This document shows, piece by piece, positions 1 through 52,618 of a DNA stretch of 52,618 nt; the first letter of the stretch is position 1; every line of letters starts with the position of its first letter. The notes beneath the pieces were generated by a model. It worked only from the letters and a program-made list of their open reading frames with translations, did no database searches and was not told where the DNA came from. Origin of the DNA: a virus. A program made the position numbers and the translations under genes. The stretch lies in the IMG/VR virus record IMGVR_UViG_3300009826_000007, positions 1 to 52,618 of that record. The stretch is one strand, 5' to 3'.

Positions 1-123
1 CACTGTTCTTTATGCGCAAAACGGATTCGGGTGTGTTTCCAACGTGAATCCATGCATCGTGGGAATAGTCGAAATGAGTGAGGTAGGTTAATAACATATT
101 TTTAAATTCTATGCCGCGATACA
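1..123. repeat. Terminal overlap: bases 1-123 are identical to 52496-52618 (circular closure or terminal redundancy; unique length 52,495 bp)
   Basis: Compared both ends base by base. cactgttctttatgcgcaaaacgg...attctatgccgcgataca is present at both termini. Confidence 0.97.
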
Positions 124-715
124 ATAAATTTTGCGAAATAAGTTCAAGCACCGTTCTGACCGCATCGGGACGTATTTCCTTGAACGCACGTTGGTAAATG
201 TCGGCCAACGCTTGGTAATAGGCCAATTCGCGGCTAAGCGCCTGATTTCCCTCGACAACAAACTTTTTGTTGACATCAATGTAAAAATGGTTGAATGTTG
301 TTATACTGCCATCCTCGTTTCGTTTGTAATTACAATTTATTCCCACTCTGTCCTTGCTGCACAGTGCTAAATTATTAATTGTATAGTGGCGGTTAACAAA
401 ATTATGCATGTTTTCGGCTACAATACCGAATATTGTGTCGGCAACACCTGATTTATGACAAACGTCCCATATTGTTGTGTATTTTTCGCCATGTTTGTAC
501 AACACAACATTGCCAATGTTCTGAATGAAATGTCTACAGGCGGTACAATTGTATTGCTGTGGTTCCCGAAATGAATCCAAATAACACTTCCATAATAAAT
601 CTTTGTCAATTTTTACACGAACCAATGTATAAATGTCTGGATGTGCTAATGCTAACCGTTCCATTTCGCTATATTTTTCTGCTACTGCTTCCGTAAAAAT
701 TTGAAAATCGTCCAT
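1..715 (-). CDS. 5' part (about 238 codons) of a 677-aa ORF that crosses the contig junction (715->1, then 52495->51177); function unknown
   Basis: ATG at 715 with AGGAG 10 nt upstream and an in-frame TAG further upstream. I checked every codon from 715 to 97 and found no stop. The Met codon at 97 is the same codon as 52592, the track start of the 471-aa ORF. Contains a CTACRHF Cys pair. Confidence 0.8.
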   Translation of the reverse strand, partial: MDDFQIFTEAVAEKYSEMERLALAHPDIYTLVRVKIDKDLLWKCYLDSFREPQQYNCTACRHFIQNIGNVVLYKHGEKYTTIWDVCHKSGVADTIFGIVAENMHNFVNRHYTINNLALCSKDRVGINCNYKRNEDGSITTFNHFYIDVNKKFVVEGNQALSRELAYYQALADIYQRAFKEIRPDAVRTVLELISQNLLYRGIEFKNMLLTYLTHFDYSHDAWIHVGNTPESVLRIKNS

Positions 716-761
716 TCTCTCAAATCTCCTATTTTTCTAACAAACTTTCCCGTTCTAATAC

Positions 762-911
762 CTAAAACTCATTAAATTCTTCAAATCCCGACTCCTTGCA
801 TCGTGGACAAACGCTAATAATTTCATATGGTTCACTGTCTAATCCATGTGTTTCGATAAAATATTTTGGTCGGTCGAACACATATTTACATACTACACAT
901 TCGTACAACAT
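762..911 (-). CDS. 49-aa zinc-ribbon-like protein (below ORF-track cutoff)
   Basis: Translates as MLYECVVCKYVFDRPKYFIETHGLDSEPYEIISVCPRCKESGFEEFNEF. It has CxxC...CxxC. The ATG lies 1 nt after the stop of the upstream gene. Confidence 0.55.
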   Translation of the reverse strand: MLYECVVCKYVFDRPKYFIETHGLDSEPYEIISVCPRCKESGFEEFNEF

Positions 912-912
912 A

Positions 913-1575
913 TTATTTTCCCCTGTTCCGTTTCTTGATGGTCAACTCGCGTTCGTTTAAAACAAACGACTTATTTTTACGCCTGTCATATTCTTTTGGC
1001 AAATTACGTGGGGAAACTGCTCTAAAATTTAGGGTAGAATTTGTTATAACTTTTAATTCGTCCGAATCGTACTCTCCGGTGTCGTCAATGCTGCGAACTA
1101 ATGTATGGCTACGCGTTTGCATGACAATTTTGTATACGTTTGGGTCTTTTCGAAAAACGATGATTCTTGCACCACTCGGGTGTACTCGCTCCCAGTCAGA
1201 AAACAACAAATCATATTGTGGATGTTTTAACGTGACAATCAAATTGCCATCGACTTCGATTTGCTGTACGCGTTGGTTGTTTGTCTTGCGCAATTTATTT
1301 CCCTTTTTGACTGCGTCAATTTTTAATGCGGCTGCTACGACCGATTCTAAATCGTTTAAATCGCTATTTGGGTCAATCCTGTTGATAATAAACCGTTCAA
1401 TCGCTTTCCAATTGAATTCATGGCCATTGTAAAAAATGTTGTCTGCATCTGGGGACTTTCCGATTGCGTACATTTGCCGTCTTTTGACATTAATTACCTC
1501 GCCCAATGATGTGAGTGTAGGCTTGCCCAAATCCTCGATAACCTCTAATAACCGGTAATTTGTAACTATGCTCAT
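913..1575 (-). CDS. First gene of the leftward early operon; hypothetical, possible N-terminal HTH
   Basis: 220-aa ORF with GAAAGGAGG upstream of the ATG. PTLTSLGEVINVKRRQMYAI resembles a helix-turn-helix. It sits directly downstream of the predicted promoter. Confidence 0.7.
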   Translation of the reverse strand: MSIVTNYRLLEVIEDLGKPTLTSLGEVINVKRRQMYAIGKSPDADNIFYNGHEFNWKAIERFIINRIDPNSDLNDLESVVAAALKIDAVKKGNKLRKTNNQRVQQIEVDGNLIVTLKHPQYDLLFSDWERVHPSGARIIVFRKDPNVYKIVMQTRSHTLVRSIDDTGEYDSDELKVITNSTLNFRAVSPRNLPKEYDRRKNKSFVLNERELTIKKRNRGK

Positions 1576-1614
1576 GTATTTATGCTACCTCCTTTCATAC
1601 ATATATACATACAT

Positions 1615-1643
1615 ATTATATCTGTGTGCTAAACACATGTAAA
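1615..1643 (-). promoter_or_regulatory. Sigma70-like promoter for the leftward operon
   Basis: The minus strand reads TTTACA-17 nt-TATAAT. The -35 is at 1643-1638 and the -10 at 1620-1615, about 40 nt upstream of ATG 1575. The spacer contains a TGTGT/ACACA dyad. Confidence 0.55.
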
Positions 1644-1746
1644 AATATGGAAATAGTTGGAGTCGATTAGAATCGTTTTCATCTGCCAAATCATGTCCGT
1701 CAAACGTAAAAGAAAATCCTTTAATGCCTAGCAAAAATGCGATTGA

Positions 1747-1813
1747 GTTAGTCATAGCTAACTCGAGTTAGTGCCAACTAACTTTGAAATGGTGACGGTT
1801 AGTCATGACTAAC
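1747..1813. promoter_or_regulatory. Three 16-bp operator-like inverted repeats GTTAGT-N4-ACTAAC
   Basis: Site sequences: 1747-1762 gttagtcatagctaac; 1767-1782 gttagtgccaactaac; 1798-1813 gttagtcatgactaac (perfect palindrome). Centre spacing is 20 and 31 bp. Confidence 0.6.
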
Positions 1814-2430
1814 TAGAATGGTAGTTAATGGTAAACGTGATGAAATGTATAAAAAGTATAGTTCCCTCTCATGATTATGCCATCCAGCTTTTTCCATGTG
1901 TTTGTTTGCCATATTTGACATATTGTACCATTTTATGCATTTGTTTACATTCTGATAACATGTTGATTATTTTTTGCTCACTTGTCTGTTGTACAGGCTA
2001 CTACATACACTATATACATATATACATGTGTATAGATATACATATATACTACCATATAACGTATGTAGTAGATATATGGTATATGTATAGTGATATATAC
2101 ACATATTAGTACTATATATACACACATATATATGTATATAATGTATGTATGTTTATAGCCGTGTACTGGAATTCTGGAACAAATTCACTCATGATTTACC
2201 GTGCCGAAATTCTATCACACAAAATCCGAAAAGTAAATTGCGTTGGTCAAACTCATTTTTGTCATGCTTGAAGGGTAAGTATAAGGGTATAGACATATAT
2301 GCATAAACGTATTAAGTTGTAGTTATAGGGTTTATAGGCATTTAAAGGGTGTAATGATACACATGTGATACTTGTGCAACATGAAAATCTTTTATAAATT
2401 TCCCATTTCGCACGAAAAAATTTGTCAGAC

Positions 2431-2497
2431 TATTCCATATATGGTTCGTATGTAAGGACATGACCCTCGTCTTTACATACGAACCTTATATGGAATA
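2431..2497. repeat. Long inverted repeat (about 25-27-bp arms, 13-nt loop)
   Basis: ttccatatatggttcgtatgtaagg pairs with ctttacatacgaaccttatatggaa. There is one mismatch and one G-T pair. Confidence 0.9.
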
Positions 2498-2580
2498 CAC
2501 CACAACATTTTTTGACAAAATATGGCATAATTTAGTAGATATGAGCCAAATATGTCATATTTTTCCATATATATGTGTAC

Positions 2581-2630
2581 CGCCCCCCGTCCTGCCGCCG
2601 CCGCCGGGCGCACACCTCCCCCATCCACTC
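2581..2630. other. Isolated GC-rich island in an AT-rich non-coding region
   Basis: cgccccccgtcctgccgccgccgccgggcgcacacctcccccatccactc has 41 of 50 G+C by my count. Confidence 0.85.
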
Positions 2631-2845
2631 AATCCATATATATAAATACCTCCCAAAAATTTCGGACATACAAAATAACATTCATGTATATATTTCACGA
2701 GTACCAAAAATATTTCGATATAATGATTGCTATTACATTTTCCATGATATACAATATATTGTAATTAACGGGCGCTATCTCCCATACATTGTACTAACGC
2801 CTGTTAATTTCTCTTTTGTGCGTATTTGGTGGAGTGCATTTGGTG

Positions 2846-2892
2846 AAAGGCAATGTACGCATGGCGTTGTGTACATTGCCTTTGACTTTTTC
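2846..2892 (+). terminator. Perfect 13-bp stem hairpin followed by a T-rich tract (intrinsic-terminator-like, plus orientation)
   Basis: aaaggcaatgtac (2846-2858) pairs with gtacattgccttt (2871-2883), followed by gactttttc. No annotated gene lies upstream. Confidence 0.4.
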
Positions 2893-3338
2893 GTCATAAA
2901 TTTCGAACGTACTTCTACATGCAAACATACATGTATGTCTGTACTCACATACAAGCATACATATATACATATATACATATATACAAGCATATATACATAC
3001 ACATCCATGTAAATACCCCAAGCTCATATATATTCCAAGCATATATTTATATATAGGCATGTCTACACGTAAAAAATACATTCCACAAATTTCGAACACA
3101 ATCAATCAGATATGTTGATATATATTTCGAGTATCAAAAATTTTTCGAGGAAAGATTGTATATATATTCCGGGTATCATATAATGGGGTTGGGTATTCAG
3201 GTATATGCTCAATCAGCCCTCACTGATTTTATATGTTTTATATGACAATTACGTTAGTTCGCCATAACTAATGTAATTGTTTAGGCACAGCCATTCTCCA
3301 AAGCTCAAAAACAAATATATTTCCACAATCCTACAATT

Positions 3339-3397
3339 TAGCGCATATTAAACTTTTTCGTTAAGCAATTCCGAAAACGCTTAATATGCGCTATTTT
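3339..3397 (+). terminator. Hairpin/attenuator-like structure just upstream of the first rightward ORF
   Basis: tagcgcatattaa (3339-3351) pairs with ttaatatgcgcta (3381-3393). There is an inner ttttcg/cgaaaa stem, then tttt. ATG 3424 lies 30 nt downstream. Confidence 0.4.
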
Positions 3398-3423
3398 GCT
3401 TGTAATTACGAAAGGGAACAAAA

Positions 3424-3702
3424 ATGTTTAAACCAACAGCAGATATAATAGGCATAATAATAGACAACAAGCATGTCGGTGAATTATTTTTTATGGAAAT
3501 TGTAAATTTAAAAGACAAATTTGGCGTAGTCATGCCTGAACATAAAATTGATGATAAAATATTGTTGGAAATACTAAAAGAACGTAAGACGGATTTACTT
3601 GTCAAGGTATTTGGTAGCTATTATCAAGCGCCAAAAGGTAAGCATCTTATCATGGCAGATTCAATGTCAGTTATGAATGAGCCTAGAGTTGTTATGTGTT
3701 AA
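3424..3702 (+). CDS. Hypothetical protein (92 aa)
   Basis: ORF with AAAGGGA upstream. It is the first gene of the rightward block. Confidence 0.6.
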   Translation: MFKPTADIIGIIIDNKHVGELFFMEIVNLKDKFGVVMPEHKIDDKILLEILKERKTDLLVKVFGSYYQAPKGKHLIMADSMSVMNEPRVVMC

Positions 3703-3710
3703 CAAAATAT

Positions 3711-3782
3711 TGGACTATCGCCAAACGGTAAGGCACTAGACTTTGACTCTAGTATTTGTTGGTTCGATTCCAACTAGTCCCG
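3711..3782 (+). tRNA. tRNA-Gln (anticodon UUG, 3743-3745), no encoded CCA
   Basis: - Hand-folded cloverleaf: acceptor TGGACTA/TAGTCCC with a 1:72 mismatch.
- D arm GCCA-AACGGTA-AGGC, as in E. coli tRNA-Gln.
- Anticodon arm CTAGA-CTTTGAC-TCTAG.
- T arm GTTGG-TTCGATT-CCAAC.
- Discriminator G. Confidence 0.88.
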
Positions 3783-3807
3783 TAAAAAAGATGAGTGAGG
3801 GGGAAAC

Positions 3808-4251
3808 ATGGCACATATTAAGGAACACTTGAATATGGAAAATGTGGAATATAAGGTGAAATATCTTGAAGAATGCTTATACGCAAAAATCATTAACGAT
3901 ATGATAAAACAGAATAATGTTGACAATGGGAACATAAGTGACGGTTACAATACTTTCGATGAATTGTATAAACATAGGACTGTGTTATTTAGCGTTGTTT
4001 GTAGCAAATTCAAGTCTATGGCTTGGAAGTCTAAACAACATTATGATGGTACTATGCCTTGTGGGTATTTTATTGCTGGTATAGATACTCCAATTGGGCA
4101 AGTAACTTATCATTGCAGACTGGAATTTTGGAATTGGTTTAATGTTACCGAATTGCCAAAAGTTCGTAAGCATGACGAAATTTCAAATGAGGAAAAACTA
4201 CAACGCATTGCAATGTTGGCCAATGTAGTCCGTGTGGAACCGAAAGGCTGA
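3808..4251 (+). CDS. Conserved-looking phage protein of unknown function (147 aa)
   Basis: GAGGGGGAAAC RBS. Contains a DGYNTFDELYKHR...WKSKQHYDG...TPIGQVTYH block. Confidence 0.7.
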   Translation: MAHIKEHLNMENVEYKVKYLEECLYAKIINDMIKQNNVDNGNISDGYNTFDELYKHRTVLFSVVCSKFKSMAWKSKQHYDGTMPCGYFIAGIDTPIGQVTYHCRLEFWNWFNVTELPKVRKHDEISNEEKLQRIAMLANVVRVEPKG

Positions 4252-4255
4252 AAAA

Positions 4256-4381
4256 ATGCAAAATTATTTTACAGTAAAAGATTTTAATAAAATGGAAGAG
4301 GAAAAAGAAGAGAAAATTAGGATTAAAAAGACCATTGAACAATATAACAAGGATAAAAAGTTAAAAAGGGGATTCTTTTAA
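4256..4381 (+). CDS. 41-aa K/E-rich protein, paralogous at its N-terminus to 4972..5235
   Basis: Translates as MQNYFTVKDFNKMEEEKEEKIRIKKTIEQYNKDKKLKRGFF. GAAAGG lies 7 nt upstream. It is below the track cutoff. Confidence 0.45.
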   Translation: MQNYFTVKDFNKMEEEKEEKIRIKKTIEQYNKDKKLKRGFF

Positions 4382-4399
4382 CAGAAAGGATGTGAAGGA

Positions 4400-4972
4400 A
4401 TGGGAAATTGTATTATATGTGAACACGAAAAGCGTATTGATATAGAATCTGCTTTGCTAGCCGGTCAAACGGCAAGGAACGTAGCAAAATTTTATAATGT
4501 TGATGTGGCTGCGATTGAATCGCATTCTTCCATATGCTCAACATACGTTTTAGGCCTAGAAGAGTTTGACAACATTGTAATGAAAGAAATTTATGAGTTT
4601 AACGAAAGTCAAGGGTTGAGTAATGCAGCCGTAAAATTGCCAGGGAGCATACAACGGCAAATTGGGTTGCGTGAAGGCGATATGCTGGCTGCTGTTATGC
4701 AAGAACATTTGGTGACATTAAAGAATATGGGTAGGCAAATCAATCATTATATTAATAAGGCCAATACGCGGGAAGGGCTAACTGACCAACAAAAGTTTTT
4801 GCGTAAACCTATTATGGATGCCTATGTGCTGGTAAGTTCCGAAATGCGGCAAACGGCTAAAACAATGGCAGACATTGAAAAAATGCTACATGCACCGGAA
4901 CCTGAAAGCCCTGTCAGCGGATTGTACGCATTAACGAATGCGATAGCGATTTCCAAGAAAAATGTGGGTTGA
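4400..4972 (+). CDS. terS: Terminase small subunit (putative)
   Basis: 190 aa, positioned just before terL. The N-terminus has a Cys pair plus an HTH-like LLAGQTARNVAKFYNVDVAAIESH. Confidence 0.65.
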   Translation: MGNCIICEHEKRIDIESALLAGQTARNVAKFYNVDVAAIESHSSICSTYVLGLEEFDNIVMKEIYEFNESQGLSNAAVKLPGSIQRQIGLREGDMLAAVMQEHLVTLKNMGRQINHYINKANTREGLTDQQKFLRKPIMDAYVLVSSEMRQTAKTMADIEKMLHAPEPESPVSGLYALTNAIAISKKNVG

Positions 4973-5235
4973 TGAGGATGCAAAATTATTACACAATCAA
5001 AGATTTTGAAAAAAATGAGAGCAATAGGCGGGAAGTAGACGAAATTGCAAAACAAGTGCAGTTTTTGACGATTGAAGTTGAAAAATTAAAAAAGATAATA
5101 AGACAAAAACAAAATTATGAAATGGGAATTTTAAAAAGCGAGTTGGACGTAATGCATAAAATAGATCAAATAACTCCTCCCCATTTTTCTTGTTCTCCTC
5201 CTCGCCCGTTGGTGACACATGATAGATTTTGCTAA
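4972..5235 (+). CDS. Small coiled-coil protein between terS and terL
   Basis: Track ORF 4969..5235. MQNYYTIKDFEKN mirrors the MQNYFTVKDFNK of 4256..4381. The start is ambiguous (4969, 4972 or 4978). It overlaps the terL start by 17 nt. Confidence 0.5.
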   Translation: MRMQNYYTIKDFEKNESNRREVDEIAKQVQFLTIEVEKLKKIIRQKQNYEMGILKSELDVMHKIDQITPPHFSCSPPRPLVTHDRFC

Positions 5236-6529
5236 CGGCAAATTTTCGCCCAAAGCATTAGATTTTATTGAAAACTCCACCGCCCGACTGTGTATTTTAC
5301 ATGGTTCTGTGCGTTCGTCTAAAACCGTCAATTGTACTGTCCGCTGGTTGATATATATCGCCAGTGGGCCTCCTGGCGATTTAGTGATAATGGGCAAAGA
5401 CAGGGGATCAATATGGCGGAATGTCCTCAATGACATGTTAGAAATAGTTGGTAAGAAAAGTTATAAATGGGTTGACCGAATGCGTGGGGAGCTAACCATT
5501 TTTGACCGTAGAGTTTGGGTCATAGGTGCCTCTACGGTCGAAGCGGAAGAAAGACTTAGGGGCGCGACATTTGCAGGCGCGTATTGCGACGAGGCCAACA
5601 CATACCCGGAATTAGTTTGGAATCAACTTCTTGCACGGCTAAGCGTTAAAGGGGCGCAAGTATTTGCCAACTGCAATCCAGATACACCTTATCACTGGTT
5701 TTATTGCGGGCCATTAACGTCCAAGGAAATTACTAACCGGCAAATATGGCATTTTACAATGGACGATAATCCAAATCTTGATCCTGAATATAAATCAAAT
5801 TTGATCGCGGAATTCAAAGGATCGCCTGTATTTTATCGCCGATTTGTATTGGGTGAATGGATTGTCGCAGAAGGGTCAATATATCAGGTGTTTAGTGACA
5901 ACGAGGACGATTATTATAATGTTCAATGGAACAAGGAATCAAGAAAATTAGAATTTCTTGATCCTAAAACTGGCTCAATCAAGGAAAAACGAATAGCACA
6001 TATAAATATTGGGGTTGACTGGGGGCAAAATAATTCTGCACATGCATTTGTTGCTACAGCGCTAACAGAAAATTATGAAGACCTTGTCGCCTTGCGCTCT
6101 CGTAGGCACAAAGCGACAGGCACTACACCAAACGATGTATTGGAATGGTTTATTGATTTTGCGGACGGGATAACGGCTGATTTCGGTAGGGTACGAGCGG
6201 TCTACTGCGATAGTGCAGAACAAATTTTAATTAATATGCTACGCCAAAACACTAATTATTCTATTCGTAATGCCCTAAAATATCCGATTGTTGACCGAAT
6301 ACGCGCAACAGTTGCATTAATGGGACAGCGTAGATTCCACATGCTTGACGATACCCTTGATCTCCAAGGCTTTTTCCGTGCCGCACGATATAAGGAAAAT
6401 TCTCACACAGACGAGCGATTGGATGACGGTAGCTATGACCAAGATACAGGGGATGCGTTCGAATACACGTTCGAGCGATATATGAGATATTTAATAGATG
6501 GCAGGGATGCGGATGTCGTTCATAACTAG
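5219..6529 (+). CDS. terL: Terminase large subunit
   Basis: 436 aa with a Walker A-like LHGSVRSSKT, a YCDEAN Walker B-like motif and a C-terminal nuclease-sized domain. The portal gene follows. Confidence 0.9.
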   Translation: MIDFANGKFSPKALDFIENSTARLCILHGSVRSSKTVNCTVRWLIYIASGPPGDLVIMGKDRGSIWRNVLNDMLEIVGKKSYKWVDRMRGELTIFDRRVWVIGASTVEAEERLRGATFAGAYCDEANTYPELVWNQLLARLSVKGAQVFANCNPDTPYHWFYCGPLTSKEITNRQIWHFTMDDNPNLDPEYKSNLIAEFKGSPVFYRRFVLGEWIVAEGSIYQVFSDNEDDYYNVQWNKESRKLEFLDPKTGSIKEKRIAHINIGVDWGQNNSAHAFVATALTENYEDLVALRSRRHKATGTTPNDVLEWFIDFADGITADFGRVRAVYCDSAEQILINMLRQNTNYSIRNALKYPIVDRIRATVALMGQRRFHMLDDTLDLQGFFRAARYKENSHTDERLDDGSYDQDTGDAFEYTFERYMRYLIDGRDADVVHN

Positions 6530-7955
6530 GATTGTGAGTGGGGCGAAAAATTTGTTTAATAATTCAGGAAAAAAACCATTAAAACAGGCGTACCCAATCA
6601 TGAATGGGCGACAAATGTTGTGGAAACAAATGTATATGAATCAATCGCCCTGGCTAATCCCTGATAAAATTTGGTCAACAAATCTGGCTTGCATTGTTTC
6701 CGGTGAAGTATCGCGTTTGGTGACCCTTGATTTACGGACGGCTGCGGAAGCTGACCCGGACATACAATCTATTTATGAACGCGAGGTTATATCAAACATT
6801 AGAAACCAGGTTGAATATGGTTTAGCGTTGGGCGGAATTATAATCAAACCCTATCTGTCGGGCGGTAAAATTAGAATAAATTTTGCGCAACCTAGCGAAT
6901 ATGAAATAATTTCATTCGATACAGATGGCACAATCCTAGAATGTTATTTTAAGGATTACGAGCCTGTTGACGTTTCTGATTATTTATGTCGGGTCGAACA
7001 TCATATTTTTGAACGCGATACTGGCAATTACTACATCACAAATGAAGTTTATACAATGAATGGGATAGCTGATATTTCCGGCAATTTAGGTACCAGACAT
7101 TCGAATACCCAAGAAGCATTGAATAGTGTTGCACGATGGCGTGGAATAGCGATTGAACAAAAATTGACTAACGTACACGATACTTTGTTTGGATTTTTTA
7201 AGCCCGCGACATCAAACAATATAGACACAAAATCACCCCACGGAGTTTCCATTTTCGACAAGGCTATTCCGACAATAAAATTGGCCGACATTCAGTTATC
7301 GGCGCTTGTCCGCGAGTTTAAAATAAAAGAAGGTCGTTTGTATGTTGATAGGTTGGCGTTGGAGGGAACGTCTAAAAGAGGTCAAACCATACCACATTTA
7401 GCAGATGATTTTTATATTAAAATGGATGTTGACCCAAAACAGGGTACTACATTTTTTGAGGTGTTTTCCCCGGAAATACGCTCTACCGATTTTTTACGAG
7501 TGTTAAATAAATATCAACAGCTAGTTGAAGATAATGTTGGGTTAATGCATGGCACCTTTTCCGCGCCGGATATTACCGATAGAACGGCTACAGAAGTTCG
7601 AGAGTCAAAACACCGCACATACTCGACTGTGAGCAGTAACCAGGCAGCATTACATAGGGCGTTACAACAAACCGTTAATGCCTTATCCTATTATTTGGGC
7701 AAGCAACACATAAAAGTTGTTACGGCGTTTGATGATTCGTTGCTGCGAGACCCGAAAGAAGTATTGGAGTCTATGTCCGATGACGTAGCGGCGGGACTCA
7801 TACGCCCAGAAATTTATTTGGCTAAAAAATATGGTCTGACAGAGGTTGAAGCGTTAAAGATGATGCCTACTGGCCTGCAAATGCTGAGAGGCACTAATAC
7901 ACAAATTACCTGGAACGAATCCGATATAAACACCCCTAGCGGTGATGGCGAATGA
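6498..7955 (+). CDS. Portal protein
   Basis: 485 aa, immediately after and overlapping terL. Size and position are typical of SPP1 gp6-type portals. Confidence 0.85.
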   Translation: MAGMRMSFITRIVSGAKNLFNNSGKKPLKQAYPIMNGRQMLWKQMYMNQSPWLIPDKIWSTNLACIVSGEVSRLVTLDLRTAAEADPDIQSIYEREVISNIRNQVEYGLALGGIIIKPYLSGGKIRINFAQPSEYEIISFDTDGTILECYFKDYEPVDVSDYLCRVEHHIFERDTGNYYITNEVYTMNGIADISGNLGTRHSNTQEALNSVARWRGIAIEQKLTNVHDTLFGFFKPATSNNIDTKSPHGVSIFDKAIPTIKLADIQLSALVREFKIKEGRLYVDRLALEGTSKRGQTIPHLADDFYIKMDVDPKQGTTFFEVFSPEIRSTDFLRVLNKYQQLVEDNVGLMHGTFSAPDITDRTATEVRESKHRTYSTVSSNQAALHRALQQTVNALSYYLGKQHIKVVTAFDDSLLRDPKEVLESMSDDVAAGLIRPEIYLAKKYGLTEVEALKMMPTGLQMLRGTNTQITWNESDINTPSGDGE

Positions 7956-9082
7956 TGACCGATGAACAGATAAAAAAATTACCTAACTCTTTACAAAAAA
8001 TTTTTCGCAATCTTGAATATCGGATAATCCGGCGAATATTAGAACATGTCAAGGCGATTGGTGAGTCCACGCCTTATAGCATAAATAAATTGTTGGAATT
8101 CAGAAAAATTGGAACAAACATTGACGCAATTGAGCAGGAAATAATGTCAACTATTAATGCCTCTTCAATCGAATTGCAGCGAGTTTTGGAGTGGGCAGCA
8201 AAACAAGAATATAATTATGTTAAAAAACATTCGGAAACATTCGGTATAGACCCCCCGGACTTCCAAAATAATATACCGCTACAGCAATTGATTGAACGAA
8301 TCTCAAATGTAACCGGGGGGTCATTTAGCAATATAAGTGGAGGCACCGCTATCGGTATGGTTGACCGTGCCGGAAACGTGCAAACGCTCACAAGTTTCTA
8401 CTATAATATAATCGATGATGCCATTTTAAAAATTAATTTAGGCAAAGAGGACTTCCCAACCGCTATGCGTAACGCAATTCGAAAAATGGCGGATGGCGGT
8501 ATCAGACAATTGACATGGGATTCTGGTTATACACAACGGATTGACACAGCAGTTAGGCGAAATATTCTTGGGGGTCTAGCTACTCTTTCCCTGCAACAAT
8601 CAGAATTGATAGCAGCACAATTGGGTGCTACCGGGATGGAAATATCATGGCATGATGGTTATAGACCTAGCCATGACTGGGGCGGTTTACAATTTCCAAT
8701 GGAAAAATGGCGGCAAGAAATAAAACCGCAAATGCAGGAACCAAATTGTTATCATCGTTCATTTGCTATATTCTACGGACTTTCCACGCCCGCACATTCA
8801 GCGGACGAGTTGGCAGCTCTACGCGCTAAAAATGAGAAAAAATTTGAATTCGAAGGTAAAATTTTCAATAGATATACAGCGGAACAGCGCCAACGCCAAT
8901 ACGAGGCAACGATACGAAAGGCGCAAGACCGCATTCATGCCTATGATGCCGTTGGCGATTTGGACGCTAAGAAACTAGAAAAAATTAAACTGAATCAATT
9001 GTTTGAAAATTATAAAAAGTTTTCCAAAAGTGTAAATCTTCCCACGCGATCACACCGTTACACAGGGGTCGGGGGAAGTTAA
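7952..9082 (+). CDS. Minor head/head-morphogenesis protein (SPP1 gp7 / Mu F-like by position)
   Basis: 376 aa with an ATGA overlap to the portal stop. This is the canonical position. Confidence 0.65.
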   Translation: MMTDEQIKKLPNSLQKIFRNLEYRIIRRILEHVKAIGESTPYSINKLLEFRKIGTNIDAIEQEIMSTINASSIELQRVLEWAAKQEYNYVKKHSETFGIDPPDFQNNIPLQQLIERISNVTGGSFSNISGGTAIGMVDRAGNVQTLTSFYYNIIDDAILKINLGKEDFPTAMRNAIRKMADGGIRQLTWDSGYTQRIDTAVRRNILGGLATLSLQQSELIAAQLGATGMEISWHDGYRPSHDWGGLQFPMEKWRQEIKPQMQEPNCYHRSFAIFYGLSTPAHSADELAALRAKNEKKFEFEGKIFNRYTAEQRQRQYEATIRKAQDRIHAYDAVGDLDAKKLEKIKLNQLFENYKKFSKSVNLPTRSHRYTGVGGS

Positions 9083-9158
9083 AAATTCGCTTGTGTGGAG
9101 CGTTAACCATGCAACCGGTCAAGGGTCGCAACCTTGTTCTACCAAATAGCGTTGCCGG

Positions 9159-9866
9159 ATGAAAGGTAAAATTATGACTAGAGATTTTTTGAAAGGTTTA
9201 GGAATTGACGATACAGCCATCGAAAAAATAATGACAGAACATGGTAAAACCGTTCAAGCAGAACAGGCAAAAAAAGGTGGGTTGACCGAGGAAGACGTGA
9301 CCAAGGCGGTTAATCATGCAAACAAAGACCTTAACGTAATAATCGAAGGTCTTAATGCGCAAATCATTACACTTACGAATCAAAAATCAGATTTAGACAA
9401 GATAATCAAGGAAGCGCCTAACCTAGACGAGGCAATAAAAAATGCTGTCGAAGAGGCTGGCAAGGCTCACAAAACGGCGATGGCTGAATTAGAAAAAGAG
9501 CATAATATTAAAACCGCGAACATGCAAAGGGATTCAGAAACTGCTGACTTTCTGCATAATTTAGGCAAAAAATTTATTACACCTGAAACAGAGACAATTT
9601 TCCGCCAACGTCTAAATGATGCATTATTAGACAAAGCCAACGAGGGCAAAAACAGAGCTGATATTTTTGCTGGATTAATCAAAGGCACAGACGGCAAAGA
9701 TAGAACCGATATTTTTGCGACAGACACCCCCCAAAATTCATTTATACAAGGATTGGGAGCGGCTGGCCCCGGTACGGGAACATTACCGGATGCAAACAAT
9801 GGGACGGGCGGAATAAAATTTAATTTTGCGGGCATTCGTGGCCGTGGAGGTAATGCGGATGCCTAA
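9159..9866 (+). CDS. Scaffolding protein
   Basis: 235 aa, charged and coiled-coil-like with a Gly-rich tail, directly before the capsid gene. An alternative start is at 9174. Confidence 0.7.
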   Translation: MKGKIMTRDFLKGLGIDDTAIEKIMTEHGKTVQAEQAKKGGLTEEDVTKAVNHANKDLNVIIEGLNAQIITLTNQKSDLDKIIKEAPNLDEAIKNAVEEAGKAHKTAMAELEKEHNIKTANMQRDSETADFLHNLGKKFITPETETIFRQRLNDALLDKANEGKNRADIFAGLIKGTDGKDRTDIFATDTPQNSFIQGLGAAGPGTGTLPDANNGTGGIKFNFAGIRGRGGNADA

Positions 9867-9884
9867 AACTGGAGGCATTTAATT

Positions 9885-10793
9885 TTGAATGAATTTAATA
9901 GACAGGCGTTAGAATACGCCATACAATACCAGGCAGCATTAGAACAGGAATACCCGTATGTATTGCATTTCTGGAATTTGCGAAATGCACCGGCAAACAG
10001 CACGTATAGGTGGACACACGGCAATACTATCAGAATTCCGACAGTGGCAACAAGCGGGCGCGTAGATTCTGACCGCGACATAATTACAGACGCAAGGCGA
10101 AACTATAATGTTACATGGAGGTCTTACGAGCTTAATTTTGAGAGAATTTGGAAGTCGCTCATTGACCCAATTGACATTGACGAAACAAACATGGCCGCAA
10201 CCATTAGAAATATTACACAAACTTTTAATGAGTCCCAGAAATTCCCAGAAATGGATGCATATTTAGTATCAAAATGTTATGCCGATTGGCTGGCATTGGG
10301 CGGCGTAGCCAATACACAAGCGGTAACCGCTGCTAACGTACTTTCCATTTTCCAGCAGTTTGTTGAGGAAATGGACGAGGGGCGGGTACCACCAACCGGG
10401 CGTGTACTTTACGTTACGCCACGGGTTAGCCGTCTTTTGCGGGAAGCAGATGCAATAGACCGTACAATTGAGTTACGAAACCGCGCAACCAGAATCACTA
10501 CAATGATTACTGACATTGACAGCGTGCGATTGGAAATGGTTCCAAGTAATTTAATGCGGACATTATATAATTTTACGAACGGGGCTAGACCTGCTGCAAA
10601 CGCCGGACAAATCAATATGTTTTTAGGCCATAACAGCGCGGTAGCTACGCCGGTTAAATATGAATTTGTAAATATTTCGGAACCTACCGCCATCACAGAC
10701 GGGAAATTTGTTTATTTTGAGCGCTCTTACGAGGATGTGTTTGTTTTACAACATAAGGTTGACGGATTAAAATTCAATGTGACAGCATCATAA
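9885..10793 (+). CDS. Major capsid protein
   Basis: 302 aa, following the scaffold gene. Assigned by size and position only. Confidence 0.8.
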   Translation: MNEFNRQALEYAIQYQAALEQEYPYVLHFWNLRNAPANSTYRWTHGNTIRIPTVATSGRVDSDRDIITDARRNYNVTWRSYELNFERIWKSLIDPIDIDETNMAATIRNITQTFNESQKFPEMDAYLVSKCYADWLALGGVANTQAVTAANVLSIFQQFVEEMDEGRVPPTGRVLYVTPRVSRLLREADAIDRTIELRNRATRITTMITDIDSVRLEMVPSNLMRTLYNFTNGARPAANAGQINMFLGHNSAVATPVKYEFVNISEPTAITDGKFVYFERSYEDVFVLQHKVDGLKFNVTAS

Positions 10794-10806
10794 GGGAGGA
10801 CATTAT

Positions 10807-10977
10807 ATGGACACAGTAAAAGTTATGAAGGGCAACCGGGAATATGATGTACCCCAAGAACAGCTAGAATGGTATCAAAGCCAGGGTTGGCAAAAGTCAG
10901 TACCTAAGCCTGAAACCAACGAAAAACCTGTAGCGGCAACGAAAAGGAACACGTCAATGCCCGGGCAGAATGGTTAG
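10807..10977 (+). CDS. 56-aa protein after the capsid gene (possible head decoration/unknown)
   Basis: GGGAGG lies 7 nt upstream of the ATG. Translates as MDTVKVMKGNREYDVPQEQLEWYQSQGW... It is below the track cutoff. Confidence 0.55.
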   Translation: MDTVKVMKGNREYDVPQEQLEWYQSQGWQKSVPKPETNEKPVAATKRNTSMPGQNG

Positions 10978-11422
10978 TTATAAAATTAATGTGTCGCGGG
11001 AAATGTATGAGGCACGTGGCTATTCTGCTATACCCGTAGACCGTTTTAAGACATTTATAACACGTGCCGGACTTTTTGCGCAAGAAAAAACGCTGGGGCG
11101 TGTCAAATGGAGTTTCGCCTCGCAAACGGAACCGACACAAGAGGACTACCCGGATTATAATATTGATGAATTTGAGGATGCATTTGATCTGCGGGAACAA
11201 AATATACATGGTATTTGCACTTTAGCTGACTTATATTTTCGTTCCGAGGCTGCGGTTGGGGAGTCTGGGGCAACACTTATCTCGTTTATCAATGAAGGAT
11301 ACCATGAAACCTATGAGGGATTGGCGCAAGGTGGATATATTGAATTGTTAAATCATCGACTGTCGAGTATTTTGTTTGCTCATTTTAGTGCAGAACAACT
11401 TTCTAGGCGGGTGATGTTATAA
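10970..11422 (+). CDS. Head-tail connector/adaptor protein
   Basis: 150 aa. Assigned by position in the head-to-tail joining block. Confidence 0.6.
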   Translation: MVSYKINVSREMYEARGYSAIPVDRFKTFITRAGLFAQEKTLGRVKWSFASQTEPTQEDYPDYNIDEFEDAFDLREQNIHGICTLADLYFRSEAAVGESGATLISFINEGYHETYEGLAQGGYIELLNHRLSSILFAHFSAEQLSRRVML

Positions 11423-11844
11423 TGTTGGGTGGCAATTCATTTATAACTATCTGGAATCGATACGAAAACAATCATTATAGACAGGAAATAAATGTTAAAT
11501 GTCGATTTACGCAAAAAACTCATAGAAGCGTTTCAAATTCCAATGAAATGAGGTCTGTCAATGTTTTCGGGACAATTGTCTGTAGGATACCCTACATGGA
11601 AAATTTTAAAATGCCGGAAAATTGGCAGGCGCTAGACGATGATGAACGCAAAAACTATTTTACCGTCCAAGTTGATGATTATATCGCGCTAGGAACCCAC
11701 GACTATGAGATTGGGCGCGGCGAAAATGCGGTTACAGTGCCAGAATTGCGCCGAAAAATAGGCTCGCAGTTAATGCAGGCGAAAACCGTCAAGTATAGTA
11801 CACAAACATTATTCGGAAAGCACATTCGAGTAGAGGGGGTATAA
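11422..11844 (+). CDS. Head closure / head-tail joining protein
   Basis: 140 aa, translationally coupled (the start overlaps the preceding stop). Confidence 0.55.
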   Translation: MLGGNSFITIWNRYENNHYRQEINVKCRFTQKTHRSVSNSNEMRSVNVFGTIVCRIPYMENFKMPENWQALDDDERKNYFTVQVDDYIALGTHDYEIGRGENAVTVPELRRKIGSQLMQAKTVKYSTQTLFGKHIRVEGV

Positions 11845-11846
11845 AC

Positions 11847-12218
11847 ATGGAAATTCGTGTAGAATGGAATGAGCCTATTGACGCGATCATAAACAGGCGC
11901 GTACTTCGAGACGGTAAAACGGCTCTTTTTATGGCAGAAACATGGAGACGTTTATACACCCCCTTTGTTCCGCGAGATCAAGGGCCGTTATACAACGATT
12001 CGGTTAGTGTGCATTCCGAGGGCGCAAAAGGATATATACACCACAATGTGCCGTATGCCAGATATATCTATTATGGTCATCAATTAAATTTCAGCAAGGC
12101 AAAACACCATTTAGCCGCTGCACAATGGGACATGGCGGCGCATAAAGCTGGCCGGAGTAAGGCACTTGTTAGCGACACGCAAGCATATATACAAGGGAGG
12201 AACACAGTTGGACGTTGA
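11847..12218 (+). CDS. Tail-completion/neck protein
   Basis: 123 aa with a GGGGG RBS. Assigned by position. Confidence 0.55.
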   Translation: MEIRVEWNEPIDAIINRRVLRDGKTALFMAETWRRLYTPFVPRDQGPLYNDSVSVHSEGAKGYIHHNVPYARYIYYGHQLNFSKAKHHLAAAQWDMAAHKAGRSKALVSDTQAYIQGRNTVGR

Positions 12219-12636
12219 TCGGGATGGTGCATTGTGGGAATGGGTATCCCGCCCGCCGGAACACGGAGAGGCATTATTGTTTGATTATTTACGCGGGGTC
12301 GAAGGTTCCTGTAGTATTGCGCCTGTTAGCGATGAAGTTGTTAGGCGATACATTAACGGTACAGTAGAACGATCCTACGCTTTTGCGCTACAAATAATTT
12401 TGCCGATGTCAGACACAAACGACAATCAAAATATTTCTAATATGGTTTTTACTCGTACCTGGCAAAGATGGGTAAAACAACAGGCAAAATCTGGCAGTTT
12501 CCCTGATTTCGGTGAACAATGTAGTAACTATAGGTTAGTTTCTGAAACAGCGCCAACATTAACACAAATGTATGATAATAACTTAGCAAAATATAGCTTT
12601 TATGCAACGATAAAGTATAGAGAGGAGGCAAGTTGA
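12208..12636 (+). CDS. Tail terminator-like protein
   Basis: Track ORF 12166..12636. The likely start is TTG 12208, preceded by AAGGGAGG. Confidence 0.55.
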   Translation: MDVDRDGALWEWVSRPPEHGEALLFDYLRGVEGSCSIAPVSDEVVRRYINGTVERSYAFALQIILPMSDTNDNQNISNMVFTRTWQRWVKQQAKSGSFPDFGEQCSNYRLVSETAPTLTQMYDNNLAKYSFYATIKYREEAS

Positions 12637-13250
12637 TGGCTGATCAAGGCACAAGTGCTATTATTAGAAATAATTTAGGCGATTTTTTGAATGTAGGTAC
12701 GTTTTCTACACCGCGATTTGTATTATTAGGCCCTGGTTTCACCGGATTGGATGAAAACCCCAACGCACAAGCAGAACAACGTGCATACATTTCTGACCGT
12801 TCGACATCCTCAATTATTCGAGGTTATGAGGCACAATTTCCGTTTACTGCTGATATGATGATTTCGAACGCGACAGAGGGAATAACGCGAATTTACGAGG
12901 TTGGGCGAAACCAGCGACAGGCAGCAGAGGCAGAATCCGAATATGTGCGGGTTGAAGTATTTATGCCGACCGGTATCCAAAATGTGCATCCTGCTCGTAA
13001 ATTTAGGGTAGCAATTGAGGTTACCGACATAGCAGGCGAAGGAACACAAATTATTGAAATGTCCGGAAATTTGAATGTTGTAGGCGATTTTACACCCGGT
13101 TGTATGAATATTGAAACCAAAATATTTTATCCCGGCGTAACATCACGAACCGATGCAGGCGTGGAAATTGTTACCGTGGAGGTGGGCGCTGCTACAGTTG
13201 TGTTGGAGAACGGGTTATTTGTTGTCGGCACACCGTTCGGGGGTGAGTAA
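12633..13250 (+). CDS. Major tail (tube) protein
   Basis: 205 aa, immediately upstream of the chaperone pair and the tape measure. Confidence 0.7.
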   Translation: MMADQGTSAIIRNNLGDFLNVGTFSTPRFVLLGPGFTGLDENPNAQAEQRAYISDRSTSSIIRGYEAQFPFTADMMISNATEGITRIYEVGRNQRQAAEAESEYVRVEVFMPTGIQNVHPARKFRVAIEVTDIAGEGTQIIEMSGNLNVVGDFTPGCMNIETKIFYPGVTSRTDAGVEIVTVEVGAATVVLENGLFVVGTPFGGE

Positions 13251-13255
13251 TACAT

Positions 13256-13603
13256 TTGGAAAAATTAACATTTACGATGGGGAAGCGCAAGACGCTCGAA
13301 GTCAATGGTGAAATTTACGATGTTTTATTAAATGATATTGAAGTTGCCGCAAAAGTTGTAGAAATCAAAAATAGGTATATGGAAATTTCTAAAAACGGTG
13401 AAGTCCAAGACGATGCCGAAATAGTGATTGATTTTATTTCGAATTTGATTTTGTGTGTAGATGAAATTTTAGGCGAGGGCGCGTTAAAGAAAATAACGCA
13501 AGGACAAACGCCCTCGTTTGCCGAATCCATCGAGTTGTTTAGACTGATAACAGAAGCCATAATTCGCATATACGAAAAAGATATAAAAACTAAGTATGCC
13601 TAG
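13256..13603 (+). CDS. Tail assembly chaperone (G-like)
   Basis: 115 aa, acidic. It is the first of two ORFs before the tape measure. Confidence 0.65.
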   Translation: MEKLTFTMGKRKTLEVNGEIYDVLLNDIEVAAKVVEIKNRYMEISKNGEVQDDAEIVIDFISNLILCVDEILGEGALKKITQGQTPSFAESIELFRLITEAIIRIYEKDIKTKYA

Positions 13604-14222
13604 ACAGCCATTTACGTTGTGGCGTTCTGTAGATAATACATTCCCGAAAAGCGTGTTGATAGCCGGACAAGAAACACCGATTAACTCGGACTTTCGAACG
13701 ATTTTAAAAATATTGAAAATTTATGAGGATAATGACGTTAATGATGTCCGTAAATTTTCGTTAATTTTAGAGTGGTTTTATCCTGTTATTCCGGTCGAAT
13801 ACGCAAACGAGGCACTAACCGCTTTAGTTGAGTTTGTTGCACCACCAAAAGAGGAATACTCTGACCCAATGCGTTCTGTATACATGAATAATCAGGAAAA
13901 ATTACGTAAAGAAAAGTCACAAAAATATTGTTTTGAGTTTGATGCCGAGGAAATATACATTTCTTTTTTGTATGATTATAAAATTGACCTTGTAGAAATT
14001 GAATATTTACATTGGTATAAATTTTTAATTATGTTTTCGAATCTATCCAAAGACACGCCGTTCCAGCGTAAAATGGAATTGCGTACAATGGATTTGAAAG
14101 ATTTTAAGGGCAAAGACCGGGCTAGAATGATGAAGGCGCAAAAGGCTGTGCAAATACCGCTAAAGCTTAGCACCGAGGAAATGGATCAAATGTCGAAATT
14201 GATAGAAACATTGATGTCGTAA
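13596..14222 (+). CDS. Tail assembly chaperone (T-like)
   Basis: 208 aa. It overlaps the end of the G-like ORF in the +1 frame and has a weak RBS of its own. Confidence 0.6.
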   Translation: MPRQPFTLWRSVDNTFPKSVLIAGQETPINSDFRTILKILKIYEDNDVNDVRKFSLILEWFYPVIPVEYANEALTALVEFVAPPKEEYSDPMRSVYMNNQEKLRKEKSQKYCFEFDAEEIYISFLYDYKIDLVEIEYLHWYKFLIMFSNLSKDTPFQRKMELRTMDLKDFKGKDRARMMKAQKAVQIPLKLSTEEMDQMSKLIETLMS

Positions 14223-14235
14223 TATATTTTGAGGA

Positions 14236-17200
14236 GTGAGTTTGTTGCAGGCAGATGGAAGTGTAATAATTGGAACCGAATTGGATACCCAAAATGTAGA
14301 AACTTCCATGAACAAACTTGGAACCAAGATCAAGACATGGGCAGCGGGTGCTGCGGCTGCATGGGCGGCGTTAAATGTTGCGGTTATCGCTACGGGTGAT
14401 GCTTTTGACGCGCCTATGGGAACCATCCAGGCGCAAACTGGGATGGCAGATGAGGCCATTGCACAATTGGGCTATCGCTTTCGTGATTTATCACAATTAG
14501 GCACACATTCCGCAACGGAGATAGCAACCGCATTCACAAAGGTAGCCACGCAAGGCCGAACAGTTGAAGAATCCTACAAATTAATGTCATACGCGCAAAC
14601 ATTGGCAAACGCCACAAGTTTCGAACTTAAACAGTCAACAGAGTTTTTAGGGTTGGCGTTAATGAAAACTGGGGCGGATGTTTCCAAGTCACAATCTTAT
14701 ATTGACACCTTTAGTCAGGTGGTTGCCTCGTCTGGCATGTCGCTAGGCAATTTGCAAAAGGCCGTAATAACGCTAGCGCCAACAATGAACGCGTCCGGCA
14801 AGTCCATAGAATACATGGGTGGAACATTAGCAACACTGTACAGAGGCGGTTTATATGGTGTTGCAGCCGGTCGTGGATTAGAGCAAATTTTCAATCAGTT
14901 AACTGGCCCCTCGGATGCAGCAGCCGCCGCCATGGATAGATTAGGCATTAGTATGTTCGATTCTACTGGAGCGGTTCGTCCTTTAAATGATGTCCTTTTG
15001 GAGGCTATGGACGCGCTTGACGATGTGGCTACAGAACAAGAACGTATTAATTTAGCACAGGATTTATTTAGCACTGTGTATGCCCGTGCGGTGTTTGATG
15101 AATTGAAGAATAATCGGGATGCATGGCAAGAAAATATTAAATTAATGTATGAGGCCGGAGACGCTTTTGATGGGATGGGGCAAGCGTGGGGTATGGCAGA
15201 AACTGCTGGGCTTGGGTTTAGCACGTCTTTAGGTTCAATCGGCCATGCGCTCCAGGATGTGTTCATTTCCTTATGGCATGTTAAAGAGGGCGCGAAAGTA
15301 GCATTGTTGGATACAATTGGTGAGGGGCTTTGGGTTTTAGCTAGGATGTTGCGCTCGGATGGCGAATTACATGGCGCTGTTCTAGCATTCGGTGCAATAA
15401 ATGAGGTAGTATTTAATGCTTTGATTGTATTGCTACGAGGAGTTATAGACATTGTAGTGTTCTTAATTCGCGCAATGGATTTTGGTAGTGCAATGGCCAC
15501 TTTGCAACCACTACAAGGGGCTATCGGCAATCTTTTTGATGCATTTTCAAATTTGATAACGGCTGTAGGCAATTTTATTACTGCCTTAATTGGCATTTCA
15601 GATTCAAATGCGCCCAGTTTTTTATCCCAATTGTTAGAGGTTATTGTTACATTGATAACTGCTGGTATTGAGATAGCCATCAACAAATTAAATCTGTTGC
15701 GGGAAACGCTTGGATTTATGACACAAGCAGTCCGAAATACATCGTTTGACGCTGGATTATTGGGCGATTTGTTCAAGGCGTTGTCCAATGTAATAGGGAC
15801 ATTGGTATCAGCGTTTGGCAATTTGTTATCAATAATCGGCGGCGCAATTATCAATGCAATATGGGATTTTAGTAAGGGTTTAGATTCAGGCGTTACATTG
15901 GGCGGAATACTTAATACTGTGATAGGCGCTCTTATAACAATTTTAGATATTTTTTCCAACGCAATAGAAGCTATTAACAGAATCCTAAGCGGGGCATTAC
16001 CACAAGCATTTGATGCAATTATTCAACTTGTAAAATCACTTGCAAGCGGTTTCTTAGGATTAGGGGAACACCTACCAACATTTCTAAACGTGATTACACA
16101 GGTTGCCTCTGTTGTTGGCGGTGCTGTGCTGTTAGCATTTGAGGCGTTAGTTAATATTGCGGTATTTTTATTGGATACACTAAATTTGTTATATCCGGTT
16201 GTCGCTATATTGGCAGCGAAATTCATCAAAGTAAAGGTTGTATCGAAAATCGTAACAATGTTTAACGCATTAAATATTGGTATGATGGCGAACAAAGTTA
16301 GCATGGTGGCATTATCTTCAAAGTTGGCATTATTTAAAAAAGGAGTTATTGCTAGTTTCGTGCCGCTTACAACTTTCACCGGAAAACTCACGACTGCGAG
16401 TAAAACAACCGGAATTTTTAGTATGGCGTTGGGAAAAGCTAAAGCTGCACTAACGGCTACAACCGCACTTTTCGTCAAAATTGCTGGGCCAATTGCGATT
16501 GCTGTTACTGCCATAGTTTTTTTTACGGATGCGTTTAGTAATTTGCATCCTATGGTGGGTGCTGTCACTGTGGCTTTGGCTGCATTTATTGCATCGTTTC
16601 AGTTATTAAATGCCAGTACAACCACCGTAACAGCAGTGAAAACCGCATTTACAACACTCTATGCGACAATAAAGGCGTTTAAACTTGCACCACTTATAGG
16701 ATATTTTACTGCACTTTTTGCGACTATGAAGACAAGCGTTGCTACTGTGGGTCTTCTAAACACAGTATTACACGGTCTTTCAGTTGCTTATATGGCGGTC
16801 AAAAAAGCTGCTATTAAATTTAAAGCTGTGTTATTGGCAAATCCTTTTGTTCTTGCGGCGGCGGCTGTTACAGCATTGGTAGTGGCGATAGGATATTTGA
16901 TAAAACGAAACATGACTGCAACAGAGGGATACGAGGATTTAGCGGCAATTTCCAGGGAAGCAGCACAGGCACAACAAGAATTTGAACGCAATGTCGAACA
17001 GGCATCCCATGCGGTAAATGATAACATTCGGGCGATTGATGAGCAGGCAGCACGCAACCAATATTTAACTGACACAATTGTATCATTAGCAAACGAACAG
17101 AACCGGACAGTCGGCGAAACTGTGCGAATGAATCGTTACATTGATGAATTGAATCAGGCTATTCCGGGACTTAATTTGGCTTTCGATGAGACCGAAAATT

Positions 17201-20200
17201 CGTTAAACCGCAGCACCCAAGCAATGCAATTATTCATTGATTCATCGCGAGCCATAGAATATTTAAACACGTTGGTGGAGGAAAGCAACCGCCTATCGGC
17301 TGAAAGAACCGAAATATCAGGGCGCGTAGCAGAAACAGAACAACGCTTGATCCAATTAAACGAACAACAGGATCAAGGGATTAGAAACCGCAACGCGAAT
17401 CAAATTGCGCTTAGCCAGGCGATTGTAGAGGCCGAGGCAACATTGGCACGATATAATGATATGCTGGGCAATAATACCCGTTCCCAAGATGGATTAACAC
17501 AACGCATTGACGAACAAATGGGTGTTGTTGGCCGTTTGAGGCAAGAACAAAACGAATTAATCCAAACTTTGGCCAACCAACAGGCGGCCATCCAAGCGTT
17601 GGAGGGTGTGCTAAATCAATACGCGAAGGTTGTCAGTGACACGTTCAAACAAGCATCCCAAGATTCCGAGGCAAGTGCAACTTCATTGCTTAACGACTTG
17701 CGAAAAGTTAACGCCGGATTAGAAAACAGCAGACAAGAGTGGGACTTGTTTGGAATGTATATGCAGCGAATTGAAAAGTTAGCAGCAGAATTAGACGTTA
17801 GTGACGAGGTTGTCAATGAGCTTCGCGGCATGGGACTCCAAGGATTACCAATTATACAAGATTTTGTCAACGATGGCGGCGGAATGCTCGAGGAAATGGA
17901 TCAAATTTTTAAAGATATTTCCGCTAACACAGTCCAGGCAGTAGCCAGTGAATTTTCAGCACTAGGCGATACAATGGATGACGCTATGGAGTTGGCTGCA
18001 CAGGCGATACAACAAAATGCGGCCATGGAAAATTCTATGGTAGAGGCCGTTGTCCAAGCGTTTGATGCCGCCAAAGATGCTGTTAAAACCAATGATCCAG
18101 CCAGTATTGGTATGGCTTTTGGTGATGGCGCGGTTGAGGGCCTGGAAAGTACGTATGGTGATTTGCGACAATCGGGCGAGGGTGCAGTTGATGAAATTGC
18201 GGAGGGAATGGAGTCCGCCGGGCTAATACGTTCTCCATCTAAACGAACAAAGACTATTGGCGAGTTTCTTGCCGAGGGGCTTGTGCAGGGGTTAGAACCA
18301 GGTAAAACTAAATCGCGCACTGTTGCAAAAGAAATAATCGAATCCATAACGACAACACTGGAAGGTCTATCCTTGGAAGCTACGGGCCGCCAAATAATGC
18401 AAGGATTAATTAACGGTATGAACGCAAAAATGGCGGATGTCCGGCGGATAGCAGCCGAAATTAGTGCTACCGTGGAAAATACTGTCAGAACATCCATGCA
18501 AATACATTCACCATCGCGAATCATGGAACGTATAGGCAATAACATTGTTGATGGTGTTGTTGTCGGCATTGATGCACTTCGCGGGGCCGCCGTTGGCGCG
18601 GCACAAAGAATGTCGGACGGGATAAAAGATGCTGCATCCGAATGGGTGGACGATTACGCAAACGCGACAGAAATTTTGATAAAGGATGAAATCGATAAGT
18701 GGGGCAATTTCCTTAATGCCTATGATGATCAAGCACAACGACAAAAAGAAATTGATCGCCAAAATTCGTTGTTTAGGATGGAAATAAGGCAAAATGACTT
18801 TTCTAACAATAAAGAATATTTAGAAAAAATGTTGGAGTCTACAAAACTCTCTAAATCAGAAGAAATTTTTTTGTTAGAGAATTTGGCTAGACATTACCTC
18901 AAAAATTCAGATGAGCGTATTAAAATTGAAACACGGTTGAGGGATAGACAGGCCGCCCTATTGGATGAAATTCATAAAAAACAACGAGATGTAATGGCCC
19001 AAATGCGACAGGCAGAAAACGAATATACACAGGCAGTCGAAAACCGGACACAAGCACTTTCCCGCACATTTAATATGCAGCGTGAATTGTCGTTGCAAGA
19101 AACAGGGGTTGATCGCAACCGGCAAGAGGTTGAAAGATTAACCGAGGTATATGACCGGAACCGAGCAGCATTGTCAGACGTTGTAGCAGAAATGATTGCG
19201 GCACAAGTTGCGGGGGAGGATTACACTGAAATAAATGAACGGTTGCAAGCAGCCCATCGCGATGTGGCTAATTCACACACAGAATTAACAACAGCAATGG
19301 AACGGTCTACCCAATCGCAGGCAACTATTTGGGCGAACAATTTGCAAGATCAAATCGATAATATGAACGACTGGGCCAACGAAATTGACAGATTAGCGCA
19401 AAAAGGTTTGTACGAGGGTTTGGTTGAACATATGCGGCAAATGGGGCCGGAATCAGTAAACTATCTACGTGAATTAAATAACTCATCGCGTGAAGAATTG
19501 GAAAGGTTGAGCCATCTCTACCAGGAGCAACACGCCACTGCTAGAAGAGTAGCGGGCGAAGAGCTTGTCGGATTAAGACAAGACACAAATGAGAGACTAA
19601 GAGAGCTTGCGGGTGATCTTGACCGATTGGGGCAACAAGAATTTCAAGCAGGTGGGCGCAATCTATCCCGGGGTATACAAGAAGGCATTCGAAGTGAACA
19701 AACCAACGTGCAAGCAGCAGGCAGGGAAACCGTTAACACATACGCCAATGCTGTGGGTCAATCAGGATCGCAACAAATGCCACAACAGGGACAACAATTG
19801 GTATCAAATGTAGCCCAGGGCGTTAACCAGGGATCGCCGCAAATGCGCAATGCAGCCGATTCGGTGACGCGACAATTCAAGGATTCAATGCGAAACGCTC
19901 AATTTCAGGCACAGGATACGGGTTCACAACTGGCACGGGGTGTTGCTGATGGCGTTGATCGCGGAGCATGGGGGATTAGATCGGCCATGGAGGCAGCAGC
20001 GAATAGTGCAGCATTGGCAGCAATGCGAGCTTTGAAGATTCGTTCTCCATCGCGGGTCGGTATATATATCGGTGATATGTTTTCGAAAGGTATCGCGGGC
20101 GGGATTGACAAAGGCGCTAAGGCGGTAGAATATGCAGTCGAACAGATTACTGACTACATGACTGCACTTGAATATCCTAATATGGAAAATATGTATAAAA

Positions 20201-20457
20201 ATTTAGTAGATTCCAAAAAAGCCCTACAAGACCTCGACAAATTTTACTTAAAAATACCCGAGCCGTTTGTCGCAGCACAAAAAATCACACAGGAACAACA
20301 GCAAAAACCTAGCGGAACAACTTTTGACAAACTAGTTTTGCACATTCATTATGAAGGTAACCCGGAAAATTACGACATTGAGTATATTGGAAGGCAAATC
20401 GCACAAGACACTATACGCGATTTGCGAAGCAAGGGGGTAGTAGTACATGCTTATTGA
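14236..20457 (+). CDS. Tape measure protein (2,073 aa)
   Basis: Three I(R/H)SPS(K/R) motifs are present (IRSPSKRTK, IHSPSRIME, IRSPSRVGI). It also has a long hydrophobic A/I/L block and extended coiled coils. Confidence 0.93.
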   Translation: MSLLQADGSVIIGTELDTQNVETSMNKLGTKIKTWAAGAAAAWAALNVAVIATGDAFDAPMGTIQAQTGMADEAIAQLGYRFRDLSQLGTHSATEIATAFTKVATQGRTVEESYKLMSYAQTLANATSFELKQSTEFLGLALMKTGADVSKSQSYIDTFSQVVASSGMSLGNLQKAVITLAPTMNASGKSIEYMGGTLATLYRGGLYGVAAGRGLEQIFNQLTGPSDAAAAAMDRLGISMFDSTGAVRPLNDVLLEAMDALDDVATEQERINLAQDLFSTVYARAVFDELKNNRDAWQENIKLMYEAGDAFDGMGQAWGMAETAGLGFSTSLGSIGHALQDVFISLWHVKEGAKVALLDTIGEGLWVLARMLRSDGELHGAVLAFGAINEVVFNALIVLLRGVIDIVVFLIRAMDFGSAMATLQPLQGAIGNLFDAFSNLITAVGNFITALIGISDSNAPSFLSQLLEVIVTLITAGIEIAINKLNLLRETLGFMTQAVRNTSFDAGLLGDLFKALSNVIGTLVSAFGNLLSIIGGAIINAIWDFSKGLDSGVTLGGILNTVIGALITILDIFSNAIEAINRILSGALPQAFDAIIQLVKSLASGFLGLGEHLPTFLNVITQVASVVGGAVLLAFEALVNIAVFLLDTLNLLYPVVAILAAKFIKVKVVSKIVTMFNALNIGMMANKVSMVALSSKLALFKKGVIASFVPLTTFTGKLTTASKTTGIFSMALGKAKAALTATTALFVKIAGPIAIAVTAIVFFTDAFSNLHPMVGAVTVALAAFIASFQLLNASTTTVTAVKTAFTTLYATIKAFKLAPLIGYFTALFATMKTSVATVGLLNTVLHGLSVAYMAVKKAAIKFKAVLLANPFVLAAAAVTALVVAIGYLIKRNMTATEGYEDLAAISREAAQAQQEFERNVEQASHAVNDNIRAIDEQAARNQYLTDTIVSLANEQNRTVGETVRMNRYIDELNQAIPGLNLAFDETENSLNRSTQAMQLFIDSSRAIEYLNTLVEESNRLSAERTEISGRVAETEQRLIQLNEQQDQGIRNRNANQIALSQAIVEAEATLARYNDMLGNNTRSQDGLTQRIDEQMGVVGRLRQEQNELIQTLANQQAAIQALEGVLNQYAKVVSDTFKQASQDSEASATSLLNDLRKVNAGLENSRQEWDLFGMYMQRIEKLAAELDVSDEVVNELRGMGLQGLPIIQDFVNDGGGMLEEMDQIFKDISANTVQAVASEFSALGDTMDDAMELAAQAIQQNAAMENSMVEAVVQAFDAAKDAVKTNDPASIGMAFGDGAVEGLESTYGDLRQSGEGAVDEIAEGMESAGLIRSPSKRTKTIGEFLAEGLVQGLEPGKTKSRTVAKEIIESITTTLEGLSLEATGRQIMQGLINGMNAKMADVRRIAAEISATVENTVRTSMQIHSPSRIMERIGNNIVDGVVVGIDALRGAAVGAAQRMSDGIKDAASEWVDDYANATEILIKDEIDKWGNFLNAYDDQAQRQKEIDRQNSLFRMEIRQNDFSNNKEYLEKMLESTKLSKSEEIFLLENLARHYLKNSDERIKIETRLRDRQAALLDEIHKKQRDVMAQMRQAENEYTQAVENRTQALSRTFNMQRELSLQETGVDRNRQEVERLTEVYDRNRAALSDVVAEMIAAQVAGEDYTEINERLQAAHRDVANSHTELTTAMERSTQSQATIWANNLQDQIDNMNDWANEIDRLAQKGLYEGLVEHMRQMGPESVNYLRELNNSSREELERLSHLYQEQHATARRVAGEELVGLRQDTNERLRELAGDLDRLGQQEFQAGGRNLSRGIQEGIRSEQTNVQAAGRETVNTYANAVGQSGSQQMPQQGQQLVSNVAQGVNQGSPQMRNAADSVTRQFKDSMRNAQFQAQDTGSQLARGVADGVDRGAWGIRSAMEAAANSAALAAMRALKIRSPSRVGIYIGDMFSKGIAGGIDKGAKAVEYAVEQITDYMTALEYPNMENMYKNLVDSKKALQDLDKFYLKIPEPFVAAQKITQEQQQKPSGTTFDKLVLHIHYEGNPENYDIEYIGRQIAQDTIRDLRSKGVVVHAY

Positions 20458-21028
20458 TCTTGATCTTGACCCGCGAATTCCAAAGGATAGTTTTAGCATA
20501 AACGCCCCAATCAACAACTACCGAACAAGATTTGGAATTAAATGTATAAAATATGATGTAGTAGCACCACCGAAACGGGAACGTACTATAAAAATTCCTC
20601 GCGTGTCGGGGTCTGTTGATCCGGAACCTAGAGGCGAACGCTATTATGACGATAGGCAAATACAGGTACAAATGGTGTTGGAGCGTAAAGTTTCCACAGT
20701 AGAATGGCGGCAAATAATCTCAGAATTTGCGGGACAATTCAGGATTTATTTTTGGGATGAGCCGGGTATATATTATGATGCGGAAATGTACGAGTCCCCA
20801 ACAGTTACAGAATTCCAACGGCAGGTAGAACGAGAAGCAATTTTGCCTTTGCGCTGTTTTCCTTTCGCTCTAAGCGAACGTAAAAGTCATTCATGGGTAG
20901 GCGGCGAAATATTTAGAAATTTAGATTATAAGGGAACACAAAATACACCACCCGTTTTAACCATTATAAATAACGGTAATACTACAATAACAAGGTTTGA
21001 TATACGCATATATTCGGTGAGGAGGTAG
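20447..21028 (+). CDS. Distal tail protein (Dit-like)
   Basis: 193 aa, overlapping the tape-measure stop. Confidence 0.65.
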   Translation: MLIDLDLDPRIPKDSFSINAPINNYRTRFGIKCIKYDVVAPPKRERTIKIPRVSGSVDPEPRGERYYDDRQIQVQMVLERKVSTVEWRQIISEFAGQFRIYFWDEPGIYYDAEMYESPTVTEFQRQVEREAILPLRCFPFALSERKSHSWVGGEIFRNLDYKGTQNTPPVLTIINNGNTTITRFDIRIYSVRR

Positions 21029-21035
21029 CATAAAG

Positions 21036-21845
21036 GTGGTTGCAACTACTGCATTGTCTATTAGGGTTATGAATGCAATCGTTGGTATTGCAAGCCCTGC
21101 ACAAGTCTTGTGGCTTGGTCTTTTCACGCGTAACCCCGGACTTGAAGGCGATCAATCCAGCGAGGTAAATTATGGTTCATATGTGAGACAACCAGCCCTT
21201 TTTCAACTTCCTACTGGAATCCCCGACAGTTTGGAAAGGACAATGTTAAATAACACTATGACCTTTCCAAGGATTACATCGGCTTTGATGGGGAATTTAG
21301 ATACGTTTGAAATACGTTTTTTTGGTATTATGACTAGTCAGGCGTTGGGGAGTGGTGACATGCTAGTTACCGGTGAATTTATTAACCCCCTAATTTTGCA
21401 AATAAATGATTCACCGACTTTATTGGCGGGTGATATAGCGTTAAGAGTGAGTGGCACTTTTGGCATGACTATAATGGACGATATATTAAACCACATCCGA
21501 GGGCAAGCACTTCCATCACGGGGCAATTTACAAGTTGGGTTATTTGATGGCGATCCACGAATAAACGGAACAGAATTGTCCGGCGGTGGATATTTTAAGC
21601 AAAATATTACAATGTCGGATAGATTGGGAGCAACTCCTTGGGGTGACCCACCCGGTACAGAAATTGCTAATATAGCCTTGGTCGATTTCAGGTTCCCGCA
21701 AGGCAATTGGGGCATTTGGTCACATACTGCATTATATTCTGGTACTACTATTGTCGATGTTGCACCAAGAGGCATTAGCAGGTTACTAAATCAACAAATC
21801 AACCCAAGGATACCACCGGGCGGATACAAAATGAGGTTTATATAA
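21036..21845 (+). CDS. Tail/baseplate structural protein, unassigned
   Basis: 269 aa with a GTG start after GAGGAGG. It lies in the tail-tip block. Confidence 0.6.
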   Translation: MVATTALSIRVMNAIVGIASPAQVLWLGLFTRNPGLEGDQSSEVNYGSYVRQPALFQLPTGIPDSLERTMLNNTMTFPRITSALMGNLDTFEIRFFGIMTSQALGSGDMLVTGEFINPLILQINDSPTLLAGDIALRVSGTFGMTIMDDILNHIRGQALPSRGNLQVGLFDGDPRINGTELSGGGYFKQNITMSDRLGATPWGDPPGTEIANIALVDFRFPQGNWGIWSHTALYSGTTIVDVAPRGISRLLNQQINPRIPPGGYKMRFI

Positions 21846-22462
21846 TGTTAATGTTTGGTAGGATACCGTTTGGTCGTAGAGATGTACAAATATCGTATTA
21901 TGTAGACCGCTTAGATATTTTATCTATAACAGAATTATCTGCCATAGTACAAGGGTTTGCGATTGCGGAACACAAAGCAAAATCTAAGTCACATTTATAT
22001 GCTATTTCAAATTTGCGTGTTCATTCAGACTTAAATACCGTGGGTGAATCAAAACTTTTATCACCTGCTAAAGATAATATATTAAGATTATATTCTTATT
22101 ACACCAAAGAAGTATCAGAAAACAACCTTCACCAAGATGAAGGCATAATAAGAGCAACTATACCTATACCAGAAATAAATTCGCGAACATATTTAGATGT
22201 TGAGGCACGTGTTGGAGCATTAAATACATTTTCTGTGGTGTTCAATGGACAATTCCCGCCGAGAAATGTTTTAATTATAGATAGCGAAAAAAGAGAAACA
22301 ATGTCAAGATTTCCAGGTATGCCCCCACATTTGTTATTTGCATCAACATTTTTGCCAACAACAGAATCATGGCCAATAATCGGGCCTGATACCGATTCTA
22401 TTATAGTAAGTGGTTCTAGTGATGTTTCTTGTCGGCTAGAATATAATGAAAGGTATTTATAA
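21845..22462 (+). CDS. Tail/baseplate structural protein, unassigned
   Basis: 205 aa, translationally coupled. Confidence 0.6.
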   Translation: MLMFGRIPFGRRDVQISYYVDRLDILSITELSAIVQGFAIAEHKAKSKSHLYAISNLRVHSDLNTVGESKLLSPAKDNILRLYSYYTKEVSENNLHQDEGIIRATIPIPEINSRTYLDVEARVGALNTFSVVFNGQFPPRNVLIIDSEKRETMSRFPGMPPHLLFASTFLPTTESWPIIGPDTDSIIVSGSSDVSCRLEYNERYL

Positions 22463-23718
22463 TGGCTATACTAGAAGTATTTGACTCACAACGCATAAAA
22501 CAAGCAGAAATTAATACCGCATTTGACATTACGGAAAACCAAAAAATAAATAAATTATATACGTTTTCTTTTTCTATTGCGCTTTCGGATAGTAAAATTG
22601 AATTCTGTTTGTTGGGCAACTTTGTTAGGCTTATTATAAACAATTTTGTTGGTGAAATTTATAGAATATCTTCATACAAAAAAATATTTGGCAAAAATAA
22701 AATAATACATTTTACCTGTGAACACCCTTGGGCTGATTTAAGTCGTTCTATTATGTATAACATTAGATTTTTGGGTCAAATAGTTATAAATACAGATATT
22801 GCATTCCCGCTAGTTTCATCGTTTACAAGTGTTCCGGTGTGGTTGACGGGTGCCATACGAGATTTACCAATGCTTATAGCTCTAATCTTAGAGTTTTGTA
22901 GTCCCCCTATTAGTATTCTAAAAGGCGGTCGTTGGCAAATTATAACTGATAGTAATGCTTTTGGATTTTCGCCAGGTGTTGAAATGCAATTAAACAATTC
23001 AAATGTATTACAGGCAATACAGCAGGCGCTACGTTTTGTAACTAGGGATTTTATAATTAGATATGTAATTGGGGCAAATTCTCTTTCTAATAGTGCTTAT
23101 ATTTCTCCTTTAATTTTAAATGATTCAACAAGAACAAATAATGTTTATTATTTGGGAAAAGATGTAATTGAATTTATTGAAGAAAAATCAATCGAAAATA
23201 TTATTAATCAAGTAATACCATTAGGAGAACGTATGCCCGAAAACATTAGAGAGTGGAGAGGTTACAGGTCGAATTTAAGACCGGGATTAATGAGCATAAC
23301 ACCCGATATAGCTGATACGTGGGCGGTTAGAGCTTCACAAGATAATCTTGAACAATTTGGACGAAGAACATTAATAGCAATTAACGACAAAAAAATTGAA
23401 GAAAGTGGTACTCCGGGACTTTCAGCAAACCGCATTGCATTTCTTAACAATTTTGCTCAAACCATACTTTCGCGAACATCTCAACCGGAAATTTTAAGTT
23501 CTGCTTTGTTGCATCAACATGTTTTAAATGGAACATTTAATTTGGGTAATATAGTCGAGATTAGAGATGAAAATAACGATCAACTTGCCAGACAATTTAT
23601 AACTAATATAAGAATAGCTGTAAAAGATACAACAACAGTAAAAATAGACTTATCAAATACAACACTAGATATATCAGATATTTTCTTCAATGTTTTGCAA
23701 CAGGCAAAGACTCAATAA
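22462..23718 (+). CDS. Tail-associated/baseplate protein
   Basis: 418 aa, AT-rich and coupled to its neighbours. Confidence 0.6.
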   Translation: MAILEVFDSQRIKQAEINTAFDITENQKINKLYTFSFSIALSDSKIEFCLLGNFVRLIINNFVGEIYRISSYKKIFGKNKIIHFTCEHPWADLSRSIMYNIRFLGQIVINTDIAFPLVSSFTSVPVWLTGAIRDLPMLIALILEFCSPPISILKGGRWQIITDSNAFGFSPGVEMQLNNSNVLQAIQQALRFVTRDFIIRYVIGANSLSNSAYISPLILNDSTRTNNVYYLGKDVIEFIEEKSIENIINQVIPLGERMPENIREWRGYRSNLRPGLMSITPDIADTWAVRASQDNLEQFGRRTLIAINDKKIEESGTPGLSANRIAFLNNFAQTILSRTSQPEILSSALLHQHVLNGTFNLGNIVEIRDENNDQLARQFITNIRIAVKDTTTVKIDLSNTTLDISDIFFNVLQQAKTQ

Positions 23719-24952
23719 TAAAAAGGAGATAACCATCATAGACCTAAAATCCATGTACCCGGCGATTGCTCAAAGCCCACCCACATATACAATGTCTGAA
23801 ATATCAGACGCGGAATATGATGTGATAAGCGTGGAAAATCCTAATGCGCTCATCGCAGAAAATTATGAGGGTGCAAATTATGCAACACTTGGCCCCAATC
23901 CAGAAATAGACGGCAATGACGACTTTGAAACAATTATATTCGAAAATATAGACGGAACAAATTTACAAAACATAAAAAGAGGCGTGGAAGGCATAGCGCG
24001 TTATTGGCCTGAAAATACGCCTATTGCGCGGTATATGACTTCGAATGACCTTAACGATTTACAGGCCAATGTACGAAATAATAATATTTTAATTGATAAT
24101 CATAGACATAATGCAAACCAAATAAACGATGGAATACTTGCATTTGCAAGTGGCGGAACGGGAATCAATACGATACAACAGGGACAAATTCTTTTGGCCA
24201 CATGGAATAATATACTTGCCGCAGTAAATCGCGATGAAGTGCGATTCACGAACCAAAATTTGGCAACGCGCTTTTTTCGTTCAACCAGGCCATTAAACAG
24301 TTGGGAAACATTTATGATTACTGTGATTGGAAATGACAACAGCCTAAGTGTTATTTCAGGTATGCGAAACGCTTTAACTCTAACACTTGCACATTTGGGT
24401 AGGTGGTGGAATGGGATTGGCGCTGTTACCCGCGTGGGTATAGATGGCGCGGGACATTTGTTGGTAGATGCAGCCGGTGCAATATCGAACAGAAGTATAC
24501 TATTTGCCAATAATAGCGGTGGTTTTGGGTTTCGCGGAATGCCTGGATTGGAATTTACAGCGCAAGCGACAGAACCACCATTATCAGGCGGCCAATGGCA
24601 ATCCGTTAATGCACTTGTGTGGACAAACGTAATAATGCAAAATGGTTGGGTAGCACATTCAACTATGGCTCCAAGATTTAGAAAAACATCTTCTGGTATT
24701 GTTTTGGTAGAGGGTTATGTGTCTCGTGGTCCAACAGTTACTGATAGTAATAGTGCAATGTTTTCATTACCTGCCGGATTCAGGCCGGGAAGAGCGATAA
24801 CTTTTGGCACTACTACATGGTCATCCCCAAACATGGCTGTTAATATGAATATTATGAGTTCAGGTTTTGTACACGTATCTATGCAAAATCAACAACTTGC
24901 AGCAAACTTGCAAAATATTAGCATACAGGTTGCATTTCTGGCAGAACTTTAA
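23690..24952 (+). CDS. Tail fibre / receptor-binding protein
   Basis: 420 aa. HRHNANQINDGILAFASGGTGINT resembles a fibre motif, and the C-terminal domain looks beta-rich. The start is uncertain: an AAAAGGAG at about 23722 suggests a later start. Confidence 0.6.
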   Translation: MFCNRQRLNNKKEITIIDLKSMYPAIAQSPPTYTMSEISDAEYDVISVENPNALIAENYEGANYATLGPNPEIDGNDDFETIIFENIDGTNLQNIKRGVEGIARYWPENTPIARYMTSNDLNDLQANVRNNNILIDNHRHNANQINDGILAFASGGTGINTIQQGQILLATWNNILAAVNRDEVRFTNQNLATRFFRSTRPLNSWETFMITVIGNDNSLSVISGMRNALTLTLAHLGRWWNGIGAVTRVGIDGAGHLLVDAAGAISNRSILFANNSGGFGFRGMPGLEFTAQATEPPLSGGQWQSVNALVWTNVIMQNGWVAHSTMAPRFRKTSSGIVLVEGYVSRGPTVTDSNSAMFSLPAGFRPGRAITFGTTTWSSPNMAVNMNIMSSGFVHVSMQNQQLAANLQNISIQVAFLAEL

Positions 24953-24972
24953 AAGGCGAAGGAGAATAATAA

Positions 24973-25446
24973 ATGGATGAACAAATGCCCGAACATACAG
25001 GAATAGAAATTCAGGTAATTCCCATTGATGACAATGGTTTTGTGATTTGGGATTCGGAAAAATATTGCTATAAAGATTCATCATATAAACCATTGCCAAA
25101 TGAAATAACCACACCGATACCAACAAATGTTAATTGGTATCAACCTCGCTGGGATGGCATACAGTGGGTGGAGGGCAAAGACCACCCTGGACTTCCTGTA
25201 ATATCTCCCGATCCAAATTTACCAATGGCAGAAATGCCCAAAGACGGCATATACTGGATAACCGACCCCGAAAAACCTCATACGATGGAAGAAATATTAG
25301 ATTACGTCATGAATGCCGAAATATCTGTAGATGATATTATTTTAAATAAACAATATTTCGCTGATACCCGCATGATACCAATATTACTCAAAAAAATACA
25401 ATTGTTGGCTAGGCGTGTAAGTGATTTAGAAAATGCAGGGAGGTAA
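24973..25446 (+). CDS. Hypothetical (tail-fibre accessory position)
   Basis: 157 aa with AAGGAG upstream. Confidence 0.6.
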   Translation: MDEQMPEHTGIEIQVIPIDDNGFVIWDSEKYCYKDSSYKPLPNEITTPIPTNVNWYQPRWDGIQWVEGKDHPGLPVISPDPNLPMAEMPKDGIYWITDPEKPHTMEEILDYVMNAEISVDDIILNKQYFADTRMIPILLKKIQLLARRVSDLENAGR

Positions 25447-25450
25447 TCAA

Positions 25451-26239
25451 TTGCGTAAAATATTTATAGACCCGGGACATGGCGGACATGACCCCGGCGC
25501 GGTTGCTAACGGAATGCGTGAAGCGGATATAGTTTTAGAAATAGGATTATATCTCAATGAAATTTTAAAAGCTAGTGGACTCGACACGCGCATGTCCCGC
25601 GAGAGCAATATATCACCACAACAGCGCTGGCAGATTGCAAACCAATGGGGCGCGGATATGCTTGTATCGATTCATGTGAACGCTGGTAGTGGTACAGGTG
25701 TAGAAACGCTAATACCGACAGCCTCACCAAATAATCCAAGACGCGATTTAGCCTCTAACCGTAGACTCGCAGAGCAAATGTCGTTTGACATTGGACAGCG
25801 ATTTGGTATGCGCTTGCGCCGTGCGAATGGCGTCATGTTGGAAACTGAAACCCGACACCCATTTGTCGGCGTTTTGCGTAACAGTAATATGTTGGCAGTT
25901 TTGCCAGAAATTGCTTTCATAGACAGTCCACCACAAAACCCAGATGTTAATGTATTACGCAATATGCGCCGTGAGGTTGCAGAAACACTGGCAGGAACAA
26001 TTTTAAGTTGGTATAATATTCCAATGCGTACAGCTTTGCAACCCACACCGGAACATCCATTTATTGATGTGCCGCGTGACCATTGGTCTACTGAATCTTT
26101 GCGCGAGCTTCACACACGGGGCATTATTAATGGTAGCGCCCCCGGCATTTTGGGCGGGTTTGGGCAACCAATGCCCACGGAACGCGTAGCGGCCATGATG
26201 TGGAATATGATTAGGTACTTAGAGGGAAAGAGGGAGTAG
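25451..26239 (+). CDS. Endolysin: N-acetylmuramoyl-L-alanine amidase (Amidase_3-like) with a C-terminal SLH-like domain
   Basis: IFIDPGHGGHDPGAV and SIHVNAG are amidase_3 hallmarks. FIDVPRDHWSTESLRELHTRGIINGS...TERVAAMMWNM resembles an S-layer-homology domain. The start is TTG 25451 after GGGAGG (track start 25433). Confidence 0.88.
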   Translation: MRKIFIDPGHGGHDPGAVANGMREADIVLEIGLYLNEILKASGLDTRMSRESNISPQQRWQIANQWGADMLVSIHVNAGSGTGVETLIPTASPNNPRRDLASNRRLAEQMSFDIGQRFGMRLRRANGVMLETETRHPFVGVLRNSNMLAVLPEIAFIDSPPQNPDVNVLRNMRREVAETLAGTILSWYNIPMRTALQPTPEHPFIDVPRDHWSTESLRELHTRGIINGSAPGILGGFGQPMPTERVAAMMWNMIRYLEGKRE

Positions 26240-26240
26240 C

Positions 26241-26447
26241 GTGGATTTAAGACGCAAGTTAACAAGTCGAAAATTTTGGTGTGCTATCGTGGCATTTTTG
26301 ACCCCTCTTTTATTTTTATTTAACATCGGGCAAGAGGTTGTTGCACAAGTCACCCTGGTTATTACTAGCGTTGGTGCGTTAATTGCCTATATTTTTTCAG
26401 AAAGTTCTGTTGATAAAGAAAATTGCAAGGCGGGGGCGGACAAATGA
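26241..26447 (+). CDS. Holin
   Basis: 68 aa with two hydrophobic helices and a charged C-terminus. It has a GTG start directly after the endolysin. Confidence 0.7.
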   Translation: MDLRRKLTSRKFWCAIVAFLTPLLFLFNIGQEVVAQVTLVITSVGALIAYIFSESSVDKENCKAGADK

Positions 26448-26776
26448 TGTATATTGGCGAAATTGGGCCCAGTGCAATATTATCATTATTAACGGCTATT
26501 GGCGTGTTGTTTGCCACTTATTTTAATTTTAAAAAATTAAGTGACAACATCAAATTAGAAGAAAGATGGCGTACAACCATAGATATGAAGTTAGAAATGA
26601 TTTCTACAGATGTGAAATTAATCCGAGGTTTGGAAACCATTAACCAGGAATTAATGAACCGAATGAGCATTGTAGAGAATAATTTGTCTGCTGCTTTCAA
26701 GCACATTGATAAAAATAGACTAGATATAGATAAATTATTGCATAGAAAATTTAGCAACAAAAGTGAGGAAACATAA
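26444..26776 (+). CDS. Membrane-anchored coiled-coil lysis-accessory protein
   Basis: ATGA overlap with the holin stop. It has an N-terminal TM segment (GPSAILSLLTAIGVLFATYF) followed by a coiled coil. Confidence 0.55.
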   Translation: MMYIGEIGPSAILSLLTAIGVLFATYFNFKKLSDNIKLEERWRTTIDMKLEMISTDVKLIRGLETINQELMNRMSIVENNLSAAFKHIDKNRLDIDKLLHRKFSNKSEET

Positions 26777-26779
26777 AAC

Positions 26780-28015
26780 ATGATTGTAGTAACCAAATTA
26801 TATCATACAACTTTAGTGTTAATAGGTACTATATTGTTAATCATGTATATAACAGTCCTTTTGGGCTATAGAGGGTTTTTAATTTTAGGTGACATTTATA
26901 TTCCTTATAACATAGATATATTGATAACAACTAGTTTGTTTATGGTAAAATTCTACATGTTAGCGGGAATATTTTGGAATAAATTTAGTAAATCATTAAT
27001 ATTGTGGGTATCTCCATACATTTTAATTTTTGCGATTAGTTCTTTCTATTTCAACATTAGTATATTAACTGTAATTGTATTACCTGTTTTATATTGGGTT
27101 GTTATAACTATTTATTTGGGTAGTTGGAAAGGTAGAATTAAACGCATACTTTCAGCAGTAGTAATATATTGCGGATTCACAATCGCGATTAATTGGATAA
27201 AGACTAATATTTTTTTTGCGGGTCTAAATGATCAAATAACTTTGTATCAAATGTTGGTACTTTCAATTAATTCTATTGTCATCTTAATAATTTTATATGG
27301 AAAGGAGTGGATTATAAATGAAAGAGGCAACACATCCAAGAACGCCATGGAAACCGCTTTTTCCGACCTCGGAACGGTTGAGTCATGCAGTTATGTCGAT
27401 AGTAAAAGTTTTCAGGAAATTCAAAATTTAGTCGGTTGGGAACGTGCGATTGCGGCAATTGTTTGGATTAGTCTACAAATGTTGTCATGGATTGTCATAT
27501 TGGTTGTAATTAAAATTATCAGCAACGTATTTTGGGAAGCGTTAATTATTTCAATTGCCTATGCTGCATACGGCTATACTGTCCGATATAGAATGCATTT
27601 TAAATGGTGTACGCTTGCGAGTGGTGTTATTTTTTTTGTGGCGGCAAGGCTAGTACCGTCTATCCACTATACCCCATTTATACCCGTTTTACTTGCTCTG
27701 TTTTTGGTCTATGGGTCGTTTCGAATTGCATTGCATTTTAACAATTACAACGAATTAGAGGCGCGATTAGCAATTGTTAATGAAACCATAGCAAAATGGC
27801 ATACATTTACATTACAAAAACACTGCGACTATGCGCAAATGAAAAAAGTAGCGGAATCGAAGGGCATGACATCAAAACAAATTAGAATATTAAAATTATA
27901 TTACTGCGATGCAGCAAATTGGGCGCAAATTAACATTGCAATGGCTCCGTGGTCTGAATCTACAACACGAAAATTTTTAAAACAGGCTAAAACGGACTTC
28001 GAAGCACATCCTTAA
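26780..28015 (+). CDS. Polytopic membrane protein with a C-terminal HTH-like tail (cargo gene)
   Basis: 411 aa with roughly nine hydrophobic segments and a very AT-rich sequence. The C-terminus MTSKQIRILKLYYCDAANWAQINIAMAPWSESTTRKFLKQAK resembles a sigma region-4/LuxR-type HTH. Confidence 0.7.
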   Translation: MIVVTKLYHTTLVLIGTILLIMYITVLLGYRGFLILGDIYIPYNIDILITTSLFMVKFYMLAGIFWNKFSKSLILWVSPYILIFAISSFYFNISILTVIVLPVLYWVVITIYLGSWKGRIKRILSAVVIYCGFTIAINWIKTNIFFAGLNDQITLYQMLVLSINSIVILIILYGKEWIINERGNTSKNAMETAFSDLGTVESCSYVDSKSFQEIQNLVGWERAIAAIVWISLQMLSWIVILVVIKIISNVFWEALIISIAYAAYGYTVRYRMHFKWCTLASGVIFFVAARLVPSIHYTPFIPVLLALFLVYGSFRIALHFNNYNELEARLAIVNETIAKWHTFTLQKHCDYAQMKKVAESKGMTSKQIRILKLYYCDAANWAQINIAMAPWSESTTRKFLKQAKTDFEAHP

Positions 28016-28033
28016 TGGGATGTGCTTTTTTTT
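28004..28033 (+). terminator. Rho-independent terminator
   Basis: gcacatcc-ttaatg-ggatgtgc followed by T8. It overlaps the stop codon of 26780..28015. Confidence 0.8.
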
Positions 28034-28107
28034 ATGTGTGTTTTAAATCAAATTAAAAATTATAAAAAAGGCTCTGCATTCTATAATCCAAAGCAGGAGG
28101 TGATTGT

Positions 28108-28311
28108 GTGCATAAAATAAATGGTTTACTCCAGCAACATGAAAATTGGTTAAACAGTTTAGAAATTAAAGGAACCCCCGAGTCAATGTTACGCCAATGG
28201 GACACAATATTAGGCCAAATGGAGCGCAATTTAACTATGCGAGAAATGATAGCGAACACGTTAAACATGAATCGCGGAATGCATGAGGGTCGTCCGGGCA
28301 GGGGGGAATAA
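28108..28311 (+). CDS. Hypothetical (67 aa)
   Basis: GTG start after AGGAGG. A TATAAT lies at 28082-28087 upstream. Confidence 0.55.
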   Translation: MHKINGLLQQHENWLNSLEIKGTPESMLRQWDTILGQMERNLTMREMIANTLNMNRGMHEGRPGRGE

Positions 28312-28313
28312 TT

Positions 28314-28580
28314 ATGGCTAAACGCCGTGGATGGCACCCCCCGGGTATAGGATCAAAAGCCCGCCGAAATATGCCGCGTTCTGCATTTTTAGTACCGTCA
28401 CAGCGCAAATATCCATATAAAACAAAACGCGGTGGACGGTGGGTGGCATCCGAACGTGGTTTGATGGCGGCCTATAAACGTGCCAAACAACAACATAATG
28501 AACCTGTTGCAGCCGCTGCATTACGTAAACTTAACCCCATACGCAAAGGCAAGGGCAAAGAAACCCTACCGCTACATTAA
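28314..28580 (+). CDS. Small highly basic protein (88 aa)
   Basis: GGGGGG upstream and K/R-rich throughout. Confidence 0.6.
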   Translation: MAKRRGWHPPGIGSKARRNMPRSAFLVPSQRKYPYKTKRGGRWVASERGLMAAYKRAKQQHNEPVAAAALRKLNPIRKGKGKETLPLH

Positions 28581-28595
28581 ATAAAAGGAGTTCCA

Positions 28596-29273
28596 ATGTC
28601 TAATTACCAAGCTATATCGCCGCAAGGCCAATACTACCAGGCTCCGTATTTTCAATCACAAGGCCAATATTACCAACCACAGGCGCAACCGATAGATCCC
28701 TATTCCGCGCAAGCAGAATATTGGCGGTCTGTTCGTGATCAATACGGCCAACCGTTTACACAGCAAAATTATCAAATGCCAGTCCAACAGCAAATACAAC
28801 CACAGCAACCACAACAACGACAGCAAACACCTATGGGGCAAATATTCGCCTATCCGGTGACAAATATAGATGAGGCGAAGGGAATGCGAATTGATGCATT
28901 TAACACATTTATATTTGACGACCCTAGCGCTGAAAAAATTTATAAAAAGAAAATAAATAATGACGGTTTGCCCGTTTTTCAAACTTATATTCTTGAAAAT
29001 GTGCAACCGACTACACAACCGACAGAACAGTCTGAAAATACGACACCGCCGGACACGGTCGCAATACATCGAACCGACTTGAATAAAATTGAAGCACTCA
29101 TAAATCGAATTACTACATTAGAACAATTTTGCAAGGAGATTAGAGACAATGGAAATAATGCAACTGATAAATTCACTTCGACAGACGAACAATCCCCAGG
29201 CACTTCTACAGCAATTATCTATGCAAGACCCAACAATAGCGAAGGCAATGCAAATGACACAGGGCAAGAATAA
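28596..29273 (+). CDS. Protein with a Q/Y/P-rich (prion-like composition) N-terminal region
   Basis: AAGGAG RBS. By my count 27 of the first 84 residues are Gln. The 3' 125 nt overlap ORF 29149..29361. Confidence 0.6.
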   Translation: MSNYQAISPQGQYYQAPYFQSQGQYYQPQAQPIDPYSAQAEYWRSVRDQYGQPFTQQNYQMPVQQQIQPQQPQQRQQTPMGQIFAYPVTNIDEAKGMRIDAFNTFIFDDPSAEKIYKKKINNDGLPVFQTYILENVQPTTQPTEQSENTTPPDTVAIHRTDLNKIEALINRITTLEQFCKEIRDNGNNATDKFTSTDEQSPGTSTAIIYARPNNSEGNANDTGQE

Positions 29274-29361
29274 TCAGCAGATAATGGAATTGGCTGAAAA
29301 TTTATCACAAAACATGTACGGTATGCCCTTGGCGCAATATCGACAACAAATTGGTGTTTAG
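29149..29361 (+). CDS. Hypothetical (70 aa), overlapping the previous ORF in another frame
   Basis: AAGGAG lies 10 nt upstream. The sequence looks helical and Q-rich. Confidence 0.45.
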   Translation: MEIMQLINSLRQTNNPQALLQQLSMQDPTIAKAMQMTQGKNNQQIMELAENLSQNMYGMPLAQYRQQIGV

Positions 29362-29370
29362 CGCTTATTC

Positions 29371-29463
29371 GGTTAGTTGCTAATGTTAAACAACCAACCT
29401 TGATCTTGATCCTTGCCCGATCTTGATCCTTGAAGGTTAGTTGTTAATGTTAATTAGCCAACC
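29371..29463 (+). promoter_or_regulatory. Composite element: hairpin - four GATC sites - homologous hairpin
   Basis: ggttagttg-N11-caaccaacc lies at 29371-29399. gatcttgatccttg occurs twice, placing GATC at 29402, 29408, 29419 and 29425. ggttagttg-N13-gccaacc lies at 29435-29463. Confidence 0.6.
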
Positions 29464-29521
29464 AAAGCGATTCACATAGTAATTTTTTAACCCTGTATCC
29501 CTAGAAGAAGGAGGAATTTTA

Positions 29522-29894
29522 ATGGGTGGAATGTTAGGTAATACGGAATTTGTATCGTCCGGCGGCGGCGGTTTTGGTAGCCACAATGACGGATGGCTAG
29601 GAATGTTATTGGTTATCGCATTGTTAGGCGGACGCGGCGGATTTTTTGGTCATGGTGACAATGGCGGCGTTGGTGACATCGAACGTATGCAGTTAATGAT
29701 GAATGACAATAACAACATTCGTTTTAACCAATTGGCCGGTGAAATTGGCGCGGTTGAGTCACGCGGCCAAATTGGTCAATTGCGAAACGACATGGACAGC
29801 GGCTTTAGAGGTCTTGCGCGTGAAGTTGGACAGCTTGGAGTGCAGAACCTTTTGACTGCGAAAGATGCACAAATTGCCAATTTGGAGTGCTGCT
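29522..29894 (+). CDS. Exon 1 of the intron-split gene (Gly-rich membrane-anchored protein, unknown function)
   Basis: GAAGGAGG RBS. The ORF runs into intron sequence and stops at 29915. The proposed 5' splice site is after T29894, which forms a U-G pair in a 6-bp P1 (29890-29895 with 29903-29908). Confidence 0.6.
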
Positions 29895-30937
29895 TAACTT
29901 GTAGGCAGGCGGCGTAGTAATACGCCGATTAATGTACTGGGTGAATTGCTGGAAAACTAAATATACATTACTTTGACGGCATAGATTATTTGCTGTACAA
30001 TACATGTAAAATATGACATTTAGGAGGCTTTATGTTTTATGTGTATGAGTGTTTTATAAAAGATTCGGGCGAAATAATCTATGTTGGGAAGGGTTCAAAA
30101 AAACGATATAAAGCCAAAAAGAAAAATAAGTTGTTAAATGAGTTTCTTAACCGTTTTGACTGTGATGTTAGAATCATAGAGTATTTTGACAATGAGCTAG
30201 ATGCATTTGAAAAAGAAGCAAAGCGTGTGCATGAATTGAAAAACATTGGACAGTGTGTTTGTAATAATCATAGGGGTGGTTTCGGCGGTTGTAGTTATAT
30301 TTGGAATGACGAAAGACGTAAAAAGGCATCCGAAAATAATGGAATGAAACACGCCGAACAAAGAAAACGTATGTCAATATGCAATCCAATGAAAGACCCG
30401 GTAATTGCTGCAAAATCAGGTGCAGAGCATAAACGCGCCATTGTGTTAGATAATAAATATTATGCGAGCCAAATAGATGCAGCAGCGATAATTAATGTTA
30501 GTACTAATACCATATTAACGTGGTTAAAACGGGGCTACAACTCCAAGGGGAAAGCATGTTATTATGCAGATACCCCGCGCAATGCTAAAGATGTAAAACT
30601 CAAAACAACTAATTCAAAACAAGTTATAGTTGATGGAAAAATATTTGATTCTGTAAGAAGTGCTGCAAAATTTATTGAATGCGCTCCAGAAACTATAATT
30701 AGAAACATAAAAAACAATCGGCTTTGTAAAGGTTTTAAATGTATATATGTCAACCAGCAGCCAAGTTAGGTGAATTCGATAAAAGTAGCCTAAAAGGTTC
30801 AACGACTAATGCTTGCGGACGAACACCAATAATAGCGACACGAGCGCCCAGCCCCTAAATTTAGGGTGAAGATATAGTCTGGACTTATGGGAAACCATAA
30901 GAAGTAGTGGATAAAGAGCCACTACGATAACAAAACG
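29895..30937 (+). mobile_element. Group I intron (IA-like) carrying a GIY-YIG homing endonuclease ORF in a peripheral loop
   Basis: - P-like element aattgctggaaaa at 29944-29956.
- R-like element gttcaacgactaatg at 30797-30811.
- S-like element aagatatagtctggac at 30869-30884.
- GNRA-capped hairpins at 29911-29926 (GTAA) and 30884-30901 (GAAA).
- A further hairpin at 30904-30925.
- The exact boundaries are inferred. Confidence 0.8.
30032..30769 (+). CDS. GIY-YIG homing endonuclease
   Basis: N-terminus MFYVYECF...GEIIYVGKGSKKRY...AFEKEAKRVHELK. NUMOD/IENR-like HTH repeats are present (ASQIDAAAIINVSTNTILTWLKRG; DSVRSAAKFIECAPETIIRNIKNN). TAGGAGG RBS. Confidence 0.85.
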   Translation: MFYVYECFIKDSGEIIYVGKGSKKRYKAKKKNKLLNEFLNRFDCDVRIIEYFDNELDAFEKEAKRVHELKNIGQCVCNNHRGGFGGCSYIWNDERRKKASENNGMKHAEQRKRMSICNPMKDPVIAAKSGAEHKRAIVLDNKYYASQIDAAAIINVSTNTILTWLKRGYNSKGKACYYADTPRNAKDVKLKTTNSKQVIVDGKIFDSVRSAAKFIECAPETIIRNIKNNRLCKGFKCIYVNQQPS

Positions 30938-31299
30938 GCAAAACAAACAGTAACATCGATCAACTACGTTTCAATATGTCCGAGGGTTTTTGTTCCGTTA
31001 ACTTTAATGGCGAACGCAATACAAATGCAATCGTCCAGGCTGTTAACGCTGCATCCCAACGACAAATCGACTGGTTGACCGCCAACGAATTGAAAGAGGT
31101 ATACGCTGAAAATGCAAGGCTAAACGGTCGGATCAATACTGCTGAAATTGTTAATACAATTACCAGCAATCTTCAACCGCCACGCCCGGTTCCCTCGTAT
31201 GCGGCATCCAATCCATACGAGAATTTTATAGCACCTGTACGCGTGGTAGCCCCCCCGCATTTAGCGCAACAGCACCACGGTTGCTTTAATAATGGTTAA
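30938..31299 (+). CDS. Exon 2 of the intron-split gene
   Basis: The frame is open from 30931. NIDQLRFNMSEGF repeats the exon-1 block QIGQLRNDMDSGF. Joining T29894 to GC30938-39 keeps the frame and gives 244 aa in total. An alternative 3' site lies after G30958. Confidence 0.6.
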
Positions 31300-31324
31300 A
31301 ATGGAATAAAATAAAAGTTGCTGG

Positions 31325-31372
31325 TTTGGGGCGTGGGTGTCTGCCGCCCCCAAGCCTGACTTTTCAAATTTT
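31325..31372 (+). terminator. Terminator-like GC hairpin after the split gene
   Basis: tttggggcg...cgcccccaa followed by gcctgacttttcaaattttt. Confidence 0.5.
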
Positions 31373-31389
31373 TGAAAGGTGGACTTAAA

Positions 31390-31866
31390 ATGAGCATCCC
31401 CGATTTACGATTTTTAAAAGATTTAGATATAACGGTCGTACCAGGTACATCGTTATTTATTACCGTACAGGATTTTACCCCGGTTAATCGCCAATTTTAT
31501 ACATTATGGATTGGCCAATTTTTGCCGGAGGTAGTCGGCACAGAGCAGGTATTTATTCAACAACTTGGGTCATTAATAAATGTTCCATTAATTGACAGAT
31601 TTGGAAATATAGTTAGAGCTGGCCAATTGCGAGGTGCAAGGGTGGTACATGAACATCCGTGTCATTTACGCCCGGCACGTTATCGCCTGACATACGGTTC
31701 TGATACGTTACCAACGGGTGCAGCCCCGGTATTTACGGTTTGGGAAGGTTTGGCAGATTTTATCTATAACGGCGCTGCTGCATTATCCACTGACCCGGGG
31801 GCGGGGGGCGCAATCGCACCGCTTACGGCCAAAGTTTCTTTAAAAGTGGATGACAAATCCAAATAG
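31390..31866 (+). CDS. Hypothetical (158 aa)
   Basis: AAAGGTGG precedes ATG 31390. The track start is 31372. Confidence 0.6.
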   Translation: MSIPDLRFLKDLDITVVPGTSLFITVQDFTPVNRQFYTLWIGQFLPEVVGTEQVFIQQLGSLINVPLIDRFGNIVRAGQLRGARVVHEHPCHLRPARYRLTYGSDTLPTGAAPVFTVWEGLADFIYNGAAALSTDPGAGGAIAPLTAKVSLKVDDKSK

Positions 31867-32026
31867 TAAAGATAATATTGCGTGGGCAACGCTGGTTGCT
31901 ACCGTCATGAATTTGGATGTTAATATACAAATTTTGAATATCAGCCAGCAACGCCTGCAAACTGCTAACCATCAAACACAAATATTAGAACAAATATTCG
32001 AGGAGTTGAAAAACAAAAATGGATGA
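31850..32026 (+). CDS. 58-aa hypothetical (below track cutoff)
   Basis: Translates as MTNPNSKDNIAWATLVATVMNLDVNIQILNISQQRLQ... It overlaps both neighbours by a few nt. Confidence 0.4.
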   Translation: MTNPNSKDNIAWATLVATVMNLDVNIQILNISQQRLQTANHQTQILEQIFEELKNKNG

Positions 32027-32702
32027 GTTAAATGTCGAGGGCAAACACGGCAAAAGTGCATATGGTCATGAGGCCACTGCGCCAATGATGGAGGATATGG
32101 AACACGTTGGCGAACATGCTGGCCCACGTGCTATGACCAAAGAAAATTGGAAGGCTTCCATAGCAGAAATTGCTCCGATTTTAGATAGAATACACACATA
32201 TTTGATATGTGGATATATGTGGCATGGACGCGCTGCCAATGAATGCCGCAGATTTCGCATACGAGGCATGGGACGCTGGCATGAGGCCGAGGCGTTATCA
32301 GACGCTAATTGTCATATTAATTTGATGAAATTATTTCAGGATAATTTATGGTATTCGCCCGTCACCAATTGGGAACATGTCAAGGGCGATAATGAATTTA
32401 CAATTGATTCTTTGACTGATTTTCAACAGCATTTTGTTGTATGGATGCAGCGCGAGGCACATTTGATTGATGCACTAAACGAGGCCATTCATATGATGAG
32501 GGCGATAGATATATCCACATATAAACATTTGTTATGCGCACTAGAGGAAGTACAAAACGAGTCTATGCGGGCGCGTTGGGTATATGAAAATTTCAAACTT
32601 GCTGATTGGGAAGGTCATCACCTGCTCCGCAGTAGCAAAGATTTACACCAATACTTTGAATTTGACTACAAGGGCGGTTTGATTGATTTTAATATAGGTT
32701 AA
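32019..32702 (+). CDS. Hypothetical His/Trp-rich helical protein (227 aa)
   Basis: GAGGAG RBS. It is the last rightward gene. Confidence 0.65.
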   Translation: MDELNVEGKHGKSAYGHEATAPMMEDMEHVGEHAGPRAMTKENWKASIAEIAPILDRIHTYLICGYMWHGRAANECRRFRIRGMGRWHEAEALSDANCHINLMKLFQDNLWYSPVTNWEHVKGDNEFTIDSLTDFQQHFVVWMQREAHLIDALNEAIHMMRAIDISTYKHLLCALEEVQNESMRARWVYENFKLADWEGHHLLRSSKDLHQYFEFDYKGGLIDFNIG

Positions 32703-32750
32703 CCGTAAAATGAATAAAAAAAGCCCCAGGTTGCACCCCAGGGCATTTGT

Positions 32751-32996
32751 TTATGAAGTTTGGTCGGCCAATCGTTTTGCGCGTCCATATTCGAATTCTG
32801 GACAATTTTGCACTGTAAAAGATTCGATAGAATAATGTTTAATATGCGCCCCATATCCCAATGTAACATTTATTGGGGCGTATATTGCTGTCCATCCATC
32901 TACTGGCCTAAAATATCTGTGCCAGTCGCAGCCCAACGCGTGAGCATTTGCGCATTCCCAACAAATTGTTAATATTTTCCCTGGTTTCCCTGCCAT
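32751..32996 (-). CDS. Cys-rich small protein (81 aa)
   Basis: ICWECANAHALGC...QNCPEF. It is the last gene of the leftward array. Confidence 0.55.
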   Translation of the reverse strand: MAGKPGKILTICWECANAHALGCDWHRYFRPVDGWTAIYAPINVTLGYGAHIKHYSIESFTVQNCPEFEYGRAKRLADQTS

Positions 32997-33466
32997 TCGG
33001 TATCACCTTGATCCTTGTTTTCGTATTCATTATACAATTGGTTTAGCTTTTCCGAAAAATATTTTATAAAAAAAGCAATGTCATCGGCGTTAGGTTTATA
33101 TACATATTTGTTGCTACCGTTGTAGTCATCAAACAATATAATCGCTTGTGTATTTGATACTTCTACATCTTGAAAATGCTTCCCTACATGTTCGATTTTT
33201 ACAATTTCGTTGTATGCATCTTTTGCTTTTTCCAAAAATTTTTTTATTGCTATCTTGTCAGCCATGTTTGTCTTCCCCGTTTCAATGGTTGGTGCATCGT
33301 CTATCGCGTCCGCAATTTCATACATCATCAATGTGCTATAACTATATTCGCGGTGGTGACTGTCCTTATGCCCGGATTTAACAGCATCTGACAGTTTGTA
33401 ATGTCTACCGCAAAACAACGAGGCACAAAATAAGGCATCTGCATCAATTAATCGCATTATTCCCAT
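32969..33466 (-). CDS. Hypothetical (165 aa)
   Basis: Begins MGIMRLIDADAL... and lies downstream of int. Confidence 0.6.
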   Translation of the reverse strand: MGIMRLIDADALFCASLFCGRHYKLSDAVKSGHKDSHHREYSYSTLMMYEIADAIDDAPTIETGKTNMADKIAIKKFLEKAKDAYNEIVKIEHVGKHFQDVEVSNTQAIILFDDYNGSNKYVYKPNADDIAFFIKYFSEKLNQLYNEYENKDQGDTEWQGNQGKY

Positions 33467-33471
33467 ACCTT

Positions 33472-34581
33472 TCAGAAATTCACAACACGCTGTATAAACT
33501 TTTCCATTTTGATCCCGGATTCTTTTTGCATTCGTTCCGTCACATGCCCATAGGTATCCAATGTAAACGCCACAGAATGATGTCCCAAGCTTTCCGCAAT
33601 TGTTTTTATGTCTACCCCAGCTTGTATGGCAGAAACGGCATAACTATGGCGTAAATCATGGAAGCGCATAGAGGAATAGCCAATTTTCTCAACTATTTTT
33701 TTAAAATTTCGTTGTACAGTAACAGGCGTGAAGTGTTTGCCGTTTTTGTCTGTAAACACAAAACCCTCTTGTCTGATTCCCAAAACACTAAGTTTTTTTA
33801 TAACATAAGGAGCCATTGTTACCCACCTTGATTTGCCACTTTTCGGCAAAATCAGCTTATAATTAGCGCCTTTTTCAATAGGTTTTTGTAACTGTTTACT
33901 AATATTTATACGCCCATCCGAAAAATTTATACAATTCCACGTTAGCCCCAAAACTTCTCCTAAGCGCATACCAGTAAATAATGTCACAACAAAAAGAGTT
34001 TCAAGTTGGTGGCCCTCTATTTCATTTAAAAATGTAAAAATTTGAGTGTCGTCTAAAAACTGCATTTCTTTTTTTGTATTTTTTGGCAAAACACAAGCGT
34101 CTGTCGGGTTTGTTCTGATATACCCAATATTAACCGCCTGGCCTAATGATTTGCCTAATACCGAATGGACAAGTTTTACTGACCTATCTGACAAACCCTT
34201 TTCGCGCAAATTATTATAAAATTGCTGTATCATGCCGGGGGTAAGAAGCGCAAGCCTGACAGCGCCTAAAACTGGTATAATATGATTGCGGCAATTATTT
34301 TCGTAAATGCGAGCGGTAGCGGGTTTTACTGACACGATATAATCTTTTATCCACATATTAATCCATGCCCCAATGGTTAATTTTGACGGGCTAATAAATG
34401 TTCCATCGTCAATCGAAGCTATAATCTGTGTCAACTTTTGACGAACCTCTTTTTGTGTCTTGCCATAAATGGATTTTTGGATTTGTTTACCTGTTCCCGG
34501 GTCGCGTCCTACAGTGTAGCGAGCTTCCCAGTTTCCGTTTTTTCGTTGGCGTATGCTTCCCGCGCCCTGCATATTACGCAT
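33472..34581 (-). CDS. int: Tyrosine recombinase / phage integrase
   Basis: The arm-binding-like N-terminus reads GSIRQRKNGNWEARYTVGRDPGTGKQ. Catalytic residues are in GMRLGEVLGL, HDLRHSYAV, GHHSVAFTLDTYGHV. The likely start is ATG 34581 (track start 34626). Confidence 0.92.
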   Translation of the reverse strand: MRNMQGAGSIRQRKNGNWEARYTVGRDPGTGKQIQKSIYGKTQKEVRQKLTQIIASIDDGTFISPSKLTIGAWINMWIKDYIVSVKPATARIYENNCRNHIIPVLGAVRLALLTPGMIQQFYNNLREKGLSDRSVKLVHSVLGKSLGQAVNIGYIRTNPTDACVLPKNTKKEMQFLDDTQIFTFLNEIEGHQLETLFVVTLFTGMRLGEVLGLTWNCINFSDGRINISKQLQKPIEKGANYKLILPKSGKSRWVTMAPYVIKKLSVLGIRQEGFVFTDKNGKHFTPVTVQRNFKKIVEKIGYSSMRFHDLRHSYAVSAIQAGVDIKTIAESLGHHSVAFTLDTYGHVTERMQKESGIKMEKFIQRVVNF

Positions 34582-34834
34582 TATTATCATTCTCCATTGC
34601 AATTTTATCCATAACAACCGCAACATCTAAAATTACATCATCAAACGGGCGTATTACCCCATTGTCATCATACAACCTAACCCCGATTCTGTTTACGGCG
34701 GTTTTTATTTTTTCAGTTGCGCTTGAACCGTCAATAAAAGCCCAATCTATGTCTTTGTTTTCAAATTCTTTTTCTAAATCAACACATCTGTCCACCAAAT
34801 GTTTTCTAAAATTAGTAATATCATCATGTGTCAT
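34574..34834 (-). CDS. Hypothetical acidic protein (86 aa)
   Basis: ORF immediately upstream of int. Confidence 0.5.
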   Translation of the reverse strand: MTHDDITNFRKHLVDRCVDLEKEFENKDIDWAFIDGSSATEKIKTAVNRIGVRLYDDNGVIRPFDDVILDVAVVMDKIAMENDNNA

Positions 34835-34889
34835 TTTAGTCGGTTATACATTTCTAATTTTTTCCTAGTCATTGTTTAATCTCCTTTTT

Positions 34890-35573
34890 TTAAAAAGCAT
34901 CAAATAAACTACGCATCTTTTCCGTTTTTTGCGTGTCCGTTTCGGTATCCCTTTCGGTGTCCTTTTCGGTGTCCTTTTTGGTGTCCATTATGGTTCCCTC
35001 TTTTGTACCTATTTCGGCACCCATTTGCGTTCCCATTTTGGCATCCTCTTTGATACCCATTTTGGTATCCGTTTTGGCAAGTTGTTGCATTTGTTGCGCT
35101 ATTTGGGGCGTTTTTTCAACAAAATCCCGTTTGGTATCATTTACGGTGTCCATTTTGGTTCCCTTTTCGGTATCCATTTGAGTATCTTTTTTGGTGCCCG
35201 TTATGGTATCTGTTTTAGTTCCCTTTTCGGTGTCCGTTATGATACCATTTTTAGTATCCATTTCAATGCCCATTTGCGACTGATTTACAGCCGCAAATGA
35301 GTTAATTGTGTAAACAGTGGATTGACTTCCCTTACGCGTTTCATATTCAATCAGACCCAACGCCTGCAATTCATTCCTGGCAACCCAGATTACCTTTCTG
35401 CTAAGGCTGGTCTTAGATTCAAGCACGGAAAGCCTTAGTTCAAAAGTGCATTGCCCACGTTTGTATGCGAAAAGTGCTAACGTATGCCATAAATTGATAG
35501 ATGAATGACGTACAGACCGCGCTTCCCTAAAATTGTCAAACGCTAATGTCTCAAAAATAAGATCATAATCCAT
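34890..35573 (-). CDS. Winged-helix-like N-domain plus a D/T/K tetrapeptide-repeat tail (candidate ParM adaptor)
   Basis: The N-terminus is SLSRKVIWVARNELQALGLIEYETRKG. The tail is DTEKGTKTDTITGTKKDTQMDTEKGTKMDT...DTEKDTERDTETDT. It lies directly downstream of the parM-like gene. Confidence 0.65.
   Translation of the reverse strand: MDYDLIFETLAFDNFREARSVRHSSINLWHTLALFAYKRGQCTFELRLSVLESKTSLSRKVIWVARNELQALGLIEYETRKGSQSTVYTINSFAAVNQSQMGIEMDTKNGIITDTEKGTKTDTITGTKKDTQMDTEKGTKMDTVNDTKRDFVEKTPQIAQQMQQLAKTDTKMGIKEDAKMGTQMGAEIGTKEGTIMDTKKDTEKDTERDTETDTQKTEKMRSLFDAF
34933..35285. repeat. 12-bp periodic tandem repeats (consensus GTRTCCnTTTYG), two blocks
   Basis: Twelve consecutive units span 34933-35076, for example gtgtccgtttcg, gtatccctttcg, gtgtccttttcg. 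A second block spans about 35133-35285. All three plus-strand frames are open here. Confidence 0.85.
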
Positions 35574-35581
35574 AACTATTC

Positions 35582-36574
35582 CTATGCCTTTTTGCTCATC
35601 TGGTTGTATGCCGCCAAATAACCCTTTGCGTTAGCAAAAATATCATCCTCAAAATATGCATCACCTATCATTCCGGTGTCTAAAATATATTTTTTTAATG
35701 CTATTGCACCACCGCCAACAAAAATTGTATAATCTTCGCGTAAGTCAATACCCTGTTGAGATACCGCTGCTAGTAGCTTCACGGTTAATTTTTGTGTGAG
35801 ATCAAAAACAAGTGCCTGTCGCTCGTTTGAGCAGCCATTTAGGGATTTGGCCTTTTTCTGAATAATGCCCTCAATGTTGCTATCCGTCATTCTTTTCCCT
35901 ATTTTTGCGTTAATTCGGCTGTTTACCTCGTCCAACAATATATTAACGCCAATGTACAGGGATTCCACTATGTCTGGTTGTCCGTTATTAATTCGTATGC
36001 AATCCACAGTGTAACCGCCTATGTCTACAATGTTTACAGTGTCACGACTGTCAACAATAGCCCATAGGTGGTTTAATGCTGTTGTGGCAACGCCCTGGGG
36101 ATAGACATGCACGTTGGTGATTTTTATAATCATGGGTGTATCGTTAATACGAAAACTAATTTGCTTGCCTTCACGTTGGAAATATTTTGCAAATTTTGCG
36201 CCGATTTCCTTTTTGTGCATTGGCGGTACCCCAACCAACAAATCAATTTCAACATATCCATCCTGCACCATTTCCTTATAACAATTCAAATCGGCTAAAA
36301 CTTGCTTCCCGATGGCAAACAATGTCAACAAAAAATAATCATCATCGGCGGTCTTGTCATCTTTTTGGTAAAATCGGCAGTCTACTAACGTGTATTCTTT
36401 GCCATTAAAATCTAATCTATCGCCGCCATGACTGCCCTGGATGGTGCTATCAATAAAACTGGATGCAAAATTAATACAAATCAATTTGCCTTTTTCCCCG
36501 GGCAAGCTGGTTGACAATGCGCTACACGACTTTGTGCCTCTATTGCCGTGGTCTATTGCTACTATTTTTTTCAT
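35582..36574 (-). CDS. ParM/Alp-family actin-like segregation ATPase
   Basis: Actin-fold motifs are AIDHGNRGTK (phosphate 1), VDIGGYTVD (phosphate 2) and FVGGGA (adenosine). Confidence 0.8.
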   Translation of the reverse strand: MKKIVAIDHGNRGTKSCSALSTSLPGEKGKLICINFASSFIDSTIQGSHGGDRLDFNGKEYTLVDCRFYQKDDKTADDDYFLLTLFAIGKQVLADLNCYKEMVQDGYVEIDLLVGVPPMHKKEIGAKFAKYFQREGKQISFRINDTPMIIKITNVHVYPQGVATTALNHLWAIVDSRDTVNIVDIGGYTVDCIRINNGQPDIVESLYIGVNILLDEVNSRINAKIGKRMTDSNIEGIIQKKAKSLNGCSNERQALVFDLTQKLTVKLLAAVSQQGIDLREDYTIFVGGGAIALKKYILDTGMIGDAYFEDDIFANAKGYLAAYNQMSKKA

Positions 36575-36601
36575 ATTGGCACTCCTTTTCTAAATACAAT
36601 A

Positions 36602-36754
36602 TCATTTGTTTTTTTCTAATTCTGTAATTTTCGTGTTAATATTAACTATTTCATTTTCAATGATTTCTTGCGTTTGTTGAATTTCTATAACAATCTTTTG
36701 AATTTCAAACATTCTTTCTAAAATACATATTACTTGTTTTTGCAAGTCGTACAT
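36602..36754 (-). CDS. 50-aa coiled-coil peptide (below cutoff)
   Basis: Translates as MYDLQKQVICILERMFEIQKIVIEIQQTQEIIENEIVNINTKITELEKNK. No clear RBS. Confidence 0.35.
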   Translation of the reverse strand: MYDLQKQVICILERMFEIQKIVIEIQQTQEIIENEIVNINTKITELEKNK

Positions 36755-36761
36755 TTGTAAA

Positions 36762-37118
36762 TTATACATTTAAAACCTCATCGCTATTTTGCTCAAAATT
36801 GCAATTTTCGCTTTCTGGTTCATCAATTGATGTACTTTTTTTTAAAATGTCAAGCATATTCTCGAAAATTTCAAAAATTTTACACAAATTGTAGTTTATT
36901 TCTTGAATCTCTACTTGCAAATCCTCAATTTTTTTTTCTTGTTTTGAAATAGTTCTAGTTACTTTTGCAATGTCTTTTCCAATTAACTCGCTATTAGCAA
37001 TCGCAAATTCAAGAGATTCTTGCCTTGCTTCCATTATTTGTGTTTGGTTTTTCATATACAACTTATTAATCGTAGAAGCGTAGGTTAAAACTTCATCAAT
37101 TTTTTTTCCATACCACAT
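36762..37118 (-). CDS. Coiled-coil protein (118 aa)
   Basis: ORF with heptad-like character. Confidence 0.55.
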   Translation of the reverse strand: MWYGKKIDEVLTYASTINKLYMKNQTQIMEARQESLEFAIANSELIGKDIAKVTRTISKQEKKIEDLQVEIQEINYNLCKIFEIFENMLDILKKSTSIDEPESENCNFEQNSDEVLNV

Positions 37119-37136
37119 GATTAATTTTGTCCTCTA

Positions 37137-37835
37137 CTATTTGGCTGATTCCCCGTAAAGTTCATTTGCTAGTTTGATGTACAAAAAATATTCGTCAATA
37201 TATTTTTCTGCATTAGCCTCTTTTGCTATAGCTTTATAAGATTTTAACCATTCTTCAAGTGTGTGAATTTGACATCCAATTTTCAACTTGTTTCTGGATA
37301 CCATACATACAGACATCCTTGAGCCTTGAATATACAAGGGGGAAGTTCTCCATATGTCCTTATTCACCCACGCCGAGCCGGTTACATACGTCGAGTCGCA
37401 TATACGCGCCGAGCCGAATACACGCGCTGAACCGGATATACGCGCCAAGTCGGATACACGCGCCAAGTCGGATACACGCGCCGAACCGAATACACGCGCC
37501 GAACCGAATACACGCGCCGAACCGAATACATGCGCCAAACCGGATACACGCGCCGAACCGGATACACGTGCAAAGTCGGATACATGTGCCAAGTCGGATA
37601 CATGTGCCGAGTCGGATACACACGCCGATTTGGTTGCAACCGCTAAATTGGATACAACCCCATCATCAGCAACCCATGCTTTATCTAACAAATTGTATTC
37701 GGATTCAATCCAACCGCCAATATCTCCGGCACTAATCGTAAAAGCCCCATTTTCAAATGAATTTACGCATCTAATGCGCTGCACTAGTCTCCCATTTACT
37801 TCTTTAGTTTCGCCCGTAAACTCCCATTTTTTCAT
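37137..37835 (-). CDS. Beta-helix (hexapeptide-repeat) protein, paralog 1
   Basis: The N-domain is MKKWEFTGETKEVNGRLVQRIRCVNSFEN...GDIGGWIESEYNL. About 15 hexapeptides follow (GSARVF, GSARVS, DLARVS...). The C-domain is unique (PLYIQGSRMSV...IGCQIHTLEEW). Confidence 0.8.
   Translation of the reverse strand: MKKWEFTGETKEVNGRLVQRIRCVNSFENGAFTISAGDIGGWIESEYNLLDKAWVADDGVVSNLAVATKSACVSDSAHVSDLAHVSDFARVSGSARVSGLAHVFGSARVFGSARVFGSARVSDLARVSDLARISGSARVFGSARICDSTYVTGSAWVNKDIWRTSPLYIQGSRMSVCMVSRNKLKIGCQIHTLEEWLKSYKAIAKEANAEKYIDEYFLYIKLANELYGESAK
37369..37638. repeat. About 15 tandem 18-bp repeats (cgcgccgaaccgaataca-type) encoding the hexapeptide beta-helix
   Basis: Units were read off at 18-bp steps from 37369. 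Three consecutive units are identical (37477-37530). Confidence 0.9.
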
Positions 37836-37963
37836 TTTTTCAACCTGTCGAGCTGCTCAAAATGTGTATGCGGTTCTGAAAACGATTTGCATTTTTCGCA
37901 TTTAGTCATTCCGCGCAATGCCATTTTTTTAGCATAGCAGATTAAATCTTCAATTCTTTTCAT
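37832..37963 (-). CDS. 43-aa protein coupled between the methyltransferase and beta-helix genes
   Basis: Translates as MKRIEDLICYAKKMALRGMTKCEKCKSFSEPHTHFEQLDRLKK. There are ATGA overlaps at both ends. Confidence 0.5.
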   Translation of the reverse strand: MKRIEDLICYAKKMALRGMTKCEKCKSFSEPHTHFEQLDRLKK

Positions 37964-38544
37964 ATACCACAATTCCTTTCTACTTCTGCAATTGCCGCTA
38001 AAATCGGGTATATTTGCTGTGGTACAACGGCGTTGCCCACAAAAAATACTCGTGATCGTCTGTGGGGCGCTCCGACAGCCGCAGCCTCATAATTAAAAAT
38101 CCCGATGTCATAGCCTTCACGTTCCAAATCCTGACAAATTGTGTCCCCGGCAATTGGCAAAATTCCAGGTACGTTTTCAACCAATACCCAATGCGGCGCA
38201 AATTCCCGGATAATTCTGCACATTTCTGGCCATAAATAACGTCCATCCCCTTTTCCCTTTTGTTTTCCTGCCACGGAAAAGGGGGTGCATGGTGGGCCTC
38301 CGGAAATAATGTCAACTGTTCGGGAACCTGTTCGTTTGTAAAATGATTCTGCTGTGACATCTTTTATGTTCCTCCACCGCGGCACATTCGGCCAATGTTT
38401 TTCTAAAATTTTTGTCGGATAATCGGAAATTTCACATTGTCCAACAGTTTTAAAACCTGCCCATTCAGCGGCAATGTCAATGCCTCCAATGCCCGAAAAA
38501 AGGCTAAAATGTGTTAGTTTTTCCTGATTCATAAACATCACCAC
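37960..38544 (-). CDS. DNA (cytosine-5) methyltransferase catalytic core lacking a target-recognition domain
   Basis: Motifs seen are FSGIGG (I), GGPPCTPFS (IV), ENVPG (VI), and HRRSRVFFVG (VIII) running straight into GNAVVPQ (X). The protein is only 194 aa. Confidence 0.8.
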   Translation of the reverse strand: MVMFMNQEKLTHFSLFSGIGGIDIAAEWAGFKTVGQCEISDYPTKILEKHWPNVPRWRNIKDVTAESFYKRTGSRTVDIISGGPPCTPFSVAGKQKGKGDGRYLWPEMCRIIREFAPHWVLVENVPGILPIAGDTICQDLEREGYDIGIFNYEAAAVGAPHRRSRVFFVGNAVVPQQIYPILAAIAEVERNCGI

Positions 38545-38629
38545 ACTTTTGTATTTTCATAAATCGTCTACTCTTTCTCTACTGGAATCCATTTGTATTA
38601 TATAACTTTCATTTTTTGGCCTATAATTA

Positions 38630-38998
38630 TTAGTCTCCTTTTTTTCTGCTATATTTTTCACGATATTCCTTTTGTTGTTTGCGTATTTTTTCGGTGTTTT
38701 TTAAGTAATATTCCCGCTGATATTGTAATATTTGTTCTTTGTTTTTTTCATAACGCGCCCTGTTATATGCAGAATTTTTGTTTTTTCGTGTTTTTTGATG
38801 TGCTAAAATTCGTGTGCGATTTTCGTTATAATATTGTCTATTGCGTTCTGAAATTCGCGCTTTATTGCGCTCATAATATTCCTTTTTTTTCTGCCTGACC
38901 CTATCGCGATTTGCGACATAATAGGCCTTATAGTATTGCAATCTCTTAGTTTTAGATATTCTTGCCAATATCATTTGCACATCCATAACGGCGCTCAA
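38630..38998 (-). CDS. Basic repeat protein (YY-x-N-K/R periodic repeats)
   Basis: KEYYERNKARISERNRQYYNENRTRI...REYYLKNTEKIRKQQKEY. Confidence 0.6.
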   Translation of the reverse strand: MSAVMDVQMILARISKTKRLQYYKAYYVANRDRVRQKKKEYYERNKARISERNRQYYNENRTRILAHQKTRKNKNSAYNRARYEKNKEQILQYQREYYLKNTEKIRKQQKEYREKYSRKKGD

Positions 38999-39519
38999 AC
39001 CTCCCGGAAATCAATGTCTGGATTCTGAAACTCAAATAGGTTCCTTTTGACCACATATGTCCGATTTTTCGCAGTTATAGGACTTTTTACATCCTCGACA
39101 ACAACTTTTTTTCCCTGGAAATATTCAAAATCAGCGGAATAGGTCACCGCCCGGCGTTTGTCTGTTTTTGGCACAATTACAAATTTTGGATGTGTTTTTA
39201 AATTAGATATTACGCCGTCCGCTTCCAACAATTTTAGTTCTTGATACCTGTTGGCCTCCTTTTTTGATGCAAATGTTATACCATCTATTACCATTTCAAC
39301 ATTCCTATATTTTTTTGGCATGTTTGACCGCCTCTTTCCCAACTTTCTCTCAATTTCATCATGTAATATTAAATACAATATGCATTTTTTGCTTAATTGT
39401 TGGTAAATTTCTTCTATTTCTTCTTGCTGATACCTGTCTTCTTTGCTATTTTCGGGGAAATTGTGTCCAATAAACCAAATGTCAATATCGCATAACATAT
39501 TTTCAAAATATATTTTCAT
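38995..39519 (-). CDS. DUF1064-like nuclease (putative resolvase)
   Basis: GITFASKKEANRYQELKLLEADGVISNL...YSADFEYF...VVEDVKS...YVVKRNLF matches the DUF1064 pattern as I recall it. The true start may be the internal MPKKYRN. Confidence 0.65.
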   Translation of the reverse strand: MKIYFENMLCDIDIWFIGHNFPENSKEDRYQQEEIEEIYQQLSKKCILYLILHDEIERKLGKRRSNMPKKYRNVEMVIDGITFASKKEANRYQELKLLEADGVISNLKTHPKFVIVPKTDKRRAVTYSADFEYFQGKKVVVEDVKSPITAKNRTYVVKRNLFEFQNPDIDFREV

Positions 39520-39539
39520 ATATTTTCCCTTTCCAAATT

Positions 39540-39758
39540 TTAACTCTTACAAACGCCCTCCAATTGCTCGTATGTTGCCAGGTATAACCGCCCGCTTTCT
39601 TCCAAAAATTGGTTACGTAGGCTTTGAAATTTCATGTCAAAATCAATCAAAATATTTCTTATCTCATCCGGCGTGTATTGGTATGTTACATTTTCAAACC
39701 TGCCAATATTTTCAAATGTTATCATAATTTCACTCCCTGTTTTCATTCTAACTGGCAT
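39540..39758 (-). CDS. Hypothetical (72 aa)
   Basis: GGGAG RBS. It is the first ORF after the 330-nt leader. Confidence 0.5.
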   Translation of the reverse strand: MPVRMKTGSEIMITFENIGRFENVTYQYTPDEIRNILIDFDMKFQSLRNQFLEESGRLYLATYEQLEGVCKS

Positions 39759-40071
39759 TGAGACGCTCTATTTTGCGTTTTAAACCTCGTCTAACTTGCT
39801 TAACGTGATTTCCATACAAATAAACTCGGAAGCGCTGGAAAGCCCTTTTATTCGCGTCTGATAGCACAAACAAATTTATGTAGTCAATTCGATTCTCTTA
39901 TTGCCCTATGGCTCTGTGACCCTTTCTAAACTTTTCGGGATGCTATCACGCATATAGCGCTGAAACACATTTATTTACGTTTTAAACCATGTTAAACACG
40001 TTAGACGTAATTTTGCACACAAAATATTAGGGACGCTCAAACCCCCCCTTTATTCGCATCTGGAGGCATAT

Positions 40072-40220
40072 GTGCAGCGCCTGGTTTGGACACGCTGCAA
40101 CTGTTCTAATGTTTCGCGATGTCGTTCAACATCCATTGACACCATTGTATACCATAAATAAAATGGTGTCAAGCGTTTTTTTTAAAAAAATTAACTTTTT
40201 TTGCTGGAAATTTTTTGAAG
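40072..40220 (-). promoter_or_regulatory. Repeat cassette copy 1 (palindromic promoter/operator plus leader hairpin)
   Basis: - The core 40118-40202 is identical to the other two copies.
- Inverted repeat ttgacaccatt (40136-40146) / aatggtgtcaa (40162-40172).
- Minus strand TTGACA-17-TACAAT; plus strand TTGACA-17-TAAAAT.
- GC hairpin gcagcg...cgctgc. Confidence 0.7.
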
Positions 40221-40227
40221 GATTTTT

Positions 40228-41124
40228 TTATGCGTCCAAAAGTTCAAGCAATGCCTTTTTGTTTTCCATGCCATTGTGAATGCGCCAACTTTTTCCAGTA
40301 ACTTCAAAATTCGCACAAATTTCGACAATCCGATTGTAAATTCTGTCGGATGTATCGCGTTTACCGGTTCGTGCATCCACTATGGATAAATTTTCCCGCA
40401 ACTCGTTTAGATCCAAATTGGTTGTGACGATAAGCGGTTTTTTTGCCCGTGAGCGTGTATCTATAACACTGTAAATTTTTTCATATGACCAATATGATTT
40501 TTGTTCAATGCCTAAATCATCCAAAATTAGAAGTTCGGCATCGCGGATCGCGTTAAGTATTTCAATCTCTCGGACATTTTCATTACTGCCATATTTTACA
40601 TAACCGTCCTGAATGATTTTTAAAATTCTGCCTGCAGAAATAGCCAAAACTGTTACGCCTCGTCGGTGCAGTTCGTTAGCAATTGAATACGATAAATATG
40701 TTTTTCCATTGCCGGATACACCATGCAAAAGTAACCCGCGATTATTGGCAAAAATTTCAGGCCATTTATCACAATATTTTTTCCCGATGTCGTAGAGTTT
40801 TTGATTGTCCCTAAAAATCCAATTGTCAAAGGTTGAGTTCTTAAAATTTTTGTCCGCAAGCGAATATTCACGATAACGATCCAATTTTCTGTCAAAATCC
40901 CGTTGCGCTGTTATTCGCCTGATTTCGTCAAATTCTGCCCGCTGACATTCACATGCAATTCTCATTCTGCGAATAAAATCACCAATTTTGATGTCTGTTT
41001 GCATCGGTTTAAGGCATTCGTCACAAATTTCAATCGGTTTGTTAAATTTTTGTTGATGTGATACATGCATATTCATCTGGTTCATTATTGGCATTTCTGC
41101 CAGAATTGCTCCCACCGAATTCAT
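40228..41124 (-). CDS. DnaC/IstB-like helicase-loader ATPase
   Basis: Walker A is LLLHGVSGNGKT and Walker B is ELLILDDLG. The N-terminus has Cys pairs. The start is uncertain because it overlaps the upstream gene. Confidence 0.8.
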   Translation of the reverse strand: MNSVGAILAEMPIMNQMNMHVSHQQKFNKPIEICDECLKPMQTDIKIGDFIRRMRIACECQRAEFDEIRRITAQRDFDRKLDRYREYSLADKNFKNSTFDNWIFRDNQKLYDIGKKYCDKWPEIFANNRGLLLHGVSGNGKTYLSYSIANELHRRGVTVLAISAGRILKIIQDGYVKYGSNENVREIEILNAIRDAELLILDDLGIEQKSYWSYEKIYSVIDTRSRAKKPLIVTTNLDLNELRENLSIVDARTGKRDTSDRIYNRIVEICANFEVTGKSWRIHNGMENKKALLELLDA

Positions 41125-41923
41125 ATACTTTTCCTCCTTTTGTTTTTATTTGATCCCAAACAATACCCTGCCAATTATTGGACATGCAATTATTAATGGC
41201 ATCAATAACGGCATTTTCCCCAAAATCGGCGGCGTTTTTCTGGATTTTATTTAACAACGATTTTAATCCCGTGGGTTTGTACGCTAAATTTTTTTCGGTT
41301 TTATATTGCAAAAAATTATCCACAGCATCGCCTAACGAATCGCTAAAAACGTAATTATTGCGTATGTCCGCAGTCTTTTCTTTGTCTTTTTTTGGAAAAT
41401 TTTTAGGTTTATTCTCCCTCCCCCCCCCAAGGGGTTTATCTTTAATATCTAAACCTAAACCTAAACCTAAACCTAAACCTGGGGCCCCCATTCCGGTTCC
41501 ATGTTGGTTCCATTCTGGTTCCATTCCGGTTCCATCCTGTCCCCATTCCGGTTCCATTCCGGTTCCATGTTTTAAATAATAACAACCTTCAATTTCATGC
41601 AATAATTTTTTTTCGTTTTGGTGTATGGTCGGGTTATATCGGTCTTTTTTTATATAATTGTGTTGCTTCCAGTGCGAAATAACAACAACTCCGCTGTTTA
41701 AACCGTGGTCATCGAATGAAATAATAAAATTTTTATCAGCTAACACTTTCAGGTCATCACTATTCGCCCCAATCATACGGGCAATGGCTTTTGCGTTTCC
41801 TAAAAAACCATCGTCATCGGCCCGCATGTTTAGATCATAATATAATAAACGTGCAGCCATCGGCATATCCATAAAATCATCTGTGTTAATTTTATCCTTT
41901 GCGATCATCCGTCTACCTGCCAT
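41042..41923 (-). CDS. Replication initiator / replisome organizer (DnaD-like C-terminal domain)
   Basis: The N-domain is MIAKDKINTDDFMDMPMAARLLYYDLNMRADDDGF. A repetitive linker follows (GTGMEPEW repeats, GLGLGLGLGL). The C-terminus is AVIDAINNCMSNNWQGIVWD. It lies upstream of the DnaC-like gene. Confidence 0.7.
   Translation of the reverse strand: MAGRRMIAKDKINTDDFMDMPMAARLLYYDLNMRADDDGFLGNAKAIARMIGANSDDLKVLADKNFIISFDDHGLNSGVVVISHWKQHNYIKKDRYNPTIHQNEKKLLHEIEGCYYLKHGTGMEPEWGQDGTGMEPEWNQHGTGMGAPGLGLGLGLGLDIKDKPLGGGRENKPKNFPKKDKEKTADIRNNYVFSDSLGDAVDNFLQYKTEKNLAYKPTGLKSLLNKIQKNAADFGENAVIDAINNCMSNNWQGIVWDQIKTKGGKVYEFGGSNSGRNANNEPDEYACITSTKI
41495..41566. repeat. Iteron array 1: GGTTCC at exact 11-bp phasing inside the organizer gene
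   Basis: GGTTCC occurs at 41495, 41506, 41517, 41528, 41550 and 41561. A degenerate GTCCCC occupies 41539. Confidence 0.9.
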
Positions 41924-42159
41924 TATTCACCTCGATTTGTCCACAATTTGCGTAGTTCATAGGTTTTTAACCATGCCACAATTCTACCGGGTTTATCGGC
42001 ACCCCCCGGCCATCCATATAATTCGCAATTTGCTAGGTATTCTTGCATTTTCTCAACTGGTAAAATTTCCAATGTAAAACCCCCATAGTTATCCAAAATA
42101 GAACCGCGTTGCGTCCAATGTTTCCTCCAAATATTCCTCCAATTCCCACGGAATGCCAT
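41923..42159 (-). CDS. Hypothetical; probably shorter (internal Met at 42048)
   Basis: The track ORF overlaps the upstream gene by 71 nt. Starting at MQEYLANCELYGWPGG removes the overlap. Confidence 0.4.
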   Translation of the reverse strand: MAFRGNWRNIWRKHWTQRGSILDNYGGFTLEILPVEKMQEYLANCELYGWPGGADKPGRIVAWLKTYELRKLWTNRGE

Positions 42160-42436
42160 TGTCTATGCTGAAAACGCAAACATCACCTTCGACACAATTA
42201 TCAATTATTGATGAATCTGCACAACATTTTCTTAACAATTCTCTCAGTTTGCCTCTATCTTTTGTTTTTGTCGCGATACAATTATCGCCTATTTGAAAAT
42301 CTTCACCCACCAATCCAACTCCTACATCTTTCAAATACTTATAGATTTCGCGTACTGACATATCGGCCAAATCATCATTTTGAATGATGTAGCAGGACGA
42401 TGAGGAATTTGTCACAAAATCATGTCTGTATTTCAA
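42089..42436 (-). CDS. Acidic 115-aa protein with a TNSSSS motif; homologous to the C-domain of beta-helix paralog 2
   Basis: CYIIQNDDLADMSVREI...EGDVCVF...YLEETLDATRFYFG aligns with CYIIKDEYFANMSLREI...NGDVCIF...YLMESWGATQYCFG. Confidence 0.65.
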   Translation of the reverse strand: MKYRHDFVTNSSSSCYIIQNDDLADMSVREIYKYLKDVGVGLVGEDFQIGDNCIATKTKDRGKLRELLRKCCADSSIIDNCVEGDVCVFSIDNGIPWELEEYLEETLDATRFYFG

Positions 42437-42614
42437 TTTCTTGATCCTCCACGCTGTCCACGGTGGGATATCCGACCTTTAATAATGCTTGATAAATTTG
42501 GAATGACATAGAAGCACCGTGCGAATCTTTTCGTTTTTTCAATTCGTTTAACATACTCATAGGCAACCAGATTGACGTTCTTTTCTTGCCCGCGCATTCT
42601 TGTTTGTTTGTCAT
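42420..42614 (-). CDS. Ribbon-helix-helix (CopG/Arc-like) DNA-binding protein
   Basis: KRTSIWLPMSMLNELKKRKDSHGASMSFQIYQALLK fits a beta strand followed by two helices. Confidence 0.6.
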   Translation of the reverse strand: MTNKQECAGKKRTSIWLPMSMLNELKKRKDSHGASMSFQIYQALLKVGYPTVDSVEDQEIEIQT

Positions 42615-42631
42615 TTATAACACTCCTTTCA

Positions 42632-42871
42632 TCAATCATCCTGCGGCATTTGAAAATATTGGGTGTCCGTGGAAGACAACCAGGCGGCCAACTCGTCCAT
42701 TACTTTTTTCGTGGTGGTTACGTCATCGTAACAACCCAGAAAATGTCTTTCTTTTTCACCAAAATAGATGTGAATGAAAAAATCGCTATTTATGGACGGC
42801 ATCACTACAATGTTTGTAAATTTGCGTATTGGAATAATTTGACTTTTGTCCTGTGTAAATATTGTTCTCAT
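42632..42871 (-). CDS. Hypothetical (79 aa)
   Basis: AAGGAG lies 5 nt before ATG 42871. The track start is 42889. Confidence 0.55.
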   Translation of the reverse strand: MRTIFTQDKSQIIPIRKFTNIVVMPSINSDFFIHIYFGEKERHFLGCYDDVTTTKKVMDELAAWLSSTDTQYFQMPQDD

Positions 42872-42978
42872 TTTTTCTCCTTTTTTCACTTTTTTTTAAA
42901 ATGTGAAGCCCCAGCCGGGGTTGTCCCCACAGGGGGGGGACGCGCCGGGGCTTTTCCTTCGCCTTTAAATTTTCAATG

Positions 42979-43857
42979 TTATCCAAAACAATATTGTGTT
43001 GCGCCCCACGATTCCATCAAATAATTATTAACATCGCCAAATGTGTATTCGGCTGGATTAAAAATACAAACATCGCCATTTTCGCAGAAACTAAGTATCA
43101 CATCGATGTCGTCATCACTGCCACCATATTGGTGAATTAATTTAATTAAATTTTTCTTGTATTTCATTCGCGTTACAAAGTACAAGTAATCCATTTTGTA
43201 TCCTGTTAATGTTTCGCATTGCTTCGCGTCATAACCTGTTAATGCTTCGACTGCAAAATGCTTTCGGATTTCACGCAATGACATATTTGCAAAATACTCG
43301 TCTTTGATTATATAACATTTTGATTTTTGCGCGGGTTCAGCGCCCAGAGATGTTTCCGGCGTATCATCATCATCGGACACCCGCATATTACCGCACACCT
43401 GCATGTTTCCGCATATTTCCGCATGGCCGAACACCACGCCATTATTACACACCACTGCATTACCATATACCTGTGAATCCCCGTACACCTGCGAATCCCC
43501 GTACACCTGCGAATCCCCGTACACCATTGAATTATTACGTACCACCGCATTATCGAAAACCCACGCATAATCGAAAACCTGCGAACAATCGCGTACCTGC
43601 GCATCACCGCACACCCACGAATCACCGCGTATCCACGCATCACCGGACGCTATCGCGTTATCGAACACACACGCATCACCGGACACCCACGCATTTTCAA
43701 TTAAATTGTCCTCAGACTCGATCCAACCGCCTATTTCCCCGGTATCAACAGTTACATTTTTATTTTCAAATGAATTTACGCATATAATGCGCTGCAATGT
43801 TCTGCCATCTAATTTTTTTGTTTCGCCCGTGAATTCCCAATTTTTCATTTTCGCCAT
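42979..43857 (-). CDS. Beta-helix (hexapeptide-repeat) protein, paralog 2
   Basis: The real start is MAKMKNWEFTGETKKLDGRTLQRIICVNSFEN, after AAAAGGAG. The track ORF runs upstream through the promoter cassette. Hexapeptides include VYGDSQ x3. Confidence 0.8.
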   Translation of the reverse strand: MAKMKNWEFTGETKKLDGRTLQRIICVNSFENKNVTVDTGEIGGWIESEDNLIENAWVSGDACVFDNAIASGDAWIRGDSWVCGDAQVRDCSQVFDYAWVFDNAVVRNNSMVYGDSQVYGDSQVYGDSQVYGNAVVCNNGVVFGHAEICGNMQVCGNMRVSDDDDTPETSLGAEPAQKSKCYIIKDEYFANMSLREIRKHFAVEALTGYDAKQCETLTGYKMDYLYFVTRMKYKKNLIKLIHQYGGSDDDIDVILSFCENGDVCIFNPAEYTFGDVNNYLMESWGATQYCFG

Positions 43858-43888
43858 TTTATTTTCTCCTTTTCTCATCCTTATGTGT

Positions 43889-44025
43889 GGTGCAGCGCTA
43901 GGTTTGACACGCTGCACCTGTTCGCGATGTCGTTCAACATCCATTGACACCATTGTATACCATAAATAAAATGGTGTCAAGCGTTTTTTTTAAAAAAATT
44001 AACTTTTTTTGCTGGAAATTTTTTG
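43889..44025 (-). promoter_or_regulatory. Repeat cassette copy 2
   Basis: The core 43926-44010 is identical to the other copies. The inverted repeat is at 43944-43954 / 43970-43980. It lies 32 nt upstream of ATG 43857. Confidence 0.75.
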
Positions 44026-44035
44026 CTGGTTTGTT

Positions 44036-45025
44036 TTAATATTGCCCAATAATCCCATTTGCTTTTAATGCTGCGAAAATTCGGACTAAGGAACCCTTGA
44101 AGCCTATAACATCGTCCGGGTCATGCTCGCCTGTTAACCTTTTTGTTTCGCGTAACTCGTCCCGGATTTCTTTGGCGATGTCTAATTCGAACCGCACGCC
44201 CCGGAATATATCTTCTTTGAGTTTTTGTATTGCCTGTTCACAGTTTATTTCCGTCATTTTGATGTGCATTTTTGCGCCCTCGCGAATGTTGGCTATTTCT
44301 TCGTCTTTGGCAGATAATTCTGCTTCAAATTTTTTGTTGTTGGCTACAATTTCCGCATTGCGATCTATTCTATTTGTATCGTGTAGACGGCTGATTCTAT
44401 TACTTATTTCGGTTCTGCGATCCATCGTCTCTTTAATTCGCGCATTTTCTGCCTTCAACTCACGGATTTCGGCCTCTTGGCGCTCGATCAATCCCTCACA
44501 TCCAATGATTTCGGGTGCAGGCGTGTTATCATTTAATTGTCTAACGCCATTTTTATATATTGTGAGTTCAACTGGTTTTTTCGATTGCATGGTTTTGTCT
44601 GGCAAAAATTTGTATTGAATCCATTTGTCGTTGCCACCAATTTCACAATTGCCGCCTGCTGTATTAATCACCGACGCGTTGCCGGTTATTTTAGAATCCC
44701 AAATTTCCGATTCGTGGACAGCTGCAGAATTGTCAACAGTTGTGTTGATTATTGATGTATTTTTTGCAATAAATGCACAACCGTAAACCATAGAATCGCT
44801 ATCCAACCACGCGTTATATCGCAAATTGGCATCAATTTGAATCCAACCGCCCATTTCCCCGGTTTTAACAATCACGTTTTTATTTTCAAATGATTTTATG
44901 CAATGTATTTGTCGCAATCTTATTTTTGCCAGCCCCCCTGTAATTTTACAGGGGATTGACACTATTTTTGTTTCGCCCGTATAATCCCAGGTTATTCCTC
45001 TGTTTGATTTTTGCATTTTCGCCAT
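44036..45025 (-). CDS. Beta-helix N-domain protein, paralog 3, with a C-terminal coiled coil
   Basis: MAKMQKSNRGITWDYTGETK...IHCIKSFENKNVIVKTGEMGGWIQ, followed by a long charged helical region. Confidence 0.75.
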   Translation of the reverse strand: MAKMQKSNRGITWDYTGETKIVSIPCKITGGLAKIRLRQIHCIKSFENKNVIVKTGEMGGWIQIDANLRYNAWLDSDSMVYGCAFIAKNTSIINTTVDNSAAVHESEIWDSKITGNASVINTAGGNCEIGGNDKWIQYKFLPDKTMQSKKPVELTIYKNGVRQLNDNTPAPEIIGCEGLIERQEAEIRELKAENARIKETMDRRTEISNRISRLHDTNRIDRNAEIVANNKKFEAELSAKDEEIANIREGAKMHIKMTEINCEQAIQKLKEDIFRGVRFELDIAKEIRDELRETKRLTGEHDPDDVIGFKGSLVRIFAALKANGIIGQY

Positions 45026-45061
45026 TTTTTTTCTCCTTTTTCGCTCATCCTGTGGGGTGGA

Positions 45062-45203
45062 GTGCAGCGCCTGGTTTGGACACGCTGCACCTGCTCAAAC
45101 GATGTCGTTCAACATCCATTGACACCATTGTATACCATAAATAAAATGGTGTCAAGCGTTTTTTTTAAAAAAATTAACTTTTTTTACTGGAAATTTTTTG
45201 AAG
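45062..45203 (-). promoter_or_regulatory. Repeat cassette copy 3
   Basis: The core 45101-45185 is identical to the other copies. The inverted repeat is at 45119-45129 / 45145-45155. It lies upstream of ATG 45025. Confidence 0.75.
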
Positions 45204-45216
45204 GTCTGTTTTTCCC

Positions 45217-45465
45217 CTATTTTGCGCGTTTTTCCATATATTCAACCAATGCGGGGGTCGCCCGCCATGATACGGCACCCGTCATGTTTACCGCCCCGAT
45301 GTCAATCAATGTGGTGAAAATGTCAAACATCAAATAACGGTCGATGTTTAATAATGCTGGGGAACGTGCAGCTTTTAACGTTACATTGCCCGCTGTGATG
45401 AAATTGGGTAATTTTGGGTATCGGTCAAACAATATTTCCAGTCGTTCAATATTTTTTTCATCCAT
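45217..45465 (-). CDS. Hypothetical (82 aa)
   Basis: ORF overlapping the stop of the MCM-like gene by 8 nt. Confidence 0.55.
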   Translation of the reverse strand: MDEKNIERLEILFDRYPKLPNFITAGNVTLKAARSPALLNIDRYLMFDIFTTLIDIGAVNMTGAVSWRATPALVEYMEKRAK

Positions 45466-47338
45466 TTATTTTATTTCCCCCGTCTATTTGTTCGATTATA
45501 TCAATCAGTATTTTTTCAGGTCGATAAGTGGAGCTGGATTGGATAGTTATTAATTTGCGTTTAATCATGTTAACCAGTATTTGCGATCCAATAATTTGAG
45601 TTGTTTCATTATTTAATGCGTTTAAGAAATTTATTCCCCGGAATATGGGTGTGGTTAATATTGCCTTCACGCCTGGGTGCAATTGTAAAAGTTCACGTAT
45701 GAAAATAATATTTTGGTTTCGTATTTCGCGCATTCGTTTTAATTCCTGCACGTAAATGCTGTAACTCATAGACCGTTTGGACAAACAAAATTCTAAAAAT
45801 TCAATGGCAAAATTTAGGTGTTTTTCTACAATTATGAGCTGTCCGCCTTTTATCGACCCCAATAATACAGCGAAAGCGCATGATAATCGTAGTAATTTTT
45901 CATGTGCCGTCATGCCAACAATAAATGGGGTTCCGCCCATTTCATCGTTAATGTAATCGGCGGCATCGTGCAGGTTATTTTTAAAATTATCATCGTAACA
46001 AATGTCGTTGGCCGCCATTGTCCACGCCTGTTTTATTAACGTCCGCCAATTGTCTACATTGATTTCGTAAAAATTTTCAATTTTTTCAAATGTATTTGTA
46101 TTTGTATCTAAATCTACATCTAAATCGCTGTACGCGGCGGAAATGACTAAATCAAATTGTGATTGTCCTTTGGCATTTGGAATAAAATCCTGAAATGCGC
46201 CGTATCCCTTCCAGAAAAAATCCTGAATGTCTGCATTATTTTTGGGCGTGGCCAACCAAATTAACCGGGTACGTGTTTTCGCCTCGCCCTGCACGATGCC
46301 ATCGAATGCGATTGATTCCGTATTGCAGGCATTTACAATATTTCGGATGTCGTATGGATCGATCCTGTTGGCATTCCCAATTGCCAATAACCCACGGTCA
46401 TTATTCGGAAACGCCCCCCATGTGACAAATTTTGATTGGCCAAATTGTTGTGTTTTCCCAATAATGTTGGTTTCCCCATTTGTATATTCGCCCATCCCGA
46501 TTACATCCACAAAACGCTGCACCATTTGTGTTTTGCCAATTTTTGTATCACCGATACAAATTGTATTTAACCGCCCGCGAATAGTTTTATTTTCCCACGG
46601 AATCCTGTCCACAGAACAATATGTCAAAATCATAGCGCCAAATAAATCAATACGCCCCTCGATTTCTAATACTGGCAACCATTTTTTGTAAAAAAATTCG
46701 AAAAGTTCAATGGCGCTATTCGCCGCATTAGCAACCGCCTGGATGCTGGCTAATTCTTTTTTCCGTAAAAGTGGCGCAAATTTTCCGGGCCGATCAAGCC
46801 GTTTGACATCACGAATTAAATAACATTCCATTTTTGTGTTAGGGTCAACAACTTTCATAGCTGTCAAATTATATTTTCGTGTCGGAAATAACCGTTGCAT
46901 TTTGTGTACATACATACCAAATTTGCATTTGTCAGCGGGCGAAGCCATGTTTTGAAAAACAATTTTTTGTACATTGGTATATTCAATCGGCGTTATTTTT
47001 ACTTTCTCGCATCTGAATTTTTTTTTCGCAAATTCACGCCATGCCCGCGCCCCGCGATTAACATAATCAACTGTGTTTTGAATTGGCAAAATTATAATCT
47101 CTTCTTTTTTGAATTTTGGGGCCAATATGCATTTTTTCCTGCAGTTTTTTATTTTGCATTCGCATTTAATTTTTGTTGGAATAACATAATTTTCGGGGTC
47201 TACGCCGATAACTGTTACGTTGTCAAATTTGATTCGGCGGGTTGTTTTTTCTGTTGTTTCAACAATATCATCATTCAAATTGCCTTGTCCTCCTTTCGGT
47301 TCCGGTCTGGTTCCATTTCGGTTCCGGTCTGGTTCCAT
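45458..47338 (-). CDS. MCM-like AAA+ protein with an N-terminal Zn/OB-like region
   Basis: GDTKIGKTQ corresponds to the MCM Walker A, and ...TRLIWLATPK to the sensor region. SQFDLVI sits where MCM has SRFDLIF. CECKIKNCRKKC is a Cys cluster. An alternative start is TTG 47278 after AAAGGAGG. Confidence 0.6.
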   Translation of the reverse strand: MEPDRNRNGTRPEPKGGQGNLNDDIVETTEKTTRRIKFDNVTVIGVDPENYVIPTKIKCECKIKNCRKKCILAPKFKKEEIIILPIQNTVDYVNRGARAWREFAKKKFRCEKVKITPIEYTNVQKIVFQNMASPADKCKFGMYVHKMQRLFPTRKYNLTAMKVVDPNTKMECYLIRDVKRLDRPGKFAPLLRKKELASIQAVANAANSAIELFEFFYKKWLPVLEIEGRIDLFGAMILTYCSVDRIPWENKTIRGRLNTICIGDTKIGKTQMVQRFVDVIGMGEYTNGETNIIGKTQQFGQSKFVTWGAFPNNDRGLLAIGNANRIDPYDIRNIVNACNTESIAFDGIVQGEAKTRTRLIWLATPKNNADIQDFFWKGYGAFQDFIPNAKGQSQFDLVISAAYSDLDVDLDTNTNTFEKIENFYEINVDNWRTLIKQAWTMAANDICYDDNFKNNLHDAADYINDEMGGTPFIVGMTAHEKLLRLSCAFAVLLGSIKGGQLIIVEKHLNFAIEFLEFCLSKRSMSYSIYVQELKRMREIRNQNIIFIRELLQLHPGVKAILTTPIFRGINFLNALNNETTQIIGSQILVNMIKRKLITIQSSSTYRPEKILIDIIEQIDGGNKING

Positions 47339-47380
47339 TTCGGTTCCATTCTGGTTCCATTCTGTCCCCGTTCCGGTTTC
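47298..47380. repeat. Iteron array 2: GGTTCC at exact 11-bp phasing at the 5' end of the MCM-like gene
   Basis: GGTTCC occurs at 47298, 47309, 47320, 47331, 47342 and 47353. Degenerate units follow at 47364 (GTCCCC) and 47375. The 24-mer at 47353-47376 matches 41528-41551 with 2 mismatches. Confidence 0.9.
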
Positions 47381-47387
47381 GGATATT

Positions 47388-47422
47388 AAAAACGCCCTAA
47401 GCGGGCGCGGTTGTTTTTTTTA
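47388..47422 (-). terminator. Short GC hairpin flanked by A and T runs (bidirectional-terminator-like)
   Basis: The minus strand reads A8-caaccg-cgccc-gctta-gggcg-TTTTT. It lies about 30 nt after the stop at 47440. Confidence 0.4.
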
Positions 47423-47439
47423 AATTAGATTTTTTGAAA

Positions 47440-47862
47440 TTAGAAGGGTAAATCTGATTCGGCATCGGCGGCATTGGCCATTTGTGCCATGGTTTTAAAC
47501 CCTTTCACGGTGTTTCGGATTTCGATTCCGTTAAAAATTTCCTGTATTACTTTTACACCCAAACGCAATCCGACAATGTCGGTGGGGTCAATTTCCACAA
47601 TCGCATTGGTGTCAATTTCAATCGCGTCAAAAAATTGTTTTGCCCGCCACAACGCTGAATCGGTCAAAATAAAATTATCCCACAATTTACGGACACTATC
47701 CACGGGGGTGCCGTCACTATGCCCAAAAATTGAGTACGTAATTGATAACATCGGTTTGCCGGTGGACGATTCTTTTAAAATCGCCTCTTGGATGCTGGCC
47801 ATATAATATCCGGGTTCCAATGGTTCGCGATTAGGTACACCTCTAAAATCTAATCTAACCAC
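47440..47862 (-). CDS. DUF669-like protein (phage ssDNA-binding partner of Sak4-type ATPases)
   Basis: 140 aa, immediately after the ATPase. The N-terminus reads EPLEPGYYMASIQEAILKESSTGKPML. Confidence 0.55.
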   Translation of the reverse strand: MVRLDFRGVPNREPLEPGYYMASIQEAILKESSTGKPMLSITYSIFGHSDGTPVDSVRKLWDNFILTDSALWRAKQFFDAIEIDTNAIVEIDPTDIVGLRLGVKVIQEIFNGIEIRNTVKGFKTMAQMANAADAESDLPF

Positions 47863-48627
47863 TTAAAATTCCTCCTTTTCCGTGATTCCAAGCACATATC
47901 GCATTGTGGGGTTAATAAAATCTCCCCCAGCGCCTCTTCGACTTTTTGCAGGCCATTTTCCTTTGGATTTGGTTGAGGCCTTGTAGCGCCCCATTAAATC
48001 GGTTTCAGTGTGTACTACAATTCCAAAATATGACGGCATTTCTTGTACCATTTTCCCATGGATGGCTGGGCCACCTAAAATCGCGCCGGACAACTCGTCC
48101 TTGATTAATGTTTCCTGCATGATGAATATCTGATTTACGGGGCATTTGCGCAATTCCTGTATAGACAATTTGTTCAAATCGGTCAACATGCCCCAATGTT
48201 GTAATTCAACACCCTTGCGGAATCCTAATACACCCGTAAATCGGTCATGGTTCTTTTGGCTACGCAATTCCTCGACCATATAAAATTGTATTTCAGACCA
48301 CGTATCCCACACAATCCAATCAAACGGGCTAGTAATTTCTGTATTAAAAATTGTAGACCAATGCTTGGGGTCATTTTTCTTTACCGCCTTGTACGCGGTA
48401 TCCAAATCCCTAAAATTTTCAAATGACACCACAGTAATATTATCGCGGAATTTTGCCAGACCGTCTGCACATGAAATTGTTTCGTACCCCTGATCAATGT
48501 CAATAAATAATACGTTGCCAATTTCGCCCAATGTGCCACATAAATGTGTTTTGCCCGTGCCGGACGCGCCATAAACCAAAACAAAATACGGCTTGGATAT
48601 ATCTTTTTTTGCATCTATAATTTTCAT
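47863..48627 (-). CDS. Sak4-like RecA-fold ATPase
   Basis: Walker A is VLVYGASGTGKTH and the Walker B-like motif is WIVWDTWSE. Confidence 0.75.
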   Translation of the reverse strand: MKIIDAKKDISKPYFVLVYGASGTGKTHLCGTLGEIGNVLFIDIDQGYETISCADGLAKFRDNITVVSFENFRDLDTAYKAVKKNDPKHWSTIFNTEITSPFDWIVWDTWSEIQFYMVEELRSQKNHDRFTGVLGFRKGVELQHWGMLTDLNKLSIQELRKCPVNQIFIMQETLIKDELSGAILGGPAIHGKMVQEMPSYFGIVVHTETDLMGRYKASTKSKGKWPAKSRRGAGGDFINPTMRYVLGITEKEEF

Positions 48628-48857
48628 TATGTCACCCCCTTTTTGTCTGTGTTGTCGTTGTCGCTGTCGCTAATCGATTCAACACCCGTGTAGTCCTTGC
48701 ACAAAATGGCAATGTCGTTTAACGCTGAAGTTAGGCAATTAATCAATTCAACAGTTTGCGAATAGGTAATATTGCCCGGATTCACAAAAAAATTGGTTAA
48801 ACATTCGGAAGATTTTTTTGTGCGCTCTGTAATTTCTTCAAATTTTTCAATTGTCAT
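48627..48857 (-). CDS. Hypothetical (76 aa)
   Basis: The ORF is coupled to the ATPase start. Confidence 0.5.
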   Translation of the reverse strand: MTIEKFEEITERTKKSSECLTNFFVNPGNITYSQTVELINCLTSALNDIAILCKDYTGVESISDSDNDNTDKKGVT

Positions 48858-48878
48858 AGCACATACTCCAGGCTTTTT

Positions 48879-49067
48879 CTACCAAATAGTCGCAAATACA
48901 GTCAATTTCATCACTTTCCAACTGTAAAACCGAAATTCTGGCAATATATTTGCAGTTATAGCGTTAATATAGTGAATCATTATTTTGATTTCCTCGACTC
49001 GGTGTATTATTCCAATTTCTTCTTGTTTTTTGATTATTGCTTTCACTTTTTTCATTCGATCCATCAT
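48879..49067 (-). CDS. Hypothetical (62 aa)
   Basis: ORF with GGAGG-like sequence upstream. Confidence 0.45.
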   Translation of the reverse strand: MMDRMKKVKAIIKKQEEIGIIHRVEEIKIMIHYINAITANILPEFRFYSWKVMKLTVFATIW

Positions 49068-49101
49068 TTATTTCCTCCAGGGGGCTAAATAATTGCAACC
49101 C

Positions 49102-49293
49102 CTAAAACAATGTATTATTAACAACTGCATAGCAATCACCGCCGCAATATTCAGGCCGTTTCCCTTTTTCGTTATAATAAATCATTGTATGCACAAGTTT
49201 TTCGACATCTACCTCGTTTTTTTCTGCTATTTTGTCACAAACAACACAATAATATCCTAAATATGCAAAACGGTTGTCATTGTCCATTATCAT
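49102..49293 (-). CDS. Hypothetical Cys-containing protein (63 aa)
   Basis: YYCVVCDK...YCGGDCY. Confidence 0.5.
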   Translation of the reverse strand: MIMDNDNRFAYLGYYCVVCDKIAEKNEVDVEKLVHTMIYYNEKGKRPEYCGGDCYAVVNNTLF

Positions 49294-49396
49294 TTTCCTT
49301 ATATTTTTTCCGCAAAGCGCCTACAGTAGCAATAAATATCCAAAATGCGTGTGTAGCTATTACGCCTATCCAAAAATCACTAATTATTATTGTCAT
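49277..49396 (-). CDS. 39-aa single-pass membrane peptide (below cutoff)
   Basis: Translates as MTIIISDFWIGVIATHAFWIFIATVGALRKKYKENDNGQ. Confidence 0.4.
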   Translation of the reverse strand: MTIIISDFWIGVIATHAFWIFIATVGALRKKYKENDNGQ

Positions 49397-49414
49397 ATTC
49401 CACAACTTTCCAAA

Positions 49415-49615
49415 TTATTTTCTACCTATCATTGCAAATTTTACGAAAAGCACAACAATTGCACCAATTTTGATTAAACCTGTGACCCAAATTGGCGCAA
49501 GAACCCACCACCATGACCAATCTATAATGTCTGCTAGACGTAAAACTATAAATGCTATCGCCAAAAATGAACAGAAAATGCCTATGTTAGAAACATTTCT
49601 ATTGTTGTTTTCCAT
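49415..49615 (-). CDS. Small two-TM membrane protein (66 aa)
   Basis: IGIFCSFLAIAFIVL and WWWVLAPIWVTGLIKIGAIVVLFV. Confidence 0.55.
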   Translation of the reverse strand: MENNNRNVSNIGIFCSFLAIAFIVLRLADIIDWSWWWVLAPIWVTGLIKIGAIVVLFVKFAMIGRK

Positions 49616-49652
49616 ATATTAATTTTCCTCATCATCCAAAAAGTCGGCATGG

Positions 49653-50129
49653 TTATCCCTCCAGGAATCGGAAATTCCCGAGAAGCACATTGACTATTTT
49701 TGTGCCAACTGCTATTTTTGCGATTAATGCCGGTGTGGTTGTAACCGGCGCGTCCACGTCCCAACGCTGAAAATATCCCAAATCAAATTTTACCCAATTT
49801 TCAATATCAATGTCGAAATATTCGCCTGCACATTTACGCCCTTGTTTTGTTTCGAAATTTTCCCGTGATCCCCAAAATTTCAAATCGTCCGGTGCCGCAA
49901 AAACAATTCTGTTATTTTGTAATTCTATCACTCCCACGGTAACCGTTTTTGCGTTGTCTAAATCCTCGTTGAGGGTGCCATAAAACGCTGTCCCCCATTC
50001 ATGGAAATAACCATTTTCAAAATTTTCCTTGAATTCTTCATTTTCGTGTTTCTGTCCGTAATATTTGCCGCTACATTTGCGTAATTTTTCTATGTTTTTT
50101 GTAATTCTACTCACTTTATCCTTTCCCAT
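49653..50129 (-). CDS. Hypothetical (158 aa)
   Basis: ORF in the operon context. Confidence 0.6.
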   Translation of the reverse strand: MGKDKVSRITKNIEKLRKCSGKYYGQKHENEEFKENFENGYFHEWGTAFYGTLNEDLDNAKTVTVGVIELQNNRIVFAAPDDLKFWGSRENFETKQGRKCAGEYFDIDIENWVKFDLGYFQRWDVDAPVTTTPALIAKIAVGTKIVNVLLGNFRFLEG

Positions 50130-50231
50130 ACATAGAACAATAGTACAGTTGACAGGAAAAGAATAAATAAATCTGTGCCTATCAACTGTAAAACTATCCA
50201 GATTATAACTGCTGTTGCTATTATCGAAATA

Positions 50232-50462
50232 TCAATCACCACTCATTAACATTTTTATCATGACAATTGTGTTGACTAAAATCAAAATTAGAGTCGAAAT
50301 TATAAATATCCAAAACAAAAGAAGTTCATTACTTCCACTCATAAAACGCAAAACTAGTGATACTATCATTATTATCATGATGCAGGCGTAAAATATCCTA
50401 TAGGATTTATATTTAAACATTTTTTTCACCCATTTTGTCAATAAAGTTTTGTACGATCTCAC
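50232..50462 (-). CDS. Small two-TM membrane protein (76 aa)
   Basis: RIFYACIMIIMIVSLVL and LLLFWIFIISTLILILVNTIVMI. Confidence 0.5.
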   Translation of the reverse strand: MRSYKTLLTKWVKKMFKYKSYRIFYACIMIIMIVSLVLRFMSGSNELLLFWIFIISTLILILVNTIVMIKMLMSGD

Positions 50463-50760
50463 CTGGGACTATTGATTGTTTGTCTTTTTCGAATGTAGTA
50501 ATCACATTTGATTTGAAAACGATAACATGATTTATAATTTCAAGGGCCAAAATAAGTGTGCTGATATTATATTTTTCCTGTCCCAAAGTGCTACATTTTG
50601 CGTCATTTATGGCCTCGAAATATCTGTGTGCTAAGTCGTCAAGAGATGTCCTTTCTTTGGATTTTATTGGAAGATCGTAGAGTTCCTCTACCGTCAAATG
50701 ACCAAAAAATCTAAGTTTTGTTATTGCTGCCTGCTCAAAAATGGTAATATAGTCGGTCAT
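50413..50760 (-). CDS. Hypothetical, tandem paralog B
   Basis: FEQAAITKLRFFGHLTVEELYDLPIKSKERTSLDDLAHRYFEAI parallels the upstream gene. Confidence 0.6.
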   Translation of the reverse strand: MTDYITIFEQAAITKLRFFGHLTVEELYDLPIKSKERTSLDDLAHRYFEAINDAKCSTLGQEKYNISTLILALEIINHVIVFKSNVITTFEKDKQSIVPGEIVQNFIDKMGEKNV

Positions 50761-51167
50761 ATCAATTCCTCTAGCATTTTTTGCAATTCCTCGACTGATT
50801 TTGCGCTAAGTGCCTCGTCCTGCTTGTTTGCGATTAAATGTAACAATTTTTGTTGGCGGTCACGTAGGGCGCGGGCGTTTGCATGTTTTTCGCGTTCTGC
50901 CAATTTAACGTCAATGATATGTTTGACGATGTCAAATTTTAATTTTATTAATTCAAACTTGCTGTCAGCAACGGCGTTTTGATCCGGGACAAAACAAACT
51001 TCTTTGTCCGCTTTTATAGCCTGAAAATATCCCCGTGCCATGTCGTCCAACGATATTTCGCCGTTTTTGGATGTTAACGGAATATCAAACAAATCCTCTA
51101 CGCTTAACATGCCTATTTTGGTACTAAATCGTAGTTTCATCCGTGTAGCCTTTTCAAATATATTCAT
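50757..51167 (-). CDS. Hypothetical, tandem paralog A
   Basis: FEKATRMKLRFSTKIGMLSVEDLFDIPLTSKNGEISLDDMARGYFQAI. Confidence 0.6.
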   Translation of the reverse strand: MNIFEKATRMKLRFSTKIGMLSVEDLFDIPLTSKNGEISLDDMARGYFQAIKADKEVCFVPDQNAVADSKFELIKLKFDIVKHIIDVKLAEREKHANARALRDRQQKLLHLIANKQDEALSAKSVEELQKMLEELI

Positions 51168-51176
51168 AAATTCCCC

Positions 51177-52618
51177 CTAAAATAATATTTTTAACAGCCG
51201 TGTAACATTGCCGTGTGATTTAACGATAACGCTTTCCCGTTTCGTGGACGAGAATCCCAATCCCGAAAGCTGATTTTTATTATATGGTACTGTCATTTTG
51301 CCGCCTAATATCTCAAAAACTTTTCTATGTTCGTTTAATTCTTCGATTAAAAATTCGTTAAAAAACCCGCGTGTTTCCTTTGGATTTCGGCAACCCGCCA
51401 TCATAAATAAAAAATGTTTGTTTCCGACAGCAGAACCCGGCCAATAATTGGGCGATAAACACATCAAATTTACCCGTTGCATGGTCTGTGTGTGAATATT
51501 CCACACTTTTCGGACTGACTCACCGGACGGTATGAAAGATTCCAGTATTTGGAAACCCCCCGCCTTATCCAATTCAATTTTACAAACGGGTACGAATTCG
51601 CCATGTTTGACAGGTTTTTCGTATTTGAAATTATGAATTTTCCCACACAATTCCAGTTCGACTTCGAATCCTGTGTCATCGGCGGAACGCGAGCGCTTGC
51701 TAAAATTGTTTACTACCAGCGTGTAAATGCCTTTTTTCATGCTCTTGACATTTTGATAAAAAATATTTTCCACAGCATCATTAACGAATGGGTCGTGGGC
51801 ATTCATATCAACATCCAATTGCCCGCCATATGGTGATTTTTTTGCGCCATAATATATCCGAAATTTATTTGGTTCAATCAAATGTAAATCCAAATCATTG
51901 TAATTATGCCATGACAAACTGGCACGAAAATCACCCGTCACATTTCCACCTGCCGCCTTCACACGCTGTTTAATTGAATCTGTGGCATCCCCGTTATATG
52001 TCCACGTGAAATTGTTTGACCATTTAAACAAATGGCGCTGTGGGGCATCCTCGCGTGTTTCGGGGGCAATCAGCGAGACTAGGTTAGGAATGTGTTTACT
52101 CTCAAACAAAATTTCTAATTCGGTCGTATGCGGTAAAACATCCCGGACAAACCTGTCAATTTTGATTTCTGTCGGTTGTGTTCCGCCCGCGATATATTTC
52201 TTGGGTTTTGTAGGCGCGAGACCGTCAAATCCGTTATTTTGCGCCTTTATTTGTGTGGAACGGTCAACAAATAACATGTTATTGACTGAAATATCATCCA
52301 TACGCGCATGACGGCGCGTCAACATGGCGGTCAACCCCAATTCCTCGCATTTAGATTTTGCGGAATCAATCATCGACTGTGTAATTAACGCCGTGGGTCG
52401 TTTGTAATTTTCCGGTGCAACCATTTTTTCGTATTTGCGGACGGCTATTTCTAATTCTTCCCCGCCGCTCAAATCCAAAAGCAATGCACCGATAACACTG
52501 TTCTTTATGCGCAAAACGGATTCGGGTGTGTTTCCAACGTGAATCCATGCATCGTGGGAATAGTCGAAATGAGTGAGGTAGGTTAATAACATATTTTTAA
52601 ATTCTATGCCGCGATACA
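51177..52618 (-). CDS. 3' part of the junction-spanning 677-aa ORF
   Basis: The frame stays open upstream of the track Met (52592) to the window end. Contains LSWHNYNDLDLHLIEP...GGQLDVDMN, which resembles a YfaP/DUF2135-type beta-sandwich as I recall it. Confidence 0.8.
   Translation of the reverse strand, partial: YRGIEFKNMLLTYLTHFDYSHDAWIHVGNTPESVLRIKNSVIGALLLDLSGGEELEIAVRKYEKMVAPENYKRPTALITQSMIDSAKSKCEELGLTAMLTRRHARMDDISVNNMLFVDRSTQIKAQNNGFDGLAPTKPKKYIAGGTQPTEIKIDRFVRDVLPHTTELEILFESKHIPNLVSLIAPETREDAPQRHLFKWSNNFTWTYNGDATDSIKQRVKAAGGNVTGDFRASLSWHNYNDLDLHLIEPNKFRIYYGAKKSPYGGQLDVDMNAHDPFVNDAVENIFYQNVKSMKKGIYTLVVNNFSKRSRSADDTGFEVELELCGKIHNFKYEKPVKHGEFVPVCKIELDKAGGFQILESFIPSGESVRKVWNIHTQTMQRVNLMCLSPNYWPGSAVGNKHFLFMMAGCRNPKETRGFFNEFLIEELNEHRKVFEILGGKMTVPYNKNQLSGLGFSSTKRESVIVKSHGNVTRLLKILF
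52496..52618. repeat. Second copy of the 123-bp terminal overlap
   Basis: Identical to 1-123. Confidence 0.97.

Follow-up and report, generated by a model that had tools for sequence, protein, structure and literature searches.

A probable r1t/Tuc2009-type replication origin inside a phage replisome-organizer gene, and a second iteron array beside a truncated primase-helicase gene

The idea that an origin of replication can lie inside the gene of its own initiator is decades old. In lambda, the iterons lie in the linker-coding part of gene O, whose product binds them through its N-domain and recruits the helicase loader through its C-domain. For r1t, binding data were reportedly presented by Zuniga et al. 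in 2002. The origin of Tuc2009 is formed by direct repeats that lie in the gene of Rep2009 and are bound by this protein (PMC8965321). SPP1 has two organizer-binding loci, namely oriL in gene 38 and the intergenic oriR (PMC6316719, PMC5737612). In the plasmid pSK41, the winged-helix NTD of Rep, of ~120 aa, binds four Rep boxes that lie centrally in its own gene, the origin-encoded central linker is dispensable and the CTD is host-specific (PMC5703833).

We analysed a stretch of viral DNA of 52,618 nucleotides (IMG/VR record IMGVR_UViG_3300009826_000007; hereafter the window), in which an earlier note had proposed a candidate origin inside the organizer gene. The locus comprises:

41042..41923, minus strand: replisome organizer gene, 293 aa (PHROG, BLASTP, structure model)
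41549-41923, residues 1-125 of the organizer: predicted N-terminal DNA-binding domain
41408-41548, residues 126-172 of the organizer: disordered linker
Residues ~180-248 of the organizer: helical C-domain
40228..41124, minus strand: DnaC/DnaI/IstB-like AAA+ helicase loader gene, directly downstream of the organizer
41495..41566, minus strand: array 1, seven iterons in exact 11-bp steps, on the coding strand GGAACC x6 and GGGGAC x1
41445..41480, minus (coding) strand: (AGGTTT)x5 followed by AGATAT, encoding GLGLGLGLGLDI
41420..41428, minus strand: G9 homopolymer (C9 on the plus strand) inside the linker, encoding GGG
41567..41625, no strand: AT-rich flank of array 1, candidate unwinding element

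The organizer matches PHROG 5708/8489 (E 2e-52) and r1t ORF11 (BLASTP, E 2e-21, 38% identity), and it is 45-57% identical to organizers of Lactococcus, Streptococcus and Enterococcus phages. No close relative of it was found anywhere, the next best being 42% identical, and no near-identical phage was found among GenBank phages. The plasmid database returned only five matches, all of them non-mobilizable records of 35-58 kb that are probably phage-plasmids. In the AlphaFold2 model the N-domain has a pLDDT >90, and the linker (residues 126-172, pLDDT <50) lies between two confidently folded domains. The best Foldseek matches of the model are weak (4pt7/5kbj; E 0.1, probability 0.75), and the N-domain fold is closest to the NTD of a staphylococcal plasmid RepA_N initiator and its DNA complex (weak), followed by winged-helix regulators. 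At the sequence level, no Pfam or NCBIfam model covers the N-domain and a PDB sequence search returned nothing, and for the C-domain we detected no Pfam or NCBIfam family and a weak PHROG 'O-like' match (E 8e-4). The adjacent loader gene matches IstB_IS21 (E 2.8e-13), PHROG 50 (E 4e-54), PRK08116 (E 2e-70) and r1t ORF12 (E 5e-14), its start codon being uncertain because the listed ORF overlaps the 3' end of the organizer gene.

Next, we investigated the repeats. We found perfect GGTTCC hexamers on the plus strand at 41495, 41506, 41517, 41528, 41550 and 41561 and a GTCCCC unit at 41539, all in a single 11-bp register and with a higher-order period of 33 bp. The six perfect units and one degenerate unit in 11-bp phase that the earlier note had described are thus seen in the sequence itself, with Tandem Repeats Finder (41488-41571; 7.4 copies of an 11-bp period, 2.5 copies of a 33-bp period) and against shuffled sequences, the longest chain of GGTTCC at exactly 11-bp spacing having 6 units in the window as against 1 in each of 300 shuffles. 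The hexamer is found 36 times in the window, with 17.45 +/- 3.6 expected and none of 100 shuffles reaching 36, and 12 of the 36 copies sit inside two arrays. When the whole window was scanned for chains of any 6-mer (11-bp spacing, at least four units, at most one mismatch), only array 1 and a second array at 47298-47358 were returned. Array 1 encodes linker residues ~120-146 of the organizer, and its translation in ORF 41042..41923(-) reads GTGMEPEWGQDGTGMEPEWNQHGTGMGAPGLGLGLGLGL, which together with the modelled disorder (pLDDT <50) agrees with the proposal that the array encodes the inter-domain linker. The cores are read in three frames (GT / EP / WN), and the frame is preserved only by the 33-bp super-period. 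Since 11 bp is not a multiple of 3, the period points to a constraint on the DNA and not to a protein repeat.

Two neighbours of the array had been listed in the earlier note, namely (AAACCT)x5 and a C9 run, and both are present, with different standing. The former, at 41451-41480 on the plus strand (Tandem Repeats Finder, period 6 x 5.3 copies, 41449-41480), is the single occurrence of this tract in the genome and no incidental neighbour: it is the 6-bp variant of a second, family-wide repeat tract, the AGGTW pentamers 3' of the iterons. At least three tandem AG[GAT]WW pentamers occur at this place in 74 of 80 relatives, as against 4 of 1411 background windows, and the same AGGTTT hexamer variant is found in the closest full-length relatives (L164-L166). 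We regard the AGGTW tract as a conserved second DNA element of the organizer family beside the iterons, and by analogy it could, with low probability, be a single-strand recruitment track like bacterial DnaA-trios and not passive linker sequence. The period of the window tract, 6 bp and not 5 bp, counts against the origin reading. The C9 run, in turn, was not seen in the relatives examined and is a possible slippage site.

The sequence at 41575-41625 is 76% AT and ranks within the least stable 7.8% of 51-bp windows in the genome, which makes the flank of array 1 a weak candidate for an unwinding element. A nearest-neighbour stability search found no strong unwinding element beside array 1, the best flank being modest, and the flank of array 2 does not stand out. 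Stability is lowest elsewhere in the genome, in an AT-rich non-coding region of 1.8 kb at 1.6-3.4 kb (with the minimum at 2.0-3.0 kb), where the transcription arms diverge. GC skew mirrors the two transcription arms only and marks no origin. There is a perfect DnaA box at 41316, and DnaA boxes are not enriched in the window (21 versus 18.7 expected).

We then compared the locus with r1t and the Tuc2009 group. r1t ORF11, the organizer Pro11, has a homologous N-domain with K at position 92, as in the window, and just past this domain its gene carries GGAACC x4 at exact 11-bp spacing, the core and the spacing being identical to those of the window. A purine-rich short-period tract follows the iterons and a DnaC-like loader gene, ORF12, lies immediately downstream of ORF11, again as in the window. 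The differences are the number of units (seven in the window, four in r1t), the tract (6-bp AGGTTT in the window, AGATA/AGAAT pentamers in r1t), an unrelated C-domain (TIGR02220/PF09524 in r1t, neither in the window protein) and the number of arrays, r1t having no such array besides that in ORF11 and the window having two. The Tuc2009 organizer gene, orf16, is homologous to the window organizer and is annotated in its record 'contains origin of replication', in line with the experimental location of the origin inside this gene (PMC8965321). In this group (Rep2009/ori2009), bIL285/ul36 have an N-domain homologous to that of the window (45.7% identity), and the layout of Tuc2009/bIL285/ul36 matches as well, with the N-domain followed by 11-bp iterons, a AGGTTAGGTTAGGTAAGGATAG tract and the C-domain. 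In contrast to the window, with GGAACC and K92, the Tuc2009 group has the core CAACC and R at position 92, and it has a different C-domain and no adjacent DnaC-like gene. Overall, the window shares with these systems the homologous N-domain, in-gene repeats at helical-turn spacing, a variant of the tract and, with r1t, the adjacent loader. TP901-1 ORF13 was dropped as a comparator because it belongs to a different protein family.

Similar layouts were observed across relatives. In nearly all of the 80 comparison loci, which were picked by protein similarity alone, the N-domain is followed by 3-5 short cores at ~11-bp spacing and then by AGGTW repeats. Because the iterons of the relatives are degenerate, chains of exact 6-mers proved too stringent a measure, and autocorrelation and in-register inspection were used instead; a lag-11 autocorrelation of at least 30/44 was found in 14 of the 80 relatives and in 0.07% of background windows. 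When IMG/VR was searched by DNA only, for four GGTTCC at 11-bp spacing, 70 loci were recovered, 37 of which encode the organizer-type N-domain, with the array beginning at the N-domain end in about 30 of them, and a further 7 encode SPP1-G38P-like organizers. Loss of phasing in related phages had been named as a finding that would weaken the origin proposal; the relatives retain the ~11-bp phasing and a core, while the spacers and the encoded peptides differ from locus to locus, an outcome that favours the proposal. The position and orientation of the iterons also vary, being intergenic only, with an organizer gene free of them, in L063-type loci and inverted relative to the gene in the L007/L033 group.

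The iteron core tracks residue 92 of the N-domain. Of 22 unique N-domains with K92, 18 are paired with GGAACC and the remaining 4 have an intergenic GGAACC array; this part of the table is not independent, as K-class loci were ascertained via the DNA motif. Q92 pairs with TAYMCA (GTATAC-type) cores in 27 of 33, R92/R95 with WAYACC (TACC/AACC) cores in 25 of 30 and R92/T95 with CGTSGAC (CGTCGAC) cores in 6 of 13. Identity within the K class (52%) does not exceed identity to the Q class (54%). Residue 92, in the motif HWxxHNxI[K/Q/R]xD[R/T]Y, may thus supply a simple rule by which the many members of this family of initiators from Firmicutes phages recognise their iterons.

Taken together, array 1 probably comprises the cognate sites of the organizer and, with the AGGTTT tract, forms a theta origin of the r1t/Tuc2009 type in the linker-coding part of the gene. 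The r1t/Tuc2009 homology and the conserved layout of the relatives support the earlier note's interpretation of a candidate origin inside the organizer gene, and they also mean that an origin of this kind is already known. We infer that in the window phage organizer molecules would bind through the conserved basic segment H84-Y96, in which K92 would confer specificity, and that the seven GGAACC-type sites, sharing one helix face at 11-bp spacing, would bring them into an oligomeric nucleoprotein complex. The region flanking the array would melt after this complex has formed, the C-domain would recruit the DnaC/DnaI-like loader encoded by the next gene so that the replicative helicase is loaded, and the host would supply the remainder of the replisome. 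Such a dual role of the DNA would be possible because this stretch codes for a disordered linker, in which almost any sequence is tolerated, and, since the sites lie beside the N-domain coding sequence, the specificity pair would stay linked during recombination.

The earlier repeat inventory was correct for array 1 and overlooked a second array at 47298-47380, with the following surroundings:

47298..47380, minus strand: array 2, eight units in exact 11-bp steps, oriented like array 1
47392..47408, minus strand: terminator-like hairpin and T-run, just upstream of array 2 in the minus-strand sense, after the DUF669-like gene
47276..47294, minus strand: Shine-Dalgarno AGGAGG (47289-47294) and TTG (47276-47278), the TTG 10 nt on
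45458..47278, minus strand: MCM-like helicase gene, 606 aa

The plus-strand order of array 2 is GGTTCC x6, GTCCCC and GGTTTC, with a higher-order period of 22 bp (Tandem Repeats Finder, 22-bp unit at 95% identity). The array lacks the AGGTTT tract, and the terminator and an AT-rich 15-mer direct repeat flank it. The public gene call of the MCM-like gene starts at an in-frame ATG at 47338, inside array 2. Homology to relatives begins at 47260, and the TTG, with its Shine-Dalgarno sequence 4 bp past the array, is probably the true start, so that array 2 is most likely intergenic. As the MCM-like protein matches only residues 327-922 of DnaG-primase-MCM fusions of ~890 aa, its primase half is missing, and array 2 occupies the position where, relative to L160, this half and two small genes are absent. 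The odd GGGGAC unit is common to both arrays, which points to duplication; by its sequence, array 2 would be a duplicated, iteron-only copy to which the organizer should bind as well. No second array with the same core was found in the 80 relatives (±8 kb), r1t or L164/L165, no iterons were found upstream of the primase-MCM genes in L160 and L161, no close relatives of the MCM-like protein were found in IMG/VR and a promoter scan within and beside array 2 gave nothing convincing. Array 2 may be a second origin, a fork barrier or an operator. In this genome a duplicate of the iteron array has come to lie in non-coding DNA, at the point where a primase-helicase gene is truncated.

The presence of a second array counts against firing from array 1 alone. 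We consider it unlikely, though worth weighing, that the organizer binds both arrays, with array 1 serving as an autoregulatory, roadblock or handcuffing site and replication firing at array 2, in the manner of oriR, or at 1.6-3.4 kb. The intergenic position of array 2 between the terminator and the AT-rich direct repeat would fit this, as would the L063-type relatives, whose sole array is intergenic, and the two G38P-bound sites of SPP1, for which different roles have been proposed (PMC6316719). However, the complete module of iterons and AGGTW-type tract is found at array 1 and not at array 2, this module recurs in 74 of the 80 relatives, r1t and the closest relatives have the in-gene array only, and the DNA beside array 2 shows no unusual instability. 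The 2.0-3.0 kb region, although it is the least stable DNA of the genome and lies at the divergence of the transcription arms, belongs to a stretch (1.6-3.4 kb) that contains no iterons. To a similarly low degree we credit a chimeric replication module whose initiator system has two sites, in which array 1 is the theta origin and array 2 a second functional site. Array 2 may then link the r1t-type organizer to the orphan MCM helicase, as a second origin or as a loading site dependent on the organizer, or alternatively act as a fork barrier like SPP1 oriR and set off the switch to concatemer synthesis.

Less probable still is that the arrays mainly mark joints or scars of recombination, between the organizer N- and C-domains at array 1 and between the DUF669-like and MCM-like genes at array 2, with iteron function secondary. 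Homologues that share the N-domain do differ in their C-domains (PF07261 or PF09524, TIGR02220 in r1t, none detected in the window), array 2 sits exactly at the missing primase half and two small genes, and the shared GGGGAC unit speaks for duplication. Scars would not, however, have kept their phasing exact, their cores perfect and their sequence co-varying with the protein, and such an origin of the arrays is compatible with, and not exclusive of, origin function. That the repeats are only a slippage-expanded, low-complexity protein linker with no function at the DNA level is highly improbable and is already contradicted by the comparative data: although the repeats do code for a disordered linker, tandem repeats are prone to expansion and the 22-bp unit of array 2 is repeated at 95% identity, selection on the protein cannot yield an 11-bp period, the core is conserved in three frames and across loci despite differing spacers and peptides, such arrays are found outside coding sequence and inverted as well, and the core co-varies with residue 92.

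With array 1 as the probable theta origin, the window phage gains a concrete candidate origin/initiator pair, and the odd repetitive linker peptide would be explained as a by-product of a constraint on the DNA. The residue-92 rule, the tract and the duplicated array could be of use in predicting, from sequence alone, module exchange, the origins of phages and specificities of incompatibility or of Per-type resistance.

Finally, we compared the window with the more distant systems. The analogies to lambda and to SPP1 oriL that the earlier note had drawn are right as to architecture and do not extend to ancestry at the level we could detect, the N-domain not being detectably related to SPP1 G38P. 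The lambda ori has four inverted-repeat iterons of ~19 bp, whereas the window has direct 6-bp cores at 11-bp spacing, and over the window N-domain there is no PHROG O-like match and no sequence relationship to lambda O. The pSK41 Rep and the window organizer follow the same three-part plan; the organizer has no Pfam match to RepA_N (PF06970), and the RepA_N initiators belong to a plasmid system with semi-palindromic iterons whereas the window has a phage system with direct repeats. G38P of SPP1 has no BLAST similarity to the window organizer, its repeats are AB boxes and not hexamers, SPP1 has a clear AT-rich unwinding element whereas the flank of array 1 only reaches the top 7.8% of instability, and it uses G39P with the DnaB-type helicase G40P where the window has the DnaC/IstB-like AAA+ loader and the MCM-like protein. 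In both, however, the origin, known for SPP1 oriL and proposed for the window, lies in the linker-coding part of the organizer gene with short repeats every ~11-12 bp, and at the sequence level the window resembles SPP1 in pairing an in-gene array (41495-41566) with an intergenic one (47298-47380).

We found that the sequence bears out an earlier description of 41448-41566, with its phased GGTTCC iterons (here called array 1) in the following set of elements:

41495, 41506, 41517, 41528, 41550 and 41561: GGTTCC hexamers, all in one 11-bp register
41539: GTCCCC unit, in the same 11-bp register
41451-41480: (AAACCT)x5, reading AGGTTT on the coding strand
41420-41428: C9 run (coding strand: G9 homopolymer), within the DNA for the organizer linker

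Tandem Repeats Finder (TRF) places array 1 at 41488-41571, with periods of 11 (7.4 copies) and 33 (2.5 copies). The hexamer occurs 36 times in the window compared with 17.45 expected, a count reached in 0 of 100 shuffles; six-long GGTTCC chains at exact 11-bp spacing appeared in 0 of 300 shuffles, with the longest shuffled chain being 1, and array 1 is far beyond chance. A motif-blind scan of the whole window for 6-mers of any kind in 11-bp chains returned two places only, array 1 and 47298-47358, the latter absent from the earlier note.

Array 1 lies in the first of two adjacent genes:

41042..41923, minus strand: replisome organizer ORF, 293 aa
40228..41124: DnaC/DnaI/IstB-like AAA+ loader gene, next downstream of the organizer

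The gene that holds array 1 encodes a phage replisome organizer, as in the earlier note, with matches to PHROG 5708/8489 ('DnaD-like helicase loader'; E 2e-52) and r1t ORF11 (BLASTP; E 2e-21). Its N-terminal ~125 residues share 45-57% identity with organizers of Lactococcus P335-group, Streptococcus, Enterococcus and Lactobacillus phages, and no Pfam or NCBIfam model covers the protein. In the AlphaFold2 model, built on 82 homologues, the N-domain is predicted with confidence (pLDDT >90), residues 126-172 form a disordered linker (pLDDT <50) and residues 180-248 a helical C-domain. It is exactly this linker that is encoded by the iterons together with the AAACCT tract, in agreement with the proposed position of the array in linker-coding DNA. 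The best Foldseek matches, which are weak (E 0.1), are to the RepA_N N-terminal domain of a staphylococcal plasmid initiator, alone and bound to DNA (4pt7, 5kbj); winged-helix regulators rank next. The G9 homopolymer of the linker was seen in none of the relatives examined, and slippage there would cut the organizer short ahead of the C-domain, so that an origin binder made of the N-domain alone would remain. The organizer gene also contains a perfect DnaA-box consensus, TTATCCACA, at 41316-41324, ~170 bp from array 1; the genome has only two such perfect sequences, and DnaA-box-like sites show no overall enrichment genome-wide.

The repeats of array 1 are very likely organizer-binding iterons. 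An r1t/Tuc2009-type origin within the initiator gene is the best explanation of the array, and a likely one, and we consider it fairly likely that the array is a functional origin. Organizer N-domains would occupy the phased cores along one side of the helix and form oligomers, the DNA adjoining the iterons would open, and the C-domain would recruit the adjacent DnaC-like loader. No strong unwinding element was found near the arrays, and GC skew was uninformative on origin position. The origin may alternatively lie at 1.6-3.4 kb, in non-coding DNA of very low stability. These 1.8 kb (1576-3400) are full of TA and ATACATAT repeats, include the genome's least stable DNA and sit where the two transcription arms diverge, at the GC-skew turning point; the region is possibly a control region, a packaging site or an alternative origin.

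Turning back to the iterons of array 1, a protein-level origin of the repeat is excluded by several observations. Firstly, 11 is not a multiple of three, coding-strand GGAACC being read in turn as G-T, E-P and (W/R)N to give the peptide 'GTGMEPEWNQ', and the frame is kept only by the 33-bp super-period, the higher-order period of the in-gene array (TRF). Secondly, these iterons recur outside coding DNA, at 47298-47380 (array 2), where the higher-order period is 22 bp and is not frame-preserving. Thirdly, they are intergenic in the IMG/VR relative loci L003, L031, L038, L063 and others, and inverted relative to the gene in L007, L014, L033 and L044. In L063-type relatives the organizer linker is ordinary, Pro/Ala/Lys-rich and without iterons, and the GGAACC iterons and tract are intergenic ~3-5 kb upstream (11440-11545 in L063; the lineage also includes L003, L016, L027, L031, L038 and L060), and therefore the origin can leave the gene.

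Across the family, an IMG/VR search for four GGTTCC at 11-bp spacing yielded 70 DNA-ascertained loci, 37 of which encode this organizer N-domain, with the array beginning at the N-domain end in about 30. Seven further loci (L002, L009, L036, L039, L052, L059, L065) encode SPP1-G38P-like organizers with mid-gene GGAACC iterons at 11-bp spacing and an N-domain unrelated to that of the window (BLAST), and about 8 of the 70 are short fragments from intergenic origins of the L063 type. In a protein-ascertained set of 80 loci, found by N-domain profile only, nearly all have 3-5 short cores directly after the N-domain, and the ~11-bp phasing, whose loss among related phages was to weaken the earlier reading, is kept. 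Lag-11 autocorrelation was at least 30/44 in 14 of the 80, compared with 0.07% of background windows. At least three tandem AG[GAT]WW pentamers come next after the cores in 74/80 loci and in 4/1411 background windows; in those 74 of the relatives L079-L158 the pentamers AGGTT/AGGTA/AGGAT follow the iterons whatever the iteron class. Their period is also no multiple of three, three-frame reading giving 'RLGKD' peptide repeats, and this AGGTW tract is conserved at the DNA level. Its 6-bp AGGTTT variant is found in the window (41445-41480) and in the closest full-length relatives, L164, L165 and L166.

We also observe that organizer residue 92 (window numbering), located in the most conserved, basic segment HWxxHNxI[K/Q/R]xD[R/T]Y (residues 84-96), tracks the iteron core:

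Iteron core by organizer residue class, in unique N-domains
K92: GGAACC core, 18/22; the remaining 4 with an intergenic GGAACC array
Q92: G[GT]ATAC(A) type core, 27/33
R92 and R95: GTATACC / CAACC type core, 25/30
R92 and T95: CGTCGAC type core, 6/13

The K class is no tight clade (mean identity 52% within the class compared with 54% to the Q class). Its ascertainment via the DNA motif weakens the independence of the co-variation; even so, it is difficult to account for the complete separation of the classes if this segment does not read the core. K92 is absent from the 76 protein-ascertained unique N-domains, though the query has it. The K92 relative L164 has GGAGCAC/GGAACAC cores, and the residue-92 rule is therefore approximate.

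The second array lies at the start of an MCM-like gene:

47298-47380: array 2, intergenic; six GGTTCC, one GTCCCC and one GGTTTC in that order, spaced exactly 11 bp apart and in the orientation of array 1
47289-47294: strong Shine-Dalgarno AGGAGG, ribosome-binding site of the MCM-like gene, flanking array 2
47392-47408: terminator-like hairpin, flanking array 2 on the other side
45458-47338, minus strand: MCM-like ORF

The odd GGGGAC unit is common to both arrays, which are thus duplicates; the AGGTTT tract is absent at array 2. The public call starts the MCM-like gene at an in-frame ATG at 47338, within array 2, homology of the protein to its relatives starts at 47260, and we take the TTG at 47278, 10 nt past the Shine-Dalgarno, as the real start. 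In all homologues, which are ~890 aa long, MCM is fused to a DnaG-type primase (zf-CHC2 plus Toprim), and the window protein aligns to their residues 327-922 only. The nearest module, in relative L160, has the order AAA_24, DUF669, two small genes, primase-MCM, g82 and PolA, without an organizer. The window keeps AAA_24 (70% identity), DUF669 (45%), the MCM half (45%) and g82 (62%), and its genome lacks the small genes, primase half, PolA and ligase of the L160/L161-related module; array 2 sits at the junction where these L160 parts are missing. The replication region is therefore a chimera, in which what is left of a self-contained primase-helicase/PolA module stands beside an organizer/loader module of the r1t type. 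Searches of r1t, the 80 relatives (±8 kb) and L164/L165 turned up no second same-core array, and the second array is unusual within the family. The identity of the first 123 bp (1-123) with the last 123 bp (52496-52618) marks the window as a complete 52.5-kb genome assembly, circular (or terminally redundant), and the two arrays are therefore the full complement.

Additional loci of the genome are as follows:

34890-35573, minus strand: 227-aa ORF whose N-domain is HTH_36-like; weak PHROG matches to replication initiation / DnaD-like proteins
35582..36574: actin-like (ParM/Alp) partition ATPase gene, with the 227-aa ORF directly downstream
33472..34626: tyrosine integrase gene, with the 227-aa ORF upstream of it
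40144-40172, 43952-43980 and 45127-45155, minus strand: promoter-like element (near-consensus TTGACA-17-TACAAT), three copies in a repeated segment
37137..37835: third beta-solenoid paralogue (PHROG 5070/7964)

The tail of the 227-aa ORF has about 25 copies of a 12-bp, TGGATACCAAAA-like unit (repeats at 34927-35077 and 35130-35263). This ORF could encode a partition adaptor, its gene then containing the centromere, or else a second initiator, of plasmid type and with iterons inside its gene, for which pPR9 Rep, with its HTH_36 N-terminal domain, offers a comparison (PMC5703833); this hints at a phage-plasmid lifestyle. Two of the promoter-like copies, those at 43980 and 45155, each coincide with or shortly precede the start of a beta-solenoid gene (42979..43980; 44036..45025).

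Overall, the array 1 element is real and well supported, and its kind is already known from r1t. Three points go beyond the textbook, as leads and not established findings: a second array sits at the junction where primase-MCM is truncated, residue 92 follows a recognition rule, and the AGGTW tract is ubiquitous. In r1t, ORF11 carries GAATTT-GGAACCGAAAT-GGAACCGAAAC-GGAACCAACTT-GGAACC followed by AGATAAGAATAGATT repeats directly after the N-domain, with the same hexamer and spacing as array 1; it is the only such array in that genome, and a DnaC-like loader gene lies downstream, as in the window. In the work of Zuniga et al. 2002, r1t Pro11 reportedly footprints on hexanucleotide repeats within its own gene. 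Tuc2009 and bIL285 have CAACC cores at 11-bp spacing, then CAGGATAGGATAGGAGAGGTTAGGTTAGGTAAGGATAG, and the annotation of Tuc2009 orf16 reads 'Rep; contains origin of replication'. TP901-1 ORF13 and Tuc2009 Rep2009 bind direct-repeat regions in their own genes, which constitute the origin, and r1t ORF11 is a Rep2009 homologue with ORF12 as the DnaC-like loader (2022 summary, PMC8965321). The only system that the window's two arrays resemble is the SPP1 pair of oriL, within gene 38, and intergenic oriR, both bound by G38P (PMC6316719, PMC5737612); the G38P N-domain has no detectable relation to the window organizer, although the SPP1 linker also has ~11-12-bp repeats. Finally, pSK41 Rep, with a 120-aa winged-helix N-terminal domain, four Rep boxes centrally in its gene, a linker that the origin encodes and that is dispensable, and a C-terminal domain specific to the host (PMC5703833), has the same plan as the window organizer.
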